Shown: positions 1 to 64,000 of the stretch, piece by piece
How the letters are laid out: each line of letters begins with the position of its first letter
How positions within the stretch are numbered: position 1 is the first letter of the stretch
Source of the DNA: Deltaproteobacteria bacterium
Lineage (GTDB): Bacteria > Desulfobacterota > Binatia > Binatales > Binataceae
DNA length: 64,000 nucleotides
Assembly (NCBI GenBank): GCA_021799495.1
Contig: JAJZAI010000002.1
Location: 7,157 to 71,156, forward strand
Reading direction: 5' to 3'
Program-made: the position numbers and the translations under genes
The notes under the pieces: model-generated
Seen by the model: the letters and a program-made list of their open reading frames with translations, nothing else
Databases searched by the model: none
Told to the model about the DNA's origin: nothing

Positions 1-252
1 GGGAACGGAAAACGGAATCCGAGCGCGGCGACCGCGGCGGCGGCGAACGGCGCGACCACGACCGCGGCGGCAAGCCCGGCGGCGAGGGCGATCGCGAATG
101 ACAGCGTGAAGCGCTCGGGAACGGTGCGATTGTGCGATTGCGTGATGTTGAACCTCGGCTGGAAGGGTCGAAAGTTGCCGTTTAGCGGTTGCGCTTGGGC
201 CGCGCAAGCGGGTTGGTCATCGGCGGCGCGACAGTTCGCCGGGATTCGCCGT

Positions 253-1029
253 TCATGCCCGGTTCGGCCGCATCGGATCGGCGAGCGGTTCGAGCACGAT
301 TTCGACTGGACAGGCGCCCGCCGGCGCCGCGATTACCTGCATCGCCGCCGCGGCGACATGCTCCGCGCGCAGCATGAGCGAGCGATCTAGCCGCTTGTTT
401 TGCGGGATCAAAGCGGTATCGGTCAGGCCGGGAATCACCACCGCGATCCGCACGTCGCGCGCGCGCAGTTCGCCGAACGCCGCGTGGGTAAAGGCGACCA
501 GGCCGGCTTTGGCGGCGGCGTAAACGGCTTCGCCCGGCGGCGTGGCGCGGGCGGCCGACGAGGCGATATTCACGATCGCGCGCGGCGCGGCGGCGCCGTC
601 CGCACGGGTCTTCGCGAAATGGGCGGCGGCGAGACGGGTAAGCGCGATCGGCGCGCGCAGGTTGAGCGCGAGGATGCGATCCTGGTCGGCGGCGCTCATC
701 CGCGCGAGGGGCGTGCGCGGCGGCGCCCATCCGGCGTTGTTCACCACCACGTCGAGGCGGCCGTAGCGATGCAACGTCGCGTCGATTAGATTTTCCGGCG
801 CGTCCGCGTCGGCGAGATCAACCAGCACGATCAGCGCGCGATCGGGCGCAAGGCCGGCCGCCGCTCGCGTCTCCTCCAATTCCTCGCGAGTGCGCGCGGC
901 GAGGCAGAGCGAGTAGCCCGCACGCGCCATCGCGAGCGCGACCGCGCGGCCGATTCCGCGTCCGGCTCCGGTGACGACCGCAACCGGAGCCGAACCATGA
1001 TCGGGCGGAGCCGCCGGGGAATCATCCAT
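253..1029 (-). CDS. SDR-family short-chain dehydrogenase/reductase
   Basis: 258-aa ORF. It carries the Rossmann motif VAVVTGAGRGIGRA, an NNAG motif and the catalytic YAAAK (YxxxK). Confidence 0.85.
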   Translation of the reverse strand: MDDSPAAPPDHGSAPVAVVTGAGRGIGRAVALAMARAGYSLCLAARTREELEETRAAAGLAPDRALIVLVDLADADAPENLIDATLHRYGRLDVVVNNAGWAPPRTPLARMSAADQDRILALNLRAPIALTRLAAAHFAKTRADGAAAPRAIVNIASSAARATPPGEAVYAAAKAGLVAFTHAAFGELRARDVRIAVVIPGLTDTALIPQNKRLDRSLMLRAEHVAAAAMQVIAAPAGACPVEIVLEPLADPMRPNRA

Positions 1030-1171
1030 TGCGGGAAACGCGGCTCCCGATTGGGATCGAACACGCGCGGATTCGCCGGGAACGGTTTGAAACGGTGAAT
1101 TTCATCGCGAGCCGCCCGATAGGCGCGGGATTGTTGCCTTGTCGGCGGCAGCCAAACACAATCGAAGTTTA

Positions 1172-2530
1172 ATGAATCCGCAGGTATTTCGCGAATACGA
1201 CATCCGCGGCGTGGTGGAGGAGGACTTCGACGACGATTTTGTCGTCGATCTGGGGCGCGCCTATGCGACGCTGTTGCTACGCGCCGGCAAGCGCACGATC
1301 ACGCTCGGGCGCGACTGCCGTCTGACCTCCGATGCGCTGCGCGATCTGCTGCTCGAGGGGCTGCTGCCGAGCGGAATCGACGTGGTCGATATCGGCGTCG
1401 TGCCGACCCCGTTGCTCTATTTTTCGGTGCGCCATTGGCAGATGGACGGCGGCGCGATGATCACGGGCAGCCATAACGCGGCCGAATACAACGGCTTCAA
1501 ATTGGGAGTTGGTCCCTCGACGATTTTTGGTGACGCAATTCAGCGGGTGCGCCAGATTATCGAAGCGCGCGCGTTCGAATCGACGGGCGGCAAAGGCAGG
1601 CTTGCGGCGCGGCCGGTGCTGCCCGACTATCGCGACTACATCAAACGCAATATCCGCGTGCGGTCCGGAATGAAGGTCGCGGTGGATGGCGGCAACGGAT
1701 GCGGCGGCGCGGTCGCGGCGCCGCTGATGCGCGAGATGGGGCTAGAGACGGTGGAGTTGTATATCGAGATGGACGGCCGCTTTCCGCATCACCATCCGGA
1801 TCCAACCGTCGAGGCGAACATGCGCGACCTGCGGGCGGCGGTGAACAAATCCGGCGCAGAAATCGGAATCGCTTACGATGGCGACGCCGATCGGATTGGC
1901 GCGGTCGATGAAAACGGGCGCATCGTCTGGGGCGACGAACAGATGGTGGTTTACGCCCGCTCGATTCTGAAAGAGCGGCCGGGCGCGACGATTATCGGCG
2001 ACGTCAAATGTTCGCAGCGGATGTACGACGACATCGCGCGGCATGGCGGCCGTCCGATTATGTGGAAGACCGGCCATTCGCTGATCAAGAGCAAGCTCAA
2101 AGAGGAAAACGCCGCGCTTGCGGGCGAGATGAGCGGCCACATGTTTTTCAACGATCGCTATTACGGCTTCGACGACGCGATTTATGCGTCGTTCCGGCTG
2201 CTGGAGATCGTCAGCCGCGAAGGGCGCACTTTGAGCCAGTTGCTGGCCGACCTGCCGCAAACCTGCTTCACGCCGGAGCTGCGGCTCGACTGTCCCGACG
2301 ACGTCAAATTCGACGTTGTGCGCCGGGCCGCGGATTATTTCCGCGCGCATTACGAGACGATCGATATCGACGGAGCGCGGGTCAAGTTTCCTGGCGGATG
2401 GGGCCTGGTGCGCGCGTCCAACACGCAGCCGGCGCTGGTGATGCGGTTTGAAGCCGAAGACGAACGCACGCTCGGCGAAATCCGCGCCATCTTCGAGAGC
2501 AAACTGAAAGAGCTGGGCGCGAAACTGTGA
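1172..2530 (+). CDS. manB: Phosphomannomutase/phosphoglucomutase (alpha-D-phosphohexomutase)
   Basis: Track ORF 1139..2530. It has the phosphoserine loop TGSHNAAEYNGFK, the Mg site YDGDADR and N-terminal FREYDIRG. The ATG at 1172 is preferred over the TTG at 1139. Confidence 0.88.
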   Translation: MNPQVFREYDIRGVVEEDFDDDFVVDLGRAYATLLLRAGKRTITLGRDCRLTSDALRDLLLEGLLPSGIDVVDIGVVPTPLLYFSVRHWQMDGGAMITGSHNAAEYNGFKLGVGPSTIFGDAIQRVRQIIEARAFESTGGKGRLAARPVLPDYRDYIKRNIRVRSGMKVAVDGGNGCGGAVAAPLMREMGLETVELYIEMDGRFPHHHPDPTVEANMRDLRAAVNKSGAEIGIAYDGDADRIGAVDENGRIVWGDEQMVVYARSILKERPGATIIGDVKCSQRMYDDIARHGGRPIMWKTGHSLIKSKLKEENAALAGEMSGHMFFNDRYYGFDDAIYASFRLLEIVSREGRTLSQLLADLPQTCFTPELRLDCPDDVKFDVVRRAADYFRAHYETIDIDGARVKFPGGWGLVRASNTQPALVMRFEAEDERTLGEIRAIFESKLKELGAKL

Positions 2531-3621
2531 AAAAGGCGCGCCGCCGATCGACTGGCGCGTCCGCCGCGCGCGCGGCGGCGGCGCTGATTATCGCGGGCGG
2601 ACGCGGCACCCGTTTTTGGCCCGAAAGCCGTGCCGGCCGGCCCAAGCCGCTGTTCGCGATCGACGGTAAAACATCCCTGCTGGCCGGCACGATCGGGCGG
2701 CTGCGCGGACTGATTCCGCCGACGCGAATCTTTGTCGTGGTTTCCGCCGATCAGCGGCGGCCGTTCCGCACAGCGCTGCGCGGAATTCTGCCCACCGGGA
2801 ATCTGATCGTCGAACCGGAGGGCCGCGGAACCGCCGTCGCGATCGCCTACGGCGCGGCGCATATCGCGAAAAGGCTCGGCGCCGATACGGCGCTCGCGGT
2901 GATGCCCGCGGACCATCACGTGGCGCCCGCGGACGGCTTTCGCGTGACGATCGCGGAGGCTTTCGATCTCGCCCGCGCGCACGGCGCGATCGTGGTCGTG
3001 GGCGTGGCGCCGGCCAGCGCCGAAACCGGCTACGGCTATCAGCAAATCGGACCGGCGGTGGGGAGCGGCTACAAAGTCGCGCGCTTTGTCGAGAAGCCCG
3101 CGCCGGCCGCCGCGCGCCGGATGGTCAAGTCCGGGCGATACATGTGGAACGCAGGCATCTTTGTGATGCGCGCGAGCGCGCTTGACGCCGAGTTGCGGCG
3201 CCATGCGCCGGAATTGGCGGCGGCGATGGAGCGCTTCGGCGCGATCGGCGCGCGCGCGTTGCCGGCTTTTTACCGCAGCCTCGAGTTCGATTCGTTCGAT
3301 CGGGTGGTGATCGAAAAGAGCCGCAACGTGATCGGCGTCCGCGCGCGCTTCAAGTGGTTCGACGTCGGCAGTTGGCAGGGCCTTTGGGACGCGCTTCGTA
3401 CGGACAGGGCCGCGAACGTGTTGAACGGCAACGCGATCGCGTTTGGTTCGAGTCGCGTGCTCGCGCGCGCGGGCGATCGCCTGATGGTGTTGCTGGGCGT
3501 TTCCGATCTGGTCGCGGTCGACGCCGGCGACGCGATATTGATCGCGCGGATGTCGGCGTCACAGGAAATCCGCCGGGTGACCGAAGAGCTCGCCCGGCGC
3601 GGCTTGAACAAATATTTGTAG
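2527..3621 (+). CDS. manC: Mannose-1-phosphate guanylyltransferase (nucleotidyltransferase family)
   Basis: 364 aa. The GTG start overlaps the manB stop (GTGA). The N-terminal NTP-transferase motif is IIAGGRGTRFWPESR. Confidence 0.8.
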   Translation: MKKARRRSTGASAARAAAALIIAGGRGTRFWPESRAGRPKPLFAIDGKTSLLAGTIGRLRGLIPPTRIFVVVSADQRRPFRTALRGILPTGNLIVEPEGRGTAVAIAYGAAHIAKRLGADTALAVMPADHHVAPADGFRVTIAEAFDLARAHGAIVVVGVAPASAETGYGYQQIGPAVGSGYKVARFVEKPAPAAARRMVKSGRYMWNAGIFVMRASALDAELRRHAPELAAAMERFGAIGARALPAFYRSLEFDSFDRVVIEKSRNVIGVRARFKWFDVGSWQGLWDALRTDRAANVLNGNAIAFGSSRVLARAGDRLMVLLGVSDLVAVDAGDAILIARMSASQEIRRVTEELARRGLNKYL

Positions 3622-3645
3622 AACCGGCCGCCGTCCCCGCCGCGG

Positions 3646-4233
3646 CTATTCCGGGCGCTGCGCGTCGGCGGAGTCCGGAAAGAGCGCGCGTATCAGGAAC
3701 GACTCGCGTTTGAAGAATCCGCCGGTATGAAACGAATCGTCAAACCGGAAGTGCGCGTAATCGAAGTAGTGACCCAACTCATGCATCATCGTGCGGATGA
3801 ACGTGCGCGGCTTGACGACGTCGTGGCGCTGCGCCGTGCGCATCCAGAGAACGATCAGCGGTTCTCGATCGCGCCGCGGCGCGGCTGGCGATCCCGGCGC
3901 CTGAATCCGGCCGGTCCCATCCGGATAGAAAATGCCGTGCAATTCGCCGCGAGCGTTATGCGGCCGGACGCCCCTGACTTCGATGCGGACCGGCGCGACG
4001 CCCAGCAGCCGGCATAACTCGTTGCCGAGCGCTTGCGCGCCGCGCTGCGCCAGCGACGGCGCCGCGGTGGGCAGAACGGCGGCGAGCCGCGACGCGATCG
4101 TGATGGCGGCGGGACTGGCCGCGAGCGCATACCGATCGAGCGCATCGCTTTTCAGATAACATCGCTGCGCCCGCGCCGAGAGCCGGTAGTAGAACGCGGG
4201 CAGCGGACGCGCTTCGCTGACGGAAGCGCGCAC
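3646..4233 (-). CDS. Hypothetical HExxH zinc-metallopeptidase-like protein (start uncertain)
   Basis: The C-terminal region contains MMHELGHYFDYAHF. The ORF is open up to 4551, but its first ~106 codons are Arg-rich and share third-codon positions with the opposite-strand ORF. The GTG at 4233 is one possible start. Confidence 0.45.
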   Translation of the reverse strand: MRASVSEARPLPAFYYRLSARAQRCYLKSDALDRYALAASPAAITIASRLAAVLPTAAPSLAQRGAQALGNELCRLLGVAPVRIEVRGVRPHNARGELHGIFYPDGTGRIQAPGSPAAPRRDREPLIVLWMRTAQRHDVVKPRTFIRTMMHELGHYFDYAHFRFDDSFHTGGFFKRESFLIRALFPDSADAQRPE

Positions 4234-4429
4234 GCCTGTGCGGCCGCGCCCGTTCGCACGCGCCTCAGTTCCTTTCGACCCCGCGTCCACCGCTTTGCCT
4301 ATCGTGTAACGGCGGCGATCAGAGCGCAACCGCCGCCGCGAAATCTGGTGGTTCGGGCGCGCGATGCGATTGGCATTGCGGATCGCATCGCGGGCACGGC
4401 GGCAATTTGCAAGGTTGACGCCGCGCGAT

Positions 4430-4918
4430 ATGGAAACGCGCGGATTTTTCGCGGGCGTGCGGCAGGCACGTTTGATGCGTTCGCGAATTGATGTGTTCAG
4501 AACTATCGGCGACTGGCTCGGCTCGTTCTCAGACCTCAAACGACTCGCCATTCGCGCGGGGTCCGCGCCGCGCCGCCATGCGTTTGTGATTTCCCGGCTG
4601 AAACCGGATGAAGCGCTGGAGCCGTATCGCCATCGCTATACGTGCCTGGATTGCCGATGGAGCTTTCTGGTGGATGCGCGCGGCCGCGTGGTCGCCGTCG
4701 ATGCCGCGGATCGGCTGATTGCCGCTGACGAAGCGATGCGCAGATTGGCAAGCTTCGCTGATAGTTCCTGTCCGGGAAGCCGGACGCAATCAGGCATTCC
4801 AAATCCACCATATGCACGGGGATGGATGCCTAAACGCCGCGTTCCGCATCTGGCGTGGTCGGCGGTCGCGTCGCGCTTCAATCCGGCGAAGAATCAGCGA
4901 GCGCGGCAATCCCGCTAG
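4430..4918 (+). CDS. Hypothetical protein (contains YTCLDCRW CxxC motif)
   Basis: This lies within track ORF 4364..4918. The ATG at 4430 (METRGFF...) gives a protein-like sequence. The competing minus-strand ORFs in this span are Arg-rich shadows. Confidence 0.4.
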   Translation: METRGFFAGVRQARLMRSRIDVFRTIGDWLGSFSDLKRLAIRAGSAPRRHAFVISRLKPDEALEPYRHRYTCLDCRWSFLVDARGRVVAVDAADRLIAADEAMRRLASFADSSCPGSRTQSGIPNPPYARGWMPKRRVPHLAWSAVASRFNPAKNQRARQSR

Positions 4919-4957
4919 CGCTGGCCGCGGATTCGCCGGCTGAATAAAATTCCTGCG

Positions 4958-5416
4958 ATGAAGTTTTCGAATGCGGCGGCGGGTGGATGCGACCGCCTCG
5001 AAGCGCGCGTCACGGATTGCGATGCGGGCGACGTGCGATCGAGGGCGTTTCGCGCGGACGGGATCGTTCGTGCGATCGGCGGATGGGTGGCGTTTGCGGC
5101 CGTCGTCGCGGGAGTCGTCCTGCTGGTCGGCGACGCCGCCGGATTGACCGCACGCGCGGCGCATGGGCCGATTTCGGCCGCGCCGCTGCTGATGGTCGGC
5201 GCGGCATTCATGGTCGTCCTGCCGCTGACGCGGCCCGGATGGCTGGAATTTATCAAGCGCGCGATGGTCGGAGCGGCGTTCATTCTGTGGGGAATCGCGC
5301 AGTTGATGCCGCCGGGCGCGGCCGCGGCCACGCTCGGCGATCTCGTGATCACGCTCTACGTCATCGACCTCGCGTTGGTGATCCACGACTGGCGCTCCAC
5401 TCCGCCGCGAATGTAA
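4958..5416 (+). CDS. Hypothetical integral membrane protein
   Basis: 152-aa ORF with about four hydrophobic helices (GWVAFAAVVAGVVLLV, LLMVGAAFMVVL, AMVGAAFILWGIAQL, LVITLYVIDLALVI). Confidence 0.55.
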   Translation: MKFSNAAAGGCDRLEARVTDCDAGDVRSRAFRADGIVRAIGGWVAFAAVVAGVVLLVGDAAGLTARAAHGPISAAPLLMVGAAFMVVLPLTRPGWLEFIKRAMVGAAFILWGIAQLMPPGAAAATLGDLVITLYVIDLALVIHDWRSTPPRM

Positions 5417-5497
5417 CCTCGCGGCTGCTTTTCGAGCTTGATCGGCTCCCTTATCATCACGCCTGACGGCGCCGGTGTGCGCCGCTGCGGAGCGTCT

Positions 5498-5983
5498 ATG
5501 AATTTTCACGCGGTCGAGATAGCCAAGCCGGCTGATGACGTGAACGTGATCGTCGGCCAGTCGCATTTCATTAAAACGGTCGAAGACCTCTACGAGGCGA
5601 TCGTGCAGGCCGTGCCGGGCGTGAAATTCGGCGTTGCGTTCTGCGAGGCGTCGGGACCGTGCCTGATCCGCCATACCGGCACTGACGCCGCGCTCGAAAA
5701 CGCCGCGATCGCGGCGGCGCAGGCGATCGCGGCCGGCCATGTTTTCGTCGTGATGCTGGGCAACGCGTTCCCGGTGAACGTGCTCAATTCGATTAAATCG
5801 GTTGCGGAGGTTTGCCGGGTCTTCTGCGCGACCGCCAACCCGCTGAGCGTGATCGTGGCGGAGCACGACGGGCGGCGCGGAGTCGCCGGCGTGCTCGACG
5901 GCAGTCCGCCGCAAGGCGTCGAGGGCGAGACGGAGCGCGCCGAACGTCACGCCCTGTTGCGCCGTTTCGGTTACAAGCAATAG
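5498..5983 (+). CDS. Adenosine-specific-kinase-like protein (PF04008-type family, from memory)
   Basis: The ATG at 5498 is preceded by GGAG. The sequence MNFHAVEIAKP..VNVIVGQSHFIKTVEDLYEA..GVKFGVAFCEASGP..ATANPLSVIVAE matches my memory of this small conserved family. Confidence 0.65.
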   Translation: MNFHAVEIAKPADDVNVIVGQSHFIKTVEDLYEAIVQAVPGVKFGVAFCEASGPCLIRHTGTDAALENAAIAAAQAIAAGHVFVVMLGNAFPVNVLNSIKSVAEVCRVFCATANPLSVIVAEHDGRRGVAGVLDGSPPQGVEGETERAERHALLRRFGYKQ

Positions 5984-6109
5984 CGAATTCGGCCGGCGGC
6001 GGCCGCCCATCCAGAGGGCGCCATCAGGAGTCGCGGCGCGCTATACTTGATTATGCGGCGTCCAGATGAGCGCCGGATGCGGGGCGGGGAAGGACGGTCT
6101 GATTGACCG

Positions 6110-8659
6110 ATGGCCAAAGCCAACGGACGCGGCGGCAAAGCCGGAGCGCAGCGTAAGGGCGCGCGCGGCGCGAGCGCGGCGCAAAATTCGACGGCGAGCC
6201 GTGCATGGGCTGCGGCGCGATGGTGCGCGGTGGGAATCGCAGCGGGTTTCCGGCGGCTGGGATGGCGCCGATCGCTGATTGGCGCGGGATTGTTCGCGGT
6301 TTTTTGCGCCGGTTTTTATCTCGCCCAGGTTTACACAGAAATCTCGCAGCTAATCGCGGAACGCCGCGCCGGGCTCGGTTCCGCGATCTATTCGGCGCCG
6401 CTCGCTATTACTCCCGGCGAGCGGATCGCTCCGCTTCATCTGATCGATCGGCTCGACCGTCTGAGCTACTCGCGCGTCGATAACGTCGCGCATCCGGGGC
6501 AATACTCGCTTACGCCCGGGTCGATGACGCTGTTCGTGCGCGATTTCAGCGACGGCGTGCACGGCTATGTCGCGCAACTCGCGCATATTTCCTTCGCGAA
6601 TTCAGCGGTCGCGGCGATTACCGATTCGTTCGGCGCGCCGCTCGGCCATCTTGAGGTCGAACCCGAAGTAATTGGACGGCTGGCGCCCGACGCGCCGGCC
6701 GAGCGCGTCGAGGTTTCGCTCGACGAGGTTCGGCCGTATTTGATCAAAGGCCTGCTCGCCACCGAGGATCGTTTTTTCTATTACCATTTCGGCTTCGATC
6801 CGATTCGCATCATCGAGGCGGCGATCGTCGATTTTCACTCGCATCGCTTGAGCCAGGGCGCGAGCACGCTCACCCAGCAATTGGCGCGGACCTTTATCGA
6901 TCAGCATCAGCGGACTTTCCGCCGCAAGGTTCGCGAACTGGCGGTCGCGCTGGTGCTGGAGATCAGGCTGACCAAGAACGAAATTCTCGAGCGTTATATC
7001 AACGACGTGCCGATGGGCGCGTACGACGGCGCGCCAATCTACGGGATGCCGCTGGCGGCCCGCTATTTCTTCAACAAGGACCTGAGCGAAGTCACGCCCG
7101 CCGAAGCCGCGACCCTGATCGGGATGATCCAGGCGCCCACGCTCTACGATCCGCGGCGTCATCCCGACGCCGCCCGCACGCGCCGCGACACGGTGCTCGC
7201 GCTGATGCGCCGGGCGGGCGCGATCGATGACGCGCAGTATGCGCAGGCGATCGCGACTCCCGTCGCGACGGTCAAGGCGCCGGGACTCAGGCGCGCGCCC
7301 TATTTCACCGATTACGTGACCCTGCAGCTTCATCGGATTGTTCCGGCTATCGCGATTCGGCCCGGTCTCAAGGTTTACACGACGCTCGATCCGGAGATGC
7401 AGCAGGCGGCGCGCGAAAGCCTCGAGCGGAATCTTGCGCGCCTCGAGCGGCTCCATCCGGCGCTCGCCCGGCGCGATCGGCGCGACCCGCTCGAGAGCGC
7501 GATCGTCGCGCTCGATCCCCGCACCGGCGGCATTCTCGCGATGGTGGGCGGGCGGGATTACGCGCGCAGCCAGTTCAATCGTGCGGTCGAGGCCGAACGC
7601 CAGCCCGGTTCGGCGTTCAAGCCGATCGTCTATCTGACCGCGATCGATCCGGTGCTCAATCCGCTTCCGCAACCGGTCACGCTTGCCTCGCTGCTTCCCG
7701 ACCGGCCGATGTCGTTCGGCGGATGGACCCCGGCGAACTATGAACGCACTTATCAGGGCGAGGTGACGATCGCGGAGGCGCTGGCCGAATCGCTCAACGT
7801 GCCGACCGTCTATCTGGGCAGCCTGCTCGGACCCGGCCGCGTGATCCGCACCGCGCACGAACTTGGCATCGATTCCAAATTGCCCGACTATTTGCCGGTC
7901 ACGATCGGCGCCGGCGAGGTGAATCTGCTCGAACTGACCGGCGTGTATCAGGTGTTCGCGGACGGCGGCGTGGAACGGCCGCCATGGGCGATTTCGGCGA
8001 TCGTCGGCGGCGACGGCCGTCCGCTTTGGCGCCACGAGGATCGATCCGCTCGCCTGATGAGCCGCGCGGTCGCCTATCTGATGACCGGAGCGCTGCAGGG
8101 CGTGTTCCAGTATGGCACGGCCGCGAGCGCCCGATCGCTCGGGTTGAATTTCGTCGCGGCCGGCAAAACCGGAACGACCGATGATTATCGCGACGCCTTC
8201 TTTGTCGGCTATACGCGCCAGCTCGTGACCGGCGTTTGGGTCGGTTTCGATCAGCCCGAAACGCTGGGCCTGACCGGAGCGCAGGCGGCGTTGCCCTCAT
8301 GGGTGAATTTTATGACCGCGGCGGTGACGCGGCCGGAACTCGGGTTTGGTCCGCCTCCGCCCGGAATCGTGATGGCGGCGATTGATCCGCGGAGCGGCGG
8401 CCTCGCGACGCCGAATTGTCCGCTGGTGCAGAATCTGCCGTTCCTGGAGGGCACCGAGCCAACCCAGCCGTGTCCACTGCACAACGGCGCGCCGCCGCCG
8501 ACCACGACTGCGTCGGCCGCGCCGATGCCGGGCGGCGTGACGCCGGCGAGCGCATCAGGTCCGGCGAGCGCGGCCACGCCCGCGCCAGCGTCCGGCGCCG
8601 CGTCGAACAGCGTGTTCGGCTCGATCGGCAATTTTTTCGGATCGCTGTTCGGCCATTAG
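6110..8659 (+). CDS. mrcA: Class A penicillin-binding protein (bifunctional glycosyltransferase/transpeptidase)
   Basis: 849 aa with an N-terminal TM segment. It has the GT51 motifs EDRFFYYHFGFD and GASTLTQQLAR, and the transpeptidase motifs SAFKP (SxxK) and KTGTT. The C-terminus is an Ala/Pro/Ser-rich tail. Confidence 0.9.
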   Translation: MAKANGRGGKAGAQRKGARGASAAQNSTASRAWAAARWCAVGIAAGFRRLGWRRSLIGAGLFAVFCAGFYLAQVYTEISQLIAERRAGLGSAIYSAPLAITPGERIAPLHLIDRLDRLSYSRVDNVAHPGQYSLTPGSMTLFVRDFSDGVHGYVAQLAHISFANSAVAAITDSFGAPLGHLEVEPEVIGRLAPDAPAERVEVSLDEVRPYLIKGLLATEDRFFYYHFGFDPIRIIEAAIVDFHSHRLSQGASTLTQQLARTFIDQHQRTFRRKVRELAVALVLEIRLTKNEILERYINDVPMGAYDGAPIYGMPLAARYFFNKDLSEVTPAEAATLIGMIQAPTLYDPRRHPDAARTRRDTVLALMRRAGAIDDAQYAQAIATPVATVKAPGLRRAPYFTDYVTLQLHRIVPAIAIRPGLKVYTTLDPEMQQAARESLERNLARLERLHPALARRDRRDPLESAIVALDPRTGGILAMVGGRDYARSQFNRAVEAERQPGSAFKPIVYLTAIDPVLNPLPQPVTLASLLPDRPMSFGGWTPANYERTYQGEVTIAEALAESLNVPTVYLGSLLGPGRVIRTAHELGIDSKLPDYLPVTIGAGEVNLLELTGVYQVFADGGVERPPWAISAIVGGDGRPLWRHEDRSARLMSRAVAYLMTGALQGVFQYGTAASARSLGLNFVAAGKTGTTDDYRDAFFVGYTRQLVTGVWVGFDQPETLGLTGAQAALPSWVNFMTAAVTRPELGFGPPPPGIVMAAIDPRSGGLATPNCPLVQNLPFLEGTEPTQPCPLHNGAPPPTTTASAAPMPGGVTPASASGPASAATPAPASGAASNSVFGSIGNFFGSLFGH

Positions 8660-8668
8660 GCCGGCTGT

Positions 8669-9673
8669 CTAGCTCGCGGTAAGCTCAAGGCGCATTCGCG
8701 GCTGGCCACTCATCCCGGAGCCTGTCTGTGGATCGCTGGGCGGCTGCGCCACGCCGTCGCCGTCGGTCGCGCGCGCGCGAACGGTATATTCGCCCGGCGG
8801 CGCCGCGAAATGATATTTCCAGACGGTCCATTCATAGCGCGATCGATTGAGTATCAACTCCGCCGGCTTCCAGGTCGCGCCGTCGTCGGTCGATACGTCC
8901 ACGCCGCGGATTCCCGAATGTCCCGCCAGCGCCCATCCGATAATATCGACGGGGCTTTTCGCGCGCGCCGAGACGCTGAGCGACAAAATATCCAGCAGGC
9001 CGCCGCTGGGACGCGGCTGGAAGAATCCGGAATTGACTTTGCGCCACGCCTCGTTGCTCCATCCGCGCGCTTCCCAATAGCCGGTGAAAGGCTGATCGAC
9101 GAATTCTATTTCGGTGATCCATTTCGGCTGCTTCATTCCGTATTTGCCGGGAATGAAGATGCGCACCGGAAACCCGTGAACCGGCGGCAGCGGCGCGCCG
9201 TTCATCAGATACGGCATGAAATTCTCCGGCCGCAAAATTTCCTCGACCGGCACTCCGGTGTAATATCCATCCGCCGCGCGCATCGCGGCGTAAACCGCGC
9301 CGGCTTTGACGCCCGCGCGATCCAAGATCGGTTTCAGCGGCGCGCCAACCCAAGTGGCGTTGCTGATCGCCGAACCGTCGGGCGGGTTCGAGATGCATTC
9401 GAGCGTCAGGGTTTCATGCACCGCCGGCATCGCGCGCAGCTGATCGAGATTGAGGTTGAGCGGATTGCGCACGAGGCCATGGATTTTCAGGCCCCATTTC
9501 GCCGCGTCGACCGCCGGCGTTTCTCCATATGAAGTCACATAGAACTGGTCGTTCGGAGTCGGCCCGCCAAAGCTTTCGGGAGGGTTTGCGGCCGCGGCCA
9601 CGTCGGCTCCGAGCGGAAGATTCGCGGCGGCGAGCGCCGCTCCGGCGAGTCTGAGAAATTTCCTTCGCGTCAT
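8669..9673 (-). CDS. Periplasmic sulfite-oxidase-family molybdopterin oxidoreductase
   Basis: 334 aa with a twin-arginine signal (MTRRKFLRLAGAALAAA). It has the Mo-ligand cysteine context TLECISN and a C-terminal Ig-like dimerisation-type region. Confidence 0.78.
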   Translation of the reverse strand: MTRRKFLRLAGAALAAANLPLGADVAAAANPPESFGGPTPNDQFYVTSYGETPAVDAAKWGLKIHGLVRNPLNLNLDQLRAMPAVHETLTLECISNPPDGSAISNATWVGAPLKPILDRAGVKAGAVYAAMRAADGYYTGVPVEEILRPENFMPYLMNGAPLPPVHGFPVRIFIPGKYGMKQPKWITEIEFVDQPFTGYWEARGWSNEAWRKVNSGFFQPRPSGGLLDILSLSVSARAKSPVDIIGWALAGHSGIRGVDVSTDDGATWKPAELILNRSRYEWTVWKYHFAAPPGEYTVRARATDGDGVAQPPSDPQTGSGMSGQPRMRLELTAS

Positions 9674-9904
9674 CGGTTGACCTGTGCGCCGTCAAGCGGT
9701 TGGCGTTCGGAACCGCACCGCATCCGTCGTTGCAATTCAGACGTAAACGGCGTCCTGATATTCGATTTTGCGCCGATTACGCGGCGCGACGCGAGCGCTA
9801 TTTCAACCAGATCGACGGCGCCGGATCCGGATTGCGCGGCGGCCACGTTCCCAGCAAAACTGAACTTCGTGAAGAATTGTAACTTGAATCCGGAAACCCC
9901 TCTG

Positions 9905-10402
9905 ATGAGTCCGCGTCACAGGGTCTGGACCGTCATTTGGACTGTGTTCGCCATGCTGACGGCCGGCGGCGGCGCCTCGGCCGACGCGGCCGCGTCGTTC
10001 CTGCCCAACGCGGCCGACGCGAAAATCGTCAGCGTCAGCAAAACCGGCGAGGCTGCGGCTGGCGTCACCGTGATGACGGTCGCTGTCGCGATTAAAGAAA
10101 CCGGGCCAAATTCCACGGTAAAGAAATTCGGCGAAACCTATGCCTTCAGTCCGAATTTTATCGCGGTCCATCGCGACGAACCGACGCAAATAGAATTCTG
10201 GAACCTGCAGCCCGACGACGAGCACGATTTCGCCCTGCTCGGGTCCGATCTGAAAGTCATGATGTACGAGCGGCTGAAGCCGCTATCCAAATCGTCATGG
10301 ATTTTCACCTTCCATCGCGAAGGACTGTTCGATTTCAAATGTTTGACGCATCAGCCGGAGATGGCCGGCCAGATCCTCGTCTTGCCGCCCGAGGGTAAGT
10401 GA
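9905..10402 (+). CDS. Secreted cupredoxin-like (type-1 copper) protein
   Basis: The ATG at 9905 lies within track ORF 9677..10402. It has a signal-peptide-like N-terminus (VWTVIWTVFAMLTAGGGASA). The candidate Cu ligands are DEHDF...KCLTHQPEM (H...C-x2-H-x3-M). Confidence 0.6.
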   Translation: MSPRHRVWTVIWTVFAMLTAGGGASADAAASFLPNAADAKIVSVSKTGEAAAGVTVMTVAVAIKETGPNSTVKKFGETYAFSPNFIAVHRDEPTQIEFWNLQPDDEHDFALLGSDLKVMMYERLKPLSKSSWIFTFHREGLFDFKCLTHQPEMAGQILVLPPEGK

Positions 10403-10408
10403 CTCGCG

Positions 10409-11626
10409 ATGGCGGCGCGGGACGAAGCGGGCACATCCGCGGCGGGGGCGCCTGACGCGGGCCGAGCAACGGCGCGGCTCGGCGAATTGGCGGCGCTGTT
10501 TTTCCGGCTCGGCACGACCGCGTTTGGCGGGCCGGCGGCGCATATCGCGATGATGGAGGATGAGGTGGTTGGGCGGCGCGGATGGGTCACGCGCGAAGCC
10601 TTCCTCGACATGATCGGGGCCTGCAATTTAATTCCCGGTCCGAATTCGACCGAGATGGCGATTCATATCGGCCATCGCCGGGCCGGTCTGGCCGGATCGT
10701 TCGTCGCGGGCGGCGCGTTTATCATTCCGGCCGCGGCGATCACGGTGGCGCTGGCCTGGGCCTATGTGCGGTTTGGCGCGATGCCGCAGGTGGGCGGCGC
10801 GCTCTACGGCGTCAAGCCGGTGATAATCGCGATCGTGGTGCAGGCGCTGTGGCGGCTCGGACGGGCCGCCGCGCGCACGCGCGTCTTCGCGGCGCTGACG
10901 GCGGCGTCGGCGGCCGCGGCCTTTGCCGGACTGAACGAAATCGCGCTTCTGCTGATCGCCGGAATTGCCGCGATTGGATTGCATCGGATCGCGCGCCATC
11001 AGCGCACGGCCGGGGGCGGCGTGCTTGCCGCGATCGGCGCGATACCCGCCCTGGCCGCACCCGGTGTGGGCGCCGGGTTCGCCGCCGTGGCGGCGCCGTT
11101 CAGCCTGAGCGCGCTTTTTCTGGTGTTCGCGAAAATCGGCGCGGTGCTGTTCGGCAGCGGCTATGTGCTGCTCGCCTTCCTGCAGACCGAGTTGGTCACG
11201 CGGCGTCATTGGCTTACGCAGGGCCAGTTGCTCGACGCGGTCGCGGTCGGACAATTCACGCCCGGACCGCTTTCATGCACGGCGACGTTTATCGGCTATC
11301 TGCTCGGGCGAGGGAGCGGCGCGGCGGTCGCGACCGCGGGAATCTTCGCGCCGGCGTTCTTTTTTGTCGCGGTGAGCGGCCCGCTGCTGCCGCGTATCCG
11401 CCGTTCGCCGACGGCGGGATCGTTCCTCGACGGCGTCAACGCCGCGTCGCTCGCGTTGATGATTGTGGTCACGTGGCAGCTCGGCCGCGCCGCGATCGTC
11501 GATTTGCCGACTATCACGATCGCGGCCCTGAGCGCGTTCCTTCTGATCGGCTACCGTATCAATTCGGTCTGGCTGATCCTGGCCGGCGGAATCGCGGGCG
11601 CCGCGCTGACCGGGACGCGCTTCTAG
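10409..11626 (+). CDS. chrA: Chromate ion transporter (CHR family)
   Basis: 405-aa polytopic membrane protein. The N-terminal CHR signature is FGGPAAHIAMMEDEVVGRRGW, and a second CHR repeat is present (GQFTPGP). It starts 7 nt after the cupredoxin stop. Confidence 0.85.
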   Translation: MAARDEAGTSAAGAPDAGRATARLGELAALFFRLGTTAFGGPAAHIAMMEDEVVGRRGWVTREAFLDMIGACNLIPGPNSTEMAIHIGHRRAGLAGSFVAGGAFIIPAAAITVALAWAYVRFGAMPQVGGALYGVKPVIIAIVVQALWRLGRAAARTRVFAALTAASAAAAFAGLNEIALLLIAGIAAIGLHRIARHQRTAGGGVLAAIGAIPALAAPGVGAGFAAVAAPFSLSALFLVFAKIGAVLFGSGYVLLAFLQTELVTRRHWLTQGQLLDAVAVGQFTPGPLSCTATFIGYLLGRGSGAAVATAGIFAPAFFFVAVSGPLLPRIRRSPTAGSFLDGVNAASLALMIVVTWQLGRAAIVDLPTITIAALSAFLLIGYRINSVWLILAGGIAGAALTGTRF

Positions 11627-11641
11627 GCGCGCGCCGGCCGA

Positions 11642-12517
11642 TCAATCGTCAGCGTCGCCGTCGGCGCCGTCAGAATCTTCCGCGGTTTCGCCGTTGTCAT
11701 CTGGAAAGTTAGGCGCCGCCGCCTCTTCGACCGCCGCCGCGGCAACATTCGCAAGGCGGCGCGCGACGATAATGAACGCCGAATGCGCGACCATCCGATG
11801 CTGCGGCCGCACGCTCATCCCTTTTACCCGCCAATGGCGCATCAGCGTCTCGAAGCTGTCGATTTCGCCGAAGTCCGGCCGGCGCTGCAGCGCCTCGACG
11901 GTGTCTTTGAGCTGCATCGCGGTCGGCACATAGCCGATGAACACGCCGCCGGGACGGAGCGCCGTCGCGACGACCTCGAGCGCGCGGCCCGGTTCGGGAA
12001 GATCGAGAAAGACGCGATCGGCGCCGGTTTCGTCGAAACCTTCATAGAGATCGCGCAGCCTGAGCGTCCAATGCGGCGCGTCGCCGAAAAACGCGGCGAC
12101 GTTGCGGCGTGCGGCGGCGGCGAAATCCTCGCGAATTTCATAGGAAATCACGCGTCCATGCGGCCCGACCGCGCGCAGCAGCGCGATCGTGAGCGCGCCC
12201 GCGCCGATTCCTCCTTCGATCACGGTCGCGCCCGGATAGACGTCGCCCCACAGCAGCATCGGGCCGGTATCCTTCGGATAGATGACCTGCGCCGCTCGCG
12301 GCAGATGCGGGATCAGGTCGGCGTAGGTCGGACGCAGAATCAGGTAGTTCTCGCCGGCGCTCGATTTGACCCGCGAACCCTCGTCGCGGCCGAAGAGCGA
12401 TTCCGGTTCGATTTGGCCGCGAATCTCGATCCGCTTGCCGGCGCGCAAAATTTTCAGATAGCGCCGGCCCTTGCGATCGATGAAGAGCACGGCGTCGTTT
12501 TCCTTCAATGGCCCCAT
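11642..12517 (-). CDS. trmI: tRNA (adenine-N1)-methyltransferase (TrmI/GCD14 family)
   Basis: 291 aa with a SAM-binding motif (VIEGGIGAGALTIAL) and a GCD14-like layout. The C-terminus is an acidic tail. Confidence 0.78.
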   Translation of the reverse strand: MGPLKENDAVLFIDRKGRRYLKILRAGKRIEIRGQIEPESLFGRDEGSRVKSSAGENYLILRPTYADLIPHLPRAAQVIYPKDTGPMLLWGDVYPGATVIEGGIGAGALTIALLRAVGPHGRVISYEIREDFAAAARRNVAAFFGDAPHWTLRLRDLYEGFDETGADRVFLDLPEPGRALEVVATALRPGGVFIGYVPTAMQLKDTVEALQRRPDFGEIDSFETLMRHWRVKGMSVRPQHRMVAHSAFIIVARRLANVAAAAVEEAAAPNFPDDNGETAEDSDGADGDADD

Positions 12518-12614
12518 CGGAGTGCATTAGGCTTAGACGCTCGTCCAGCCGGGCGCAACAGCGTCGTTCGCAACGCGCGCGGCTATTGACTGGATTGGGC
12601 GGCGGCGCTTACCT

Positions 12615-12623
12615 TGCTATAAT
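12615..12623 (+). promoter_or_regulatory. Extended -10 promoter element (TGcTATAAT)
   Basis: TG at 12615-12616 and TATAAT at 12618..12623, in the divergent trmI/zinc-ribbon intergenic region. No well-spaced -35 is present: TTGACT at 12586 lies 26 nt away. Confidence 0.4.
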
Positions 12624-12779
12624 CCCGGCGATCACGATTCGACCGATGCATGCATCTGGCGGAGCGGTGGCCGGGTAATTTTTTATATCGGGGCGAGCCG
12701 CGTCGTTTCACTCGCGGGGAATATTCTTTGCGCGTGGCGTTGAAGCGAAGCGTTGGAAACAAAGAGGTTATAGACTGCG

Positions 12780-12953
12780 ATGGCTGAAAAGAAAGCGAAA
12801 ACGGCGGAAAAGGGCGGCGGACAGGTCCAGCACAAGCATATGTGTCCGAGCTGCGGCGCGGAGAGCAAGGTCACGATGTTCGCCGGTTACGGGCGCAAGG
12901 GCTTCTATCTGGTCTGCGAAAAGAACTGCGGCTATGTCGGCCGCACTCGTTGA
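12780..12953 (+). CDS. Small zinc-ribbon protein (57 aa; below the ORF-track size cut-off)
   Basis: The ATG at 12780 is preceded by AGAGG. The product is MAEKKAKTAEKGGGQVQHKHMCPSCGAESKVTMFAGYGRKGFYLVCEKNCGYVGRTR (CxxC...CxxxC). The stop TGA at 12951..12953 is followed directly by the AGGAGG SD of the next gene. Confidence 0.5.
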   Translation: MAEKKAKTAEKGGGQVQHKHMCPSCGAESKVTMFAGYGRKGFYLVCEKNCGYVGRTR

Positions 12954-12965
12954 AGGAGGCCGGGG

Positions 12966-13316
12966 ATGGCTACGGCGCGCTCGTCGCGGAAACCGAAATC
13001 GTCAAAACGAGACCTGACGGCGGGCTTTGCCGATCAGGCTGAGGAGCGCGACGAGGATGCCGACCTGCCCAAGGACGAGGCCGGCCGCCGCAAAATCAAG
13101 CGCCAGTACCAGGACCTGCTCGGAATCCGGATTGAAAAACTCAAGGGCCGCATCCTCAATCGCGAGCGCATCAACAAGACCATCGAGGGCATCTACTTCA
13201 TCTGCGTGCGCTGCATGAAGGTCTGCCATTCGCTCGACGACGGCTTGCAGGAAGATCCCGAAAACCAGAACAATCAATGCGCCAAGTGCGCGAAGTCGCG
13301 AACCGCCGCGGCGTGA
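12966..13316 (+). CDS. Hypothetical basic/coiled-coil protein with C-terminal CxxC...CxxC zinc-ribbon
   Basis: 116 aa with a perfect AGGAGG SD at 12954..12959. It carries the CVRC...CAKC motifs. A 22-nt perfect palindrome (13321..13342) follows the stop. Confidence 0.6.
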   Translation: MATARSSRKPKSSKRDLTAGFADQAEERDEDADLPKDEAGRRKIKRQYQDLLGIRIEKLKGRILNRERINKTIEGIYFICVRCMKVCHSLDDGLQEDPENQNNQCAKCAKSRTAAA

Positions 13317-13429
13317 CCCGCCGATGGCGCGCGCGCCATCGGCCGAGGCTTTGATTTCGCCGCGCGAAGCGATATTTTCCGGCTAACCCCGGCGTGTGTC
13401 CGGACGCGCCGCAGGATTTGACCGCCACG

Positions 13430-14371
13430 ATGGGACTACAGCTAATCCCGCCCGGGATAAACCTCGATTTTGTCGGCAAACGCCATTTCTTCGTGGCGCT
13501 TTCGACCGTTATCAACCTCGCCGCGATTCTGCTGTTGCTCTTCGTCGGGCTTAATTACGGCGTCGATTTCGCCGGCGGCAGCCTGATTCAGGTCAAGTTC
13601 GACAAAGCGACCAACGGCGATCAGATTCGCAAAGCGCTGACCTCGATGGACGTCGGCGAAATCACGGTGCAGGACTTCGGCGCCGTGAACCTGAATCAAT
13701 TCCTGGTCCGCTTCGAGAAGGTCAAGAATATCGGCAGCCTCGGCAAGCGGGTCGAAGAGGCGCTCAACGAAAGTTACGGCGCTTCCAATCATGCCGAAGT
13801 GCTGCGGGTCGAAACGGTCGGCGCCAAGGTCGGCCGCGATTTGCGCCTCGACGGCTTTATGGCGGTCGCATTCGCCACCGTCTTCATGGGAATTTATATC
13901 GCGATACGTTTTCGCAACGTGAGCTGGAGTTTCGGCGCCGGAGCGGTAATCGCGCTGATCCACGACGTTCTGGTCGTCACCGGCGCGCTGGTGCTGTCGC
14001 GGCTGCAATTCGACCTGACGACCCTGGCCGGCCTGCTGACGGTTATCGGCTACTCGGTGCATGACACGATCATCGTCTCCGACCGTATTCGCGAGGACGC
14101 CGCGCAGCGCCGCCGCGAATCGCTTGAATCCGTGATGAATCGCGCGATCAACGAAACCCTGTCGCGCACTCTGTTGACCTCCGGCACCGTGCTGGTCGTG
14201 CTGCTGGCGCTGCTGGTGCTGGGCGGGCCGATTTTGCGGCCGTTCGCGTTTACGCTCTTTATCGGGATTATCACCGGCACCTATTCGTCTATCTATATCG
14301 CCGGTCCGGTGGTGCTCTATTGGGAAAAAGGCCACGGCGCCAATCGCGGCGCGGCTTCGCGGGCGGCCTGA
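13430..14371 (+). CDS. secF: Protein translocase subunit SecF
   Basis: The ATG at 13430 lies within track ORF 13394..14371. It has the SecF signatures GVDFAGG and IGYSVHDTIIVSDRIRED and six predicted TM segments. Confidence 0.9.
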   Translation: MGLQLIPPGINLDFVGKRHFFVALSTVINLAAILLLLFVGLNYGVDFAGGSLIQVKFDKATNGDQIRKALTSMDVGEITVQDFGAVNLNQFLVRFEKVKNIGSLGKRVEEALNESYGASNHAEVLRVETVGAKVGRDLRLDGFMAVAFATVFMGIYIAIRFRNVSWSFGAGAVIALIHDVLVVTGALVLSRLQFDLTTLAGLLTVIGYSVHDTIIVSDRIREDAAQRRRESLESVMNRAINETLSRTLLTSGTVLVVLLALLVLGGPILRPFAFTLFIGIITGTYSSIYIAGPVVLYWEKGHGANRGAASRAA

Positions 14372-14398
14372 CGGTTCGTTCCGCTCGCGCCGGACTTC

Positions 14399-14722
14399 GT
14401 GCAGAGCGCGTTGCCGATCTCAATCAATACCGAACGTGGCCGCTATCATGTTGGCGTCGCCGCGCCGCTCGATAATGCCGAGGGCGCGATTCACCTGACG
14501 CTCGCGTTGGAGCGCGCCGACGGCGTTGAACGGGTCGCTCTGCGATGCCGGATAGCGGCGGAGCTTGCGGGCGCGGCGCAGGCGGAAGAATTGGCCGCGC
14601 GGCTGGCCGGATGGATCGAGCGGGATTTCGAATCGATCCGTGAAGCCGCGCTCAAGACCATCCGTTCCGAACGCCGGCTACACGAATTTTCCTTCGACGC
14701 CGCGCATCCCGGCCCATTCTGA
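14399..14722 (+). CDS. Hypothetical protein
   Basis: 107-aa ORF with a GTG start, no recognisable motifs and plausible codon usage. Confidence 0.35.
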   Translation: MQSALPISINTERGRYHVGVAAPLDNAEGAIHLTLALERADGVERVALRCRIAAELAGAAQAEELAARLAGWIERDFESIREAALKTIRSERRLHEFSFDAAHPGPF

Positions 14723-14748
14723 AGCGCGCCGGCCGGCGCCGCAGGTTC

Positions 14749-15264
14749 ATGGGAGAGCCCATCATGGACGCAACCAAAGCATGTCGCCGCGCGGTTGACG
14801 CCGATATACCGGAGTTGGCGCGATTGGTGGCCGGCATCGCGGCGTGGCACGAATCGCTCGATCCGCGCGCCCGCTTCGATTGGGACGAGATTCGCAATGC
14901 GCCGTCATGGCTGCCCGCCGTGCTGCATCGCGACCATCACGCGGTCTGGGTGGTCGAAAACGGCGCCGGCGGCCTCGCCGGCTATCTCTGGGTGCATCTC
15001 CGGCGCGACCGTCAGGGCTATCTCCCGCGGCTTCGCGGGTATATTAATCAGGCTTATCTCGATGAAGGTTGGCGCGGAAAAGGGCTTATGCGGCCGATGC
15101 TCGCCGAGGCGTACGGGTGGTTTCGCGGCCACGGCGTGACGGTGGTGACTCTCACCGTGCTGCATCGCAACTGGCTCGGTTCGGCGGCATGGTACAAGCA
15201 CGGTTACGAGGATTGGACGCACGAGCGGCGGATCGATCTTGACGCGCTTGCTAAACGCTCCTGA
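14749..15264 (+). CDS. GNAT-family N-acetyltransferase
   Basis: 171 aa with an acetyl-CoA-binding-type motif (QAYLDEGWRGKGLMRPMLAEA; R-x-x-G-x-G/A). Confidence 0.7.
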   Translation: MGEPIMDATKACRRAVDADIPELARLVAGIAAWHESLDPRARFDWDEIRNAPSWLPAVLHRDHHAVWVVENGAGGLAGYLWVHLRRDRQGYLPRLRGYINQAYLDEGWRGKGLMRPMLAEAYGWFRGHGVTVVTLTVLHRNWLGSAAWYKHGYEDWTHERRIDLDALAKRS

Positions 15265-15291
15265 CCGGACGGTAAGCGGTGGCGATTTCCC

Positions 15292-15320
15292 TTGACAGGC
15301 AAGGGGAAAATCCTTACTAG
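15292..15320 (+). promoter_or_regulatory. Sigma70-like promoter P1 upstream of iscS (TTGACA-17-TACTAG)
   Basis: TTGACA at 15292..15297, a 17-nt spacer, then TACTAG at 15315..15320. The -10 is overlapped by the IscR-like box. Confidence 0.4.
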
Positions 15321-15338
15321 ACTGAATCAGTCGAGTAT
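15314..15338 (+). promoter_or_regulatory. IscR type-1-like operator (Rrf2-family binding site)
   Basis: ttactaGACTgaatcAGTCgagTAT matches 23 of 25 positions of the E. coli type-1 IscR motif ATASYYGACTRWWWYAGTCRRSTAT (motif recalled from memory). It is also a near-perfect 23-bp palindrome. Confidence 0.5.
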
Positions 15339-15360
15339 TGTTGATGAATCCGCATCGCGT

Positions 15361-15388
15361 TTGACAGCGAAATTCCAAGAGCTATATT
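15361..15388 (+). promoter_or_regulatory. Sigma70-like promoter P2 upstream of iscS (TTGACA-16-TATATT)
   Basis: TTGACA at 15361..15366, a 16-nt spacer, then TATATT at 15383..15388. It lies ~60 nt upstream of the iscS ATG. Confidence 0.5.
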
Positions 15389-15449
15389 ATACCCATCAGG
15401 TCCACTAATCTGTTTTCGATTCCGGCGCGGATGCCGGGAAGAGTTCGCG

Positions 15450-16670
15450 ATGCCCAAGCTGCCGATATACATGGACAATCACGCCACGACGCCGGTTGAC
15501 CAGCGCGTGCTCGAGGCGATGCTGCCGTACTTCAGCGAAAAGTTCGGCAATGCGGCCAGCCGCAACCATAGCTTTGGCTGGGAAGCGGAAGAAGCGGTCG
15601 ATCGGGCGCGCGGCCAAATCGCGCAACTGATCAATGCGAAGTCCAAGGAGATTATTTTTACCTCGGGCGCGACCGAGTCCGACAATCTGGCGATCAAGGG
15701 CGTGGTCGAGTTTTACAGGGAAAAAGGCGACCACATCGTAACCTGCGTGACGGAGCATAAGGCGGTCCTCGACAGTTGCCGCGCGCTCGAACGGGCCGGC
15801 AAGGCTTCAGTCACCTATCTGCCCGTGGACAAGTACGGGATGGTCGATCCGGACGCGGTGCGCAAGGCGCTTACCGATCGCACCGTGCTGGTCACGATCA
15901 TGTACGCCAACAACGAGATCGGCACGATCCATCCGGTCGCCGAAATCGGCCGGATCGCGCGCGAGCGCGGCGTGGTTTTCCATTGCGACGCGGTGCAGGC
16001 CGCCGGCAAGATTCCGGTTGACGTCGAGCGCGACAATATCGACCTGCTCTCGATCAGCGCGCACAAAATTTACGGACCCAAAGGGGTCGGCGCGCTTTAT
16101 GTGCGATCCAGGGGGCCGCGCGTGCGGATTACGCCGCAGATGGACGGCGGCGGCCATGAACGCGGGATGCGCTCGGGAACGCTGAACGTGACCGGCATCG
16201 TCGGGCTTGGCAAAGCCTGCGAAGTCGCGGCGTCCGAGATGGCAGAGGAGAACCGCCGCCTGCTCGACCTGCGCGACAAGCTGCAGGCCGGAATTTTCGA
16301 GCGGCTCGATGAAGTTTCGCTGAACGGCCATCCGACCGAACGCCTGCCGGGCAACCTCAACGTCAGCTTCGCATATGTAGAAGGCGAGTCGCTGCTGATG
16401 GGCCTGCACGATATCGCGGTCAGCTCCGGGTCGGCCTGCACCTCGGCGACGCTCGAGCCGTCATACGTCATTCGCGCGCTGGGCGTCAGCGACGAGCTGG
16501 CGCACAGTTCGATTCGTTTCGGCCTGGGCCGCTTCAACACCGAAGAGGAAGTCGATTTCGTCACCGGCCGGGTGACGCACGAAGTCAAGCGGCTGCGCGA
16601 GATGTCGCCGCTTTACGAGATGGCGCGGGATGGAATCGATCTCAAATCGGTTCAGTGGAAAGCGGAGTAA
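15450..16670 (+). CDS. iscS: Cysteine desulfurase IscS
   Basis: 406 aa. It has N-terminal [14 protein letters not shown], the PLP-lysine context [15 protein letters not shown] and the active-site loop SSGSACTS. Confidence 0.95.
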
Positions 16671-16689
16671 CGGGCGGGAGATTGCAGTT

Positions 16690-17118
16690 ATGGCTTATTC
16701 GGACAAGGTCATCGACCATTACAACAATCCGCGCAACGTCGGCAGTTTCGACAAGAGCGACGCCGATGTCGGCACCGGAATCGTGGGCGCGCCGGAATGC
16801 GGCGACGTGATGAAGCTGCAGCTTCGCATCAATCCGGAAAGCCGGATGATCGAAGACGCGCGTTTCAAGACCTTCGGATGCGGCAGCGCGATCGCCAGCT
16901 CCAGCTACGTCACCGAATTGGTCAAGGGCAAGCATATCGACGAGGCGATGACCATCAGGAACACGGTCATCGTGAAGGAGTTGAATCTGCCGCCGGTCAA
17001 GATTCACTGTTCGGTGCTGGCCGAAGACGCGATCAAGGCCGCGATCGGCGACTGGAAGAAGCATCACGAGGACGGAGCGCCAGCCGCGGCTGAGCCGCGC
17101 AAGGCGCAGGAAGGCTGA
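16690..17118 (+). CDS. iscU: Fe-S cluster assembly scaffold IscU
   Basis: The ATG at 16690 lies within track ORF 16630..17118. It has MAYSDKVIDHYNNPRNVG, GAPECGDVMKL, FGCGSAIASSS and LPPVKIHCSVLAED. Confidence 0.95.
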   Translation: MAYSDKVIDHYNNPRNVGSFDKSDADVGTGIVGAPECGDVMKLQLRINPESRMIEDARFKTFGCGSAIASSSYVTELVKGKHIDEAMTIRNTVIVKELNLPPVKIHCSVLAEDAIKAAIGDWKKHHEDGAPAAAEPRKAQEG

Positions 17119-17183
17119 GGGCCGCCGCGCAAACGGCCGCGGCTAAAGTATCGCAGGGTTAAAAGGGAAGGTTCGGCATTCAG

Positions 17184-17504
17184 ATGGCGACGGTCACGCT
17201 CTCCGACAACGCGGTCCGCAAAATCCATCAGTTGACCGCGGAGAAACCCGACGCCGGCTTGCGCGTGAAAGTGGTGGGCGGCGGATGCTCTGGCCTGCAA
17301 TATCGGATGGAAATCGATTCGGCGGGCGATCGCGACAAGATTTTCGAGCGCGACGGCGCCCGCCTGATCGTGGACAAAAAGAGTTTTCTCTATCTTAACG
17401 GTTCGGAACTCGATTACGCCGATGAGTTGATGTCAGCGGGGTTTCGCCTGGTGAATCCCAACGCCAAGCGCACCTGCGGATGCGGCGAATCGTTCGTGGT
17501 GTGA
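17184..17504 (+). CDS. iscA: Fe-S cluster insertion protein IscA (HesB family)
   Basis: 106 aa with GGGCSG and the C-terminal CGCGESF motif. Confidence 0.9.
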   Translation: MATVTLSDNAVRKIHQLTAEKPDAGLRVKVVGGGCSGLQYRMEIDSAGDRDKIFERDGARLIVDKKSFLYLNGSELDYADELMSAGFRLVNPNAKRTCGCGESFVV

Positions 17505-17532
17505 GGCGGCGGCCGCGGCGGATAAATCGGTC

Positions 17533-18177
17533 ATGATTACCTGTCCGTCATGTACGCGGGCGCAAGCGCCGGCGCTGGCATGCGCCGGATGCGGCGCGCC
17601 GCTTGGCGCCAACCTCGATCTCTTCGCGGCGTTGAACCTGCCGCGCCGGCTCGCGATTGACGCGGCCGCGATGGAGCGCGCGTACCACGATCTGAGCCGC
17701 CGGATCCATCCGGACCGTTTCGCCGCCGCTCCGGCCGCCGCGCGCGACGCCAGCATGCGCGCGACGGCGCTGCTGACGCGCGCCTATCGCACGCTGCGCG
17801 ATCCGATTTCACGCGGACGCTACTGGCTCGAATTGCACGGCCGCAAGCTTGGCGAGAACAATCAGCGTGTGCCGGCGGAATTGGCCGCGATGGTCTTCGA
17901 GACTCAGGAACAGCTTGAAGAATTGCGCGAATCGCGCACGCCCGAAAATCTGGCGGCGGCGCGCGCCCGGCGCGGCGAAGTCGCCGGGGCGCTGGAAGCG
18001 GCGGCCGTCGCGCTGGCGCGAAATTTCGCCGCATGGGATGCGGATGGAGAGGAAGCGGATGAAAGACGGCGGGAGGCGCTGTTTACGGAATTGAAGGCGA
18101 CGCTTTCGAAAATCGCCTACTTGACGACCCTCGCGCGCGATATCGGCCGCGAACTGGAGACGGCGCGGGCCGCATAA
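17533..18177 (+). CDS. hscB: Fe-S co-chaperone HscB with N-terminal CxxC...CxxC zinc finger
   Basis: 214 aa with a J-domain HPD motif (RRIHPDRF). It sits between iscA and hscA. The N-terminus is CPSC-x11-CAGC. Confidence 0.8.
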   Translation: MITCPSCTRAQAPALACAGCGAPLGANLDLFAALNLPRRLAIDAAAMERAYHDLSRRIHPDRFAAAPAAARDASMRATALLTRAYRTLRDPISRGRYWLELHGRKLGENNQRVPAELAAMVFETQEQLEELRESRTPENLAAARARRGEVAGALEAAAVALARNFAAWDADGEEADERRREALFTELKATLSKIAYLTTLARDIGRELETARAA

Positions 18178-18272
18178 GCGCCGCGCCCGTGCCCAATTCC
18201 TGGCTCGCGGACGCTGCGCGGGCCGATTCCGCATATCCAAAGAACTACGTTGAAATTCAGACCGAACCTTAA

Positions 18273-20093
18273 ATGGCCCGTATTTTTGGCATAGACCTCG
18301 GCACCACCAACAGCCTGATCGCCGTGATTGAAAACGGCGCGCCGCGAGTGATCGCCGATCCGGAAACCGGCCGCACGCTGCTGCCCTCGGTCGTCGCGAT
18401 CACGCCCGGCGGCGGCGTCGCCGTGGGCGACGCCGCGATCGCGCTCGAAGCCAATCCGAAGCGCGCGAGCGTCGTGATTCGTTCGGTCAAGCGCTACATG
18501 GGCCTCGGCGGCGGCGAGCTTGGCCCGGAAGAGCGCCGCCGTTACGAGTTCGCCGATCTTTCCGGACCGGTCGTCCGCTTCAAGGTCGGCGCGCGCACCT
18601 ACGCGCCGCCGCAAATCTCGGCCGAGATTTTGCGCGAGTTGAAGCGCCGCGCCGAAGCCGCGCTCGGCGGCGAGCTGGTCGAGCGGGTGGTCGTCACCGT
18701 GCCCGCCTATTTCAACGACGCTCAGCGCCAGGCCACCAAGGACGCAGGCCGCCTCGCCGGGCTTGAAGTCGTGCGGCTGGTCAACGAACCGACCGCCGCG
18801 TCGCTCGCCTACGGTCTGGAGCAACTGAACGACGGCTACGTCGCGGTTTACGATTTTGGCGGCGGCACATTCGATATCTCCATTCTCAATATCAAGGGCG
18901 GCGTCTTCGAGGTTATCGCGACCAACGGCGACACCCATCTGGGCGGCGACGATCTGGATCAGGCGATCGTGGCGGAACTCCTTGCCGGATTGCCGGAGGC
19001 GGCGCGCGCGGACCGCGAACTGTGGAACCGGGCGCGCGCGGCGGCCGAAGCGGCGAAACATCGGTTGAGCACGGCGGAAAGCGCGCAAATCAGGCTTGAG
19101 ACCGGCGCCGGCGCGCTTGAGCGAACGCTCCGCCGCGCGGATTTCGAGCGGCTCGCCGAGCCGATCGTGGAACGTTCGATCGAATGCTGCCGGCGCGCGC
19201 TGGCGGACGCGAAGCTCGCGCCCGCGGCGATCGACGCGGTGGTGCTGGTCGGCGGTTCGACCCGCTCGCCGATCGTGCGGCGGCGCGTGGCGGAAGTTTT
19301 CGGCCGCGATCCGTTCTGCACGATCGATCCGGACCAGGTGGTCGCGCTGGGCGCCGCCGTGCAGGCGGGCGTGCTGATGGGCGCCCGCAACGATTTGCTG
19401 CTGCTGGACGTGGCGCCCTTGTCGCTCGGAATCGAAACGATGGGCGGCTTGATGGAGCGGCTGATTCATCGCAATTCCACGATTCCGACCAGCGTGACCG
19501 AAAATTTCACCACCGCGGTCGACAACCAGACGCATGTTGACGTCCATGTGTTGCAGGGCGAGCGCGAGCTGGCGCGCGATTGCCGGAGCCTCGCGCGGTT
19601 CAAGCTCGGCCCGATCGAACCGGCGCCGGCCGGCCTGCCGCGTATCGAAGTCACTTTCCTTATCGATGCGAACGGAATACTGAATGTTACAGCGCGCGAT
19701 CAGCGCACCGGCCGCGAGCATTCGGTCGATGTGAAGCCGAGCTACGGGCTGACCGACGAAGAGATCGAGCGGATGCTCGAGGAGTCGATCGATCTCGGCG
19801 ATCAGGATCTCGAGGAGCGGCTGCTGATCGCGGCGCGCAACGACGCCGACCAGATTCTGGCCGCGCTCGCCAAACAATTGGGCGAGTACGGAAATTTGGC
19901 CGGCGCCGAGGAGCGGCGGCGGATGGCGGAAGCGGCGAAGCGCCTTGCGGCGGCGCGTTCCGGAACCGATCGCGAACTGATTTCCCGTCTGGTTGAAGAA
20001 CTCAACGAGGCCTCGACGCCGTTCGCCCATCGCATCATGGACGAGGCGATCGGCGCGGCGCTCAAGCGAAAATCAGTCGATGAAATTTCTTGA
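18273..20093 (+). CDS. hscA: Fe-S chaperone HscA (Hsp70 family)
   Basis: 606 aa with [15 protein letters not shown] and [12 protein letters not shown] (Hsp70 signatures). Confidence 0.93.
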
Positions 20094-20181
20094 CGAAATG
20101 CGGTGTGAAGGGTATATTATTGCGCCTTATCCCGGCGCAACCCCTCCACGCCGCTTCATTTGAAGGAAGGGTTTAGAAGTT

Positions 20182-20397
20182 ATGGGACTCAAATGGGACC
20201 AGGCGGAAGAACTTGCCGAGGTTCTGGCTGAGAATCATCCGGGACTCAACCCGCTGCAGGTGCGTTTCACCGATTTGCGCCAATGGGTGATCGATCTCGA
20301 TGAGTTCGGCGACGATCCGTCGGCCTCCAGCGAGGGCAAGCTCGAAGCGATTCAGATGGCATGGCACGAGCTGTACAAGGAAAATGGCGGAGAGTGA
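20182..20397 (+). CDS. iscX: Fe-S assembly protein IscX (YfhJ)
   Basis: 71 aa. MGLKW..VRFTDLRQWVIDLDEFGDDP closely parallels E. coli IscX as I remember it. Confidence 0.85.
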   Translation: MGLKWDQAEELAEVLAENHPGLNPLQVRFTDLRQWVIDLDEFGDDPSASSEGKLEAIQMAWHELYKENGGE

Positions 20398-20440
20398 ATA
20401 AGGCGGCGGTTGTTTTCGTCTTAAAATTCAAGGTGGAGGG

Positions 20441-21043
20441 GTGGAAGCGATGAGGGCGGAACAGGGAGCGAAGATGCAGGAAAAAGAGACTCTTGACGAG
20501 AGATTGCCGGGTCTGTTCGAACCCGACACCCTCTTGCCGATTCAGTACTTCGAGGCGATGCGCAAAAAGCATCTGCTCGAAGGCGAAAAGCGGCTCGTGT
20601 TGAGCGTGCTGGAGGATGCGGTCGAGTGCTTCATGAAGTGCATCGATTCGCCGACGAGCAAGGGCCAGCGTTTGTTTCGCGACGCCGACGAATGGATTTC
20701 GCTCGAGGACCGGCACTGGGTGTTTTCGTTCGATAATGTTTGCGACATGCTCGATATCAATCCCGAGTATCTGCGGCGCGGCTTGCAGCGCTGGAAAGAG
20801 CGCAAGCTGGCGGCGCTAGAGCGTGCGGCGCAGGCGCGCGCGGAGGCGTCGGCCATGGCTGAAAGCGCAGTTCCGGCAACGACCGTGGAAGCGGTAGCGC
20901 CGGTGATGGCGCAGCCGGCGCCGGTGGCGCCGAAAGTGGCGGCTACGCTGCCTGCGAAGAGCTCGAGCCATCGGCCGGAAAAGCACAAGACCGCCGCGGT
21001 CGCGCGTCCGGCGGCGCGTGGACTGCGCAAGGCGCAAGCCTGA
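20441..21043 (+). CDS. Hypothetical protein (structured N-terminal half, Ala/Pro-rich basic tail)
   Basis: 200-aa ORF 43 nt after iscX. A strong hairpin terminator follows it. No motif was recognised. Confidence 0.5.
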   Translation: MEAMRAEQGAKMQEKETLDERLPGLFEPDTLLPIQYFEAMRKKHLLEGEKRLVLSVLEDAVECFMKCIDSPTSKGQRLFRDADEWISLEDRHWVFSFDNVCDMLDINPEYLRRGLQRWKERKLAALERAAQARAEASAMAESAVPATTVEAVAPVMAQPAPVAPKVAATLPAKSSSHRPEKHKTAAVARPAARGLRKAQA

Positions 21044-21107
21044 AATCGCGGCTGGCGTCTGATTAAAGCTGCGCCGCCCGGACAGAAAAAAATAGCGTTG
21101 TGTGATC

Positions 21108-21135
21108 GAAAGGCGGCCTGTTCGGGCCGCCTTTC
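21108..21135 (+). terminator. Hairpin terminator after the isc-linked hypothetical gene
   Basis: gaaaggcggcc-tgttcg-ggccgcctttc forms an 11-bp stem. Only a weak T-tract follows. Confidence 0.55.
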
Positions 21136-21425
21136 ACGTTTGGCGGGAACTCGTTCGCGCTGAGTTTCGATGCGCTGGTCAGCGCGGCGGCCAGACGATT
21201 TGCGTCGTGTCCTGTTCCATTACGTCGTCCACGATCGCGCAAAATTTACATATCTATCGGCGCACAATCGCGCCCGAAGTTAAAAATCCAGTAAACTCGA
21301 GCGTTTTGGTTGATTCTAAAACCGGCATGCTTGATGCTGCCGCTAGGTGTCAGAGAACGCAGACCTGAAGTCGAAGTAAACGATTAAGGCTCAGGGTGCG
21401 TTGAACGGACAGGAGGTGTCCGGCG

Positions 21426-21860
21426 ATGCGCGGCAAACAAAAGATAATCGTGGCGGCGATACTCTCGATGGTTGTGGCCGTCGCGATCGCTGTCATGCCG
21501 ACCAGAGCGTCGGCGCAAGATTGGCATAATGGATGGGGCGAGCACGACGACGGATGGCGCGGCGGCCCAGGATGGCATGGCGGCGGTCCGCCGCCGTGGA
21601 GTCACGGGCGTGCCTGGGGCGGCGGTCCGGGCTGGCAGAACAATCAATGGGGTGACGATCGTGGCGGCGATGACGAAAACAGGAACGGCTACGGCAACGG
21701 GTACGGATGGAACAACGGCCCGTATGAAAACGCTCCGTACAATTACGGCGCTTACAACGGCAACTACGGCAACGGCTACAACCCGTACTTCGGCCAAAGC
21801 CCGGCAATGAATGCGATTGGATCGCTCGCGGGTCCGTTGCTCGGCCTGCCGATACCGTAA
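21426..21860 (+). CDS. Secreted Gly/Trp/Asn/Tyr-rich low-complexity protein (paralog 1)
   Basis: An AGGAGG SD lies at 21409..21414. The signal peptide is MRGKQKIIVAAILSMVVAVAIAVMPTRASA. The mature part carries 9 Trp and repeated GGPGW / GWGEHDDGW / NGYGNGY units. Confidence 0.7.
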   Translation: MRGKQKIIVAAILSMVVAVAIAVMPTRASAQDWHNGWGEHDDGWRGGPGWHGGGPPPWSHGRAWGGGPGWQNNQWGDDRGGDDENRNGYGNGYGWNNGPYENAPYNYGAYNGNYGNGYNPYFGQSPAMNAIGSLAGPLLGLPIP

Positions 21861-21925
21861 CGACGCCCGGCGCCGAGCATGGCGATCTGGCCGCTCAAAG
21901 CGCAAGAACAGGTTGAGTCATCATG

Positions 21926-21955
21926 GAGCGCCCCGCCAGCAATGGCGGGGCGCTC
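21926..21955 (+). terminator. Hairpin terminator after paralog 1
   Basis: gagcgccccgcc-agcaat-ggcggggcgctc forms a 12-bp perfect stem. Confidence 0.5.
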
Positions 21956-22111
21956 ACGCGATCGGTCGAACTTGATCGGCAATTTCGGTGTGCGAATCGG
22001 GTGGAGCGTGCGCGCGAAAACATCGATCAGACAGCGAGAACGAGCCTCTTGGCTGAAACGCCAGCTTGAAATCGACGTATTAATAGATGAGAGACATTGA
22101 GGGGAGTGAGC

Positions 22112-22510
22112 ATGAAATTATCGAGATTCATTTCGCGTAAGTCCGTGGTCGCAGCATTATTTTCCGTGATTCTGGCCGCCGGGATGACGGCCGCGCCGGC
22201 CAGCGCCTTTGCGCATGGCTGGGGGCATGGCGGATGGCATCACGGCTGGCATGGCGGACGCTGGGGCCACGGACGATGGGGAAATCGATGGCGCGGCGGG
22301 CGCGGCCGGTGGGGCTACGGACCGGGCGCCTATGGGCCTGCCGGCTACGGCCCGTGGGGATATGGCGGCGGATGGGATCGCGAAGGCGACGATCGTGGCG
22401 GCCCCGGCTGGTATGGCGGCGGATGGGGCGAGCATGAAGATGAAGGATGGGGCGGCGGTCCGGGATGGTTCGGCGGCCGCGGATGGGGTGGCGGCGGCGA
22501 CGATGATTGA
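22112..22510 (+). CDS. Secreted Gly/Trp/His-rich low-complexity protein (paralog 2)
   Basis: The ATG at 22112 follows GAGGGGAG; track ORF 22097..22510 uses an upstream TTG. The signal peptide is MKLSRFISRKSVVAALFSVILAAGMTAAPASAFA. The mature part carries about 14 Trp and HGWGHGGWHHGWHGG, and shares GWGEHEDEGWGGGPGW with paralog 1. Confidence 0.7.
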   Translation: MKLSRFISRKSVVAALFSVILAAGMTAAPASAFAHGWGHGGWHHGWHGGRWGHGRWGNRWRGGRGRWGYGPGAYGPAGYGPWGYGGGWDREGDDRGGPGWYGGGWGEHEDEGWGGGPGWFGGRGWGGGGDDD

Positions 22511-22562
22511 AATCGGTTCGGCGGCGTCCGCGGCATAGAGGCGAGAAAATCGCCGGGATAAC

Positions 22563-22599
22563 GAGCGTCCCGCCATGGCGGCGGGACGCTCTGCGTTTT
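22563..22599 (+). terminator. Hairpin terminator after paralog 2 (convergent with the LLM gene)
   Basis: gagcgtcccgcc-atggc-ggcgggacgctc followed by tgcgtTTTT. The stem sequence is nearly identical to the terminator after paralog 1. Confidence 0.6.
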
Positions 22600-22623
22600 G
22601 AGTTTATGGAATGAGCGTCAGGA

Positions 22624-23640
22624 TCAGGCGCTGGCCGGCCAGCTTGCCGCGAGGTTATCGATCGCGGCGAGGATGCGTTTGCGTTTTTCCGTCGGGTCTT
22701 TCGCGTAAGACGTGAATTGCAGCGCCGCCGCGGTGATTCCGGATCGCTCGTAATCGCGCAGCCGGCGCGCGATCTTAGCGGGCGAGCCGAGTACGTAAAT
22801 CGCCTCGACCATGTGGTCGGGAATCGTCGTCAGGGCTTTTTTCCGGTCGCCGGCGAGCCATGCGTCGAGCGCGGCGCGCGCCTCGGCTTCATAGCCGATT
22901 TCACGGAAGAATTTGTTGTACTGCGGCACCGTGACGTAAGCGGTCAGCTCGCGGCGCAGTTGCTCGCGCACGGCCTCTTCCTCGGCGTCGATCGCGACCA
23001 TTATCCGGCATGCGATGTCGATGTTGTCGGTCGTTCGGCCGGCGGCCCGCGCCCCTTCGTAAATATGCTCGCGCATCGGGCCAAAGGTTTCCGGCGTGAT
23101 GTAGTTGACGATGGCGCCGTCGCCGATTTCGCCCGCCGTCCGCAGCATCAGGGCGCCCTGCGCGCCGATATAGATCGGCGGCGGCGGATCGCTCGCCGCG
23201 CCGAGTCGGAAGCCGTTGATCTGCACGGTCTTGCCGGCGACCGACACTTTTTCTCCGGTGAAGCATCGCCGCAGCGCGTCAACCGTCTCCTTGAGCCGGG
23301 TGATCGGCATCTTGTACGGCACGCCCATCCATTGCTCGACGATCGTCGGAGTCGAGATGCCGAGACCGAGGATGAATCGCCCACCCGAAAGCCGCTGCAA
23401 GGAAGCGGCGGAAAGCGCGATCAGCGCGGCCGGCCGGGTGAAGACCGGCACGATCGCGGTTCCGAGCCGCATCCGCTCGCTCACCATCGCGGCCGCGGCG
23501 ATCGGAGTAATCGCGTCGCCCGCGAAAGTTTCGTACGACCACGCGTCTTCATAGCCGGCGCGCTCGGCATGGCGCACAAGTTCGGCGAAGTGCTGGTTCT
23601 GAAAGCCTTCGAGCGGAATCGTTATTCCAAGTCGCATCAT
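22624..23640 (-). CDS. LLM-class (luciferase-like, probably F420/flavin-dependent) oxidoreductase
   Basis: The real start is ATGATG at 23640 (MMRLGITIPLEG...). The 338-aa TIM-barrel LLM-like sequence includes GRFILGLGIS. The upstream 279 codons of track ORF 22624..24477 are an Arg-rich artefact overlapping the neighbouring gene. Confidence 0.78.
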   Translation of the reverse strand: MMRLGITIPLEGFQNQHFAELVRHAERAGYEDAWSYETFAGDAITPIAAAAMVSERMRLGTAIVPVFTRPAALIALSAASLQRLSGGRFILGLGISTPTIVEQWMGVPYKMPITRLKETVDALRRCFTGEKVSVAGKTVQINGFRLGAASDPPPPIYIGAQGALMLRTAGEIGDGAIVNYITPETFGPMREHIYEGARAAGRTTDNIDIACRIMVAIDAEEEAVREQLRRELTAYVTVPQYNKFFREIGYEAEARAALDAWLAGDRKKALTTIPDHMVEAIYVLGSPAKIARRLRDYERSGITAAALQFTSYAKDPTEKRKRILAAIDNLAASWPASA

Positions 23641-23720
23641 GGGCGGACACTCTCTTTTCAAGCGGATGAGGAGAAATCTATATCGGGCGCGCCGCGCGAG
23701 CGCAAAGCCGCGCCGGAGCG

Positions 23721-26588
23721 CTATCGCTCCCGCGGCTTCGCGTTGAGCGCCTCCGCCAGATGGAGCGGCTCGCGGCCGGGGCAAAACTGGCGGATTTGCG
23801 CGCGGCAGGCGAAACCGTCGGCGATGACGATCGCGTCTTCCGGCGCTTGACGGATGGCGGGAAGCAGCACACGCTCGCCGATTTTGCGCGAGATCGCGAA
23901 GCGGGCCTCGCCATAGCCGAAAGCGCCGGCCATCCCGCAGCATCCCGCGTCCGGCGCGCTGACTTCGAGGCCGGGCGCCTTGCGCAGCAGCGCGAGTTCC
24001 GTATCGAGTCCCGCGAGCGCCTGGCGATGGCAATGGCCCTGCACGATCGCGCGGCCGGCCGGCGCGGTCGGCACGAAGCCGGGCGCCTCGCGCATCAGGA
24101 ACTCGTCCAAAGTCATCGCCGCTTCCGCGACCGCGCGCGCCGCGCTCAGGCGCGGAAAAAGCGCGGGGGCCTCGTCCCGAAAAGTAAAAATGCAGCTTGG
24201 TTCGAGGCCGACTATTTTGACGCCGCCCGCCGCCAGCGGCGCCAGCCTGTTGATTGAATCGAGCATCCTGTGGCGGGCGAGATCGAGCCGGCCTTGATCG
24301 TAAAGCGGGCGTCCGCAGCAGACGTCGCCGCGCGGCAGCGTGACGCGGAAGCCCGCGCGCTCCAGAACCTCGGTCGCCGCGATCGCCACGCGCGGCTCGA
24401 AAAAATTGTTGAACGTATCCGGAAACAGCACGACCGCCGGCGCGTCCGGATTGACCGCGCGGCGCCGCGCGAACCATCGGCGGAAACTCGCCGGCGCGAG
24501 CCGCGGCAGCGCGCGGTCCGGATGGACGCCGAGGAGGGTTTTGGCGATTGAACCCGCCCCGCCGGAGAGCATCGCGTTGTAAAGCCGCGGCGCGACGGCG
24601 CCGATCCGCGCGAGGTCGTGAATCCGCCCGAAGATCCGCGCGGCGAGCGGCGGGCGATGCGTGCGATAGTAGTTAGCCATGAACTCGGCCTTGTACTTCG
24701 ACATATCGACCGACGCCGGGCATTCGGTTTTGCAGGCCTTGCAGGAGAGGCACAATTCGAGCGATTCGTAGAGCGCGTCGTCGGCGAAGCCGCCGGGCAG
24801 CACGCCGCCGGCGAGAGCGTCGAAGAGCAGCCGCGCGCGGCCGCGCGTCGAGTACGCCTCGTCGCGCGTCGCCATGTATGACGGACACATCGCGCCGGCG
24901 TCGGTCTTGCGGCATTTTCCAATCCCGACGCATTTGAGCGCGGCGCCCGCGAGCCCGCCCTCCGGCGAAAAATCGAAATAGGTGTTCACCGCGCGCGGCG
25001 CGTATCGCGGCCCGAGGCGCAGGTGCGAGTCGAGCGGATCGGGATCGACGATCACGCCGGGATTCATGCGATGGTCCGGGTCGAAGATGCGCTTGAAGTC
25101 GCGGAACGCGCCGATCAGCTCCGCGCCGTACATTTTGGGCAGCAACTCCGAGCGCGCCAGGCCGTCGCCGTGCTCGCCGGAGAGCGAACCGCCGAATTCC
25201 ACGACCAAATCGCCGATTTCCTCCATCGCCGCGCGAAACGTCGCGATACCCGCGCGCGTCGCCAGGTCGAAGTTGATCCGGCAATGGACGCATCCTTCGC
25301 CGAAGTGGCCGTAATAGGTGGCGGCGGTGAGCCCATGACCGTTGAGCAGCTTGACGAAGCGGCGCAGAAAATCGCCGAGCCGCGCCGGCGGCACGGCGCA
25401 ATCCTCGGCGCCCGGCCAGGTGCGCGGACGGCCGGGAACATAGGCGCCCGCGCCCAGCCCCGATTCGCGCAAGCGCCAGACCGCCAGTTGATCGGCGCGA
25501 TCGAACAGCGCCGCGACTCCCGTGCAGGCGCCAGTTTTGCGCGCCTCGGCGATCAGCGCATCGACGCGGACGCGCAGTTCGTCGTCGCATTCGGCGCCAA
25601 TCTCGACGAGCAGAAAGGCGCGGCCTTCGGGCAGAAGACGCACCGCGGCGACGCCCTTCGCCCGCGCGATATCCGGCAGATGATGATCGAAACCTTCGAG
25701 CGCCTGCGGCCGATGCGCGAGCATCCACGCCATCTGATCGGCCGCCAGATAAACGTCGGCGAAGCCGAGCGTCACCAGCGCAAGACGGCGCGGAATCGGC
25801 ACGAGCCGCACGACGGCCTGATGGAAAATCGCGAGCGTGCCTTCGGAGCCGACGGCCGCGCTGGCGAGATTGAAGCCGCGTTCGGGCAGCAGGTCGTCGA
25901 GGTTGTAGCCGGAGACCCGGCGCGGAATTTTCGGATAGCCGGCGCGAATCGCGTTGGCGTGGCGATCGGCGAGCGCGCGCAACGAATTGAAAATTCCGCC
26001 GGCGCGACCCCCGCTGGCAATCGCGGCGGCGATATCGCTCGCGCTCGCCGCGGCGCCGAGGCTCAGTTCCGTGCCGTCGTAGAGCATCGTTTCGAGCGCA
26101 ACGACGTTGTCGGCGGTTTTGCCGTGCGCGGCGGAATGGGCGCCGCAGGAGTTGTTGCCGATCATCCCGCCGATCGTGCAGCGGTCTTTGGTTGACGGAT
26201 CGGGCGCGAAGAACAGTCCGTGGCGTTCGGCGGCGGCGTTCAGATGCGACTGGACGACGCCGGGTTCGACGACCGCGACGCGGCGATCGGGGTCGATCGA
26301 GCGGATTTCCGTCATGTAGCGCGAAAAATCGATCATCAACGCGGTGTTGGCGCCCTGGCCGGCCAGCGACGTGCCGCCGCCGCGCGGCACGACCGGCAGA
26401 TCGTTCTCTCTCGCGATTTTAAGCGTCGCGGCGACGTCGGCGGCGCCGCGCGGAGCGATTACGCCGATCGGATCGCGCCGGTAGTTCGAGGCGTCGGTCG
26501 AGAAGATAACGCGCGCGGCCGCGTCGAAACGCACGTCGCCCCTGATCGTCCGCGCCAGTTCATCGCGGATTGCGGATTTCGATGCCAT
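23721..26588 (-). CDS. FAD-linked oxidase fused to Fe-S/CCG domains (YdiJ / GlcD-GlcF-fusion type)
   Basis: 955 aa with an N-terminal FAD-binding PCMH-type domain (VVPRGGGTSLAGQ), a ferredoxin-like cluster motif (CLSCKACKTECP) and a C-terminal Cys-rich (CCG-like) region. Confidence 0.85.
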   Translation of the reverse strand: MASKSAIRDELARTIRGDVRFDAAARVIFSTDASNYRRDPIGVIAPRGAADVAATLKIARENDLPVVPRGGGTSLAGQGANTALMIDFSRYMTEIRSIDPDRRVAVVEPGVVQSHLNAAAERHGLFFAPDPSTKDRCTIGGMIGNNSCGAHSAAHGKTADNVVALETMLYDGTELSLGAAASASDIAAAIASGGRAGGIFNSLRALADRHANAIRAGYPKIPRRVSGYNLDDLLPERGFNLASAAVGSEGTLAIFHQAVVRLVPIPRRLALVTLGFADVYLAADQMAWMLAHRPQALEGFDHHLPDIARAKGVAAVRLLPEGRAFLLVEIGAECDDELRVRVDALIAEARKTGACTGVAALFDRADQLAVWRLRESGLGAGAYVPGRPRTWPGAEDCAVPPARLGDFLRRFVKLLNGHGLTAATYYGHFGEGCVHCRINFDLATRAGIATFRAAMEEIGDLVVEFGGSLSGEHGDGLARSELLPKMYGAELIGAFRDFKRIFDPDHRMNPGVIVDPDPLDSHLRLGPRYAPRAVNTYFDFSPEGGLAGAALKCVGIGKCRKTDAGAMCPSYMATRDEAYSTRGRARLLFDALAGGVLPGGFADDALYESLELCLSCKACKTECPASVDMSKYKAEFMANYYRTHRPPLAARIFGRIHDLARIGAVAPRLYNAMLSGGAGSIAKTLLGVHPDRALPRLAPASFRRWFARRRAVNPDAPAVVLFPDTFNNFFEPRVAIAATEVLERAGFRVTLPRGDVCCGRPLYDQGRLDLARHRMLDSINRLAPLAAGGVKIVGLEPSCIFTFRDEAPALFPRLSAARAVAEAAMTLDEFLMREAPGFVPTAPAGRAIVQGHCHRQALAGLDTELALLRKAPGLEVSAPDAGCCGMAGAFGYGEARFAISRKIGERVLLPAIRQAPEDAIVIADGFACRAQIRQFCPGREPLHLAEALNAKPRER

Positions 26589-26641
26589 CGCCGCGAATCA
26601 TTCTAACCGATCGTGAGGCGCGGCTATCAAGCGCGGCGCGC

Positions 26642-27052
26642 TCAGGGAAAATGCCGCTCGATATAGCCGAGCGCGCTTTCCAGGTCCGGCAGAATCTTGG
26701 TGCAGAACCGCGCCATCCACGGCGAGCATTCTTGGAAACTGAAAGGACTGAATGCGATCACGAACTTGCCCAGGTCGTGGCTCGCATAAAACACTTCCAT
26801 CGCGGTGCCCAGCGACGGCTTGCAGTAATTCACCAGCAGCAGATCCGCGTCGCGCACGTCCTGCAGATCGAACTCGACGATTTCGTTGGCCGAATCGATT
26901 TCGCGATCGCGGAAATTCCGGCGCAGCGGATCGAGCAGGATGAAGCGGCCGGCCAGGCGCTCCTTGGCCCGCGTGCGCCAATCCTTGGCCGCGTCCGCTT
27001 CGGCGTCCATAATCGGGCCGCAGAGATAGATGGTGCGGATCGAGTTCGCCAT
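26642..27052 (-). CDS. Nucleoside 2-deoxyribosyltransferase-like protein
   Basis: The ATG at 27052 (MANSIRTIYLCGPI...) lies within track ORF 26642..27292. YLCGP and SLGTAMEVFYA resemble the NDT-family YLAGP / GTAFEIGYA motifs (from memory). Confidence 0.55.
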   Translation of the reverse strand: MANSIRTIYLCGPIMDAEADAAKDWRTRAKERLAGRFILLDPLRRNFRDREIDSANEIVEFDLQDVRDADLLLVNYCKPSLGTAMEVFYASHDLGKFVIAFSPFSFQECSPWMARFCTKILPDLESALGYIERHFP

Positions 27053-27155
27053 GACCGCGCACGATAGCATACGCGCGTTCCGGCCGCGGAGAATTGCGTG
27101 CGTTTGAATCCCGCGATGCGCTATTGTGCGGGCTTTGCGTGACGGAGGTTTTACG

Positions 27156-27911
27156 ATGAAGAGGCTCGAAGGCAGGGTTGCGATCGTGACCGGCGCCGGT
27201 TCGGGCATTGGCCGCGCATCCGCGCTGCTGTTCGCCGCCGAAGGCGCGAAAATCGTCCACTGCGATATTTCCGAAGGCGGAGTCGAAGGCACGCAGGCGC
27301 TGCTCTCCGCGGGCGGTCACGAGAGCGCCGGCATCGCCGCCGATATCGCGGACGAGGCGACCGCGTTCCGGCTGGTCGAAACCGCGGTGGAGAAATTCGG
27401 CAAGCTCACGACGCTGATGAACAACGCCGGCGTCGGCAGCAACGCGCTCACCGCCGAGATGGCGATCGAGGAGTGGGACCGCGTGCACAATATCAACGTG
27501 CGCGCCCAATTCCTGCTGATCCGCGCCGCGCTTCCGGCGATGATCCAGGCGGGCGGCGGCAGCATCGTCAACGTCGCCTCCGTGATGGCCGAGGCGACCG
27601 ACTACGGCCTCGCTCCCTATTGCTCGTCGAAGGCCGGCGTCGCCGGGCTGACCCGCACCGTCGCGCTCGAATACGGCAAGCACGGCATCCGCGCCAACTA
27701 CATCATGCCCGGCCCGATTTACACGGGCCTGACCCGCGCCAACTTCGACCGCGAGCACATTCGCGCCGTATGGGAAAAGAAGACCGCGCTGCGGCGCCTC
27801 GGCCAGCCCGAGGACATGGCGAAAGTGGCGCTGTTTCTGGCGTCGTCCGACGCCGACTACGTTACCGGCGCCGGAATCCGCGCTGACGGCGGCCTGATGC
27901 TGCGCGCGTGA
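27156..27911 (+). CDS. SDR-family oxidoreductase
   Basis: The ATG at 27156 follows GGAGG (27144..27148). It has VAIVTGAGSGIGRA, NNAG and YCSSKAG (YxxxK). Confidence 0.85.
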   Translation: MKRLEGRVAIVTGAGSGIGRASALLFAAEGAKIVHCDISEGGVEGTQALLSAGGHESAGIAADIADEATAFRLVETAVEKFGKLTTLMNNAGVGSNALTAEMAIEEWDRVHNINVRAQFLLIRAALPAMIQAGGGSIVNVASVMAEATDYGLAPYCSSKAGVAGLTRTVALEYGKHGIRANYIMPGPIYTGLTRANFDREHIRAVWEKKTALRRLGQPEDMAKVALFLASSDADYVTGAGIRADGGLMLRA

Positions 27912-28031
27912 GCCCGTCCGGCGGGCCGCGCGCGGGATAGTGGAGCGCGGAGCGAAGGATGCTATTAGAATGGTAATGATGAGGAATGAAGCCGGACCTG
28001 CCTCAGGCCGCGATCGAAGGAGAGTTTCATC

Positions 28032-29264
28032 ATGAAACAATCGCCAGTTTTCATCCTGGGCGGCGCGCAGAGCGATTTCGCGCGCAACTGGGCGCGCGAG
28101 GGCAAGCATTTTTCCAGCGTGATGAACGAGGCGCTGATCGGCGCGCTCGAAGCGGCCAAAATCGAACCGCGCGAGGTGCAGACCGCGCACGTCGGCAACT
28201 TCGCGGCGGAACTTTACGCCAAGCAGGGCCAGGTCGGCGCCTTCGTGCTCGAAGCCGATCCCGTCCTCTCGGGAATCGCCACCAGCCGCCATGAGGCGGC
28301 CTGCGCGTCCGGCTCGATCGCGATTCTGGCCGCGTCGGCGGAGATCGAGGCGGGCCGCTACGACCTCGCCGCCGCGGTCGGCCTGGAGCAGATGAAGACG
28401 GTCGATACCGTCACCGGCGGCGACTTTCTCGGCACCGCGGGATGGTACGAGCGCGAATGCAAAGGCAAGGATTATCCCTTCCCGCGCCTGTTCGGCCGCC
28501 TCGGCGACGAATACGACAAGCGCTACGGTCTCAGGGAGGAGCATCTCACGCGGATTTCCGAAATCAATTTCGCCAACGCCCGGCTCAATCCGCTCGCGCA
28601 GACCCGCAGTTGGATTATGAACAAGGAAGACGAGCAGCAGCAGGCGAAATTCAACCAGCGCATCGCCGGCCGCATCCGCGTGCGCGATTGTTCGCAGGTC
28701 ACCGACGGCGCCGCGGTGGTGATGCTCGCGTCGGAGAAGTACGCCGCCGAATGGGCCAAACGCAACGGCAGGAAACTCGACGACGTGCCGCGCATCCAGG
28801 GTTGGGGCCATCATACCGCGCCGCTTGAATTCGACGCGAAAATCGCCGAGAGCCGCGACCATCCCTACGTTCTGCCGCATACGCGCCAGGCCATCCTCGA
28901 CGCCTTCGCGCGCGCCGGCGTCGGCGGCGTGAACGAGCTTTCGGGAATCGAGACCCACGATTGTTTCACCACCTCCGAATACATGGCGATCGACCACTTC
29001 GGCATCACCGCGCCCGGCGAATCGTGGAAAGCGGTCGAAGACGGCGCGATCGAACTCGGCGGGCGCATCCCGATGAATCCGAGCGGCGGCCTGATCGGCG
29101 CGGGCCATCCGGTCGGCGCGACCGGCGTGCGCCAGATGCTTGACGCGTGGCGCCAGGTGACGGGCAACGCCGGCGACTATCAGGTCAAGGGCGCGAAACG
29201 CTTCGCCGTGCTGAATATCGGCGGCAGCGGCACCACCAGTTGCGCCTTCGTGGTCGGCCGCTGA
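28032..29264 (+). CDS. Thiolase-fold protein (SCP-x / lipid-transfer-type acetyl-CoA acyltransferase-like)
   Basis: 410 aa with the nucleophile context HEAACASGS, THDCF and C-terminal NIGGSGTT. Confidence 0.8.
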   Translation: MKQSPVFILGGAQSDFARNWAREGKHFSSVMNEALIGALEAAKIEPREVQTAHVGNFAAELYAKQGQVGAFVLEADPVLSGIATSRHEAACASGSIAILAASAEIEAGRYDLAAAVGLEQMKTVDTVTGGDFLGTAGWYERECKGKDYPFPRLFGRLGDEYDKRYGLREEHLTRISEINFANARLNPLAQTRSWIMNKEDEQQQAKFNQRIAGRIRVRDCSQVTDGAAVVMLASEKYAAEWAKRNGRKLDDVPRIQGWGHHTAPLEFDAKIAESRDHPYVLPHTRQAILDAFARAGVGGVNELSGIETHDCFTTSEYMAIDHFGITAPGESWKAVEDGAIELGGRIPMNPSGGLIGAGHPVGATGVRQMLDAWRQVTGNAGDYQVKGAKRFAVLNIGGSGTTSCAFVVGR

Positions 29265-29332
29265 TTGGCCGCGCGGGCGGGCCGAGGCGCTTCGCCCGCG
29301 CGCTTGACGGATAGGGGGTCACGATAGGCGCG

Positions 29333-30931
29333 ATGAAGCCCTCGGCCTTGCCGCGAATCGCTCTGCGCGATCAGCATGGACGCGACTGGACGCCGCCGTC
29401 CGGGCGCGACGCGCTGCTCTGCTTCGTGCATGACGGCTGTCCGACCTGCGACCTCACGCTCCCGATCCTCGAACGGCTCTATCGCCATTTCGGCGGCGCG
29501 CTCGATATCGCCGCGATCGGGCAGGAGGCCGCGGGCAACGCCGCGCTGCTCAAACGCCATCGGCTGACCCTGCCGATGCTCGATGACAGCGCGCTCAAGC
29601 TTTCGTTCGCGGCGGAAATCGAAATCGTTCCGACCGTGATTCTGGCCGCGGCGGACGGAACGATCGTGCGCCGCTTCGAGGGCTTCGATCGCGGCGACTG
29701 GCGCGACCTCGTTGCGCATCTTGTGGTGCGCACCGCCGTCGCCGCGCCGGAAATCGATTGGGACGAATTTCCCGAGACGCGCCCCGGATGCGGTTCGCGC
29801 TCGGTCGAGCCGGAAATCGCGGAACGCCTTGCCGCCGAGGCTGCGGGCCGCCGCATGGGCGCGCGGCGGATCGCGCTCGGCGCGGCGCAGGATCCGTTCG
29901 AGTTCATGTTCGAGCAGGGGCTGACCGACGGCCTGCCGGTGATTCCGCCTACGCCCGAGCGGGTCGCGGCGATGCTCGCCGGCACGCGGCGCGATCCGCT
30001 CGAAGTCGTGGCGATCGTTCCGCCGAACCTTGCGCCGGCGACGGTCGAAAAAGTCGCCGCGAACGCGGTGATGGCCGGATGCCGTCCCGAATATCTGCCG
30101 GTCGTGCTCGCCGCGCTCGAAGCCGCCTGCACCGACTCCTTCAACGCCCACGGAATCATGGCGACCACCGCGGGCGCGACGCCGATTATGGTCGTCAACG
30201 GCCCGATTCGTCGGCGGCTCGGAATGAACATGGGGATGCAGGCGCTCGGCTCGGGCTTTCGGCCGAACGCCACCATCGGCCGCGCGCTCAAGCTGGCGCT
30301 GCGCAATATCGGCGGCGCCCGCCCCGGCGAAATCGAACGCTCCACGCTCGGCGCGGCCGGCAAGTTCACGATGTGCGTCGCGGAATGGGAGGAGCGCAGC
30401 CCATGGGAGCCGCTCCACGTCGAACGCGGCTTCGCGCGCGGCGAAAGCGTGGTCACGCTCTTCGGCCTTGAGGCCGGGTCGCATCAGATGAGCGACCATA
30501 CCGCCCGCACCGCGCGCGCGCTCGGCGGCAGCCTCGGTGCCTTCCTCGCCGCCGCGACGCATCCCAGGGCCTACCGCCTCGGCGAGGTGCTGCTGGTGAT
30601 CTCACCCGAGCACGCCGACACTTTTGCGCGCGACAAATGGAGCAAGGCGCAAATCCGCGAGCGCATCCTCGAGGTCAGCGCGCGCCGCGCTCGCGACCTG
30701 CTGCCCGGTCCGGAAATCGGCGAGGGGATGTCGCCCGCGATGCTCGGCCTCGGCGCTTCGCCCGGAGCCGCCGAGCTTGACGCGCTGGTAATGAAGTTCC
30801 GCAAGCCCGAAAATATTGCGATGATCGTCGCCGGCGGCGAAGCCGGCAAATTCACGGCGGTGTTCGGCGGATGGTTTGGCGGGCCGGCCGGCTCGATGAG
30901 CGTCAGCCGCCGTATCGAGGAGGTTCCATGA
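29333..30931 (+). CDS. Thioredoxin-fold (CPTC) domain fused to a ~380-aa uncharacterized domain
   Basis: 532 aa. The N-terminal ~130 aa are redoxin-like (LLCFVHDGCPTCDL ... IVPTVIL). The remainder (GLTDGLPVIPPTPERV ... ) matched no family I recognise. The stop overlaps the next start (ATGA at 30928..30931). Confidence 0.7.
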   Translation: MKPSALPRIALRDQHGRDWTPPSGRDALLCFVHDGCPTCDLTLPILERLYRHFGGALDIAAIGQEAAGNAALLKRHRLTLPMLDDSALKLSFAAEIEIVPTVILAAADGTIVRRFEGFDRGDWRDLVAHLVVRTAVAAPEIDWDEFPETRPGCGSRSVEPEIAERLAAEAAGRRMGARRIALGAAQDPFEFMFEQGLTDGLPVIPPTPERVAAMLAGTRRDPLEVVAIVPPNLAPATVEKVAANAVMAGCRPEYLPVVLAALEAACTDSFNAHGIMATTAGATPIMVVNGPIRRRLGMNMGMQALGSGFRPNATIGRALKLALRNIGGARPGEIERSTLGAAGKFTMCVAEWEERSPWEPLHVERGFARGESVVTLFGLEAGSHQMSDHTARTARALGGSLGAFLAAATHPRAYRLGEVLLVISPEHADTFARDKWSKAQIRERILEVSARRARDLLPGPEIGEGMSPAMLGLGASPGAAELDALVMKFRKPENIAMIVAGGEAGKFTAVFGGWFGGPAGSMSVSRRIEEVP

Positions 30932-31464
30932 GCGCATTCGAAATTGTCGATCCCACGGCGGAGCTCGCGCCCGTCCGCCGCACGCTCGCGCGCCGCCCCG
31001 CGGCGCTGCGCGGCCGCGTCGCGCTGCTTGATATCCGCAAGCCGCGCGGCGACGTGCTGCTCGACCGGCTGGCGGCGCGCCTGGCTGAACGGCTGCCGGG
31101 CGTCGAGGTCAAGCGCTTCAGCAAGCCGACTTTCGCCAAGCCCGCGCCCGAAGACCTGCGCAAGCGGATCGCCGAGGAGAGCGATTGCGTAATCGAAGCC
31201 CTCGCCGATTGAGGGTCGTGCACAACGTGCAGTGTGCACGATTCAGTATGGTTTGAAATAAATTCGCGGCCCGCGGTGGTCGTCGCCTCGACCGGCTTCG
31301 TCGATGCGGCGGCGCGGCAGGCCGAGGCGCTTGGATTGCCGGAACTGAAGCGCGTCTTCGTGCCGCATCCGATTCAGGACGCGAACGACGACGAGATGCG
31401 CGCGAAGGCCGACGCGATCGTCGATCAGGTGATCGCGGCGCTGACCGCGCGCGACGAGGCCTAG
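30928..31464 (+). CDS. Selenoprotein, UGSC-family-like (in-frame UGA = Sec at codon 95; motif U-G-S-C-T-T-C)
   Basis: The ATG at 30928 follows GAGGAGG. Track ORFs 30871..31212 and 31234..31464 are in the same frame and are separated only by the TGA at 31210..31212. A SECIS-like hairpin starts 4 nt after the TGA. The read-through product is 178 aa. Confidence 0.8.
31216..31241 (+). promoter_or_regulatory. Candidate bacterial SECIS hairpin
   Basis: The sequence tcGTGCAcaacGTGCAgtGTGCAcga can form a 9-bp stem (tcgtgcaca/tgtgcacga) with an 8-nt loop. Alternatively it can form a cgtgc/gcacg stem with an AGUGU apical loop about 20 nt after the UGA. Confidence 0.55.
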
Positions 31465-31532
31465 GATTTCTCACGTCGCCGGCGGGGGGCGGCTCCATCG
31501 CGCCTCCCTCCGCCGCGAAAACGGCCGCCGCG

Positions 31533-32276
31533 ATGAGGCCTGCTGAAAACTCGCGACCGGCCGCTTTCGGCGCGATCATCTTTTTTCTCGCCGTCGCCGT
31601 GCTTTGGGGAATCGGCGAGCGCGGACTCGCCTTTGCGATTTTAGCGATCGGCGCGATCGTCGCTCTGAAACGCCGGGTGCGCTGGCGCCGCGTCCATAAC
31701 GCGGCGCGCGCCGACGCGATGATCGCCGTCACGCGCGAGGTTCTCGCCAAAATCGAATCCGACCGCCGCCTGCCGTCGCTTCTGTCGGCCAATCTGGTCC
31801 TGCGCGAACACGAATTCGTTCTGCTCAAGGAAGCGCGCAGCCGCGCGTTCGGCCTGCGCCTTGACGCCGCGCCTCCGCCCTCGATGCCGTATATGCGGTT
31901 CGCCGGCTTTTCGATTTACGACGATCTCGGCCGGCGCGCCGGCCGCGCGGGGGGACGCAACTCCGCCGTGGGCGAGCTTTACCTGACCAACCGCCGGCTT
32001 GTCTTTATTGGTCCGCGCGCGAACCTGGAGATCGCCCTGGAAAATACGCTGACCATCGATCCCGTGCTCGATTCCTTCCGCGTCGTTGTGACGGGAGCGG
32101 AAAATCCCTATCACTTTACGGCGGAAAATCCGTTGCTGTGGGGGTTGATGATGAAATGGATGTCCGCGAAGCCGTCGGCTTCGCCAGACTTGCCGAATGG
32201 AACGACGATCCGGCTGTCTGGAGACGGAAGCGGAACCCTGCGCAACCTGACGATCTCGCTGACCATCCCGGAATAG
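31533..32276 (+). CDS. Hypothetical membrane protein with C-terminal PH/GRAM-like region
   Basis: 247 aa with two N-terminal TM helices (AAFGAIIFFLAVAVLWGI, LAFAILAIGAIVAL). ELYLTNRRLVFIG resembles bacterial PH-like domains. Confidence 0.5.
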   Translation: MRPAENSRPAAFGAIIFFLAVAVLWGIGERGLAFAILAIGAIVALKRRVRWRRVHNAARADAMIAVTREVLAKIESDRRLPSLLSANLVLREHEFVLLKEARSRAFGLRLDAAPPPSMPYMRFAGFSIYDDLGRRAGRAGGRNSAVGELYLTNRRLVFIGPRANLEIALENTLTIDPVLDSFRVVVTGAENPYHFTAENPLLWGLMMKWMSAKPSASPDLPNGTTIRLSGDGSGTLRNLTISLTIPE

Positions 32277-32360
32277 CGCTCGCCCCCCGCGCATGGTTGC
32301 GATGCGCGCGCGCAATGCGCATCTTAAGAGACGGAAGATACGGAGAATTTTCGCTTATCG

Positions 32361-33464
32361 ATGGAATTCCGCGACTACTACAAGCTGCTCGGCGTCGAAC
32401 GCACGGCGTCGGCCGATGAAGTCAAACGCGCCTATCGCAAACTCGCCCGCAAGTTCCATCCGGACGTAAATCCCAACAATAAAGAGGCCGAGCGCCGCTT
32501 CAAGGAGATCAACGAGGCCTACCAGGTCCTCGGCGATGCCGACAAGCGCAAGAAGTACGACGAGCTCGGCGCCGATTGGGAGCGCGGCGCGTCGGAGGAA
32601 GAGGTCTATCGGCGTTATGCGCGCGCGGGCGGCGCCGAGGGCCATCCGTTCACGGGCGGCGACGCCGGCGGTTTCAGCGACTTCTTCGAGCGTTTCTTCG
32701 GCGGACTGGGCGCTGGCGGCGGTCGCGTGCGCGGTTTTTCCCGCGGTTTCGGCGACGCGGAGGGGGTCGGCGTGCATCACGGCGGACGCGCTCCCGATCT
32801 GCAGGCCGAAGTCGAAATTCCGCTCCGCGACGCGGTGCATGGCAGCCAGCGCCGGATCAATCTGACCGCGACCGACGAATGCGACAATTGCGGCGGATCG
32901 GGCGTAATCGCGCGGCAGGAAAAGCGCGGCAACGCGCGCATTATCCGCTCCGCCGATGAATGTCCGAAATGCGGCGGCGCGGGCGTGGTCCGCGCCTATC
33001 GGCAACTGGAGGTTACGATTCCGGCCGGGATGACCGACGGCTCGCGAATCCGTCTCAAAGGGCAGGGCGGCAAAGGCGCCAGGCCCGAACTCAACGGCGA
33101 TCTGTTCCTGACCATTCGATTGAAACCGTCGAACGTTTTCAGCGTCTCCGGCCGCGATCTCCGCTGCCAGCTTCCGGTGTGGGATTACGAAGCCGCGCTG
33201 GGCGCCGAAGTCACCGCGCCGGCTGTCGAAGGCAAAATCGCGCTGAAGATTCCGGCCGGCAGCCAGAGCGGCCGGGTGATGCGGCTGAAGGGGCGCGGCA
33301 TTCCCGGCCGCGGCAAGGAAGCGGCCGGCGATCTGCTCTACGAACTCAAAGTGCTTGCTCCGACCGACATGAGCGCCGACGAGCGCCGCCTGATGGAGCA
33401 GTTTGCCGAACGCCGCCGTTCGCGCGACGTGCCCGATCCGCGGGCCGACCTGATGCGGGAGTGA
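32361..33464 (+). CDS. DnaJ/CbpA-class J-domain co-chaperone (reduced zinc finger)
   Basis: 367 aa with a J domain (DYYKLLGV...KFHPDVN) and a Gly/Phe-rich linker. Only two CxxCxGxG motifs are present ([16 protein letters not shown]), followed by C-terminal substrate-binding domains. Confidence 0.85.
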
Positions 33465-33469
33465 CGGCG

Positions 33470-33760
33470 ATGGCGCGACGCGCGAATCGCTCAAGCCGCG
33501 CCGCCGGTCGGCGCGAGGTGGTCCTGCTCAGCCGCGCGGCGTTGTTGGTGATGTCGGGCGCGAGCGAGCGCGAACTCGCGGCATGGGAGCGCGAGGAGTT
33601 GATCGCGCCGGTCGAGCACGCTGGCGTCGGCGGCGAAACGCTTTACGATCGCGAGACGCTGCGGCGCATCCGCGTGATTCGGACCCTGGCCGACGAGTTG
33701 GAGGTCAACCTGCCCGGAATCGGCGTGATCCTGAACCTGCTCGACCAATTCGACGGGTGA
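33470..33760 (+). CDS. MerR-like / CbpM-HspR-like chaperone-associated regulator
   Basis: The ATG at 33470 lies within track ORF 32960..33760, 5 nt after the dnaJ-like stop. The 96-aa product includes LRRIRVIRTLADELEVNLPGIGVILNLLDQ, which resembles CbpM/MerR C-terminal helices. Confidence 0.55.
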   Translation: MARRANRSSRAAGRREVVLLSRAALLVMSGASERELAAWEREELIAPVEHAGVGGETLYDRETLRRIRVIRTLADELEVNLPGIGVILNLLDQFDG

Positions 33761-33875
33761 CGCGGCGAACGCAGTTGGCGGGACCGCGCGGGGCGGCGTG
33801 GGCCGGCAAGAGCCGTCCTGTGGCGCCGAAAATCCATCCAACGGCCGGCGTGGCGATCGGCTATAATGAACATTG

Positions 33876-35294
33876 ATGGATACCCGGCTAACCACCGCCG
33901 TCGAGAACGCGGTCGTCTCCAGCCTCGAACGGACGGGCGTCGCGCCGGCCGCGCCGGTGATGGTCGCGCTGTCGGGCGGTCCCGACTCGGTCGCCCTTTT
34001 GTACGCGATGTGGCGGCTCAGGGGCGCCGCGGTACGCTCCGGGCCACTCTTTGCCGCGCATCTGAACCATCGGATGCGCCCTGGCGAGGCCGACCGCGAC
34101 GAGGCCTTCGTGCGTGGCTTGTGCGACCGGCTTGGAATTGAACTCGCGGTCGAACGGGCGCGCGGGCTGGACTCGGGAGGAAATCTCGAAGAGCGGGCGC
34201 GGGGTGTCCGGAGCGATTTTCTGACGCGCGCTGCCGAAGGCTTTGGCGCAAATTATATCGCTTTGGCGCATAATCGCGACGATCAGGCCGAAACGGTCCT
34301 GATGCGCCTGATGCGCGGCAGCGGCGTCGCCGGTCTGGCCGCGATCGCGCCGGCCGGACCGGGCGGAATCATCCGGCCGTTGTTGGACGTATCGCGTGGC
34401 CGGATTATGAAATACCTTGACGCGCTTGGGGCGGCTTACGTCACGGACAGCACGAATAGCGACCGGCGCTTCCTGCGCAACCGGATTCGGCATGAACTTA
34501 TTCCATATTTAGAACATGATTATGCGCAAGGTATCGGTCGGCGGCTGACGGCGATCGCGTCGGAGGCGCGCGCGCTCGATCAATTTCTGCGCACCACTGC
34601 GGAGGCGGAGTTGTATCGGCGGCTGGATCGATCAGGACGGCTGGCGACCGCCGGGTTTGACGCGCTGCCGCAAGCGCTCGCAAGCGCGCTGATCCGGCAA
34701 TGGCTGCGGATCGCGCTTGGCGATCTGCGGCGAGTAAATCGTTATCAAATTGAGCAAATCGTGAAGGTTTGCGCGGAAGGCCCGGCCGGTTCATCGATTG
34801 CGTTGCCGGGCGGACGGCAGGTGCGGCTCGATTACGGTTTCGCGACGGTCGCAGCGGCCGTGATCCATGACGCGCCGGCCTACGCGCATCCGCTGGCGGT
34901 TCCGGGCGCGACCGCGGCGCTGTCGGCAGGAGTTCGCTTCATTGCTCGATATGTATCAAAAAACGTTTTATCGCGAGCTTGTGGCGATGGCAAAGCTGCG
35001 CTCTCGCGAAATCGGGCGTGGTTTGACGCGGATGCGATCCATCGCGGTCTGAGCGTGCGGAACTTTAATGAAGGAGATCGGATTGCGCCGCTGGGCATGA
35101 CCGGAACGCGCAAAGTTCAAGACGTCTTCGTTGACCGCAAGACCTCGCGCGCACGCCGGGCGATGTGGCCGATGGTCGTCGCCGACGGCCAAATCGTATG
35201 GATTCCGGGGCTGGTTCGGAGCCGCTTTGGACTGGTTGATGCGGCCAGCCGGGAAGTTCTGGAGCTCGAAGCGCAACCGATCCGGAGCGTGTGA
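33876..35294 (+). CDS. tilS: tRNA(Ile)-lysidine synthase
   Basis: It has the PP-loop VALSGGPDSVALL, and its length and C-terminal domain are typical of TilS. The ATG at 33876 sits one codon inside the track TTG start. Confidence 0.85.
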   Translation: MDTRLTTAVENAVVSSLERTGVAPAAPVMVALSGGPDSVALLYAMWRLRGAAVRSGPLFAAHLNHRMRPGEADRDEAFVRGLCDRLGIELAVERARGLDSGGNLEERARGVRSDFLTRAAEGFGANYIALAHNRDDQAETVLMRLMRGSGVAGLAAIAPAGPGGIIRPLLDVSRGRIMKYLDALGAAYVTDSTNSDRRFLRNRIRHELIPYLEHDYAQGIGRRLTAIASEARALDQFLRTTAEAELYRRLDRSGRLATAGFDALPQALASALIRQWLRIALGDLRRVNRYQIEQIVKVCAEGPAGSSIALPGGRQVRLDYGFATVAAAVIHDAPAYAHPLAVPGATAALSAGVRFIARYVSKNVLSRACGDGKAALSRNRAWFDADAIHRGLSVRNFNEGDRIAPLGMTGTRKVQDVFVDRKTSRARRAMWPMVVADGQIVWIPGLVRSRFGLVDAASREVLELEAQPIRSV

Positions 35295-35342
35295 ACCGCG
35301 CGTTGCTTGCAAATTAAGCCGCGTGCTACCGTTTTATTTAAA

Positions 35343-37280
35343 ATGAACCAAGTTTCTCGCAATATCGCGCTGTGGCTGGTGCTGGTCCTGATGGTCCTGC
35401 TGCTGGTCAATTTTTTCAGCCGCCAGCAACAGCGTTCTCCCGAAATAATCTTTTCCGATTTCCTCAATCAGGTCGAAAAAGGCCAAGTCGCCGAGGTCAC
35501 GATCCAGGGCAATACGATCTCCGGCGAAGCCGTCAACGGCGACCATTTCAAGACCTACGCGCCGCAGGATCCGGAGTTGATCAAGACGCTCCGCGACAAG
35601 GGCGTGAAGATCGCCGCCAAGCCGGCTGACAGCGATCCATGGTGGATGGTTCTGCTGCTGCAATGGTTTCCGATGCTGCTGCTGGTCGCGGTCTGGATTT
35701 TCTTCATGCGCCAGATGCAGATCGGCGGCGGCAAGGCGATGTCGTTCGGCAAGAGCCGGGCGAAATTATTGACCGAAAACACTCATAAGATAACTTTTGC
35801 CGATGTCGCCGGTATCGACGAAGCCAAGGACGAACTCGAGGAGATTATACTTTTCCTCAAGGATCCCAAGCGTTTTACCCGGCTCGGCGGACGGATTCCC
35901 AAAGGCGTCCTGCTGGTCGGACCGCCCGGCACCGGCAAGACGCTGCTGGCGCGCGCGATCGCGGGCGAAGCGGGGGTGCCGTTCTTTTCGATTTCCGGCT
36001 CGGACTTCGTTGAAATGTTCGTCGGCGTTGGCGCGTCGCGCGTGCGCGACCTTTTCGTGCAGGGCAAAAAGCATGCGCCGTGCATCATTTTTATCGATGA
36101 AATCGACGCCGTCGGACGCCATCGCGGGGCAGGCCTTGGCGGTGGCCACGATGAGCGCGAGCAGACGCTCAACCAGTTGCTGGTTGAGATGGACGGTTTC
36201 GAAGCCAACGAAGGCGTAATCCTGGTCGCGGCGACGAACCGGCCCGACGTGCTCGATCCGGCGCTGTTGCGTCCCGGTCGCTTCGACCGCCGGGTGGTCG
36301 TGCCGCGTCCGGACGTGAGGGGTCGCGAGGGTATCCTCAAGGTCCATACCCGCAAGGTGCCGCTGGCGGACGACGTCGATGTGGCGCGGCTGGCGCGCTC
36401 AACCTCGGGTTTCGCCGGCGCCGACCTGGAGAATCTGGTCAACGAGGCGGCGTTGCTGGCCGCCCGGCGCAGCAAGGAAAAGGTCGAGATGACCGATTTC
36501 GAGCTGGCCAAAGACAAGGTTCTGATGGGCGCCGAACGGCGCTCCATGGTGATGTCGCAGGAGGAGCGGCGCAAAGTCGCCTACCACGAATCCGGCCATG
36601 CGCTGGTGGCAGCGTTGCAATCCGGGGGCGACCCGCTCCATAAAGTGACGATTATTCCGCGCGGCATGGCGCTCGGCGTCACGCAACAATTGCCGATGGA
36701 CGACCGCTATACCCATTCGCGCGGCTACCTGATGACCTCGCTGGCGGTGCTGTTCGGCGGGCGCGTCGCCGAGCAGATGGTTTTCAACGAGATGTGGACG
36801 GGCGCCGGCAACGATATCGAGCGCGCCACCGAACTGGCGCGCAAGATGGTCTGCGAATGGGGGATGAGCGAAGAGCTGGGCCCAATGACCTTTGGCAAGC
36901 ACGAGGAGCAAGTCTTCCTCGGCCGCGATTTAGGCCATTCGAAGGATTATTCGGAACACACGGCGGTCGAGATTGACCGCGAAGTGCGCCGTCTGGTCGA
37001 TCAGGCCTACACGAATGCCCGCCGATTGCTGACCGATCATGTTACGCTGCTCCACGCGCTCGCCGACCGGCTGCTGGAGAAAGAGGTTGTGGACGGTTCC
37101 GAGGTCGCGGCGATGGTGCAGGCGTATCGCGAAGGGCGTCCGTTGCCCGCCAGCGCGCCGGAAGCGCCGCCGGCGGCGCCATCGAGTGGAGTCCCGGCGG
37201 CCTCGCGTGAAAAGCCGCGTGTGGCTGAAGGCGAAGCGCCCGCGCCGGGGATTGTCGCGCCCAAACCCTCGCTCGCATGA
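35343..37280 (+). CDS. ftsH: ATP-dependent zinc metalloprotease FtsH
   Basis: The ATG at 35343 lies within track ORF 35307..37280. It has Walker [14 protein letters not shown], the SRH region and the Zn motif HESGHAL. Confidence 0.95.
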
Positions 37281-37316
37281 GCGGGCGCCGCGGATCTTAA
37301 ACTCTAACGCCGAATG

Positions 37317-37348
37317 CGGCGCGGCTACGGCCGCGCCGTTTTTCTTTT
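37317..37348 (+). terminator. Rho-independent terminator after ftsH
   Basis: cggcgcggc-tacg-gccgcgccg forms a 9-bp GC stem followed by TTTTTCTTTT. Confidence 0.8.
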
Positions 37349-37427
37349 GACGATGGCGCCACGCAATTCAGGTTCGACTCGCCGGCGAGCAGCCCCACGC
37401 CAGCCGCGGGCGTTCGCGCCACGCGCG

Positions 37428-38261
37428 ATGCGGCTGGCGGACGGCCGGATCATCAGGTTCCCGGCAGTGATGGGAATCCTGAACGTCACGCCTGATTCGT
37501 TCTCGGATGGCGGTCTCTATATCGATCCCGACCGGGCGGTCGCGCATGCGCTCGAAATGGAGGCGGCCGCCGCCGCGATTATCGATATCGGCGGCGAATC
37601 AACCCGTCCGGTCGGCGCGGCCGAAGTTTCGGTCGAAACCGAACTGGCGCGGGTGATGCCGGTAATCGAGCGGTTGGCGGGCCGGTTGCGCGCGCCGATT
37701 TCGGTCGATACCCGCCGCGCCGCGGTCGCGCGCGCGGCGCTCGATGCCGGAGCCGCGATAATCAACGATATTAGCGCACTCGAACACGATCCGGAGATGG
37801 CGCGCGTGGTCGCGCAGGCGCGCGCCGCGGTTATTCTGATGCACATGCGGGGCGGACCGACCGATCATGCGCGGCATGCCCGCTACCGCGACGTGCTGGG
37901 CGAAGTAGCCGCCTATCTCGGCCGGCGCAGCCGCTTCGCTCTGGAAGCGGGCGTTCCGCGGTCGAGAATCATCCTCGATCCGGGCCTCGGCTTCGCCAAA
38001 AACGCCCGGCACAACCTGATCCTGATGGGTGGCCTATGGCGGCTGTGCGCGCTAGGCTTTCCGGTAGCGGTGGGGGCCTCGCGCAAGCGCTTCGTACGGG
38101 CGCTGGCGGGGGAAGGAGCGGAGATCGTGGAGATCGGCAATGCCGCCGCGCATGCGCTGGCGGTCGCGTCTGGCGCGGCGGTGCTCAGGGCGCATCGGGT
38201 GGACGCCGCGATGGCGGCGCTGAGGATGGCGGCGGCGATCGCGGCCGAGCGCCGAAGCTGA
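37428..38261 (+). CDS. folP: Dihydropteroate synthase
   Basis: It has MGILNVTPDSFSDGG and the pterin-binding domain. The ATG at 37428 was chosen because the track start at 37314 would include the ftsH terminator. Confidence 0.85.
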   Translation: MRLADGRIIRFPAVMGILNVTPDSFSDGGLYIDPDRAVAHALEMEAAAAAIIDIGGESTRPVGAAEVSVETELARVMPVIERLAGRLRAPISVDTRRAAVARAALDAGAAIINDISALEHDPEMARVVAQARAAVILMHMRGGPTDHARHARYRDVLGEVAAYLGRRSRFALEAGVPRSRIILDPGLGFAKNARHNLILMGGLWRLCALGFPVAVGASRKRFVRALAGEGAEIVEIGNAAAHALAVASGAAVLRAHRVDAAMAALRMAAAIAAERRS

Positions 38262-38269
38262 CGCGCGCG

Positions 38270-39022
38270 ATGCACGGTTTCATTTCAGTCATACCCGAAC
38301 CGCGCTGGCAGGACGTGCTCGACATCCTGATCGTCGCGTACGTGATCTACCGGATTGCGCTGCTGATCCGCGCGACCCGGACCGCGCAGATGGTGATCGG
38401 CCTCGGTATCGTGGCGGGCGCGTTCGTCGGCTCGCAGATGCTGGGTTTGTTCACGCTCAACTGGCTTTTGAACAATTTTTTCGGTTCGTTGATCGTGATT
38501 CTGGTGGTGATTTTCCAGGCCGATATCCGTCGCGCGCTGACCGGACTGGGCGCGCGATCGTTTTTCACCGCGCGCACCAATGTCGCCAACGTCGCGCAGG
38601 AATTGGCGGCGGCGGCGGCGTGGCTCTCGGCGCGGCGAATCGGCGCGCTGATCGTTCTCGAACAAGAGGTTGGACTGCAGGAATTCGTCGAGACCGGCCG
38701 GATGATTGACGGACGGGTGTCGCCCGAATTGCTGGAGACGATTTTCATGCGCGGCTCGCCGCTGCACGACGGCGCCGCGATTATCAAGGGCGACCGGGTG
38801 GTGGCGGCGGCCTGCCTGCTGCCGCTTTCCGCGAACCCCAATGTGAGTCTCGCGCTCGGCACGCGCCATCGCGCCGCCATCGGCCTGACCGAAGACAACG
38901 ACGCCGTGGTGCTGGTGGTGTCCGAAGAGGATGGCACCGTATCGATCGCGCGCAACGGCCAATTGCGGCGCGGTTTGGACGCCAACGCCGTGGTTGAAAC
39001 GTTGCAGGAGCTGCCGGCGTAA
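38270..39022 (+). CDS. cdaA: Diadenylate cyclase CdaA (DisA_N domain, membrane-anchored)
   Basis: The ATG at 38270 lies within track ORF 38036..39022. It has three N-terminal TM helices, the DGA motif (HDGAAII) and the RHR motif (GTRHRAA). Confidence 0.85.
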   Translation: MHGFISVIPEPRWQDVLDILIVAYVIYRIALLIRATRTAQMVIGLGIVAGAFVGSQMLGLFTLNWLLNNFFGSLIVILVVIFQADIRRALTGLGARSFFTARTNVANVAQELAAAAAWLSARRIGALIVLEQEVGLQEFVETGRMIDGRVSPELLETIFMRGSPLHDGAAIIKGDRVVAAACLLPLSANPNVSLALGTRHRAAIGLTEDNDAVVLVVSEEDGTVSIARNGQLRRGLDANAVVETLQELPA

Positions 39023-39070
39023 AAGTTGTCGCGTGGCTGACGAAGCGCGGCGCAAGCCAACGACGAGACT

Positions 39071-40093
39071 ATGGCGACCCCGATGACCACCCCTCCGCTC
39101 AAGGCCGCGCCGCCGGGCCGGCGGACGCAGCCGGCAGCCGGCGGGGGCCGCTACCGTTTCGCGGCTTTCATGCGCGGCGCGAGGAGCAATATCGGACTCA
39201 AGCTGCTCTCGCTCGCGCTGGCGATCGGGCTTTGGATGTTCGTCAACGCGGGACAACATGGCGCGCTCGAATCGTTTCAGGCGCCGATCAGCTACCGCGA
39301 CTTGCCGCCCGGCTTCCTGATCACGAATCCGCATCCGGAGTTCGTGCGGATTCAGGTCTCCGGTCCGCGCACCCTGCTCTCGCTGATCGATCCCGCCCGC
39401 CTGACGTTGCATCTCGACCTCACCGGCGTTGGCGTCGGGCAGGCGTCGTTCAAGATCGGTCCCGATTCGTTCGCTGTGCCGCGCCAGACCAACGTCACGA
39501 GTGTGTCGCCGTCGCAAATCGTGCTCGACATCGATCGGATCGTGACGCGCACGCTGCCGGTGCGGCTGATTACCGAAGGAACGCCGGCCGAAGGCTACAA
39601 GGTGGCCTCGACCGAAGTGATTCCGTCCCAAATCGAGGTGCGCGGCCCGAGCCGCGAGCTGGCCCGGCTGGACGACGTGGAGACCGAACCGCTCGCGATC
39701 GAGGGGATTAGTTCCGACCTCGATCGCACTATCGATTTGACCGCGCCGGGCGGAACGGCGCGGCTGCGGAGCGGCGAAGCCGAAGCCAAAGTGACGCTGG
39801 AACCGGTAATCGCGAGCCGGGAATTCCGCGGCGTTCCGGTGCAGGTGCGCGACGCCGCGTTCCGCTTTCGCGTTGCGCCGAAACGCATCACGATGGTGCT
39901 GCGCGGGCCGCTGTTGACGCTGGCGAAGCTGGATTTGCGCAACGCCGTGTACGTTGAAGCGGGCGGATTGCCGCCCGGGTCCTACAGCCTGCCGCTGCAG
40001 GCGAATCTGCCGGACGACGTCGCGATCGCGCGGCAATCGCCGGCCAGGGTGAGAGTCAGGATGTTTCGCGAAACGCAGGGGCGCGGCAAGTGA
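39071..40093 (+). CDS. cdaR: CdaR / YbbR-domain protein
   Basis: 340 aa with one N-terminal TM segment and repeated beta-rich YbbR-like modules. It sits between cdaA and glmM. Confidence 0.65.
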   Translation: MATPMTTPPLKAAPPGRRTQPAAGGGRYRFAAFMRGARSNIGLKLLSLALAIGLWMFVNAGQHGALESFQAPISYRDLPPGFLITNPHPEFVRIQVSGPRTLLSLIDPARLTLHLDLTGVGVGQASFKIGPDSFAVPRQTNVTSVSPSQIVLDIDRIVTRTLPVRLITEGTPAEGYKVASTEVIPSQIEVRGPSRELARLDDVETEPLAIEGISSDLDRTIDLTAPGGTARLRSGEAEAKVTLEPVIASREFRGVPVQVRDAAFRFRVAPKRITMVLRGPLLTLAKLDLRNAVYVEAGGLPPGSYSLPLQANLPDDVAIARQSPARVRVRMFRETQGRGK

Positions 40094-41460
40094 ACGACGG
40101 ACGGCGTCTGTTCGGCACCGACGGAGTGCGCGGCGTCGCCAATCTGGAGCCGATCACTTCGGAAACGGCGCTCAAGCTGGGCCGCGCGCTGGCCTATGTT
40201 TTTCGCGCCAGCGCCGGGCGCCATCGGCGGATTCTGATCGGCAAGGACACGCGGCTTTCGGGCTACATGCTGGAAACCGCGATGGCTTCGGGGATCTGCT
40301 CGATGGGCGCGGACGTATGGCTGGTCGGGCCGATGCCGACGCCGGGTATCGCGTTTCTGACCCGCGGCATGCGCGCCGACGCCGGAGTCGTGATTTCCGC
40401 GTCGCATAATCCGTTCGCCGACAACGGAATCAAGTTTTTTTCGCGCGAGGGCTTCAAGCTGGACGACCCGACCGAGCGCCGGATCGAGGAATTGACGCTG
40501 GAGGCGGGCGCGCTCGAACGCGAGCGCGCGCACGGCGCCGATATCGGCAAGGCCGCGCGAATCGACGACGCGATCGGCCGCTATCTCGTCTTTCTGAAGA
40601 ACTGCCTGCCGCGCGAGCTTACCTTCGACGGCCTGCGGATCGTGATCGATTGCGCCAACGGCGCCGCCTACAAAGTCGGGCCTGACGCGCTCGAGGAGCT
40701 TGGCGCCTCGGTCACGGCGATGGGCTGCGAGCCGAATGGAATCAATATCAACGACGGCTGCGGCGCCGTCGCGCCCGAGCGGCTGCGCGAGGCCGTGCTC
40801 AAATCAGGCGCCGACGCCGGAATCGCGCTCGACGGCGACGGCGATCGCGCGATTCTGGTCGATGAGCGCGGCGAACTTTTTGACGGCGACGACGTGATGG
40901 CGCTGATGGGCGCGCGGATGGCGGCGCGCGGCCGGCTCAACTCCAACACCGTCGTCGCGACCGTGATGAGCAACTTCGGATTGGAACGGGCGCTGGCCGA
41001 AGCCGGCGTGCGGCTGGTGCGCACCGAGGTCGGCGATCCGGCGGTGGTGCGCGAGATGCGCGCGCATGGCTACAACCTTGGCGGAGAGCAATCCGGCCAC
41101 GTTGTCTTCATGGATTGCTCGACCACCGGCGACGGCCTGATCACGGCGCTGCAGGCGCTGGCGGCGATGGTGGAAAGCGGCCGGCCGCTTGGCGAATTGC
41201 GCAAACTGCGCCGGGCGCCGCAGGTCTTGCGCAACGTGCGCGTGCGCGAGCGGACGCCGCTGGATTCGATTCCGGAAATCGCCCGGGCGATCGACGACGC
41301 CGCGGAGCGGCTCAGCGGACGCGGCCGGCTGCTGGTGCGTTATTCGGGCACCGAGATGCTGGCGCGGGTGATGGTCGAAGGCGAGGACGAAAGCGCGATC
41401 GCGGAGTTGGCGGACGAGATTGCGTGGGCGATCGATCGCCGGCTGGGAGCGTTGGAATGA
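40090..41460 (+). CDS. glmM: Phosphoglucosamine mutase
   Basis: The GTG start overlaps the cdaR stop (GTGA). It has FGTDGVRG, SASHNPFADNGIKFF and DGDGDR. Confidence 0.9.
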   Translation: MNDGRRLFGTDGVRGVANLEPITSETALKLGRALAYVFRASAGRHRRILIGKDTRLSGYMLETAMASGICSMGADVWLVGPMPTPGIAFLTRGMRADAGVVISASHNPFADNGIKFFSREGFKLDDPTERRIEELTLEAGALERERAHGADIGKAARIDDAIGRYLVFLKNCLPRELTFDGLRIVIDCANGAAYKVGPDALEELGASVTAMGCEPNGININDGCGAVAPERLREAVLKSGADAGIALDGDGDRAILVDERGELFDGDDVMALMGARMAARGRLNSNTVVATVMSNFGLERALAEAGVRLVRTEVGDPAVVREMRAHGYNLGGEQSGHVVFMDCSTTGDGLITALQALAAMVESGRPLGELRKLRRAPQVLRNVRVRERTPLDSIPEIARAIDDAAERLSGRGRLLVRYSGTEMLARVMVEGEDESAIAELADEIAWAIDRRLGALE

Positions 41461-42308
41461 GGCGGCTGAAGCTGGGCGTCAACGTCGATCATGTGGCGAC
41501 GCTGCGCCAGGCGCGCCGCGCCGCATATCCCGATCCGGTCGCGGCGGCGCTGCTGGCCGAGCGCGCGGGCGCGGGCGCGATCACGGTGCATCTGCGCGAA
41601 GACCGCCGGCATATTCAGGACGCCGATCTGTTCCGGCTGCGGGAGGCGGTTCGCATCGATTTGAATCAGGAGATGGCGCCGGTCGCCGAGATGGTTGAAA
41701 TCGCGATGGAGCTGCGCCCCGACGAGGTCTGTCTCGTGCCCGAGCGGCGCGAGGAGCTGACCACCGAGGGCGGACTCGACGCGGCCGGAATGAGCGAACG
41801 CCTGGCGCCGATGATCGATCGGATGCGAATGGTCGGGATCGGCGTGAGCCTCTTTATCGATCCGGAGCCGCATCAGGTGGAAGCCGCCGCCCGCCTTGGC
41901 GCCGACTTTATCGAATTGCACACGGGAGGCTACGCCGCGGCAGCGGATGCTGAATTGACGCCGGCCGCGGACGCGGCGAAGCGCGACGGACGGGTTGGCG
42001 CGGCGCCGCGCTTGAAATCCGGCGGCGCGGCGCGCGCCGAATTCGAGCGTATCCGCGCGGCGGTCAAGCTCGGCCGCGCGCGCGGACTCAAGGTGAACGC
42101 CGGTCACGGGCTCAATTATCGCAACGTTGTGCCGATCGCGTCGATTGGCGGAATCGAATGGCTGCATATCGGCCACGCGATCGTCGCGCGCGCGGTGAAC
42201 GTCGGCATGGGACGCGCGGTGCGCGAGATGCTCGCGCTGATCGGCGGCGTTCCATCGGCGCCGCGTTCGCCGAAGGCGCCGGCGGCGCGGCGTCATCCGC
42301 TGGCATGA
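41457..42308 (+). CDS. pdxJ: Pyridoxine 5'-phosphate synthase
   Basis: The ATG at 41457 overlaps the glmM stop (ATGA). The product has LGVNVDHVATLRQAR and HLREDRRHI. It lies within track ORF 41115..42308. Confidence 0.85.
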   Translation: MRRLKLGVNVDHVATLRQARRAAYPDPVAAALLAERAGAGAITVHLREDRRHIQDADLFRLREAVRIDLNQEMAPVAEMVEIAMELRPDEVCLVPERREELTTEGGLDAAGMSERLAPMIDRMRMVGIGVSLFIDPEPHQVEAAARLGADFIELHTGGYAAAADAELTPAADAAKRDGRVGAAPRLKSGGAARAEFERIRAAVKLGRARGLKVNAGHGLNYRNVVPIASIGGIEWLHIGHAIVARAVNVGMGRAVREMLALIGGVPSAPRSPKAPAARRHPLA

Positions 42309-43876
42309 TTCTGCTCAGCGCGGCGGAAAGCCGCGAACTCGATCGGCTCAGCCAGTCGAAGTACGGAATCGATTCCTACGCGCTGATGCGGCGCGCGGGC
42401 GAAGCCGTGGCGGATCTGACGCTGCGGCGCTGGCCGGACGCGGCGCGCGGGGCGGTCGCGATCGTCGCGGGCAAGGGCAACAACGGCGGCGATGGGCTGG
42501 TCGCGGCGCGCAAGCTGACGCAGGCGGGAGTGGCGGCGCGGGTCCTGATGCTCGCGCGTCCGGAGACGCTCAAGGGCGACACGGCGCGCGCCTGGCGCGA
42601 TTTTGCCGCAGTCGGAGGCGCGGCGGCGATCGCGCAGTCCGACGCCGAAATCGACGCTTTCTTCGCCGCCGCCAGCCCAGCGGCGATTATCGACGCGATT
42701 TTCGGCATCGGACTCAACGCCGAAGTGCGGGGCGCGGCGCGGCGCGCGATCGATCGCATCAATCAGTCGGGAGCGCCGGCGGTCGCGGTGGATATAGCTT
42801 CGGGCGTCAACGCCGACAGCGGCGCGATCATGGGCGCGGCAGTGCGCGCGGCGCTCACGGCGACTTTCGGTTACGCCAAGTACGGCCACGTTTCCTATCC
42901 GGGCGCGCAATATTGTGGCGAGCTTGAAATCGCTGAAATCGGGTTCGCGCCGGCGGCGATCGGCGAGATTGCGCCGCGCGGCCGATTGATCGAGGCGTCC
43001 GAAGCGGCACGGATGGTCGCGCCGCGCGCGGCGAACAGCCACAAGGGCAGCTACGGCCATCTGCTGATCGTCGCCGGAAGCTACGGAAAGTCGGGCGCGG
43101 CCGTGCTCGCGGGCCGTGGCGCGCTCCGTGGCGGCGCCGGATTGGTCACGCTCGCGATTCCCGAACCGGCGCTGCCGATGGCCGCCGCGGGACAGGCCGA
43201 ATTGATGACCGAACCGATGCCGGCGGTCGCGGGCGGTTTCGCGGCGGCGGGAACGATCGCGCGGCTGGCCGGATTGATCGGCGCGATGAATGCGGTCGCG
43301 GCGGGACCCGGTATCGGGGTTAGCGCCGAGAGCTTGACGCTGGTCGATTGGCTGATTCGCGAAGCTTCGGCGCCGAATCGGCCGCTGCTGCTCGACGCCG
43401 ACGCGCTCAACGCGGTCGCGGAAGCGGGCGGCGAGATGATGCGCGCCGCGCGCGGTCCGGTCGTAATCACGCCGCATCCGGGGGAAGCGGCGCGCCTGCT
43501 GCGCACGACGCCGGCGACGATCAACGCCGACCGAATCGGCGCGGCGCGGAGCCTCGCGGAGCTGACCGGCGCGAGCGTCCTGCTCAAGGGCGCGCGCACG
43601 GTGGTCGCGGCGGACGGCGCGATCGCGATCAACTCCAGCGGAAATCCGGGGATGGCGGCCGCGGGGATGGGCGACGTGTTGTCGGGTTTGACGGGCGCCC
43701 TGCTCGCGGGTGGAATGGCGCCGGGGGCGGCGCTGAGTCTCGGCGCCTGGATGCATGGCGATGCGGGCGATCGCGCGGCGCGGAAGATTGGTCCGGCCGG
43801 TTTTCTCGCGGGCGAGCTGGCGGCGGAATTGCCGGCCGTGCGCGCCGCGCTGATCGATCGCCGCGGCGGCGGTTGA
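42305..43876 (+). CDS. nnr: Bifunctional NAD(P)H-hydrate repair enzyme (epimerase/ADP-dependent dehydratase)
   Basis: The ATG at 42305 overlaps the pdxJ stop (ATGA). It has an N-terminal YjeF_N domain (GKGNNGGDG) and a C-terminal carbohydrate-kinase-like domain (HKGSYGH...GMGDVLSG). Confidence 0.85.
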   Translation: MILLSAAESRELDRLSQSKYGIDSYALMRRAGEAVADLTLRRWPDAARGAVAIVAGKGNNGGDGLVAARKLTQAGVAARVLMLARPETLKGDTARAWRDFAAVGGAAAIAQSDAEIDAFFAAASPAAIIDAIFGIGLNAEVRGAARRAIDRINQSGAPAVAVDIASGVNADSGAIMGAAVRAALTATFGYAKYGHVSYPGAQYCGELEIAEIGFAPAAIGEIAPRGRLIEASEAARMVAPRAANSHKGSYGHLLIVAGSYGKSGAAVLAGRGALRGGAGLVTLAIPEPALPMAAAGQAELMTEPMPAVAGGFAAAGTIARLAGLIGAMNAVAAGPGIGVSAESLTLVDWLIREASAPNRPLLLDADALNAVAEAGGEMMRAARGPVVITPHPGEAARLLRTTPATINADRIGAARSLAELTGASVLLKGARTVVAADGAIAINSSGNPGMAAAGMGDVLSGLTGALLAGGMAPGAALSLGAWMHGDAGDRAARKIGPAGFLAGELAAELPAVRAALIDRRGGG

Positions 43877-43894
43877 GCGCGCTCGCTTGCTCTC

Positions 43895-43903
43895 TGCTAC
43901 AAT
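43895..43903 (+). promoter_or_regulatory. Extended -10 promoter element (TGcTACAAT) upstream of tsaE
   Basis: TG at 43895-43896 and TACAAT at 43898..43903. It lies ~55 nt upstream of the tsaE ATG. Confidence 0.4.
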
Positions 43904-43957
43904 CCCGTATCGCTGCCGGATGCGCGGACTCGATCCGCGCCGCGACAGACCGCCGCA

Positions 43958-44434
43958 ATGGACCTCGAAATTTTCACGGTTGACAGCAAGTCCTCGCGCG
44001 AAACCAAGGCCTGGGGCCGGCGCCTCGCGTCGATGCTTGAAGGCGGGGAGCTGCTCGGACTGGAAGGCGATCTCGGCGCCGGAAAGACCTGCTTTATCAA
44101 AGGGCTGGCGCACGGGCTGAACCTGCCGGAGGAGCAAATTCTCAGCCCCACCTTCACCATGATCCAGGAGCATCGCGGACGCCTGCCGCTTTATCACATC
44201 GATCTTTATCGCCTCGAGCGGGTCGAGCTCGACGATCTCGGCTTGCGCGAATATCTGTTTTCCGACGCGATCGCGGCGGTGGAATGGTTCGAGCGGCTGC
44301 GCGAAGGCGGGGGGATGGAACGGCTGGCGATTCGAATCGAATATGCGGGCACCAGCGCGCGAAAAATCGAATTTCGGGGCGTCGGCCAGCGTTATATCGG
44401 GCTGATTGCGCGTCTTGCCGCTCGTTTTGCGTAG
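43958..44434 (+). CDS. tsaE: tRNA t6A biosynthesis ATPase TsaE (YjeE)
   Basis: 158 aa with the P-loop GDLGAGKTCFIKG, plus SPTF and HIDLYR motifs. Confidence 0.85.
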   Translation: MDLEIFTVDSKSSRETKAWGRRLASMLEGGELLGLEGDLGAGKTCFIKGLAHGLNLPEEQILSPTFTMIQEHRGRLPLYHIDLYRLERVELDDLGLREYLFSDAIAAVEWFERLREGGGMERLAIRIEYAGTSARKIEFRGVGQRYIGLIARLAARFA

Positions 44435-44515
44435 AATCGCGCAATTCGACTCCTACATAGCGCGCCAAAACGCTACACTCGGAACTCGACTGGAAGCCTA
44501 GGGAGGAAGATTGCG

Positions 44516-44752
44516 GTGCCGCCATTCCTGTTGGATACAATCGATGCGTTCGCGTCGGCGTACGATCAGGCGTGGGCCGATTGGGGGGCGTTGCCGATCT
44601 ATACGCGCCTGGGAATCGGTTTGTTGTTTGCGGGTATCGCGGTTTATCTCGGCTCGAAAGCGGATCGCTCGGGAGTCAGCGCGATGTGGTTCTTCGCCGC
44701 TTTTGGCTGCTTTGCCTACGTGATGGCGGTGGCGCTGGCAGTAGTGCACTGA
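44516..44752 (+). CDS. Hypothetical small membrane protein
   Basis: 78 aa with a GTG start after GGGAGGAAG. It has two hydrophobic helices ([36 protein letters not shown]). Confidence 0.4.
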
Positions 44753-44846
44753 CCAGAGCCTGCGCCCGCGCCGTACTGGCGCGTATCTTCGGCTCAGCGC
44801 ATAATAACAGTTTACGTTTGCGCTGGACGGCGGTAGGCGGCGAGCA

Positions 44847-46082
44847 GTGGCGTTAATCGTACAGAAATATGGCGGAACGTCGGTCGGTTCGATCGACCGG
44901 ATCAAATCGGTGGCTGAGCGGGTCGCGCGGAGCCGCCGCGGCGGGGACCAATTGGTCGTGGTGGTCTCGGCCATGGCGGGCGAAACGAACCGTCTGCTGC
45001 GGTTGGGCGCGGAGCTCAGCGACGCGCCTTATCCGCGCGAATCGGACGCGCTGGTGGCCACTGGCGAACAGGTGTCGGCGGCGCTGCTGGCGATTCGCCT
45101 GAATGCGCTTGGCTGTCCCGCCGTTTCGCTGCTTGGCCATCAACTTCGCATCATGACCGACTCGTGCCATGGCGCGGCCAAGATAAAATCGGTCGATTGC
45201 GATCGAATCGAGCGGGCGCTCGGGGCCGGACGCGTCGTGGTGGTGGCGGGGTTTCAGGGGGTGACGCCGCAGGGCGATATCACGACCCTGGGCCGCGGCG
45301 CTTCCGACCTGACGGCGGTCGCGCTGGCCGCGGCGCTCCACGCGGCCGCATGCGAGATTTATACTGACGTTGACGGGGTGTACACGGCTGATCCGAATAT
45401 CTGCCCGAAGGCGCGCCGGCTCGACCGCGTTTCTTACGACGAGATGCTGGAGATGGCGGGTCTTGGAGCGAAAGTGCTGCAGTTGCGCTCGGTTGAATTG
45501 GCGCGGCGTTACAACGTGCCGCTGGTGGTGAAATCGAGTTTCAGCGAGGATACCCGAGGCACCTGGGTCGGCCAGGAGGATCAAGCGATGGAAAACGTGC
45601 TGGTTTCAGGCGTCACGCTCGATCAAAACCAGAGCAAGATTACGCTGACCGGAGTCGAGGATCGTCCGGGTTTGGCGGCGCGGATTTTTGGCCCGATCGC
45701 GGAAGCCGGAATCGTCGTCGATATGATCATCCAGAATGCGGGAGCCGACGGCCGCGCCGACCTGACCTTTACCGCGCCCCGCGCCGACCTCAGGCGCGCG
45801 CTCGAACTGGTGCGGGCGGTGGCCGGCGAGATCGGCGCCGCGGGCGTGCGCCACGAAGACCAGGTGGCGAAGGTGTCGATCGTGGGCGTTGGGATGCGCA
45901 CCCACGCGGGCGTCGCGGCGACGATGTTCAAGGTGCTGGCCGCCGAGGGCATCAATATCGAAATGATCGCGACTTCCGAGATAAAGGTTTCCGTGGTCGT
46001 GAACGCGAAATACGGCGAGTTGGCGATGCGCGTGCTGCATGACGCGTTTCTTGGAGAGCATCCGGCGCTGGCCGGGAACTGA
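44847..46082 (+). CDS. lysC: Aspartate kinase
   Basis: 411 aa with [24 protein letters not shown] and C-terminal ACT repeats. Confidence 0.9.
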
Positions 46083-46096
46083 CAGGAATAATTGCG

Positions 46097-47773
<1,677 letters not shown>

Positions 47774-47813
47774 CCGCTCACGGCGCGCGCATGCGCGCCA
47801 CGGGAGGCGCATC

Positions 47814-48521
47814 ATGGGCCTGATTAGCACGATTCGCGAAGACATCCAGGCGGTATTCGATCGCGATCCGGCGGCGCGCACGACGTTTGAGGTGGTGCTG
47901 GCGTATCCGGGACTGCACGCGATCTGGTTGCATCGCGCGGCCCATTGGCTTTGGATGCGCAATCTGAAGCTGCTCGGGCGTATCGTTAGTGAACTTTCAC
48001 GGTTTCTGACCGGAATCGAGATCCATCCGGGGGCGAAAATCGGACGGCGTTTCTTTATCGACCATGGCATGGGCGTGGTGATCGGCGAAACGGCGGAAAT
48101 CGGCGACGACGTTTTGCTGTATCAGGGCGTTACGCTCGGCGGCACGAGCCTGCGCAAGGAGAAGCGTCATCCGACGATCGAGGACCACGTGATGATCAGC
48201 GCGGGCGCCGCGGTGATCGGACCTGTCACGATCGGTCATGGCAGCCGGATCGGCGCCGGCGCGGTGGTGGTGTCGTCCGCGCCGCCCTATTCGACGATCG
48301 TGGGGATTCCGGGCAAAATCGTCGAAGGCGATCGGCCGCAGAGCGATTTTGCCGATCTCGACCACGCGCGATTGCCCGATCCGGTGGCGCGCGCGATGCA
48401 GAACTTGGTGGACAAAATCAATCAGTTAAATATTCGTATGGAGGAAATGGAAGACCGGCAGAACTGCCTTGAGGACAAGGTTGCGCCCGCCGCTCATTTG
48501 CCCAACGGCGCGTCCCGGTAA
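47814..48521 (+). CDS. cysE: Serine O-acetyltransferase
   Basis: 235 aa with a SATase N-terminal helix region and hexapeptide repeats ([34 protein letters not shown]). Confidence 0.85.
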
Positions 48522-48682
48522 AGCCAGGCGGATTCAGGGTTAGAGGATTCGCAATCGCGGTCTCGAAAAAATCAGAGCGTCTTTCGCTTATGTTCCAAGC
48601 CGCTCGACCTCCTTGGCTATCTTTAGAATCTTCGTTTCGTAAGATAGGCTAAGGCTCTTCAATTATTTCGTTGCATGTCGTG

Positions 48683-49867
48683 ATGCGCGTTTATCTCGAT
48701 CATAATGCCGGTTCGCCCGTCCGGCCATCCGTGCGGCGCGCGATTGCCCGATGCATGGAAGAAGAATGCGGCAACCCGGCCTCGGCGCATCGTTCGGGCC
48801 AGCGCGCGCGCCGGAAGTTGGAACGCGCGCGCGAGCGGGTCGCTGGGCTGCTCGGCGCTCGTCCGGAGACGATCGTTTTTACCAGTGGCGGCGCCGAGTC
48901 CAACAATCTCGCGATCTTCGGCGCCGCTCGGGCGGCTGGATCCCGGCGGCGAATCGTGAGTTCGGCGATCGAGCATTCGTCGATTCTCGCTCCGCTGGCC
49001 GATCTTGAAGCACGCGGTTTCGAGGTGGTTCTGCTTGCGCCCGATCGCGACGGCAGTATCGATGCGGAAAAGGCGGCCGCGGCGATCGACGACAGCGTCG
49101 CCTTGGTGACGCTCGGTCTCGTTAACGCCGAGGTCGGCGCGATCCAGCATGTGGCGCCGATCGCCGAAGCGGCGCGCCGCGCACGCGCGGTGTTCCATCT
49201 CGATGCGGCGCAGGCCGCCGGCCGGATGCCGATCGACGTGCGGTCGCTCGGATGCGATCTCATGACGGTGAGCGCGCATAAAATCGGCGGACCGTCTGGA
49301 ATCGGCGCGCTCTACTGCGCGGAAGAGGCGCGAATCGCTCCGATTATTTTGGGCGGGCCGCAGGAGCGCGGGATGCGCGCGGGCACGCCGAATCTGCCGG
49401 GCGCGGTTGGATTTGGCGCGGTGGCCGAAGAGGTCGCCAGCGCGCTTCACGCCGAAACTTCGCGTATCGCGTCGCTGGCGAACACGCTGCTGGAAGCTTT
49501 GTTCGCTGCGATTCCCGGACTGGAATTGAACGGCCCCCGCCGCGACAGGGTTCCGAACACGCTCAACCTGACATTTCCCGGCGTGCTTGGCGAAAGCCTG
49601 CTGATGGCGCTCGACCTGGAGGGTGTGGAGGTTTCGATGGGGTCGGCGTGCGCGGCCGGAGCGGTTGAGCCTTCGCATGTGCTGATCGCGATGGGCCGGA
49701 GCGCGAGCGCGGCGCGTAGTTCGTTGCGCATCAGCCCTGGATGGCCGACCACGGACGAGGAGATCGCCTTCGCCGCCGACGCGATCGCGCGAGTCTGGCG
49801 GCGCGTCGCCGAGGCGGAGCCGGTCGCGGAGATGCGCGATTCCGGCGCCGCGGAGACGCTGCGATGA
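48683..49867 (+). CDS. Class V aminotransferase-fold cysteine desulfurase (NifS/IscS-like, second copy)
   Basis: The ATG at 48683 lies within track ORF 48671..49867. It has YLDHNAGSP, the PLP-lysine SAHKIGGPSGIGALY and SMGSACAAG. Confidence 0.85.
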   Translation: MRVYLDHNAGSPVRPSVRRAIARCMEEECGNPASAHRSGQRARRKLERARERVAGLLGARPETIVFTSGGAESNNLAIFGAARAAGSRRRIVSSAIEHSSILAPLADLEARGFEVVLLAPDRDGSIDAEKAAAAIDDSVALVTLGLVNAEVGAIQHVAPIAEAARRARAVFHLDAAQAAGRMPIDVRSLGCDLMTVSAHKIGGPSGIGALYCAEEARIAPIILGGPQERGMRAGTPNLPGAVGFGAVAEEVASALHAETSRIASLANTLLEALFAAIPGLELNGPRRDRVPNTLNLTFPGVLGESLLMALDLEGVEVSMGSACAAGAVEPSHVLIAMGRSASAARSSLRISPGWPTTDEEIAFAADAIARVWRRVAEAEPVAEMRDSGAAETLR

Positions 49868-50955
49868 ACGGGCGGGTCCTGGTCGCGATGTCGGGCGGCG
49901 TGGACAGCAGCGTCGCCGCGGCGATTTTGCGCGAGCAGGGCTACGACGTGGTGGGAGTCGCGATGCGGCTTGCGCCGGAGCCGCCGGCCGGAACGATTCG
50001 GCGCAAAGCGACCTGCTGCTCGCACGACGATTTCGAGGATGCGCGCCGGGTCGCCGAGCGGATGGACTTTCCGTTCTACATCGTCGATTTGCGCGAGGAT
50101 TTCGCGGCGCGGGTGATCGGCAATTTCGTCGGCGAATACCTGGCGGGCCGCACGCCGAATCCGTGCGTGATGTGCAATCGCGAGATCAAGTTCGATCGGC
50201 TCTGGAGCCGCGCCAGAGCGATCGGCGCCGATTTTATCGCCACCGGCCACTACGCCCGAATCGAGCGGGACGGCGACGGCCGGCGGCGCCTGATGCGCGC
50301 GCGCGACGCCGCCAAAGACCAGTCGTATTTCCTGTTCGCGATGGATCGCGGCGAACTTTCGCGCACGCTGTTCCCGCTCGGCGCGATGACCAAGGCGGAC
50401 GTTCGCGCGCGCGCCCGGGCGCTCGGATTGCGCAACGCCGACAAGCCGGAGAGCCAGGAAATCTGCTTCGTTCCCGACCACGATTACGCCGCGTTCGTGC
50501 GCCGCGCCGCGCGATCGCGGACGCCCGCGCCGGGCCGGATCGTCGATTCCGACGGGCGCGAGTTGGGCCGCCATCCGGGGGTGCATCATTTCACCGTCGG
50601 CCAGCGCCGCGGACTCGGAATCGCGGCTGGCGAACCGCTCTATGTGCGCGAAATTCGCGCCGCGAGCGGCGACATCGTGGTCGGCCGGAAGCCGGAATTG
50701 AACGCGCGCGGCCTTGTTGCCGAGCACGTCAACCTGATCGATCCCGGACTCGCGGGCTGCGAAACTCCGGTGGAAGTGAAAATCCGCTACCGTCATCCGG
50801 GTCTGCCCGCGACGCTTCGCGCCTTTAGCGGCGGGCGCGCCGAAGTGCGCTTCGCCTCCGCGGGGCCCGCCGTGACGCCCGGGCAGGCGTGCGTTTTCTA
50901 TCGCGGCGACGAAGTGCTGGGCGGCGGCTTTATCGCGCGCGCGATCGCGGAGTAA
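49864..50955 (+). CDS. mnmA: tRNA 2-thiouridine(34) synthase
   Basis: The ATG at 49864 overlaps the desulfurase stop (ATGA). It has the PP-loop VAMSGGVDSSVAA, the catalytic context NPCVMCN and DQSYFL. Confidence 0.9.
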   Translation: MNGRVLVAMSGGVDSSVAAAILREQGYDVVGVAMRLAPEPPAGTIRRKATCCSHDDFEDARRVAERMDFPFYIVDLREDFAARVIGNFVGEYLAGRTPNPCVMCNREIKFDRLWSRARAIGADFIATGHYARIERDGDGRRRLMRARDAAKDQSYFLFAMDRGELSRTLFPLGAMTKADVRARARALGLRNADKPESQEICFVPDHDYAAFVRRAARSRTPAPGRIVDSDGRELGRHPGVHHFTVGQRRGLGIAAGEPLYVREIRAASGDIVVGRKPELNARGLVAEHVNLIDPGLAGCETPVEVKIRYRHPGLPATLRAFSGGRAEVRFASAGPAVTPGQACVFYRGDEVLGGGFIARAIAE

Positions 50956-50961
50956 TCAGTC

Positions 50962-52272
50962 ATGGCCCGGTTCGCGATCGCCACGCTCGGATGCAAGGTC
51001 AACCAGTACGATTCCGCGCTGATCGAGGCGCGGCTCGCGGCGCTCGGGATGGAACGGGCGGAATTCGATCAGCCCGCCGACGTCTATATCGTCAACACCT
51101 GCACGGTCACGGATCGCGCCGATGCGGAGAGCCTGCGGCTCGCGCGGCGCGCGCGGCGGCTGAATCCTGATGCGCGCGTGATCATGACCGGATGCCTTGC
51201 GCAGGCGAATCCGGAGCGGCTGGCCGGAGCGCATGAGGTTGACGCGGTCGTGGGACTGGGCCGTCATGGCGATCTGGAGCGCGCCGCGCTGAATCGCGCG
51301 TCCGAGCGCGTGATGGTCTCCAACCTGCGCAAGCATCGCGCGGATATCGAACTCGGCGCGGTCGCGCTCGAAGGCCATACGCGGGCGTTCCTTAAAGTTC
51401 AGGAAGGATGCGATCAGTTCTGCACGTTCTGCATCGTGCCGTTCTCGCGTGGACTATCGCGCAGCGTTCCTCCCCGCCGGATAATCGAGGCGATCGACGG
51501 CTTGCACGAGCGTGGTTTTCGCGAGGTAATCCTGACCGGAGTGCATCTGGGCGGCTACGGCCGCGATTTGGATCCGCCGGTCGCGCTCGAAGATCTGCTT
51601 GAAATGATCGGCGAGCGTTCGCCGATCGGCCGGATTCGCTTGAGTTCGATCGATCCCGAGGAGTTGAGCGATCGCGCGATCGCGATCGTCGCCGGCAACG
51701 CCAGATTCTGCCCGCATTTTCATCTGCCGCTGCAGGCGGGCGCCGACGAAGTGCTGGCGCGGATGCGCCGGCGGTACGATGTCGGCGGGTATCGCGAACG
51801 GGTGGAACGAATCGTCGCCGCGATGCCCGAGGCGGCGATCGGCGCCGACGTGATCGTCGGCTTTCCCGGCGAGACCGAGACAAACTTCAACGATTGCCTG
51901 AAGTTTATCGAAAGCCTGCCGCTGGCTTATCTGCACGTTTTCCCCTACTCGGTCCGCGCAGGCACGACGGCGGCCAAATTCGCAGATCGGGTACAATCGG
52001 GCGAGATTCGCCGGCGCGCGGCGGCGATGCGCGAATTGGGCGAGCGCAAGCGCCGGAATTTCGCTGCGCGCGCGGCCCAATCACGGCTTAAAGTATTACT
52101 TGAAGAACGAGTGGATGGCGGGCTGCGCGGCTACAGCCGCACTTACGTGCGCGTCACGGCCGAGGGGCCGGCGGCGCTGATCAATTCCGAAGTCGAGGTG
52201 GAGGGCACGTCCGTTGCGGGCGCTGAAGTGGTTGGCCGGATTATTCCGGAACCTCAAGCCGCGGGAGTCTGA
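50962..52272 (+). CDS. mtaB: MiaB-like radical-SAM tRNA methylthiotransferase (MtaB-type)
   Basis: 436 aa with an N-terminal UPF0004 domain (TLGCKVNQYDS, NTCTVT), the radical-SAM motif CDQFCTFC and a C-terminal TRAM-like region. Confidence 0.75.
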   Translation: MARFAIATLGCKVNQYDSALIEARLAALGMERAEFDQPADVYIVNTCTVTDRADAESLRLARRARRLNPDARVIMTGCLAQANPERLAGAHEVDAVVGLGRHGDLERAALNRASERVMVSNLRKHRADIELGAVALEGHTRAFLKVQEGCDQFCTFCIVPFSRGLSRSVPPRRIIEAIDGLHERGFREVILTGVHLGGYGRDLDPPVALEDLLEMIGERSPIGRIRLSSIDPEELSDRAIAIVAGNARFCPHFHLPLQAGADEVLARMRRRYDVGGYRERVERIVAAMPEAAIGADVIVGFPGETETNFNDCLKFIESLPLAYLHVFPYSVRAGTTAAKFADRVQSGEIRRRAAAMRELGERKRRNFAARAAQSRLKVLLEERVDGGLRGYSRTYVRVTAEGPAALINSEVEVEGTSVAGAEVVGRIIPEPQAAGV

Positions 52273-52975
52273 GCGGCCGCGCGCGCGCGATTACGCCGCG
52301 GCCGACCTGGAACGGACCCTCGGTTACGTGTTCCGCGCGCCCGCGCTGCTGGCGACCGCGCTGACCCATCCGAGCGCGGCGCCGCCGACCGAACCGAATT
52401 ACGAGCGGCTGGAATTCCTTGGCGACGCCGTGCTCGACCTGGCGATCGCCGACCTGCTGATGCGGCGGTTCCCGGAAGCGAAGGAAGGCGCGCTGTCGAA
52501 GGAGCGCGCGTCGATCGTCAATGGCCGCACGCTGGCGATCAAGGCGGCCGAAATCGGGCTGGGCGCGCGGCTGCGCCTGGGCAAGGGCGAAGAGAAGAGC
52601 GGCGGGCGCGACAAAACCTCGATTCTGGCCGCCTCGTTCGAGGCGGTGATTGGCGCGATTTTCACTGACGGCGGATTGGCGCCGGCGCAGCGGGTGGTCG
52701 AGCGCCTGTTCGCGAGCGATATTGGCGGTCCCGCGGCGGAACGGGACTACAAGACCGAGTTGCAGGAGATCGCTTACCGCCAGTTCCGTTCGCAACCGGT
52801 GTACGAGCTGGTTGCGACTCAGGGGCCCGACCACGCCAAGCGCTTTACCACCCGTATCAGGATTGGCGGGCGCGATTTGGGCGTGGGCGAGGGCGGCAGC
52901 AAAAAACAGAGCGAACAGGCGGCGGCGCGCGCCGCGCTGGACCTGTTGACGCAGGAGCGGGTTGGAAACGCCTGA
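52214..52975 (+). CDS. rnc: Ribonuclease III
   Basis: It has the signature ERLEFLGDAVLDL and a C-terminal dsRBD (GPDHAKRF...GSKKQSEQAAA). The start is TTG at 52214 or 52232, and either overlaps the mtaB 3' end. Confidence 0.85.
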   Translation: MRALKWLAGLFRNLKPRESERPRARDYAAADLERTLGYVFRAPALLATALTHPSAAPPTEPNYERLEFLGDAVLDLAIADLLMRRFPEAKEGALSKERASIVNGRTLAIKAAEIGLGARLRLGKGEEKSGGRDKTSILAASFEAVIGAIFTDGGLAPAQRVVERLFASDIGGPAAERDYKTELQEIAYRQFRSQPVYELVATQGPDHAKRFTTRIRIGGRDLGVGEGGSKKQSEQAAARAALDLLTQERVGNA

Positions 52976-53858
52976 AAACTATCGCGCCGGATTCGTGACG
53001 CTGGCGGGCCGGACCAACGTCGGCAAATCGACGCTGCTCAACCGCCTCGTCGGGCGCAAAGTCGCCGCCGTCACGCCGCGGCCGCAGACCACCCGTCGCC
53101 GGATCGTGGGAATCCGCACCGACGAACATTCGCAGATGATCCTGATCGATACGCCGGGATTGCATCAGCCGCGCGCCGCGATGAATCGCAGGATGGTTGA
53201 CACCGCCCGGCGATGCCTCGCCGAAGGCGAAGTTATCGCCGCCGTGATCGCGGCGAACGCGCCGCTTGGCGATGAAGATAGAGCGTTGCTCGAAAACGTC
53301 GCGGCGCTGGCGCGTCCGGCCGTGGTCGCCGTGAACAAAATCGATCTGGCCGCGCGGGAACGCCTGATGCCGTTGATCCAGAGCGTACATGATTTGATTC
53401 CCAGAGCAGAAATCGTGCCGGTGAGCGCGCTCAAGGGCGAAAATCTTGACGAACTGGCGCGCGTCATTTCCTCGCTGCTGCCGGAAAGCCCGCCCCTGAT
53501 GCCTGGCGACGAGTACACCGATCAGACCGAGCGGATGCTGGCGGAGGAGATCATTCGCGAGAAGATTTTCCTCGCGATGCGCGAGGAGATTCCTTTTTCC
53601 ACGGCGGTTCAGGTCGAAAATTTTATCGAGGAAACTGAGCGCAATCTCGCGAAAATCCGCGCGCTGATTATCGTCGGGCGCGAATCGCACAAAGGCATGG
53701 CGATCGGCGCGGGAGGCCGTCAGCTAAAATCGATCGGCACGGCCGCGCGCCTGGAACTCGAGGAGATGTTGGGACGCCGTATTTTTCTTGAACTTCATGT
53801 AAAGGTTGAAAAAGGATGGACCGGCGATCCGCGCAAGCTCAGGGAACTGGGGCTCTGA
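52962..53858 (+). CDS. era: GTPase Era
   Basis: The TTG start overlaps the rnc stop. It has G1 GRTNVGKSTLLN, DTPG and NKID, plus a C-terminal KH domain. Confidence 0.9.
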   Translation: METPENYRAGFVTLAGRTNVGKSTLLNRLVGRKVAAVTPRPQTTRRRIVGIRTDEHSQMILIDTPGLHQPRAAMNRRMVDTARRCLAEGEVIAAVIAANAPLGDEDRALLENVAALARPAVVAVNKIDLAARERLMPLIQSVHDLIPRAEIVPVSALKGENLDELARVISSLLPESPPLMPGDEYTDQTERMLAEEIIREKIFLAMREEIPFSTAVQVENFIEETERNLAKIRALIIVGRESHKGMAIGAGGRQLKSIGTAARLELEEMLGRRIFLELHVKVEKGWTGDPRKLRELGL

Positions 53859-53859
53859 G

Positions 53860-55314
53860 ATGGCGCGCGGGAGCAAAGCGGCCGGGCGATCCTCGGAAAT
53901 CGTGGCGCAGGCCGCCGCCGGCTTGCCGGTGGTGGTTTTGGTCGGCCGCGCCAACGTCGGCAAATCGACGCTGTTCAACCGGATTGTCGGTCGCCGCCGC
54001 GCGATCGTGAGTCCGGTCGCCGGCACCACGCGCGATCTGAATATCGGCCGCGCGACCCATGGCGAGCGCGAATTCATGGTGGTCGACAGCGGCGGACTCG
54101 AACTTTACGCCGCCCAGCCGGCCACCGAACGCGCCGTCGCGGAGGCGCTGCGGGCGGTCGCGGCGGCGGACGTGGTGGTGTTCGTCGTCGATGGCCGCGA
54201 GGGGGTGATCAGCGCCGACGCCGAAGCGCTCGAACTGGTGCGCGAAACCGGACGGCCGGCTCTGGTCGCCGTCAACAAGGTTGACCACGCCGGACAGAGC
54301 GCCGCGGTGGCCGACGCCTACGCGCTGGGCGCCGTCGATGTGGTTTGCGTTTCGGCCGCGCACGGCCTCGGCGTTGGCGATCTGCTCGACGCGATCGAGG
54401 CGCGGCTGCCGCGGCGCGAAGTCGGGCCTGAAGCGCGTCCGGATTTGCGAGTGGCGCTGATCGGCCGGCCGAACGTCGGAAAGTCTTCGCTGTTGAACCG
54501 GCTCGCCGGCTTCCAGCGCGCGATCGTGGACGACCGGCCGGGAACCACGCGCGATCCGGTTGACGTGCGCCTGAACGCGGGCGGCCGCGACGTTTTGTTG
54601 ATCGATACCGCGGGAATCCGCCGGCCGGCGCGAATCGAGGAGAATCTCGAGCAGTTCTCGGTCGGCCGCGCGATCGAAACGATCCGCCGCGCCGAGGTGC
54701 TGATTCTGGTCATTGATGCGTCGGAAGGCGTGACCGACCAGGACGCCCGGCTGGCGCGGCTGGTCGAGAGCAACGACCGCGCGATGGTGATCGTGTGCAA
54801 CAAATGGGACGTCGCGGCGCGCGCCGGCAAGCGCGTGCCGGTGTTCGTTCGCGACGCCTATGATCGCCATCCGTTTCTGGAGTTCGCCCCGATCCTGTTC
54901 ACGAGCGCGATTACCGGCGACGGCGTCGAGCGGATTATTCCGGCCGCGGCGCGGGCGGGCGAGGCGTGGCGCGCGACATTCCAGACCGCGCATCTTAACC
55001 GCATCCTGGCGCAGGCGCTGGCGGCCACCGATCCGCCGCTTATCGGACGGCGGCGGCTGCGCCTGATGTACGTGACGCAGACCGGCAGCGCGCCGCCGCG
55101 CTTTACCTTCTTCGTCAACCTGGAGCGCGACATTCCGGTTCATTACATCAGGTTTCTGGAAAATCGGTTCCGCGAGGCGCTGGAGCTCGCGAATGTCGGC
55201 ACGCCAATCCGCCTCGAATTTCGGCGGACCGGACGATCGTGGGCCGAATCGCGCGAACGCTCCGGGGACTCTTCGGATGCGGCGCGGCCGCGTCCGTCGC
55301 AAACCCGGCGCTAG
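53860..55314 (+). CDS. der: Ribosome-associated GTPase Der (EngA)
   Basis: The ATG at 53860 lies within track ORF 53806..55314. It has tandem GTPase domains (GRANVGKSTLFN; GRPNVGKSSLLN) and a KH-like C-terminus. Confidence 0.9.
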   Translation: MARGSKAAGRSSEIVAQAAAGLPVVVLVGRANVGKSTLFNRIVGRRRAIVSPVAGTTRDLNIGRATHGEREFMVVDSGGLELYAAQPATERAVAEALRAVAAADVVVFVVDGREGVISADAEALELVRETGRPALVAVNKVDHAGQSAAVADAYALGAVDVVCVSAAHGLGVGDLLDAIEARLPRREVGPEARPDLRVALIGRPNVGKSSLLNRLAGFQRAIVDDRPGTTRDPVDVRLNAGGRDVLLIDTAGIRRPARIEENLEQFSVGRAIETIRRAEVLILVIDASEGVTDQDARLARLVESNDRAMVIVCNKWDVAARAGKRVPVFVRDAYDRHPFLEFAPILFTSAITGDGVERIIPAAARAGEAWRATFQTAHLNRILAQALAATDPPLIGRRRLRLMYVTQTGSAPPRFTFFVNLERDIPVHYIRFLENRFREALELANVGTPIRLEFRRTGRSWAESRERSGDSSDAARPRPSQTRR

Positions 55315-55318
55315 AGAA

Positions 55319-55512
55319 GCTCTGCACAAGTCCGCATGGTCGATATGAGCATGAGAAGGTTTTTTTCCGGAGAGCAGCCGCTTCTAAATCCTGTGGAATC
55401 CGAAATCTTCAATTGCCATCGGCATTTTTGTCATTCTGAGCGGAGCGAAGAATCCCGGGATGCTTCACTCCGCCGCGCTTCGTTCAGAATGACAAACTGG
55501 CTTGTGCAGAGC
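55319..55512. repeat. Outer 12-bp inverted repeat enclosing a structured ~194-bp element
   Basis: gctctgcacaag (55319..55330) is the exact reverse complement of cttgtgcagagc (55501..55512). Confidence 0.7.
55428..55495. repeat. Imperfect palindromic (REP/MITE-like) element
   Basis: ttgtcattctgaGCGGAGCGAAG ... CGCGCTTCGTtcagaatgacaa. The arms have 12 bp of perfect pairing plus partial pairing beyond. Track ORF 55336..55542 (..CHSERSEESR..SFRMTN..) is its spurious translation. Confidence 0.7.
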
Positions 55513-55611
55513 GCCCCCAGGTTTTCCGGGCGAAGCTGTTGAAACCAATCCGGAGCGAGGCTTCGCCGGTCTGCGCCGGTCGGCTATATTTTTCAGGCAA
55601 GGCGTAGCCGC

Positions 55612-57144
55612 GTGATCCTGATTCTCGATTTTGGCAGTCAATACACCCAATTAATCGCACGCCGCGTGCGCGAAGCGCGCGTCTATTGCGAAATCCATCC
55701 GTACAATTTTTCGATCGAAAAAATCCGGGCGCTCAATCCCACAGGCGTTATCCTTTCGGGCGGACCGGCGAGCCTTTACGAATCGGGCGCGCCGGATATC
55801 GCGGACGAAGTGCTGAACGCCGGATGGCCGGTGCTGGGAATTTGCTACGGGCTGTACGTGATTGCGCAGCATCTGGGCGCACACAGCGCCGGCGCGCATG
55901 CACGCGAATACGGGCCGGCGATTTTGAAGATCGACGGAGACGATCCGCTTTTCGCCGGACTGGATTCGCGCGAGCAGCGGGTCTGGATGTCGCATGGCGA
56001 TCGCGTGGAGCGGATTCCGGCGGAACTGAAGCCGATCGCCCATACGGACAACTCGCCCTATGCCGCGGTGCGATCGCGCGACGGCCGCCTGCGCGGGATT
56101 CAATTCCATCCCGAGGTGGTCCATACCCCGAACGGCGCCAGAATTCTCCGCAATTTCGTGCTTGGCGTATGCGGCGAGCGCGGCGATTGGACGATGGCCG
56201 GGTTCGTCGAAACCAAGCTTGCGGAAATCCGCGCGCGCGTCGGCGAGCATGAGCGGGTGCTGATGGCGCTTTCGGGCGGCGTGGATTCTTCCGTCGCGGC
56301 GGTTTTGATCCATCGCGCGATCGGCGACCGCTTGCGATGCGTCTTCGTCGATACCGGACTGCTCCGCGCCGGCGAACGGGAGCGGATGGAGCGCACGTTC
56401 GCGGGCCAGCTTGGAATACCGCTCAGAATCGCCGACGCGTCGGACCTGTTTATCGAACGACTGGCGGGAGTGCTCGATCCCGAACAGAAGCGCCGGATTA
56501 TCGGGCATACGTTCATCGATGTATTCGAGCGCGAAGCCGCCGCGATCGGAGGCGCGCGTTTCCTCGGCCAGGGCACCCTTTATCCCGACGTGATCGAGTC
56601 GGTCTCGTTCAAGGGGCCGTCGGTCACGATCAAAAGCCATCACAACGTCGGAGGATTGCCCGAGCGAATGCGGATGGAATTGGTCGAACCGCTGCGCGAA
56701 TTGTTCAAGGACGAGGTGCGCGAGGCCGGCCGCGAACTAGGCCTCGATTCCACCGTGGTCGATCGCGAGCCTTTTCCGGGACCTGGCCTCGCCGTGCGGA
56801 TTGTCGGCGAAGTCACGCGCGAGCGGCTCGATTTGCTGCGCCGCGCCGACGCGATTGTGATCGAAGAAATCGCCGCGGCCGGTTTCGGACGGCGCCTGTG
56901 GCAGGCGTTCGGCGTGTTGCTGCCGCTGAAAACGGTCGGCGTGATGGGCGACGGGCGCAGCTACGAGAGCGTAATCGCAATTCGCGCGGTCGAGTCGCAG
57001 GACGGGATGACGGCGGACTGGGCGCGGCTCGATCCCGATTTTCTGGCGCGCCTTTCCAGCCGAATCACGAACGAAACGCGCGGCGTCAACCGGGTCGTGT
57101 ACGACATCACCTCGAAACCGCCCGCGACTATTGAATGGGAATAA
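55612..57144 (+). CDS. guaA: GMP synthase (glutamine-hydrolysing)
   Basis: 510 aa with a GTG start. It has a GATase domain (ILDFGSQYTQLIARRVRE, GICYG), the PP-loop SGGVDSSV and the C-terminal EWE. Confidence 0.95.
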   Translation: MILILDFGSQYTQLIARRVREARVYCEIHPYNFSIEKIRALNPTGVILSGGPASLYESGAPDIADEVLNAGWPVLGICYGLYVIAQHLGAHSAGAHAREYGPAILKIDGDDPLFAGLDSREQRVWMSHGDRVERIPAELKPIAHTDNSPYAAVRSRDGRLRGIQFHPEVVHTPNGARILRNFVLGVCGERGDWTMAGFVETKLAEIRARVGEHERVLMALSGGVDSSVAAVLIHRAIGDRLRCVFVDTGLLRAGERERMERTFAGQLGIPLRIADASDLFIERLAGVLDPEQKRRIIGHTFIDVFEREAAAIGGARFLGQGTLYPDVIESVSFKGPSVTIKSHHNVGGLPERMRMELVEPLRELFKDEVREAGRELGLDSTVVDREPFPGPGLAVRIVGEVTRERLDLLRRADAIVIEEIAAAGFGRRLWQAFGVLLPLKTVGVMGDGRSYESVIAIRAVESQDGMTADWARLDPDFLARLSSRITNETRGVNRVVYDITSKPPATIEWE

Positions 57145-57148
57145 CATT

Positions 57149-58654
57149 GTGACCGTTCGCACGCGTTACGCGCCGAGTCCGACCGGCGCGCTGCATATCG
57201 GCAACGTCCGCTCCGGGCTGTTCGCCTATCTTTTCGCGCGCCATAACCGCGGCGCATTCGTCCTGCGGATCGACGATACCGATCGCGAACGCTCGACCAG
57301 TGAATCGCTCGACGAGATTCTGGAGAGCCTCGGATGGCTCGGCGTCGATTGGGACGAAGGGCCGCCCGACGCGCGCTACTTCCAGTCGAATCGGTTCGAT
57401 CGTTATCGCGAAGGCGCGCTGAAATTGTTGCGTGAGGGCAAGGCCTATCGATGCGACTGCACGGCGGCCGATCTCGACGCGATGCGCAAGCAGGCCGAAC
57501 GGGAGCATCGCAAACCCGGCTACGACGGCCGCTGCCGCGATAAGCGGACGGCGGCGGAACTGGCGAATACGGAATTGCCCGACAAGCGCGCCGGCCGCGA
57601 TTACACAATCCGCTTCCGCTCTCCGCGCGAGGGCGTGACGGTGGTTGACGACCTGATCAAAGGACGCGCGGCGTTCGACAACCGGGAACTCGACGACCTG
57701 ATTATTTTCCGTTCCGACGGCGTGCCGACCTACAATTTCGCAACCGTGCTCGACGACGCCGATTTCGGCATGACGCATATCGTGCGCGGCGACGACCATC
57801 TGCCGAATACGCCCCGCCAGATGCAGATTTTTTACGCGCTGGGATTGCAGCCGCCCGCGTATGCGCATCTGCCGATGGTGATGGGGCCGGACGGGCAGAA
57901 GCTCTCCAAGCGCCACGGCGCGACTTCCGTTTTCGCCTATCGTGACCTTGGCTATTTTCCCGAAGCGCTGCTCAACTACTTGGTGCGTCTGGGATGGTCG
58001 CACGGGGATCAGGAAATCTTTTCGCGCGCCGAGATGATCGAGTTTTTCGACTTCGCGGAGTGCGGAAAATCCGCCGGCATTTTCAACGCGGAAAAGCTGC
58101 TCTGGCTGAATTTCCATTACATGAAGACGCTGCCGATCGAGCGTCTGGTCGAGGATGTCAAGCCGTTTATCGCGCGGCGCGGATGGAAAATTCCGGGCGA
58201 CGATGCGTGGCTCGCGAAGATGATCGCGACGCTGCGCGAGCGCGCCAAAACGCTCGTCGAGCTGGTCGATTTCGCGAGCTTCTATCTCAACGACGAAATC
58301 GCGATCGATCCAAAAGCCGCGGCGAAGTTTCTAACGCCCGAAATCGCTCCGAAGCTGGCCGCGCTGGCCGACGAGATCAAGTCGCTTCCCGCTACATCGA
58401 GAGTCGAGGCCTCGATTGAGGCCGGCTTTGCCCGCATCTCCGCCGAAATAGTCGAGGCGTCGATTCAGGACGGCTTTGCCCGCGTGCTCGAACGCTTCGC
58501 CATGAAGCTTGGAGAGCTCGCTCAGCCGGTTCGGGTCGCGCTGACGGGCGGTACGGTCAGCCCCGGAATTTATGAAGTCATCGCCGTGCTCGGCCGCGAT
58601 CGTACCGTGCGTCGGTTACGCGCCGCCGCGAGCGCCTGCTCCGGCGCGTCGTGA
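57149..58654 (+). CDS. gltX: Glutamate--tRNA ligase
   Basis: The GTG at 57149 (VTVRTRYAPSPTGALHIGN) is preferred over the TTG at 57131. It has HIGN (HIGH) and KLSKR (KMSKS) motifs. The C-terminal domain contains a 48-nt tandem duplication. Confidence 0.9.
   Translation: MTVRTRYAPSPTGALHIGNVRSGLFAYLFARHNRGAFVLRIDDTDRERSTSESLDEILESLGWLGVDWDEGPPDARYFQSNRFDRYREGALKLLREGKAYRCDCTAADLDAMRKQAEREHRKPGYDGRCRDKRTAAELANTELPDKRAGRDYTIRFRSPREGVTVVDDLIKGRAAFDNRELDDLIIFRSDGVPTYNFATVLDDADFGMTHIVRGDDHLPNTPRQMQIFYALGLQPPAYAHLPMVMGPDGQKLSKRHGATSVFAYRDLGYFPEALLNYLVRLGWSHGDQEIFSRAEMIEFFDFAECGKSAGIFNAEKLLWLNFHYMKTLPIERLVEDVKPFIARRGWKIPGDDAWLAKMIATLRERAKTLVELVDFASFYLNDEIAIDPKAAAKFLTPEIAPKLAALADEIKSLPATSRVEASIEAGFARISAEIVEASIQDGFARVLERFAMKLGELAQPVRVALTGGTVSPGIYEVIAVLGRDRTVRRLRAAASACSGAS
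58403..58498 (+). repeat. 48-nt tandem duplication inside gltX
   Basis: Unit 1 is 58403..58450 and unit 2 is 58451..58498. The first 33 nt of the two units differ at 3 positions. They encode VEASIEAGFARISAEI and VEASIQDGFARVLERF. Confidence 0.8.
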
Positions 58655-58697
58655 TGCGCGCGACCCGGCCTGGGGAACGCGACGCCGGCGGGCCGAT

Positions 58698-60296
58698 TCA
58701 GTGGCCGGCGCCGCCGCCACCGGCTGCCTTTTTAAGCAGCATGAATGACGGGATGAAGATCGCGGCCAAGACGGCCAGCCCCCGGTAGATATCATTGTAG
58801 GCGAGCAACGAAGCCTGCGCCTGAATCGACTGATAGACCATCCCGAGGCCCTGTTTCTGATTTGTCGCCAGTTCCTGCGCGAAATTGAAAACCGGCGCGC
58901 CCGGCATCCGCGGCGCCTGCTGGCTTATCCGCCACGCGTCGAATACCGAGAAATGCTGCACCAGGTACGCCTGATGGGTCTGCTCGCGGCTGTTGAGAAG
59001 ATTGGTGACCAGCGAGATGCCGATCGCCGAACCCGTGTTGCGCATCATGTTGTAGAGGCTGGCCGCGAAACCCATCCGTTCTTTTTCGACGCACGAGAGC
59101 GTGGTCGCGGACAAGGTCGGGAAAATCAGGCCGCTGCCGGCGCCGGACAGGATGATCGGCAAAGCCAGTGACCACGTGTTCACCTGCAAGTCCCAGTGGC
59201 CCATCATCCAGGTGGCGTAAGCGACGATTGCGAAGCCGACGCCCACGAACGGACGCATATCGACGCCGCGGCGCGAAAGCTGCCCGACCATCAGCATCGT
59301 GACCAGCGTTCCGAATCCGCGCGGCGCCACGGCCACGCCCGCCTTCCATGCGTTGTAACCGAGCAGGTTTTGCAAAAAGAGCGGGTTGAGCAGGTTGGTG
59401 CCGTACAGAATCATGACCATCGCCATGATCGTCAGCACCGAAGTGTTGAAGACCGGAATCTTCATGATGGTCAGGTCGAGCACGGGATCGGGAAAATGCA
59501 GCTCGTGCCAGAACATCAGGATGATCGCCGCGATCGAACCGGCGGTGAAATAGCAAACCCACGGGGAATGGAACCAATCGGCGCGCTGGCCGCGATCGAG
59601 CACGATTTGCAGCAGTCCGAGCCCCAGCGTCAGGTAGAGCATGCCCGGCCAATCGATACGCCGGCTGGTGCGATTGCGGCCGCCGAGATACGCCGGATCG
59701 TGAACGAACCAATAGACCATCACCGCCGCGAGCGAACCGATCGGCAGGTTGATGTAGAAATTCCAGCGCCAGTTCCAGTTGTCCGTAATCCATCCGCCGA
59801 GGGTTGGTCCGAGCACCGGCGCGGCCATCAAGCCCACTCCCCACATTGCCATCGCCAACCCCTGTTCGGCGGGAGGGAAGGTCTCCATCAGGATAGCCTG
59901 CGACGACGGAATCATCGCCGCGCCGGCCGCCCCCTGAATCAGCCGGAACACGACCATCTGGGTTAGCGTCTGCGCCGCGCCGCACAATCCCGAAGCGAAG
60001 ACGAAAACGACCACGGAGATCATGAAATAGCGCTTGCGGCCAAAGCGGGCCGAAATCCATCCGGTGAGCGGAATCATGATTCCGTTGGAAACCAGATAGC
60101 TGGTCAGGACCCACGTGATTTCATCGACGCTGGCGGAAAAGCTGCCCTGCATGTGCGGCAGGGCGACGTTGACGATCGAAGTGTCGAGCACTTCGAGCGT
60201 CGCGCCTAGCATCACGGCCAGCGCCACCAGCCATTTATGCGATTCGGCGCGATGCTGCTCGACGGAAGCGCCCGTCAGCTTGGGAGCGGTCGCCAT
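58698..60296 (-). CDS. MFS transporter, DHA2 (EmrB/QacA-like, 14-TMS) drug efflux family
   Basis: 532 aa with LDTSIVNVALP, a motif-A-like GWISARFGRKR and about 14 hydrophobic segments. Confidence 0.88.
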   Translation of the reverse strand: MATAPKLTGASVEQHRAESHKWLVALAVMLGATLEVLDTSIVNVALPHMQGSFSASVDEITWVLTSYLVSNGIMIPLTGWISARFGRKRYFMISVVVFVFASGLCGAAQTLTQMVVFRLIQGAAGAAMIPSSQAILMETFPPAEQGLAMAMWGVGLMAAPVLGPTLGGWITDNWNWRWNFYINLPIGSLAAVMVYWFVHDPAYLGGRNRTSRRIDWPGMLYLTLGLGLLQIVLDRGQRADWFHSPWVCYFTAGSIAAIILMFWHELHFPDPVLDLTIMKIPVFNTSVLTIMAMVMILYGTNLLNPLFLQNLLGYNAWKAGVAVAPRGFGTLVTMLMVGQLSRRGVDMRPFVGVGFAIVAYATWMMGHWDLQVNTWSLALPIILSGAGSGLIFPTLSATTLSCVEKERMGFAASLYNMMRNTGSAIGISLVTNLLNSREQTHQAYLVQHFSVFDAWRISQQAPRMPGAPVFNFAQELATNQKQGLGMVYQSIQAQASLLAYNDIYRGLAVLAAIFIPSFMLLKKAAGGGGAGH

Positions 60297-60829
60297 TTCA
60301 GTTCCGCGACGCCATTGCGTTCACGAGAGTCCACCCTGCGATTTGACGCGACCGGCACGCCGGCAACGCTCAAACCGCAAATCTGCCCTTTCTTAATGAT
60401 CCCCGCTTGCGGAGGTCTCCGATTCCAGTCGGATATCGGGATTTTGAGTTTAATCTAAGCCAAATCCATGCCACTTATCATCGGGACGGTTCACCAATCT
60501 GGCCTTTCATAGCATTATTTGGCAGGCCATACGATTGAATTCGTGAAATGTTTTCTCGCAATTTGCGAATGCGGCCTGTGCTGAATGCTAGAAATCCTCG
60601 TTCTGAACCGGGTCGAAGCTTACTCTCTTTTGAGGAAGATTCCGAATCGGGCGGAGCCGAAACGCCGCGGCATACGAAAGGGCCGCGGACGCATGGTTCG
60701 GTAGCTTGGGATCGAATTTATTGAAACGCCGGGAACGGAGGCGCCATCCGCGCCGAAACCGCCGCAAGCATCCGGCGGGACGGTGCGAAAATTGCGCTCT
60801 AAATAATAAAAAGCGGGGGAAATTATCGG

Positions 60830-61051
60830 TCAGGCCGCGTGCATCCCGCGCGGAAGTTCGCGCCAGCAGGGGCCGCAAAGCGCCCAAATCTCATCGCCTT
60901 CGAGCATCACGAGCACGCCTGCGATCGCTTCGCCGATATTAAGGCATCGCCGGCACACCAGTTCAGCGCCACGGGAGCGGGCGGCGGCCGACAGCGCGGC
61001 GAGACTGGAGGCGTCCTCGATGGTTTCGATCTGGATCAGTTCGCTTTGCAT
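60830..61051 (-). CDS. Hypothetical 73-aa CxxC...CxxC protein
   Basis: The ATG at 61051 is preceded by AGGTGA. The ORF has normal high GC but sits between low-GC non-coding flanks. It carries the CRRC and CGPC motifs. Confidence 0.45.
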   Translation of the reverse strand: MQSELIQIETIEDASSLAALSAAARSRGAELVCRRCLNIGEAIAGVLVMLEGDEIWALCGPCWRELPRGMHAA

Positions 61052-61304
61052 GCGTCGTCACCTGTCCGCGTGAACGGCTGTTCATAGGGATCGCCATCCT
61101 CATGTATCTTTATGCTTTAAGATTGTCAAGTGATGCAAAATAATCTCTAAGTTGTTTATTCTGCTAACTTGTGGTCAGGATTTTGCTAACTTTCGGTGGA
61201 CAAAAACCGCCGCCCACCGCTGACTGGATGTCCAGCGGATTGACCGGCAGTCAGCAGGCGCGGGAATCGAACGAAGCGGCGTGGCCGGGCCGGCCGATGG
61301 GCTC

Positions 61305-61339
61305 GAAAAACGGGAGCGTGGTCGCCCACGCTCCCGTTT
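61305..61339 (-). terminator. Rho-independent terminator after the amidohydrolase gene
   Basis: The minus strand reads acgggagcgtgg-gcga-ccacgctcccgt followed by TTTTT. Confidence 0.75.
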
Positions 61340-61385
61340 CAGCACTGCGAAAGCCGCCCGCGGAAATTCTTTGCGGCGTTGTGAA

Positions 61386-62612
61386 TCAGATCAAATTGAA
61401 GGCCCGTGCGACGTTCTCGCCGAGCACGCCACGCCGCGCCGACGTGGTCATCCCGGCGACCATCCCGCGCAGTTCTTCAAGGTAATTTCCCGGATGGTCG
61501 GGATGCGGATAGTCGGAGGCCCAGAAGAAACGGTCTTCGCCGACGAGTCCGGTCAGCGCGGCGATCGAGCGTTCGTCGGGGTCGGCCGAGATGTAGCACT
61601 GGCGCTTGAAGTAGAACGACGGCCGTTCCTTGAGCGGCACCGTGCCGCCGAGCGCGGTGCGCCGGTAAATCGCGTCGCCGCGATCGAGCCAGTACCCGAT
61701 CCATCCCGCGCCCGATTCGAGCACCACGGCGCGCAGGCGCGGGAACTTGTCGAAGACGCCGAACTGGAACAGCGTGCCGAACGCTTGCGGCACGCCCGCC
61801 GCCGCGAACAAATCGAGGAACCAGTCGGCCCAAGCGATATCCTCGAACCGCTGATGCACGCTGAACTGCGGCGGCTCTAGCGTCGGATGGATCGCGAGCG
61901 GCACGCCGAGGTTCTGCGCCGCCGCGAACAGCACATCGTGATCGGGATGGCCGTGCGGCTTGCGCGTGATCGTGAACGGACAGACGAACGCGCCTTTGCA
62001 TCCGTCTTTCACCGCGCGCTCCAGCTCGCGCGCGGCGGCCGCCGGATCGCCCAGCGACAGATGCGCGATCGGCACGAGCCGTCCGCCCGAGTCGCGGCAG
62101 AAGTCCGCGATCCAGCGGTTGTAGGCGCGGCAATAGGCGCCGCTCAGCTCCGCATCGAAGAGCTCGGCTTCCCACAACAGGCCGATCGTCGGATAGAGCA
62201 CGCTTTTCGCCATGCCCTCGCGTTCGAGCAATTGCAGCCGCTCCTTCATGTCCATCGCGCCGAACGCCGCGCCGCCCACGTACGATTCTTTCGGCGCCAC
62301 GCTTTCGAGACTGTCGAAGAAGCCGTGTTTCTGGCCCGATCGTTCGGCCATCTTGCCGCGCTGCTCGGCGTTGATATTTTCGATCTGGTCGCCCAGCTCC
62401 TGCAGCGCCTTCATCCCGCCCAGCGACGCCAGCAGAGTCGGCGAGGTCAGCACCGCGCGCTTGCCGTCGATTTCGAGATATTCACGCCCGTCGTCGCCGA
62501 CCCGGATTCGGATCGCACGATCACGGTATTTGGGTTCCAGGTAACGTTCCCATAAATCCGGCGGCTCGAGAATGTGGCCGTCGGCGTCGATCAGCAGTTC
62601 CTCGCTCGGCAT
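61386..62612 (-). CDS. Amidohydrolase-2 family (ACMSD-like metal-dependent hydrolase/decarboxylase)
   Basis: 408 aa. It has N-terminal IDADGHILEP, and WASDYPHPD near the C-terminus. Confidence 0.75.
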   Translation of the reverse strand: MPSEELLIDADGHILEPPDLWERYLEPKYRDRAIRIRVGDDGREYLEIDGKRAVLTSPTLLASLGGMKALQELGDQIENINAEQRGKMAERSGQKHGFFDSLESVAPKESYVGGAAFGAMDMKERLQLLEREGMAKSVLYPTIGLLWEAELFDAELSGAYCRAYNRWIADFCRDSGGRLVPIAHLSLGDPAAAARELERAVKDGCKGAFVCPFTITRKPHGHPDHDVLFAAAQNLGVPLAIHPTLEPPQFSVHQRFEDIAWADWFLDLFAAAGVPQAFGTLFQFGVFDKFPRLRAVVLESGAGWIGYWLDRGDAIYRRTALGGTVPLKERPSFYFKRQCYISADPDERSIAALTGLVGEDRFFWASDYPHPDHPGNYLEELRGMVAGMTTSARRGVLGENVARAFNLI

Positions 62613-62776
62613 TTGTCCCTCCGTGAATTGGCGGCGAGAAATATATCGCCGCCGGCGCGCCGCCCCATCGGCGCTCCGATGCCGCGACTATAGGGCGGGT
62701 CGGCGGGCGTTCGCAAACCAGCCGAACGTTTGTTTGGGAGCCGGTTCGATTTGGATGCATGGTTTACGCGCGCCGG

Positions 62777-62830
62777 TTGACAGGCGGCGGCCACGTAATT
62801 AGTTTGAAATCAAATCATTTGAATTAAAAT
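62777..62830 (+). promoter_or_regulatory. Promoter (TTGACA-17-TAGTTT) with overlapping TTTGA-aa-TCAAA inverted repeat and TTTGRA direct repeats upstream of marR
   Basis: TTGACA at 62777..62782 and TAGTTT at 62800..62805. The inverted repeat tttgaaatcaaa lies at 62803..62814, and further TTTGAA/TTTGGA copies lie downstream. Confidence 0.45.
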
Positions 62831-62861
62831 TGTTTGGATTGAAAGGATTGGCCGCGCCGCG

Positions 62862-63320
62862 ATGGCTACCCGGTTCAAAGGCTCCGCTCGCGAAATTCGC
62901 GCGCTCGACGCTTACATCAAGCTCACCCGCGCGTCAGAAACGCTGGCGGCGATGCTCGCGCGCCCGCTCGCGCGCGAAGGATTGACCACCGCCCAGCTCG
63001 GCGTGCTCGAGGCGCTGCTGCATCTCGGCGCGATGAACGAGCGGGAGTTGGGCCGCAAGCTATTGCGCAGCGGCGGCCATATCACCACCGTGCTCGACAA
63101 TCTGGAGCGGCGGGGGTTGATTCGCCGCGCGCGCGGCGCGGAAGACCGGCGATGCGTATTCGTCAGTCTCACGCCCAAGGGACAAAATTTGATCGGCCGC
63201 GTTTTTCCGGCGCACGCCGAACGGATCGCGCTGGCGATGGGCGCGCTGAGCGCCGCCGAGCAGGACGAACTGGGCCGGTTATGCCGCAAGCTCGGGCGCG
63301 CGGCGCACGAACCGGCCTGA
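62862..63320 (+). CDS. MarR-family transcriptional regulator
   Basis: 152 aa with a winged-helix region (LTTAQLGVLEALLHLGAMNERELGRKLLRSGGHITTVLDNLERRGLIRR). Confidence 0.8.
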   Translation: MATRFKGSAREIRALDAYIKLTRASETLAAMLARPLAREGLTTAQLGVLEALLHLGAMNERELGRKLLRSGGHITTVLDNLERRGLIRRARGAEDRRCVFVSLTPKGQNLIGRVFPAHAERIALAMGALSAAEQDELGRLCRKLGRAAHEPA

Positions 63321-63332
63321 AGGAGAAGAACC

Positions 63333-64000
63333 ATGATCGTCATCCGCAAAGCTGAGGAACGCGGGCGCACCGGCGCCGATTGGCTCGACAGCCGCCATTC
63401 GTTTTCGTTCGCCGAATATTACGATCCTCGCGAGATGGGCTTCTCGCGGCTGCGCGTGATCAACGACGACCGGATCGCGCCGGGCGGCGGCTTTCCGCCG
63501 CATGCGCATCGGGACATGGAGATCGTCACCTACGTGCTCGACGGCGCCGTGCGCCATCGCGACAGCCTCGGCAACGGTTCGGTGATCGAGGCGGGCGAGG
63601 TGCAGCGGATGAGCGCGGGAACGGGCGTGACCCACAGCGAATTCAACGCATCGGCCTCCGCGCCGCTGCATCTGTTGCAAATCTGGATCGAACCGGATCG
63701 CCGCGACCATCAGCCGGGTTATGAGCAGCGCCGTTTCGCGCAGGATCGCAAGCTCAACCGGATGCTGCTGATCGCGTCGCCCGACGGACGCGAAAATTCG
63801 CTGCGGCTCAATCAGGATGCGCGGATTTACGCGGGCGTACTCGAACCCGGCCATCCGCTCGAGTTCGCCACCGCCCCGAAGCGCCATCTGTATGCGCACC
63901 TGGTGCGCGGCGCGGCGGCGTTGAACGGAATCGCGATGCGCGCGGGCGACGGCGCCAAAATTACCGGCGAAAGCGCGCTGACGCTCGCGCCGGTTGAAGT
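63333..64000 (+). CDS. Pirin-family protein (partial; runs off the window end)
   Basis: The ATG at 63333 follows AGGAGA. The cupin metal motif is PHAHRDMEIVTYVLDG...H, with HSFSFAEYYDP at the N-terminus. It is absent from the track because no stop lies in the window. Confidence 0.8.
   Translation, partial: MIVIRKAEERGRTGADWLDSRHSFSFAEYYDPREMGFSRLRVINDDRIAPGGGFPPHAHRDMEIVTYVLDGAVRHRDSLGNGSVIEAGEVQRMSAGTGVTHSEFNASASAPLHLLQIWIEPDRRDHQPGYEQRRFAQDRKLNRMLLIASPDGRENSLRLNQDARIYAGVLEPGHPLEFATAPKRHLYAHLVRGAAALNGIAMRAGDGAKITGESALTLAPVE

Follow-up and report, generated by a model that had tools for sequence, protein, structure and literature searches.

Two neighbouring genes, here called P1 and P2, lie on the forward strand of a 64,000-nucleotide stretch of DNA (the window) from the MAG of an uncultured soil bacterium of the Binataceae (G000; assembly 3.43 Mb, 98% complete). 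Upstream of them are iscS-U-A-hscB-A-iscX and then a 200-aa gene of no assigned function. The coordinates of both genes, their protein parts, and the surrounding regulatory features are given in Table 1.

Table 1. Genes, protein segments, and nucleic acid elements of the P1/P2 locus, numbered along the window.
Feature	Position	Strand	Remarks
Sigma-54-type -24/-12 element GGCATGCTTGATGCT	21324..21338	+	GG at 21324-5, GC at 21336-7; 102 nt upstream of P1 start codon
Promoter-proximal block, P1 side, GAGAAC-N16-AGTA	21353..21378	+	Weak ECF-like match; direct repeat shared with P2 side
P1 SD, AGGAGG	21411..21416	+	Read from sequence; kept in orthologues
P1 CDS	21426..21860	+	144 aa; open reading frame at these positions
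P1 signal peptide	21426-21515	+	Part of P1 CDS
P1 Gly/Trp/His/Asp module	21516-21677	+
P1 Gly/Tyr/Asn module	21678-21794	+
P1 hydrophobic tail, G-x3-G-x3-G (IGSLAGPLLG)	21795-21857	+
Hairpin 1, GAGCGCCCCGCCA-gcaa-TGGCGGGGCGCTC	21926..21955	+	13-bp stem; no T-run
TGAAAC-N16-CGTA, candidate ECF-sigma-like promoter of P2	22054..22079	+	From conservation
P2 SD, GAGGGGAG	22099..22106	+	Read from sequence
P2 CDS	22112..22510	+	132 aa; open reading frame at these positions
P2 signal peptide	22112-22213	+	Cleavage after ASA32 or AFA34
Hairpin 2, GAGCGTCCCGCC-atggc-GGCGGGACGCTC, then TGCGTTTTGA	22563..22601 (stem-loop 22563-22591)	+	12-bp stem; intrinsic-terminator-like

The reading frame of each gene is the only one open in all orthologues, no orthologue carries a frameshift or stop, and all indels are in frame; with dS reaching 1.4, dN/dS is 0.11-0.30 (0.16-0.30 for P1 and 0.11-0.21 for P2), and both signal peptides and SD sites are conserved. 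The sole open frame, the in-frame indels, and the dN/dS values together indicate that P1 and P2 are real protein-coding genes. Two antisense ORFs (21384-21905 and 22157-22576, minus strand) were rejected as genes because stops interrupt both in orthologues.

Both genes had previously been credited with an SD and a signal peptide, and this is borne out: the SDs are AGGAGG and GAGGGGAG, and by rule-based reading the signal peptides are of the Sec type, ending in ASA in P1 and in ASA or AFA in P2. That of P1 comprises MRGKQK, 19 hydrophobic residues, and TRASA ahead of QD, whereas that of P2 comprises MKLSRFISRK, a hydrophobic stretch, and ASA, FA, and HG in succession, with the two candidate cleavage points at the junctions. 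The Kyte-Doolittle maxima over 11 residues are 3.15 and 2.92, respectively, and the AlphaFold2 model of P2 has a helix at 4-32. Neither a lipobox nor a twin-arginine motif was found in the signal peptide of P1 or P2. The two products are, on these predictions, small Sec-exported proteins with mature parts that are of low complexity and largely disordered. Among the 37,343 open frames of at least 50 aa in the genome, they have the densest Trp within a Gly-rich 60-aa stretch.

Mature P1 (114 residues) contains 30 G, 9 W, and 4 H, His thereby making up 3.5%; mature P2 (98 residues) contains 43 G, 14 W, and 7 H, so that the Trp counts of 9 and about 14 in the earlier note hold. Orthologues of P1 are 70-99% identical, and in one genome (G007) the Gly/Tyr/Asn module is enlarged by GYGYGN repeats. 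The tail reads G132-x3-G136-x3-G140, and its motif GxxxGPxxG is kept across distant relatives.

P2 has neither the Gly/Tyr/Asn module nor the hydrophobic tail. Its N-terminal half is rich in Gly, Trp, His, and Arg (net +6), and its C-terminal half is acidic (net -8), ending in GGGGDDD; an AlphaFold2 model gives the mature part a pLDDT of about 40 and no secondary structure, in keeping with predicted disorder. Tandem repeats of 12-nt and 18-nt period (TRF) correspond to units of 4 and 6 residues. An in-frame TTG at 22097 lies ahead of the annotated start. Orthologues of P2, 54-93% identical, occur in four other genomes, in each of which a P1-type gene adjoins. Across the five proteins His falls from 7 to 3, while Trp (13-17, one every 4-7 residues) and Gly (about 45%) stay, together with mixed Arg and Asp/Glu and the GDDD end. 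The split of charge, +6 to +7 in the N-terminal half and -6 to -8 in the C-terminal half, is found in the P2 of G000, G007, and G012; G011 has two negative halves (-2 and -3), and G002 has +5 followed by -4, its Arg alternating with Glu/Asp.

The proposed paralogy of the two genes, with duplication of gene and hairpin together, is upheld. Smith-Waterman alignment of mature P1 and P2 alone gives only z = 2.1 over composition-matched shuffles, but the signal peptides reach z = 4.9 and the N-terminal modules as much as 6.2, this last for the pair of the sister genome G002. Profile comparison by hhalign of the P2 set with the P1 set gives 98.9% probability (E 3e-17), and with the core-bearing family described below 98.2% (E 6e-14), the match spanning the signal peptide and first mature residues. 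BLASTP of P1 against P2 yields no alignment at E <= 100, owing to composition filtering. At the DNA level, a 36-nt repeat is 78% identical and a 21-nt repeat 95%. The shared GWGEH block to which attention had been drawn is also real, although its two copies, GWGEHDDGWRGGPGW in P1 and GWGEHEDEGWGGGPGW in P2, differ in length by one residue.

The twin hairpins point the same way. The GAGCGYCCCGCC...GGCGGGRCGCTC hairpin occurs at only two sites in the 3.43-Mb assembly, after P1 and after P2, and a genome-wide REP-like element was therefore rejected as its source. The 56-nt stretches around hairpins 1 and 2 fold at -37.2 kcal/mol (z -5.8) and -30.4 kcal/mol (z -4.8), respectively. Sequence comparison thus identifies P1 and P2 as paralogues by tandem duplication, the duplicated unit having included the downstream hairpin and the promoter-proximal block. 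The suggestion that the genes form separate cassettes with matching terminators is half right: the hairpins match, but terminator prediction calls only hairpin 2 terminator-like (T-run TGCGTTTTGA), leaving hairpin 1 uncalled. The latter is followed by ACGCGATCGG and hence is not a canonical intrinsic terminator, so that P2 may also be reached by transcripts coming from P1. Orthologues keep a hairpin here, which in G002 has a T-run.

Relatives of the pair carry a core, W-x-C-D-x-x-G-H-H-C-H-W (in fuller form NGxGM(I/V)NxRNPxLxWxCDxxGHHCHWA), with invariant W, C, D, G, H, H, C, W, and A columns in alignment A3; examples are P0004 (GCA_021780225.1) and P0005 (GCA_027403445.1). In the AlphaFold2 model of a core-containing relative this core is a C-terminal beta-hairpin (pLDDT at least 90; strands 89-93 and 100-104), probably stapled by a disulfide. 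It is missing from P2 and from P1, where the loss appears as a gap in alignment A1 at about nt 21735, and a six-frame search of the pair's own 98%-complete genome found no match to it. P1 and P2 are thus core-less derivatives, tied to the family by other features. Both begin as its members do, with a homologous signal peptide and then a mature start of the form A-(H/E)-(D/G)-W-x-H (AHDW/HGWGH). P1 aligns with the family throughout alignment A1 apart from the core gap, and it also has the family's Gly/Tyr/Asn module, tail, and sigma-54 element, none of which is present in P2.

Position on the chromosome links the pair to the long-form genes as well. Searching with the window neighbours by tblastn (30+ loci, with gene tables) recovered the order hscA-iscX-unk200-[gene]-LLM(-)-FAD/FeS oxidase(-), and the P1/P2 pair occupies the place of the gene; outgroup genomes have one gene there and the sub-clade with this genome has two. 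P2-type genes are confined to five closely related genomes. Their spread was taken from whole-genome searches because the protein-database search with P2 is made insensitive by HMMER bias correction: the single sequence returned 0 matches at E <= 1e-3, and the profile returned P0048 and a non-significant Stellaceae protein among the matches listed. Family matches occur in 11 of 12 genomes of the genus, in 35 of 165 Binataceae genomes, and in 2 of 301 genomes of a phylum-wide sample, one of them G000 itself; 74 clusters were found among 1.84 billion representative proteins. In G000 and G007, P1 and P2 are the sole family members remaining. Pfam and NCBIfam gave nothing meaningful for P1, P2, and relatives, nor did the PDB, either by sequence (no match) or by fold (best E 4.3). 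The earlier statement that no described family has this make-up therefore stands, and the check on homologue spread that it called for indicates that the family is lineage-restricted and undescribed.

These comparisons suggest the following history. The ancestor would have been one gene between the isc operon (with the 200-aa gene) and a luciferase-like oxidoreductase gene, encoding a signal peptide, a His/Asp/Trp/Gly module, a Gly/Tyr/Asn module enclosing the core, and a G-x3-G-x3-G hydrophobic tail. In the sub-clade of this genome the gene would have been duplicated in tandem with its downstream hairpin; P2 would have retained only the signal peptide and an enlarged Gly-Trp module, and P1 would afterwards have lost the core, retaining the Gly/Tyr/Asn module and tail. 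We hold the anatomy, evolution, and export of P1 and P2 as described here with high confidence.

A search for a sigma-54-type promoter, recommended in the earlier note, was fruitful: a conserved -24/-12-type element precedes P1 and almost every other family gene, and is the most conserved block in an alignment of nine orthologous upstream regions. Of 18 family genes, unlinked paralogues included, 13 have the GGCAYGCTTGATGC element at a distance of 83-125 nt upstream, and a looser pattern raises the number to 16; across 13 genomes of the genus 14 of 15 exact matches are just upstream of a family gene, against 0 matches for the reversed-pattern control. In a single genome 14 loose matches were observed against about 16 expected (our own base-composition estimate); the motif is thus not above expectation there, and what argues for it is its conservation from gene to gene and from genome to genome. 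Sigma-54 control of P1 is probable on this evidence. As the 4-nt spacer, CTTG, is strongly conserved, another factor could bind the element, whether in addition to sigma-54 or in its place. If transcription of P1, as of almost every other family gene, starts at a sigma-54 promoter, it would depend on a specific signal and on an enhancer-binding protein encoded elsewhere; the genome encodes rpoN and about 11 enhancer-binding proteins, none of which adjoins P1 or P2.

P2 appears to be controlled differently. No GG-N10-GC element of the family type lies upstream of it, and a sigma-54 promoter was rejected since the nearest GG...GC pair is spaced one base too widely and lacks conservation. Upstream of all five P2 orthologues is (T/G)(G/T)AAC-N16-CGTA at identical spacing, from which we infer an ECF-type promoter; the motif was found 13 times in the genome against roughly 7 expected (again our own base-composition estimate), which is not above chance genome-wide, and the case for this promoter therefore also rests on conservation. 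At the position of the promoter-proximal block, the P1-orthologue of G002 has GGAAC-N16-CGTA. Transcription of P2 may thus proceed by read-through of the U-less hairpin 1, from its own ECF-type promoter, or by both. A k-mer search upstream of all paralogues revealed no common activator motif, a TTGGTA-N8-TACCAA-like palindrome is common only to the syntenic long-form genes, and Rfam gave no match above chance on 20900-22800.

What the two proteins do is a more tentative matter, and the best explanation as a whole, its standing set by its weakest link, falls somewhat short of an even chance. The functional part of it, which is drawn by analogy with ZraP and is somewhat doubtful, holds that P1 and P2 may be periplasmic polypeptides, induced by stress, whose role is to bind or buffer divalent metals (Cu, Zn, Ni), to shield the envelope, or both; the ligands would be imidazoles of His, carboxylates of Asp/Glu, and backbone amides of Gly, with Trp as second-shell partner. 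Counted in its favour are His tracts in relatives (HHHHHH, DHDHDHHHH), the Cys2His3 composition of the core, and the surroundings of two paralogues, one lying between an OEP-MFP-RND efflux operon and a two-component system and another adjoining a DegP-like protease and a MacB-type exporter; paralogue neighbourhoods are heterogeneous. Counted against it, the best metal-site candidate of the family, the Cys/His core, is missing from P1 and P2, and in P2 it is Trp and Gly, not His, that are conserved. The low His content of mature P1 (3.5%) and the absence of HGGGW from both proteins weigh on the same side. No metal transporter, sensor, or resistance gene adjoins the pair in the window.

That same conservation of Trp and Gly fits a role in forming material with no specificity for metal, which we regard as unlikely but worth serious weight. 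Here, Trp/Tyr and Arg would serve as stickers and Gly as spacers in a periplasmic or surface condensate, gel, amyloid-like layer, or adhesive, with the G-x3-G-x3-G tail holding P1 at the membrane or in oligomers. The regular Trp spacing, the Gly content, and the mixed charges kept by P2 orthologues as His is lost, the growth of the P1 module by GYGYGN repeats in G007, the in-frame tandem-repeat mode of evolution, the predicted disorder of the mature part, and the tail motif kept in distant relatives all agree with this. Self-assembly, however, is a prediction from composition, no curli- or Fap-like secretion, assembly, or nucleator genes lie near the pair, and the proteins are short and single-copy; moreover, a signal-dependent sigma-54 promoter fits a conditional response better than a constitutive structural part. 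A reading that joins stickers to metal is bolder and rather improbable: a private Binataceae regulon, governed by sigma-54 and one enhancer-binding protein, would consist of exported proteins built on a new Cys2/His3 beta-hairpin metal site, and P1 and P2 would have swapped this folded site for a disordered Gly-Trp/His/Arg/Asp sticker-spacer sequence that captures metal or condenses on it. To our knowledge, the examples of such a metal-capturing sticker-spacer principle are so far mostly eukaryotic, among them the prion octarepeats and the His/Gly-rich proteins of jaws and beaks.

It is very unlikely that P1 and P2 are secreted competition or antimicrobial peptides, in which the Trp/Arg N-terminal half of P2 would be membrane-active in the manner of (RW)n and the acidic half a neutralising pro-piece. 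The family is small, secreted, multi-copy, and fast-evolving, its core hairpin is probably disulfide-stapled, and a cationic half with RWGHGRWGNRWRGGRGRWG does precede an anionic one in the P2 of three genomes; the charge split, however, is not conserved, as G011 and G002 show. Furthermore, the locus has no immunity gene, dedicated exporter, or processing protease, the signal peptides are of the Sec type with no double-glycine leader, and the fixed chromosomal site after the isc operon is unlike mobile bacteriocin loci. That the pair are decaying relics of duplication and core loss, exported or unexpressed and with no role of their own, would suit the absence of the sole confidently structured, invariant family part and the confinement of P2-type genes to five close genomes, but is highly improbable given the dN/dS values, the intact orthologous frames, the conserved signal peptides, SD sites, and GDDD end, and the retention of both genes as the last family members of G000 and G007.

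If the metal or envelope-stress function is true, the pair belongs to an uncharacterised family of periplasmic proteins whose expression is conditional, in a phylum that is found worldwide and has never been cultured; the Binatota are known only from genomes (PMC8262859). The family would also offer a compact new Cys/His motif, modelled with high confidence, and a very specific promoter as a handle on the cognate enhancer-binding protein and its signal. The series from full protein to core-less P1 to Gly-Trp-only P2 would further portray a folded secreted protein turning low-complexity under purifying selection. Should the function not be metal-related, P1 and P2 would be a typical lineage-specific orphan pair, and the practical value would lie in a corrected annotation.

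Among known systems, the resemblance to the prion octarepeat put forward in the earlier note proves thin. HGGGW, reportedly the model peptide of the octarepeat Cu(II) site used by Marino and colleagues in 2007 (cited in PMC13653836), occurs 0 times in P1, P2, and all P2 orthologues. The likeness consists of HGGW and HGGR in P2 and HGGGP in P1, in a Gly-rich, disordered setting; HGGW is present once in each of four of the five P2 orthologues (none in G011), with 1-2 HGG per protein. The P2 repeats, however, are of 4 and 6 residues, His is not conserved, there is no homology, and P1 and P2 are bacterial and predicted to be periplasmic. Small envelope proteins with Gly-zippers include the Pfam Gly-zipper_Omp, Gly-zipper_YMGG, and Rick_17kDa_Anti types, for example OsmB. 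P1 resembles these in being small and exported and in its tail, IGSLAGPLLG, but has no Pfam match, carries a single short motif at its extreme C-terminus, is no lipoprotein, and is otherwise a Trp/Tyr/Asn/Gly low-complexity protein.

The termini of ZraP, a member of the CpxP/Spy/ZraP LTXXQ family from E. coli and Salmonella, are Gly/His-rich. ZraP is a sigma-54/ZraR-dependent periplasmic zinc-binding chaperone of the envelope-stress response (PMC4987338), and it reportedly binds Cu(II) more tightly than Zn(II) (PMC8836040, citing Petit-Hartlein 2015). P1, P2, and 13 relatives differ from it in having no Pfam match at E <= 1, PF07813 and PF13801 (LTXXQ, Metal_resist) included; ZraP is a folded helical oligomer, whereas P2 is predicted to be disordered, and no ZraSR-like genes adjoin P1 or P2. 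What the pair would have in common with ZraP is small size and Sec-dependent export, to which P1 adds a candidate sigma-54 promoter.

P1 and P2 are protein-coding genes kept by purifying selection. The window lies on contig C76 of a genome of 89 contigs that is 98% complete and has a G+C content of 63.7%, a composition that makes long open frames cheap, and hence coding was tested directly. Orthologues of the two genes adjoin each other in four other genomes of the genus (G007, G012, G002, and G011); in the annotated frame, pairwise dN/dS is 0.11–0.30 at dS 0.24–1.43, all length differences are multiples of three (as in the (GYGYGN)n expansion in G007 P1), and no other frame is stop-free in all orthologues. 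Together, these properties identify the genes as coding. The observation in the earlier note is correct, and both open reading frames lie where it had placed them. Long antisense frames at P1 and P2 were rejected, being broken in some orthologues.

Features of the P1–P2 region (window coordinates)
Feature	Position	Strand	Remark
Sigma-54-type element	21324–21338	+	102 nt 5′ of P1 ATG
P1 SD AGGAGG	9 nt 5′ of ATG	+	Read from sequence
P1 CDS	21426–21860	+	144 aa
ECF-like candidate (T/G)(G/T)AAC-N16-CGTA	22054–22079	+	Spacing identical in all five P2 orthologues
P2 SD GAGGGGAG	Upstream of P2 start	+	Read from sequence
P2 CDS	22112–22510	+	132 aa

Both proteins are predicted to be exported: each N terminus is a textbook Sec signal, with a basic n-region, about 19 hydrophobic residues, and ASA/AFA (cleavage sites assigned by rule), and neither contains a lipobox or twin-arginine motif. 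A TTG in frame with P2 occurs at 22097. Mature P1 (114 residues) contains 30 Gly, 9 Trp, 9 Tyr, 15 Asn, and 4 His, and mature P2 (98 residues) contains 43 Gly, 14 Trp, 10 Arg, and 7 His; no other of the assembly's 37,343 open frames of at least 50 aa packs Trp as densely into a Gly-rich stretch. The proteins have a block in common (GWGEHDDGWRGGPGW in P1, GWGEHEDEGWGGGPGW in P2), underlain by DNA repeats of 78% and 95% identity, and P2 is composed of 4- and 6-residue tandem units. AlphaFold2, applied to P2, places residues 4–32 in a helix and models P2 as wholly disordered; disorder is predicted for its mature part.

Composition by itself yields alignments, and therefore the test of paralogy needed care. 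Smith–Waterman alignment of mature P1 with mature P2 reached only z = 2.1 against shuffles; the signal peptides reached z = 4.9, and the N-terminal modules up to 6.2, in the less diverged G002 pair. When the profile of the P2 orthologues was compared with that of the P1-type set, the probability was 98%–99% (E 1e-14 to 1e-17), the match spanning the signal peptide and the first 10–20 mature residues. A promoter-proximal block is present in duplicate (GAGAAC-N16-AGTA 5′ of P1, TGAAAC-N16-CGTA 5′ of P2), and downstream of either gene lies a hairpin of very high stability, at −37.2 kcal/mol (z −5.8) for the 56 nt surrounding hairpin 1 and −30.4 kcal/mol (z −4.8) for those surrounding hairpin 2. 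A single position distinguishes the two stems, and the 3.43-Mb assembly holds no further copies of the sequence. With block and hairpin both doubled, the idea that a whole cassette was duplicated holds. The matching terminators of the earlier note stand as near-identical stems, but only hairpin 2 carries a T-run and qualifies as a terminator by score, hairpin 1 being followed by ACGCGATCGG. Since hairpin 1 is without a U-tract, P2 could possibly also be transcribed by read-through from the P1 promoter.

P1 and P2 belong to a lineage-specific family, as derived members. The related loci come from Candidatus Binataceae or 'Deltaproteobacteria bacterium' MAGs of soil and peat (SPRUCE, Microflora Danica, SMAG, BP bins). 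NCBI assigns Binataceae to the candidate phylum Binatota, known solely from genomes (PMC8262859). Synteny is strict: iscS-iscU-iscA-hscB-hscA-iscX is followed by a 200-aa unknown gene and the P1/P2 locus, after which the opposite strand carries genes for a luciferase-like oxidoreductase and then a 955-aa FAD/Fe-S oxidase. More distant genomes (loci L025–L029 and L031) have one gene of 180–220 aa at the locus, and the sub-clade of the window's genome (G000), G007, G012, G002, and G011 has two. Family alignments A1 and A3 resolve a single ancestral protein into a signal peptide; a His/Asp/Trp/Gly module; a Gly/Tyr/Asn module around the core NGxGM(I/V)NxRNPxLxWxCDxxGHHCHWA; and a C-terminal tail, ...LGSLxGPLLGxP. 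The core positions W, C, D, G, H, H, C, W, and A do not vary across the 18 sequences, and AlphaFold2, run on the 18-sequence alignment, predicts the core to be a beta-hairpin (strands 89–93 and 100–104, pLDDT ≥90) with one Cys per strand, the remainder of the protein having pLDDT <50. Short paralogues of 95–145 aa, dispersed and numbering up to six per genome, stop directly after the core. About 34 residues including the core are missing from P1 of the window's genome, as they are from G007, P0002, and P0003; P2 lacks everything past its first module, its C terminus being GGGDDD, and the core has no six-frame match anywhere in the genome.

Within the isc cluster (window 18273–20397), hscA runs straight into iscX with no intervening ferredoxin gene, as in all related loci examined. 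The 200-aa gene (20441–21043), which has no Pfam match, keeps its position between iscX and P1 in all related genomes at 65%–90% identity. At least two paralogues of it are encoded elsewhere in this genome, on contigs C52 (minus strand, motif at 57277) and C53 (plus strand, motif at 24549), all with the motif L..VLEDA..CF; a loose sigma-54-type element lies 5′ of each paralogue (GGCATGGGAAATGCT, GGCACGTTCAATGCA).

The family is an orphan, low-complexity one from an uncultured lineage and lies outside any described family, as the earlier note had supposed: P1, P2, the long forms, and ten remote relatives have no match in Pfam or NCBIfam, and the PDB has none by sequence or by fold. Among 1.84 billion representative proteins, the family profile matches only 74 clusters at E ≤ 1e-3, of which 26 reach ≤ 1e-10. 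In whole-genome searches, matches came from 11 of 12 genus members, 35 of 165 genomes of Binataceae (many of these matches being weak and confined to the N-terminal part), and 2 of 301 genomes in a phylum-wide sample (GTDB definition), one being the window's own; P2-type genes were found only in the five sub-clade genomes. Remote relatives mix the same modules with others, including a C-D-E-D-G-D-D-C-R motif and a helical segment, and the superfamily is therefore modular. Six of these from the representative library (P0037, P0038, P0040, P0046, P0062, and P0069; 189–262 aa, no Pfam match) retain the signal peptide, His/Asp/Trp start, and GxxxGPLLG tail, the core being replaced by C-D-E-D-G-D-D-C-(R/H) and a helical segment of about 50 residues (…RQxxYxxLxxMxxRxDxxAAxR…). 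The secreted protein P0082 ('hypothetical protein VJR70_03810', 120 aa, from an alphaproteobacterial Stellaceae bacterium MAG) has true WHGGGWHGGGW repeats together with a glycine-zipper segment and a tail rich in Tyr; its compositional style resembles that of the family, to which it is not significantly related (E 0.4), and thus such proteins may have emerged repeatedly among soil bacteria.

The earlier note had proposed looking for a sigma-54-type promoter, and a putative one is conserved upstream of P1 and most family genes. Alignment of nine orthologous long-form upstream regions revealed one sharply conserved block, CGGCA(C/T)GCTTGATGC(T/C), amid diverged DNA. The sigma-54 −24/−12 consensus is TGGCACG-N4-TTGCW, which the block fits with exact GG/GC spacing. 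The element lies 83–125 nt upstream in 13 of 18 family genes (16 with a slightly looser pattern), among them short paralogues whose neighbourhoods are unrelated. In 13 genomes of the genus, the exact 14-mer has 15 matches against none for the reversed control, 14 of them directly upstream of a family gene. In a single genome, the loose motif is not above the base-composition estimate (14 found, about 16 expected), and so the argument for sigma-54 rests on conservation and specificity. The window's genome encodes RpoN and about 11 enhancer-binding proteins, none adjacent to the pair. We infer, with fair confidence, that transcription of P1 is conditional and activator-dependent.

The sole exact 14-mer not upstream of a family gene (L057:1501–1514; G006:C10:74550–74563, in another genome of the genus) lies just 5′ of a kdpF-like small ORF (...MGSIMAVGLTAYLVYAMLRPEKF), which presumably precedes a kdp operon. 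About one random match is expected from the base estimate, and hence this one may be chance, or else may reflect a shared regulator.

No sigma-54-type element lies upstream of P2, where the ECF-like candidate is found; AAC/CGT patterns are typical of ECF sigma factors. In a crude scan, similar motifs lay 5′ of several other predicted secreted proteins of the genome. An 'HP...NP'-repeat secreted family (e.g., NPQYLASHPNFANFLKAHPY) occurs on contigs C41 (plus strand, start 21729, about 179 aa) and C62 (minus strand, near 97478) and at L041:2289–2684. The G000 copies have a TGAAAC-N16/17-CGT(A/C) motif upstream, like that of P2; one ends in a Trp/His-rich tail, HHWHNRNWW...GHHWHKRQWWMHHRR...GPGGPGWGH, and in other genomes, a 131-aa member directly follows a short core-family gene.

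These findings go beyond the earlier note in adding a family, a predicted Cys/His hairpin that is new, and a sigma-54-type promoter shared across the family, and also fall short of it, as the prion-like Cu site that it had put forward is not really there. A metal or envelope-stress role for P1 and P2 is possible, and we hold it tentatively. Counted in its favour are the His tracts (HHHHHH, DHDHDHHHH) and Cys2His3 core of relatives, a paralogue adjoining a DegP-like protease and MacB-type exporter, and a short core-family gene (L044:1354–9510, GCA_963795945.1) flanked on one side by a divergent OEP-MFP-RND efflux operon and on the other by a histidine kinase/OmpR-type regulator pair, a layout reminiscent of cus/czc loci. 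Counted against a metal or envelope-stress role are the loss of the core from P1 and P2, the absence of HGGGW from both, and His that is sparse in P1 and unconserved in P2; the P1/P2 locus holds no metal-related genes, and other paralogues neighbour MFS transporters, luciferase-like oxidoreductases, catalase, and squalene-hopene cyclase, all unrelated to metal. What is conserved in P2 (evenly spaced Trp, a Gly matrix, and mixed charges) fits a self-associating, material-forming 'sticker-spacer' polypeptide at least as well, a nature that we consider rather unlikely for the pair. An antimicrobial role and functionless decay are both highly improbable.

A further point for the metal or envelope-stress role comes from ZraP, to our knowledge the sole small periplasmic protein with a sigma-54 promoter to have been studied in depth. 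ZraP is a Zn/Cu-binding chaperone in the envelope-stress response (PMC4987338; PMC8836040). It is the nearest working analogy to P1 and P2, which match it in neither sequence nor fold.

Follow-up and report, generated by a model that had tools for sequence, protein, structure and literature searches.

Selenoprotein B of the glycine/sarcosine/betaine and D-proline reductases (GrdB/GrdF/GrdH and PrdB) carries a selenocysteine (Sec) motif that is associated with redox catalysis. Thioredoxin (Trx)-fused and Trx-dependent cysteine reductases, such as MsrA/B-Trx, ArsC and PAPS reductase, combine a catalytic Cys, a resolving thiol and a Trx relay. A third point of reference is the UGSC family, known from the Sargasso/GOS selenoproteome papers as 'UGSC-containing protein', for which a 'likely Trx-like' fold was given (PMC2398784). 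Since those analyses UGSC has counted among the most abundant aquatic selenoprotein families, and according to a 2026 review it is still one of the selenoproteins with largely uncharacterised functions. The 2008 paper notes a sole fusion of UGSC, to a domain named 'Unknown_1' (PMC2398784), which is probably the same as the domain referred to here as BIGC, a working label that we coined for the C-terminal ~350–400 aa of a 532-aa protein.

We conclude that in the window (the whole 64-kb stretch of DNA analysed here) the functional unit around the UGSC gene consists of two translationally coupled genes, one for a Trx-BIGC fusion protein and one for a UGSC selenoprotein (Table 1). An earlier note on the same DNA had placed the limits of this module at four or five genes, and they are corrected here to two. 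All four ORFs on which that note was based (an SDR, a thiolase-type protein, the 532-aa protein and a TGA-containing ORF) are real, as judged by family models and ORF reading, and the ATGA overlap it described between the last two is present, together with an upstream GAGGAGG.

Table 1. Features of the UGSC locus and its surroundings (positions within the window)
Feature	Position	Strand	Basis or remark
SDR	27126/27156..27911	+	PF13561, 209 bits; neighbour outside conserved unit
PRK06289-type thiolase	28032..29264	+	NF004936, 617 bits vs cut-off 375; neighbour outside conserved unit
Trx-BIGC fusion protein, 532 aa	29333..30931	+	Gene 1 of pair
Thioredoxin-fold domain, aa 1-131, TlpA/ResA-like, C36-P-T-C39	29333..29725	+	ResA match, AF2 + Foldseek
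Linker, aa 132-186, R-P-G-C153-G-S motif, Cys codon 29789..29791	29726..29890	+	Homologue conservation
BIGC domain, aa ~187-532, alpha/beta	29891..30931	+	Conserved family; matches no described family
Coupling junction: GAGGAGG 30917-30923, UGSC ATG 30928, BIGC stop TGA overlapped (ATGA 30928-30931)	30917..30931	+	Sequence
UGSC-family selenoprotein, 178 aa, Sec95/Cys98/Cys101 (U-G-S-C-T-T-C), VPHPIQD motif	30928..31464	+	NF041046, PF24696
In-frame TGA, read as selenocysteine, context ALAD-U-GSCTTCSVHD	31210..31212	+	80/80 homologous loci
Candidate SECIS-type hairpin directly 3' of UGA	31213..31244	+	12-bp stem, 8-nt loop
Conserved hairpin core: 6-bp helix CGUGCA/UGCACG, GUG loop	31226..31240	+	Comparison of 65 distinct sequences
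Two-TM protein without family assignment	31533..32276	+	Outside conserved unit

The larger module had been proposed as one four-gene pathway, in which SDR, thiolase, Trx fusion and selenoprotein would work like a full glycine/proline reductase, with the thiolase as protein C. This reading draws on the co-directional arrangement of the four genes, which are spaced by 120, 68 and -4 nt and have no terminator predicted between them, on the repetition of the same order in one close relative (88% identity), and on acyl-CoA genes located loosely near other such pairs (thiolase with DUF35 at L086, a CoA-transferase at L087, SDR at L088-90; acyl-CoA dehydrogenase in 28/81 loci). However, in a sample of 80 UGSC loci from species genomes of Binatia, Chloroflexota, Gammaproteobacteria, Alphaproteobacteria and Myxococcota, with neighbours scored within 10 kb, a thiolase occurred in four loci, all Binatia-type, and was adjacent in none; in Binataceae three unrelated genes part it from the pair. 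SDR matches were scattered in position and strand, and the density of both SDR and thiolase genes was flat with distance from the BIGC-UGSC pair. Direct proximity of SDR and thiolase to the pair was seen elsewhere only in the 88%-identical relative, where unrelated upstream genes are syntenic too, so the shared four-gene order reflects recent common ancestry, and the host taxa carry many acyl-CoA paralogues as background. A four-gene pathway is thus very unlikely, and we conclude that the SDR and the thiolase, an ordinary PRK06289-type enzyme, are bystanders, an unrelated beta-oxidation-type pair. Membership had also been suggested for the two-TM protein encoded downstream, a suggestion that we drop: this protein has no Pfam or NCBIfam match, relatives of it were found at 0/80 UGSC loci, and it is missing at the closest relative's locus as well.

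Comparison of UGSC neighbourhoods across genomes, as proposed in the earlier note, bore out the part of its module formed by the last two genes. The Trx-fusion gene is situated directly upstream of UGSC and on the same strand in 70 of the 80 loci, the spacing between BIGC and UGSC genes is often short or negative, and de novo clustering of neighbours at the UGSC loci yielded no further conserved neighbour beside Trx-BIGC. Nine loci lack BIGC inside 10 kb and in one locus it is 8 kb away, indicating that adjacency is not obligatory. Further to that, 24 of the top 150 BIGC representatives are single-protein fusions with UGSC, 15 in the order UGSC-BIGC and nine in the order BIGC-UGSC; PF24696 is present in 25/48 scanned BIGC members, and a DNA-level check of two BIGC/UGSC fusions revealed an in-frame TGA in both. 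Next to stand-alone BIGC genes, a UGSC(TGA) gene was located no more than two genes away in 4/4 sampled cases. Neighbouring positions in several phyla and fusions in either order therefore show that BIGC and UGSC are coupled. UGSC is nearly always found beside or fused to this one specific unnamed domain, which makes up thousands of clusters and is at present mislabelled 'peroxiredoxin' or 'TlpA'.

The smaller protein of the pair is a full-length member of the UGSC family. With U replaced by C, it matches NF041046 with 159.8 bits (curated cut-off 125) and PF24696 with 165.1 bits (cut-off 25) over residues 5–173 of 178, with the U (TGA) and the G-S-C motif at the expected position, and at the protein level it shows no difference from known members. 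Public gene callers split the gene into two products, and many database homologues end exactly at ...EALAD, truncated at the TGA. If translation simply ended at the TGA, the locus would consist of two small genes (30928..31212 and 31234..31464) or a pseudogene. This is extremely improbable: across 80/80 loci, which represent five or more groups of phylum rank, the TGA stays in frame between conserved flanks, the family includes full-length homologues with Cys (P0123, P0124), the match to the curated selenoprotein family models runs through the TGA, and a hairpin is located 3' of the UGA. Retention of the TGA is far above chance expectation, the UGA is conserved in the manner of a sense codon, and the original description of the ORF as a U-x-x-C-x-x-C selenoprotein was correct for the window protein. 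At the same time, many UGSC domains of fusion proteins have Trp at the place of the third Cys (e.g. CGSCTSW), and the triad is therefore not a family-wide requirement.

As a SECIS criterion we applied a stem-loop immediately following the UGA whose apical loop contains G/U and lies about 16–37 nt downstream. The core of the window hairpin corresponds to a 6-bp helix, closed by a GUG/GUU loop, that is conserved ~19 nt downstream of the UGA. All six pairs are retained among 65 distinct sequences; 21 changes turn G-C into G-U and one gives A-U. Since the region codes for invariant residues, covariation is weak, the changes being confined to synonymous sites of an invariant peptide. The hairpin has no match in Rfam, and the 64-kb window showed neither tRNA-Sec nor sel genes.

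The partner protein had been described as a thioredoxin-fold fusion, which we can confirm from a weak sequence match to ResA (E 7.5e-5; PDB ResA E 1.7e-4) and clear structural support. The Redoxin Pfam score of its Trx domain (16.9 bits) is below the gathering threshold of 26.6, although PF00578 or PF08534 is assigned to many homologues. In the AF2 model the Trx part has a pLDDT of about 90 and a ResA target is found by Foldseek at a target TM of about 0.8 (E 2e-9), thioredoxin matches dominating the result lists. The N-terminal 130 aa share with TlpA/ResA/StoA proteins (Redoxin, AhpC-TSA) the thioredoxin fold, with CxxC placed where helix 1 begins. They differ from these proteins in that the 532-aa protein shows neither a signal peptide nor a membrane anchor and in being fused to an unnamed domain of 400 aa. 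The public labels 'peroxiredoxin' and 'TlpA family' cover about one quarter of the protein. C36 and C39 are invariant across 60 homologues, and so is C153 of the linker, a low-confidence part of the model (pLDDT 53–62) whose [RK]PGC motif is also found in Trx-BIGC proteins of other architecture.

BIGC has no match in Pfam at E<=10, in NCBIfam, or among PDB sequences with single-sequence and profile queries, even though the family comprises 6225 clusters at 50% identity. Invariant in the family are the D of TDGLP and the A-G-C250 of NAVMAGCxPEY (Cys codon 30080..30082), as well as the motifs NGP, RAN, IGRA, AExE and AGG; C348 is a second conserved Cys. The domain preceding BIGC varies between Trx domains with CPTC, CETC or CPTS and FtrB-like domains with CPC/CHC, i.e. 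the electron-input domain of BIGC proteins is swappable among Trx CxxC, Trx CxxS and FtrB-like types.

In the AF2 model of a 55%-identical Cys homologue (pLDDT 90), UGSC has a flavodoxin-like fold. UGSC is thus confidently predicted to be a small flavodoxin-like domain with Sec at a helix start, in contrast with the published Trx-like suggestion. Both this predicted fold and the near-constant partner domain are new relative to the literature consulted. Profile-profile comparison by hhalign aligned UGSC with GrdB/PrdB over 85 columns (94.0%, E 1.4e-7), against 0.1–2.7% in controls with a reversed profile, Trx, BIGC and 20 column shuffles; GrdB of a canonical grd operon was matched at 90.5% over its residues 340–425. 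In these alignments Sec falls on Sec, with ...VILTST-U-GTCTRCGA in GrdB opposite ...IEALAD-U-GSCTTCSV in UGSC. The proteins share Sec at a strand end/helix start, the U-G-[ST]-C-T-x-C motif and, at similar spacing, a (G/R)-(I/P)-P-x-V strand followed by PHP(L/I)(G/Q), which reads PHPLG in GrdB and PHPIQ in UGSC. The Pfam GRDB model (PF07355) gave no match to three UGSC proteins even at E<=10; the 178-aa UGSC lacks the ~230-aa N-terminal part of GrdB and does not have the full architecture of GrdB (about 436 aa) or PrdB (about 240 aa). Remote homology thus links the half of UGSC that contains Sec to the corresponding C-terminal domain of GrdB/PrdB, and UGSC has the appearance of a shortened selenoprotein B. 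The analogy with glycine/proline reductase drawn in the earlier note gains support with regard to the selenoprotein; the thiolase is not supported as a member of the module. A thioredoxin-type reductant is common to the grd system (trxA and trxB in the grd operon) and to the present pair (the fused Trx domain). Unlike in glycine and D-proline reductase, and as had been observed before for GrdA and GrdE, no grdA, grdE/prdA or grdC/grdD genes are present among the window ORFs or the conserved neighbours.

Taken together, we propose, with a probability of roughly 0.6, that the pair acts as a two-component thiol/selenol oxidoreductase with a relay from Trx CxxC via U-x-x-C of UGSC to the catalytic Cys of BIGC. 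In such a cycle BIGC would bind and activate a small substrate at its invariant Cys and a charged pocket (invariant Asp, Arg and Glu), and the UGSC selenolate would attack the enzyme-bound intermediate or a BIGC sulfur adduct. An Se-S bond could then form within U-x-x-C and be reduced by the fused Trx CxxC, possibly through linker Cys153, with the Trx domain finally being recharged by cellular thioredoxin reductase/NADPH. In this scheme the reductase chemistry, the way in which electrons flow and a catalytic function for Cys250 of BIGC are inferred. The scheme has in common with MsrA/B-Trx fusions, ArsC and PAPS reductase a catalytic Cys domain, a resolving thiol or selenol and a built-in Trx relay; it differs from them in the lack of any sequence relation and in having a separate GrdB-like selenoprotein as the resolver.

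Three chalcogen ligands spaced as in a cluster or metal site and followed by an invariant H-D, along with the additional conserved Cys residues of BIGC (C250 and C348), would also be consistent with UGSC as a handler of metal, metalloid or selenium. U-x-x-C-x-x-C(-x-x-H) would then ligate Zn, Fe-S, Hg, As or Se, with BIGC as the acceptor or the protein to be matured, and not as an enzyme reduced by UGSC. We consider this unlikely, given the Trp in place of the third Cys in many fused domains, the nature of the swappable domains before BIGC, which are disulfide reductases (Trx, FtrB) and not metallochaperones, and the redox role of the homologous GrdB/PrdB motif.

The invariant Gly-Cys of BIGC raises the question of self-processing, Gly-Ser and Gly-Cys being typical self-cleavage sites. 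Cut at A-G|C, BIGC would be a pyruvoyl-type proenzyme, and the pair a counterpart of PrdA/PrdB or GrdE/GrdB that cleaves a C-N bond of an amino-type substrate. UGSC is GrdB/PrdB-like, and GrdB and PrdB work with Cys-derived pyruvoyl subunits (PMC11229817). However, hhalign of BIGC gave 0.6% or less against GrdE, GrdC and GrdD (0.1% for GrdE), BIGC has no PF09338 match, the AGC is placed between two helices in the model and not in a beta-turn, and the conserved neighbours include no maturation factor. A pyruvoyl-type BIGC therefore appears quite improbable.

The near-constant partner, the Sec domain that is GrdB/PrdB-like and not Trx-like, and the swappable electron input turn an orphan selenoprotein into a defined two-component system. 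More speculatively, BIGC and UGSC might form a new enzyme family, widespread among largely aerobic bacteria and the counterpart there of the selenoprotein-B reductases of Stickland type. Its GrdB-like selenol, with the Trx of the system itself to recharge it, would reductively cleave a carbon-heteroatom bond of a BIGC-held substrate. This extension is doubtful at present; if true, it would explain the abundance of UGSC in ocean and freshwater metagenomes. The hosts of UGSC-BIGC are Binatia, SAR202-type Chloroflexota and marine Gammaproteobacteria, for the most part aerobes and in this respect different from Stickland fermenters. The findings on the pair suggest that selenoprotein-B-type chemistry extends beyond anaerobic amino-acid fermenters. 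Hosts carrying both BIGC and UGSC include, besides Binatia, SAR202/Dehalococcoidia and OM182/Pseudomonadales.

The in-frame TGA selenoprotein with a U-x-x-C-x-x-C motif proposed in the earlier note on this DNA is borne out. The codon lies in the context ...IEALAD-U-GSCTTCSVHD..., and the protein of the UGSC selenoprotein family that it interrupts scores, with U replaced by C, above the curated cut-offs of both NF041046 (UGSC family (seleno)protein) and PF24696. Scanning one genome per species returned 80 related loci, from Binatia, Chloroflexota (Dehalococcoidia, Tepidiformaceae), Gammaproteobacteria (Pseudomonadales, Azotimanducaceae, OM182), one alphaproteobacterium and one myxococcote, and in 80/80 of them a TGA is present at the same site, flanked by EALAD and GSCTTCS[VL]HD. 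Many UGSC entries in databases end precisely at ...EALAD, a truncation typical of miscalled selenoproteins. Given the conserved flanks in all loci and the existence of full-length Cys homologues (P0123 and P0124), it is extremely improbable that the TGA is a stop codon. The family was described about two decades ago, and the window selenoprotein is a typical representative.

A 12-bp hairpin starts at the base immediately after the UGA. The helix CGUGCA/UGCACG, with a GUG/GUU loop ~19 nt past the UGA, is formed in all 65 distinct sequences (changes: 21 G-C to G-U, one A-U) and fits a putative bacterial SECIS, its covariation being weak evidence because the helix bases also encode invariant residues. 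Across phyla, only the 6-bp inner stem is conserved and not the 12-bp outer stem. The window has three copies of the hexamer GTGCAC/GTGCAG shortly after the UGA, so that two mutually exclusive hairpins, with either the outer or the inner stem, are possible. Scanned against Rfam and for tRNAs, the window gave no Rfam match and no tRNA-Sec.

Features in and around the UGSC locus (window positions)
Feature	Position	Strand	Match or remark
Luciferase-like monooxygenase, 955-aa FAD-oxidase/Fe-S (GlcD-GlcF-type) fusion and nucleoside 2-deoxyribosyltransferase-like genes	22624-27067	-	upstream, divergent
Antisense ORF, 836 aa	26598-29108	-	spans SDR and thiolase
SDR, classical	27156..27911	+	PF13561, 209 bits
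PRK06289-type thiolase	28032..29264	+	NF004936, 617 bits vs cut-off 375
Trx-fusion protein, 532 aa	29333..30931	+	matches in first ~120 residues only, weak: ResA E 7.5e-5; Redoxin below gathering
Linker motif R-P-G-C-G-S, aa 150-155	29780-29800		invariant in 60 homologues
UGSC selenoprotein	30928..31464	+	single frame across TGA
TGA (Sec) codon	31210-31212		
GTGCAC/GTGCAG, three times in 24 nt	31217-31240		
ORF	31533..32276		no family match
DnaJ/CbpA-like gene	32361..33464	+	downstream
MerR-type CbpM-like ORF	within 32361-35294	+	downstream
tilS	33873..35294	+	downstream

The earlier note gave correct ORF positions, and the ATGA overlap of the Trx-fusion and UGSC genes (hereafter, the pair) is present, with GAGGAGG four bases 5' of the ATG. 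The note had also joined SDR, thiolase, Trx-fusion protein and selenoprotein into one redox module, possibly extended by the membrane ORF that follows. As a conserved module this set is rejected by tblastn on the 80 loci, de novo ORF clustering and distance-binned densities, and the membrane ORF, with relatives in 0/80 loci, drops out as a member of the unit. When gene neighbourhoods of UGSC homologs were compared, the Trx-fusion gene co-occurred, lying immediately 5' of UGSC and co-directional with it in 70/80 loci (tblastn of window proteins), whereas thiolase and SDR did not: only four of the 80 loci, all of Binatia type, had a thiolase match by tblastn no farther than 10 kb away (-5.8 to -10 kb), SDR matches were scattered in position and strand, and the density of both was flat with distance from the pair. 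De novo clustering of all locus ORFs revealed none conserved next to UGSC besides the Trx-fusion gene, the next commonest clusters (acyl-CoA dehydrogenase 28/81, TauD 15, SDR 14, MFS 14, family-III CoA-transferase 13) being variable in position. The hint at acyl-CoA metabolism offered by nearby genes is loose and lineage-bound, and we mistrust it.

The four-gene order does repeat in one 88%-identical relative (L081), in which the luciferase-like monooxygenase, FAD oxidase and deoxyribosyltransferase genes upstream are also syntenic and the downstream genes are different. In Binataceae, the thiolase is separated from the pair by genes for a PhzF-like protein and a Kelch lipoprotein. Because L081 shares unrelated upstream genes too, and because of these intervening genes, SDR and thiolase are taken to have become neighbours only recently, the simplest view being that they make up a separate couple of beta-oxidation type; a pathway made up of all four genes is very unlikely. 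The closest relative is without the DnaJ/CbpA-like, CbpM-like and tilS genes at the matching place. Long antisense ORFs, namely that opposite SDR and thiolase and comparable shadow ORFs opposite the 3' partner domain of the Trx-fusion gene, are artefacts of high G+C, since the only clusters they form in related loci mirror real genes.

The Trx-fusion protein has >7000 homologues; any annotation they carry is peroxiredoxin, TlpA or redoxin, because of the N-terminal quarter only. Its AF2 model (pLDDT 79) falls into three parts: a thioredoxin fold resembling ResA, modelled with confidence (Foldseek E 2e-9, target TM 0.8), which supports the thioredoxin-fold fusion suggested earlier, a floppy linker, and a large alpha/beta C-terminal domain that we label BIGC. 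A profile search with BIGC retrieved 6225 clusters at 50% identity, 1870 of these below 1e-30; database names for the domain are all 'hypothetical protein'. No match to BIGC was obtained in Pfam (E<=10; domain and 48 diverse members), in NCBIfam or, with the window copy or a 40-sequence profile as query, among PDB sequences. For the complete 532-aa model, the best 50 matches that Foldseek listed in PDB and BFVD were to thioredoxin only. Invariant in 40 stand-alone members are D of TDGLP, two prolines, A-G-C in NAVMAGCxPEY, G of NGP, R-x-N, G-R in IGRA, one E of AExE and a G of AGG, that is, a single cysteine within a charged pocket. The linker motif, in the general form [RK]PGC, accompanies the thioredoxin forms of BIGC proteins, recurring in other Trx-BIGC architectures even with a CxxS-only thioredoxin.

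Among the best 150 BIGC representatives, the domain stands alone in 85, follows a thioredoxin in 29, and is arranged as UGSC-BIGC in 15, BIGC-UGSC in nine and BIGC-BIGC in 12. Pfam verified UGSC in 25/48 members, which had been picked for extra sequence. Many BIGC/UGSC fusion entries start or stop exactly at the U position; at the DNA level, locus L092 reads from a BIGC domain into ...CALAD-TGA-GSCTTC, and L093 from ...GVGD-TGA-GSCTSW...MPHPLGG into a BIGC domain. The stand-alone BIGC genes looked up (4/4) all have a UGSC gene with TGA adjacent or one gene off, one of them (Methylomirabilota) with a gene overlap like that of the window. The domain in front of BIGC differs: it is a thioredoxin with CPTC, CETC or CPTS or, in P0176 (aa 8-94), a ferredoxin:thioredoxin-reductase-beta-like domain (CPC...CHC) in its place, matching NF041072 (FtrB double-selenoprotein) below cut-off. 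We are highly confident that the Trx-BIGC and UGSC genes are one functional unit. The 2008 GOS paper (PMC2398784) has UGSC fused to a domain termed Unknown_1, which is probably BIGC.

Nine Tepidiformaceae/Dehalococcoidia loci carry UGSC alone, with BIGC absent within 10 kb (L012, L013, L016, L018, L020, L043, L046, L061, L009); the gene is at about 10001 in most, and the L012 copy is directly upstream of secA. In L047, BIGC is 8 kb from UGSC. Tandem BIGC duplications in one polypeptide of about 710-740 aa were seen in P0157, P0177, P0184, P0188, P0255 and P0261, and a second unannotated ~340-350-aa gene beside UGSC in L088 and L091 may be a BIGC paralogue. The UGSC-BIGC Sec fusion of L093 (586-2654) comes directly after radical-SAM/PDZ, B12-binding-domain and AMP-binding acyl-CoA synthetase-type genes and is followed by a DUF6282 gene.

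The UGSC motif resembles that of selenoprotein B of glycine and D-proline reductase (GrdB/PrdB) and was compared with GrdB sequences, all PF07355. GrdB reads ...VILTST-U-GTCTRCGATMVKEIERAGIPVV...AIPHPLGNP..., the window protein ...VIEALAD-U-GSCTTCSVHDSVWFEINSRPAVV...FVPHPIQD..., and UGSC domains of BIGC fusions CGSCT[SA]W and (V/I)PHP(L/V)GG. With hhalign, UGSC against GrdB/PrdB gave 49% for narrow and 94% for broad profiles (E 1.4e-7, 85 columns, U on U), and 90.5% against the GrdB of a canonical trxB-trxA-grdE-grdA-grdB-grdC-grdD operon; the controls gave 2.7% (reversed GrdB profile), 1.3% (thioredoxin profile), 0.4% (BIGC profile) and a maximum of 1.9% (20 column shuffles). By these profiles UGSC is a distant, minimal relative of GrdB's Sec-bearing domain, placed outside the GrdB family because the Pfam GRDB model does not reach it and the ~230 N-terminal residues of GrdB are absent.

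The analogy to glycine/proline reductases drawn in the earlier note stands for the GrdB/PrdB-like Sec domain of UGSC. BIGC is unrelated to GrdE, GrdB, GrdC and GrdD: tried as a glycine reductase component, it scored <1% against each of GrdE, the GrdB N-terminus, GrdC, GrdD, TrxA and TrxB. Were BIGC of the pyruvoyl type, the pair would be a genuine analogue of PrdA/PrdB, which we consider improbable.

AF2 of a UGSC Cys homologue (pLDDT 90) yields a five-stranded flavodoxin-like alpha/beta domain with U/C at a helix start; PDB matches of the model are generic only (TM 0.4-0.5). The literature on UGSC calls it 'likely Trx-like', a fold ruled out by this model and by the hhalign result against thioredoxin. 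In the literature we found no description of UGSC's almost constant pairing with a large family of unnamed domains, of its flavodoxin-like fold or of its relationship to GrdB/PrdB.

BIGC and the GrdB-like Sec domain form a conserved, often fused pair, with a swappable disulfide-reductase module before BIGC and one invariant Cys within it. We favour, at a probability of roughly 0.6, the reading of Trx-BIGC and UGSC as a relay reductase. The thioredoxin CxxC, perhaps via Cys153, would hold the U-x-x-C of UGSC in the reduced state, and the selenolate would then resolve or attack an intermediate on Cys250 of BIGC, or a substrate held there, by the same logic as in Trx-dependent Cys reductases and the U-x-x-C of PrdB/GrdB. 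The U/C/C triad might also point to a metal, metalloid or selenium-handling role, a proposal weakened by the replacement of the third Cys by Trp in many relatives and in our view unlikely.

One GRDB-domain (PF07355) protein, P0331, had been presumed to be PrdB and is actually phage-borne: it is a 240-aa protein (L083:7001-7723) encoded within a module of phage-like tail and lysis genes (Gp58, collagen-like, CHAP). With TSTGGTGTRAG as its motif, it retains neither the Sec nor the Cys position, and the same protein occurs on many contigs.
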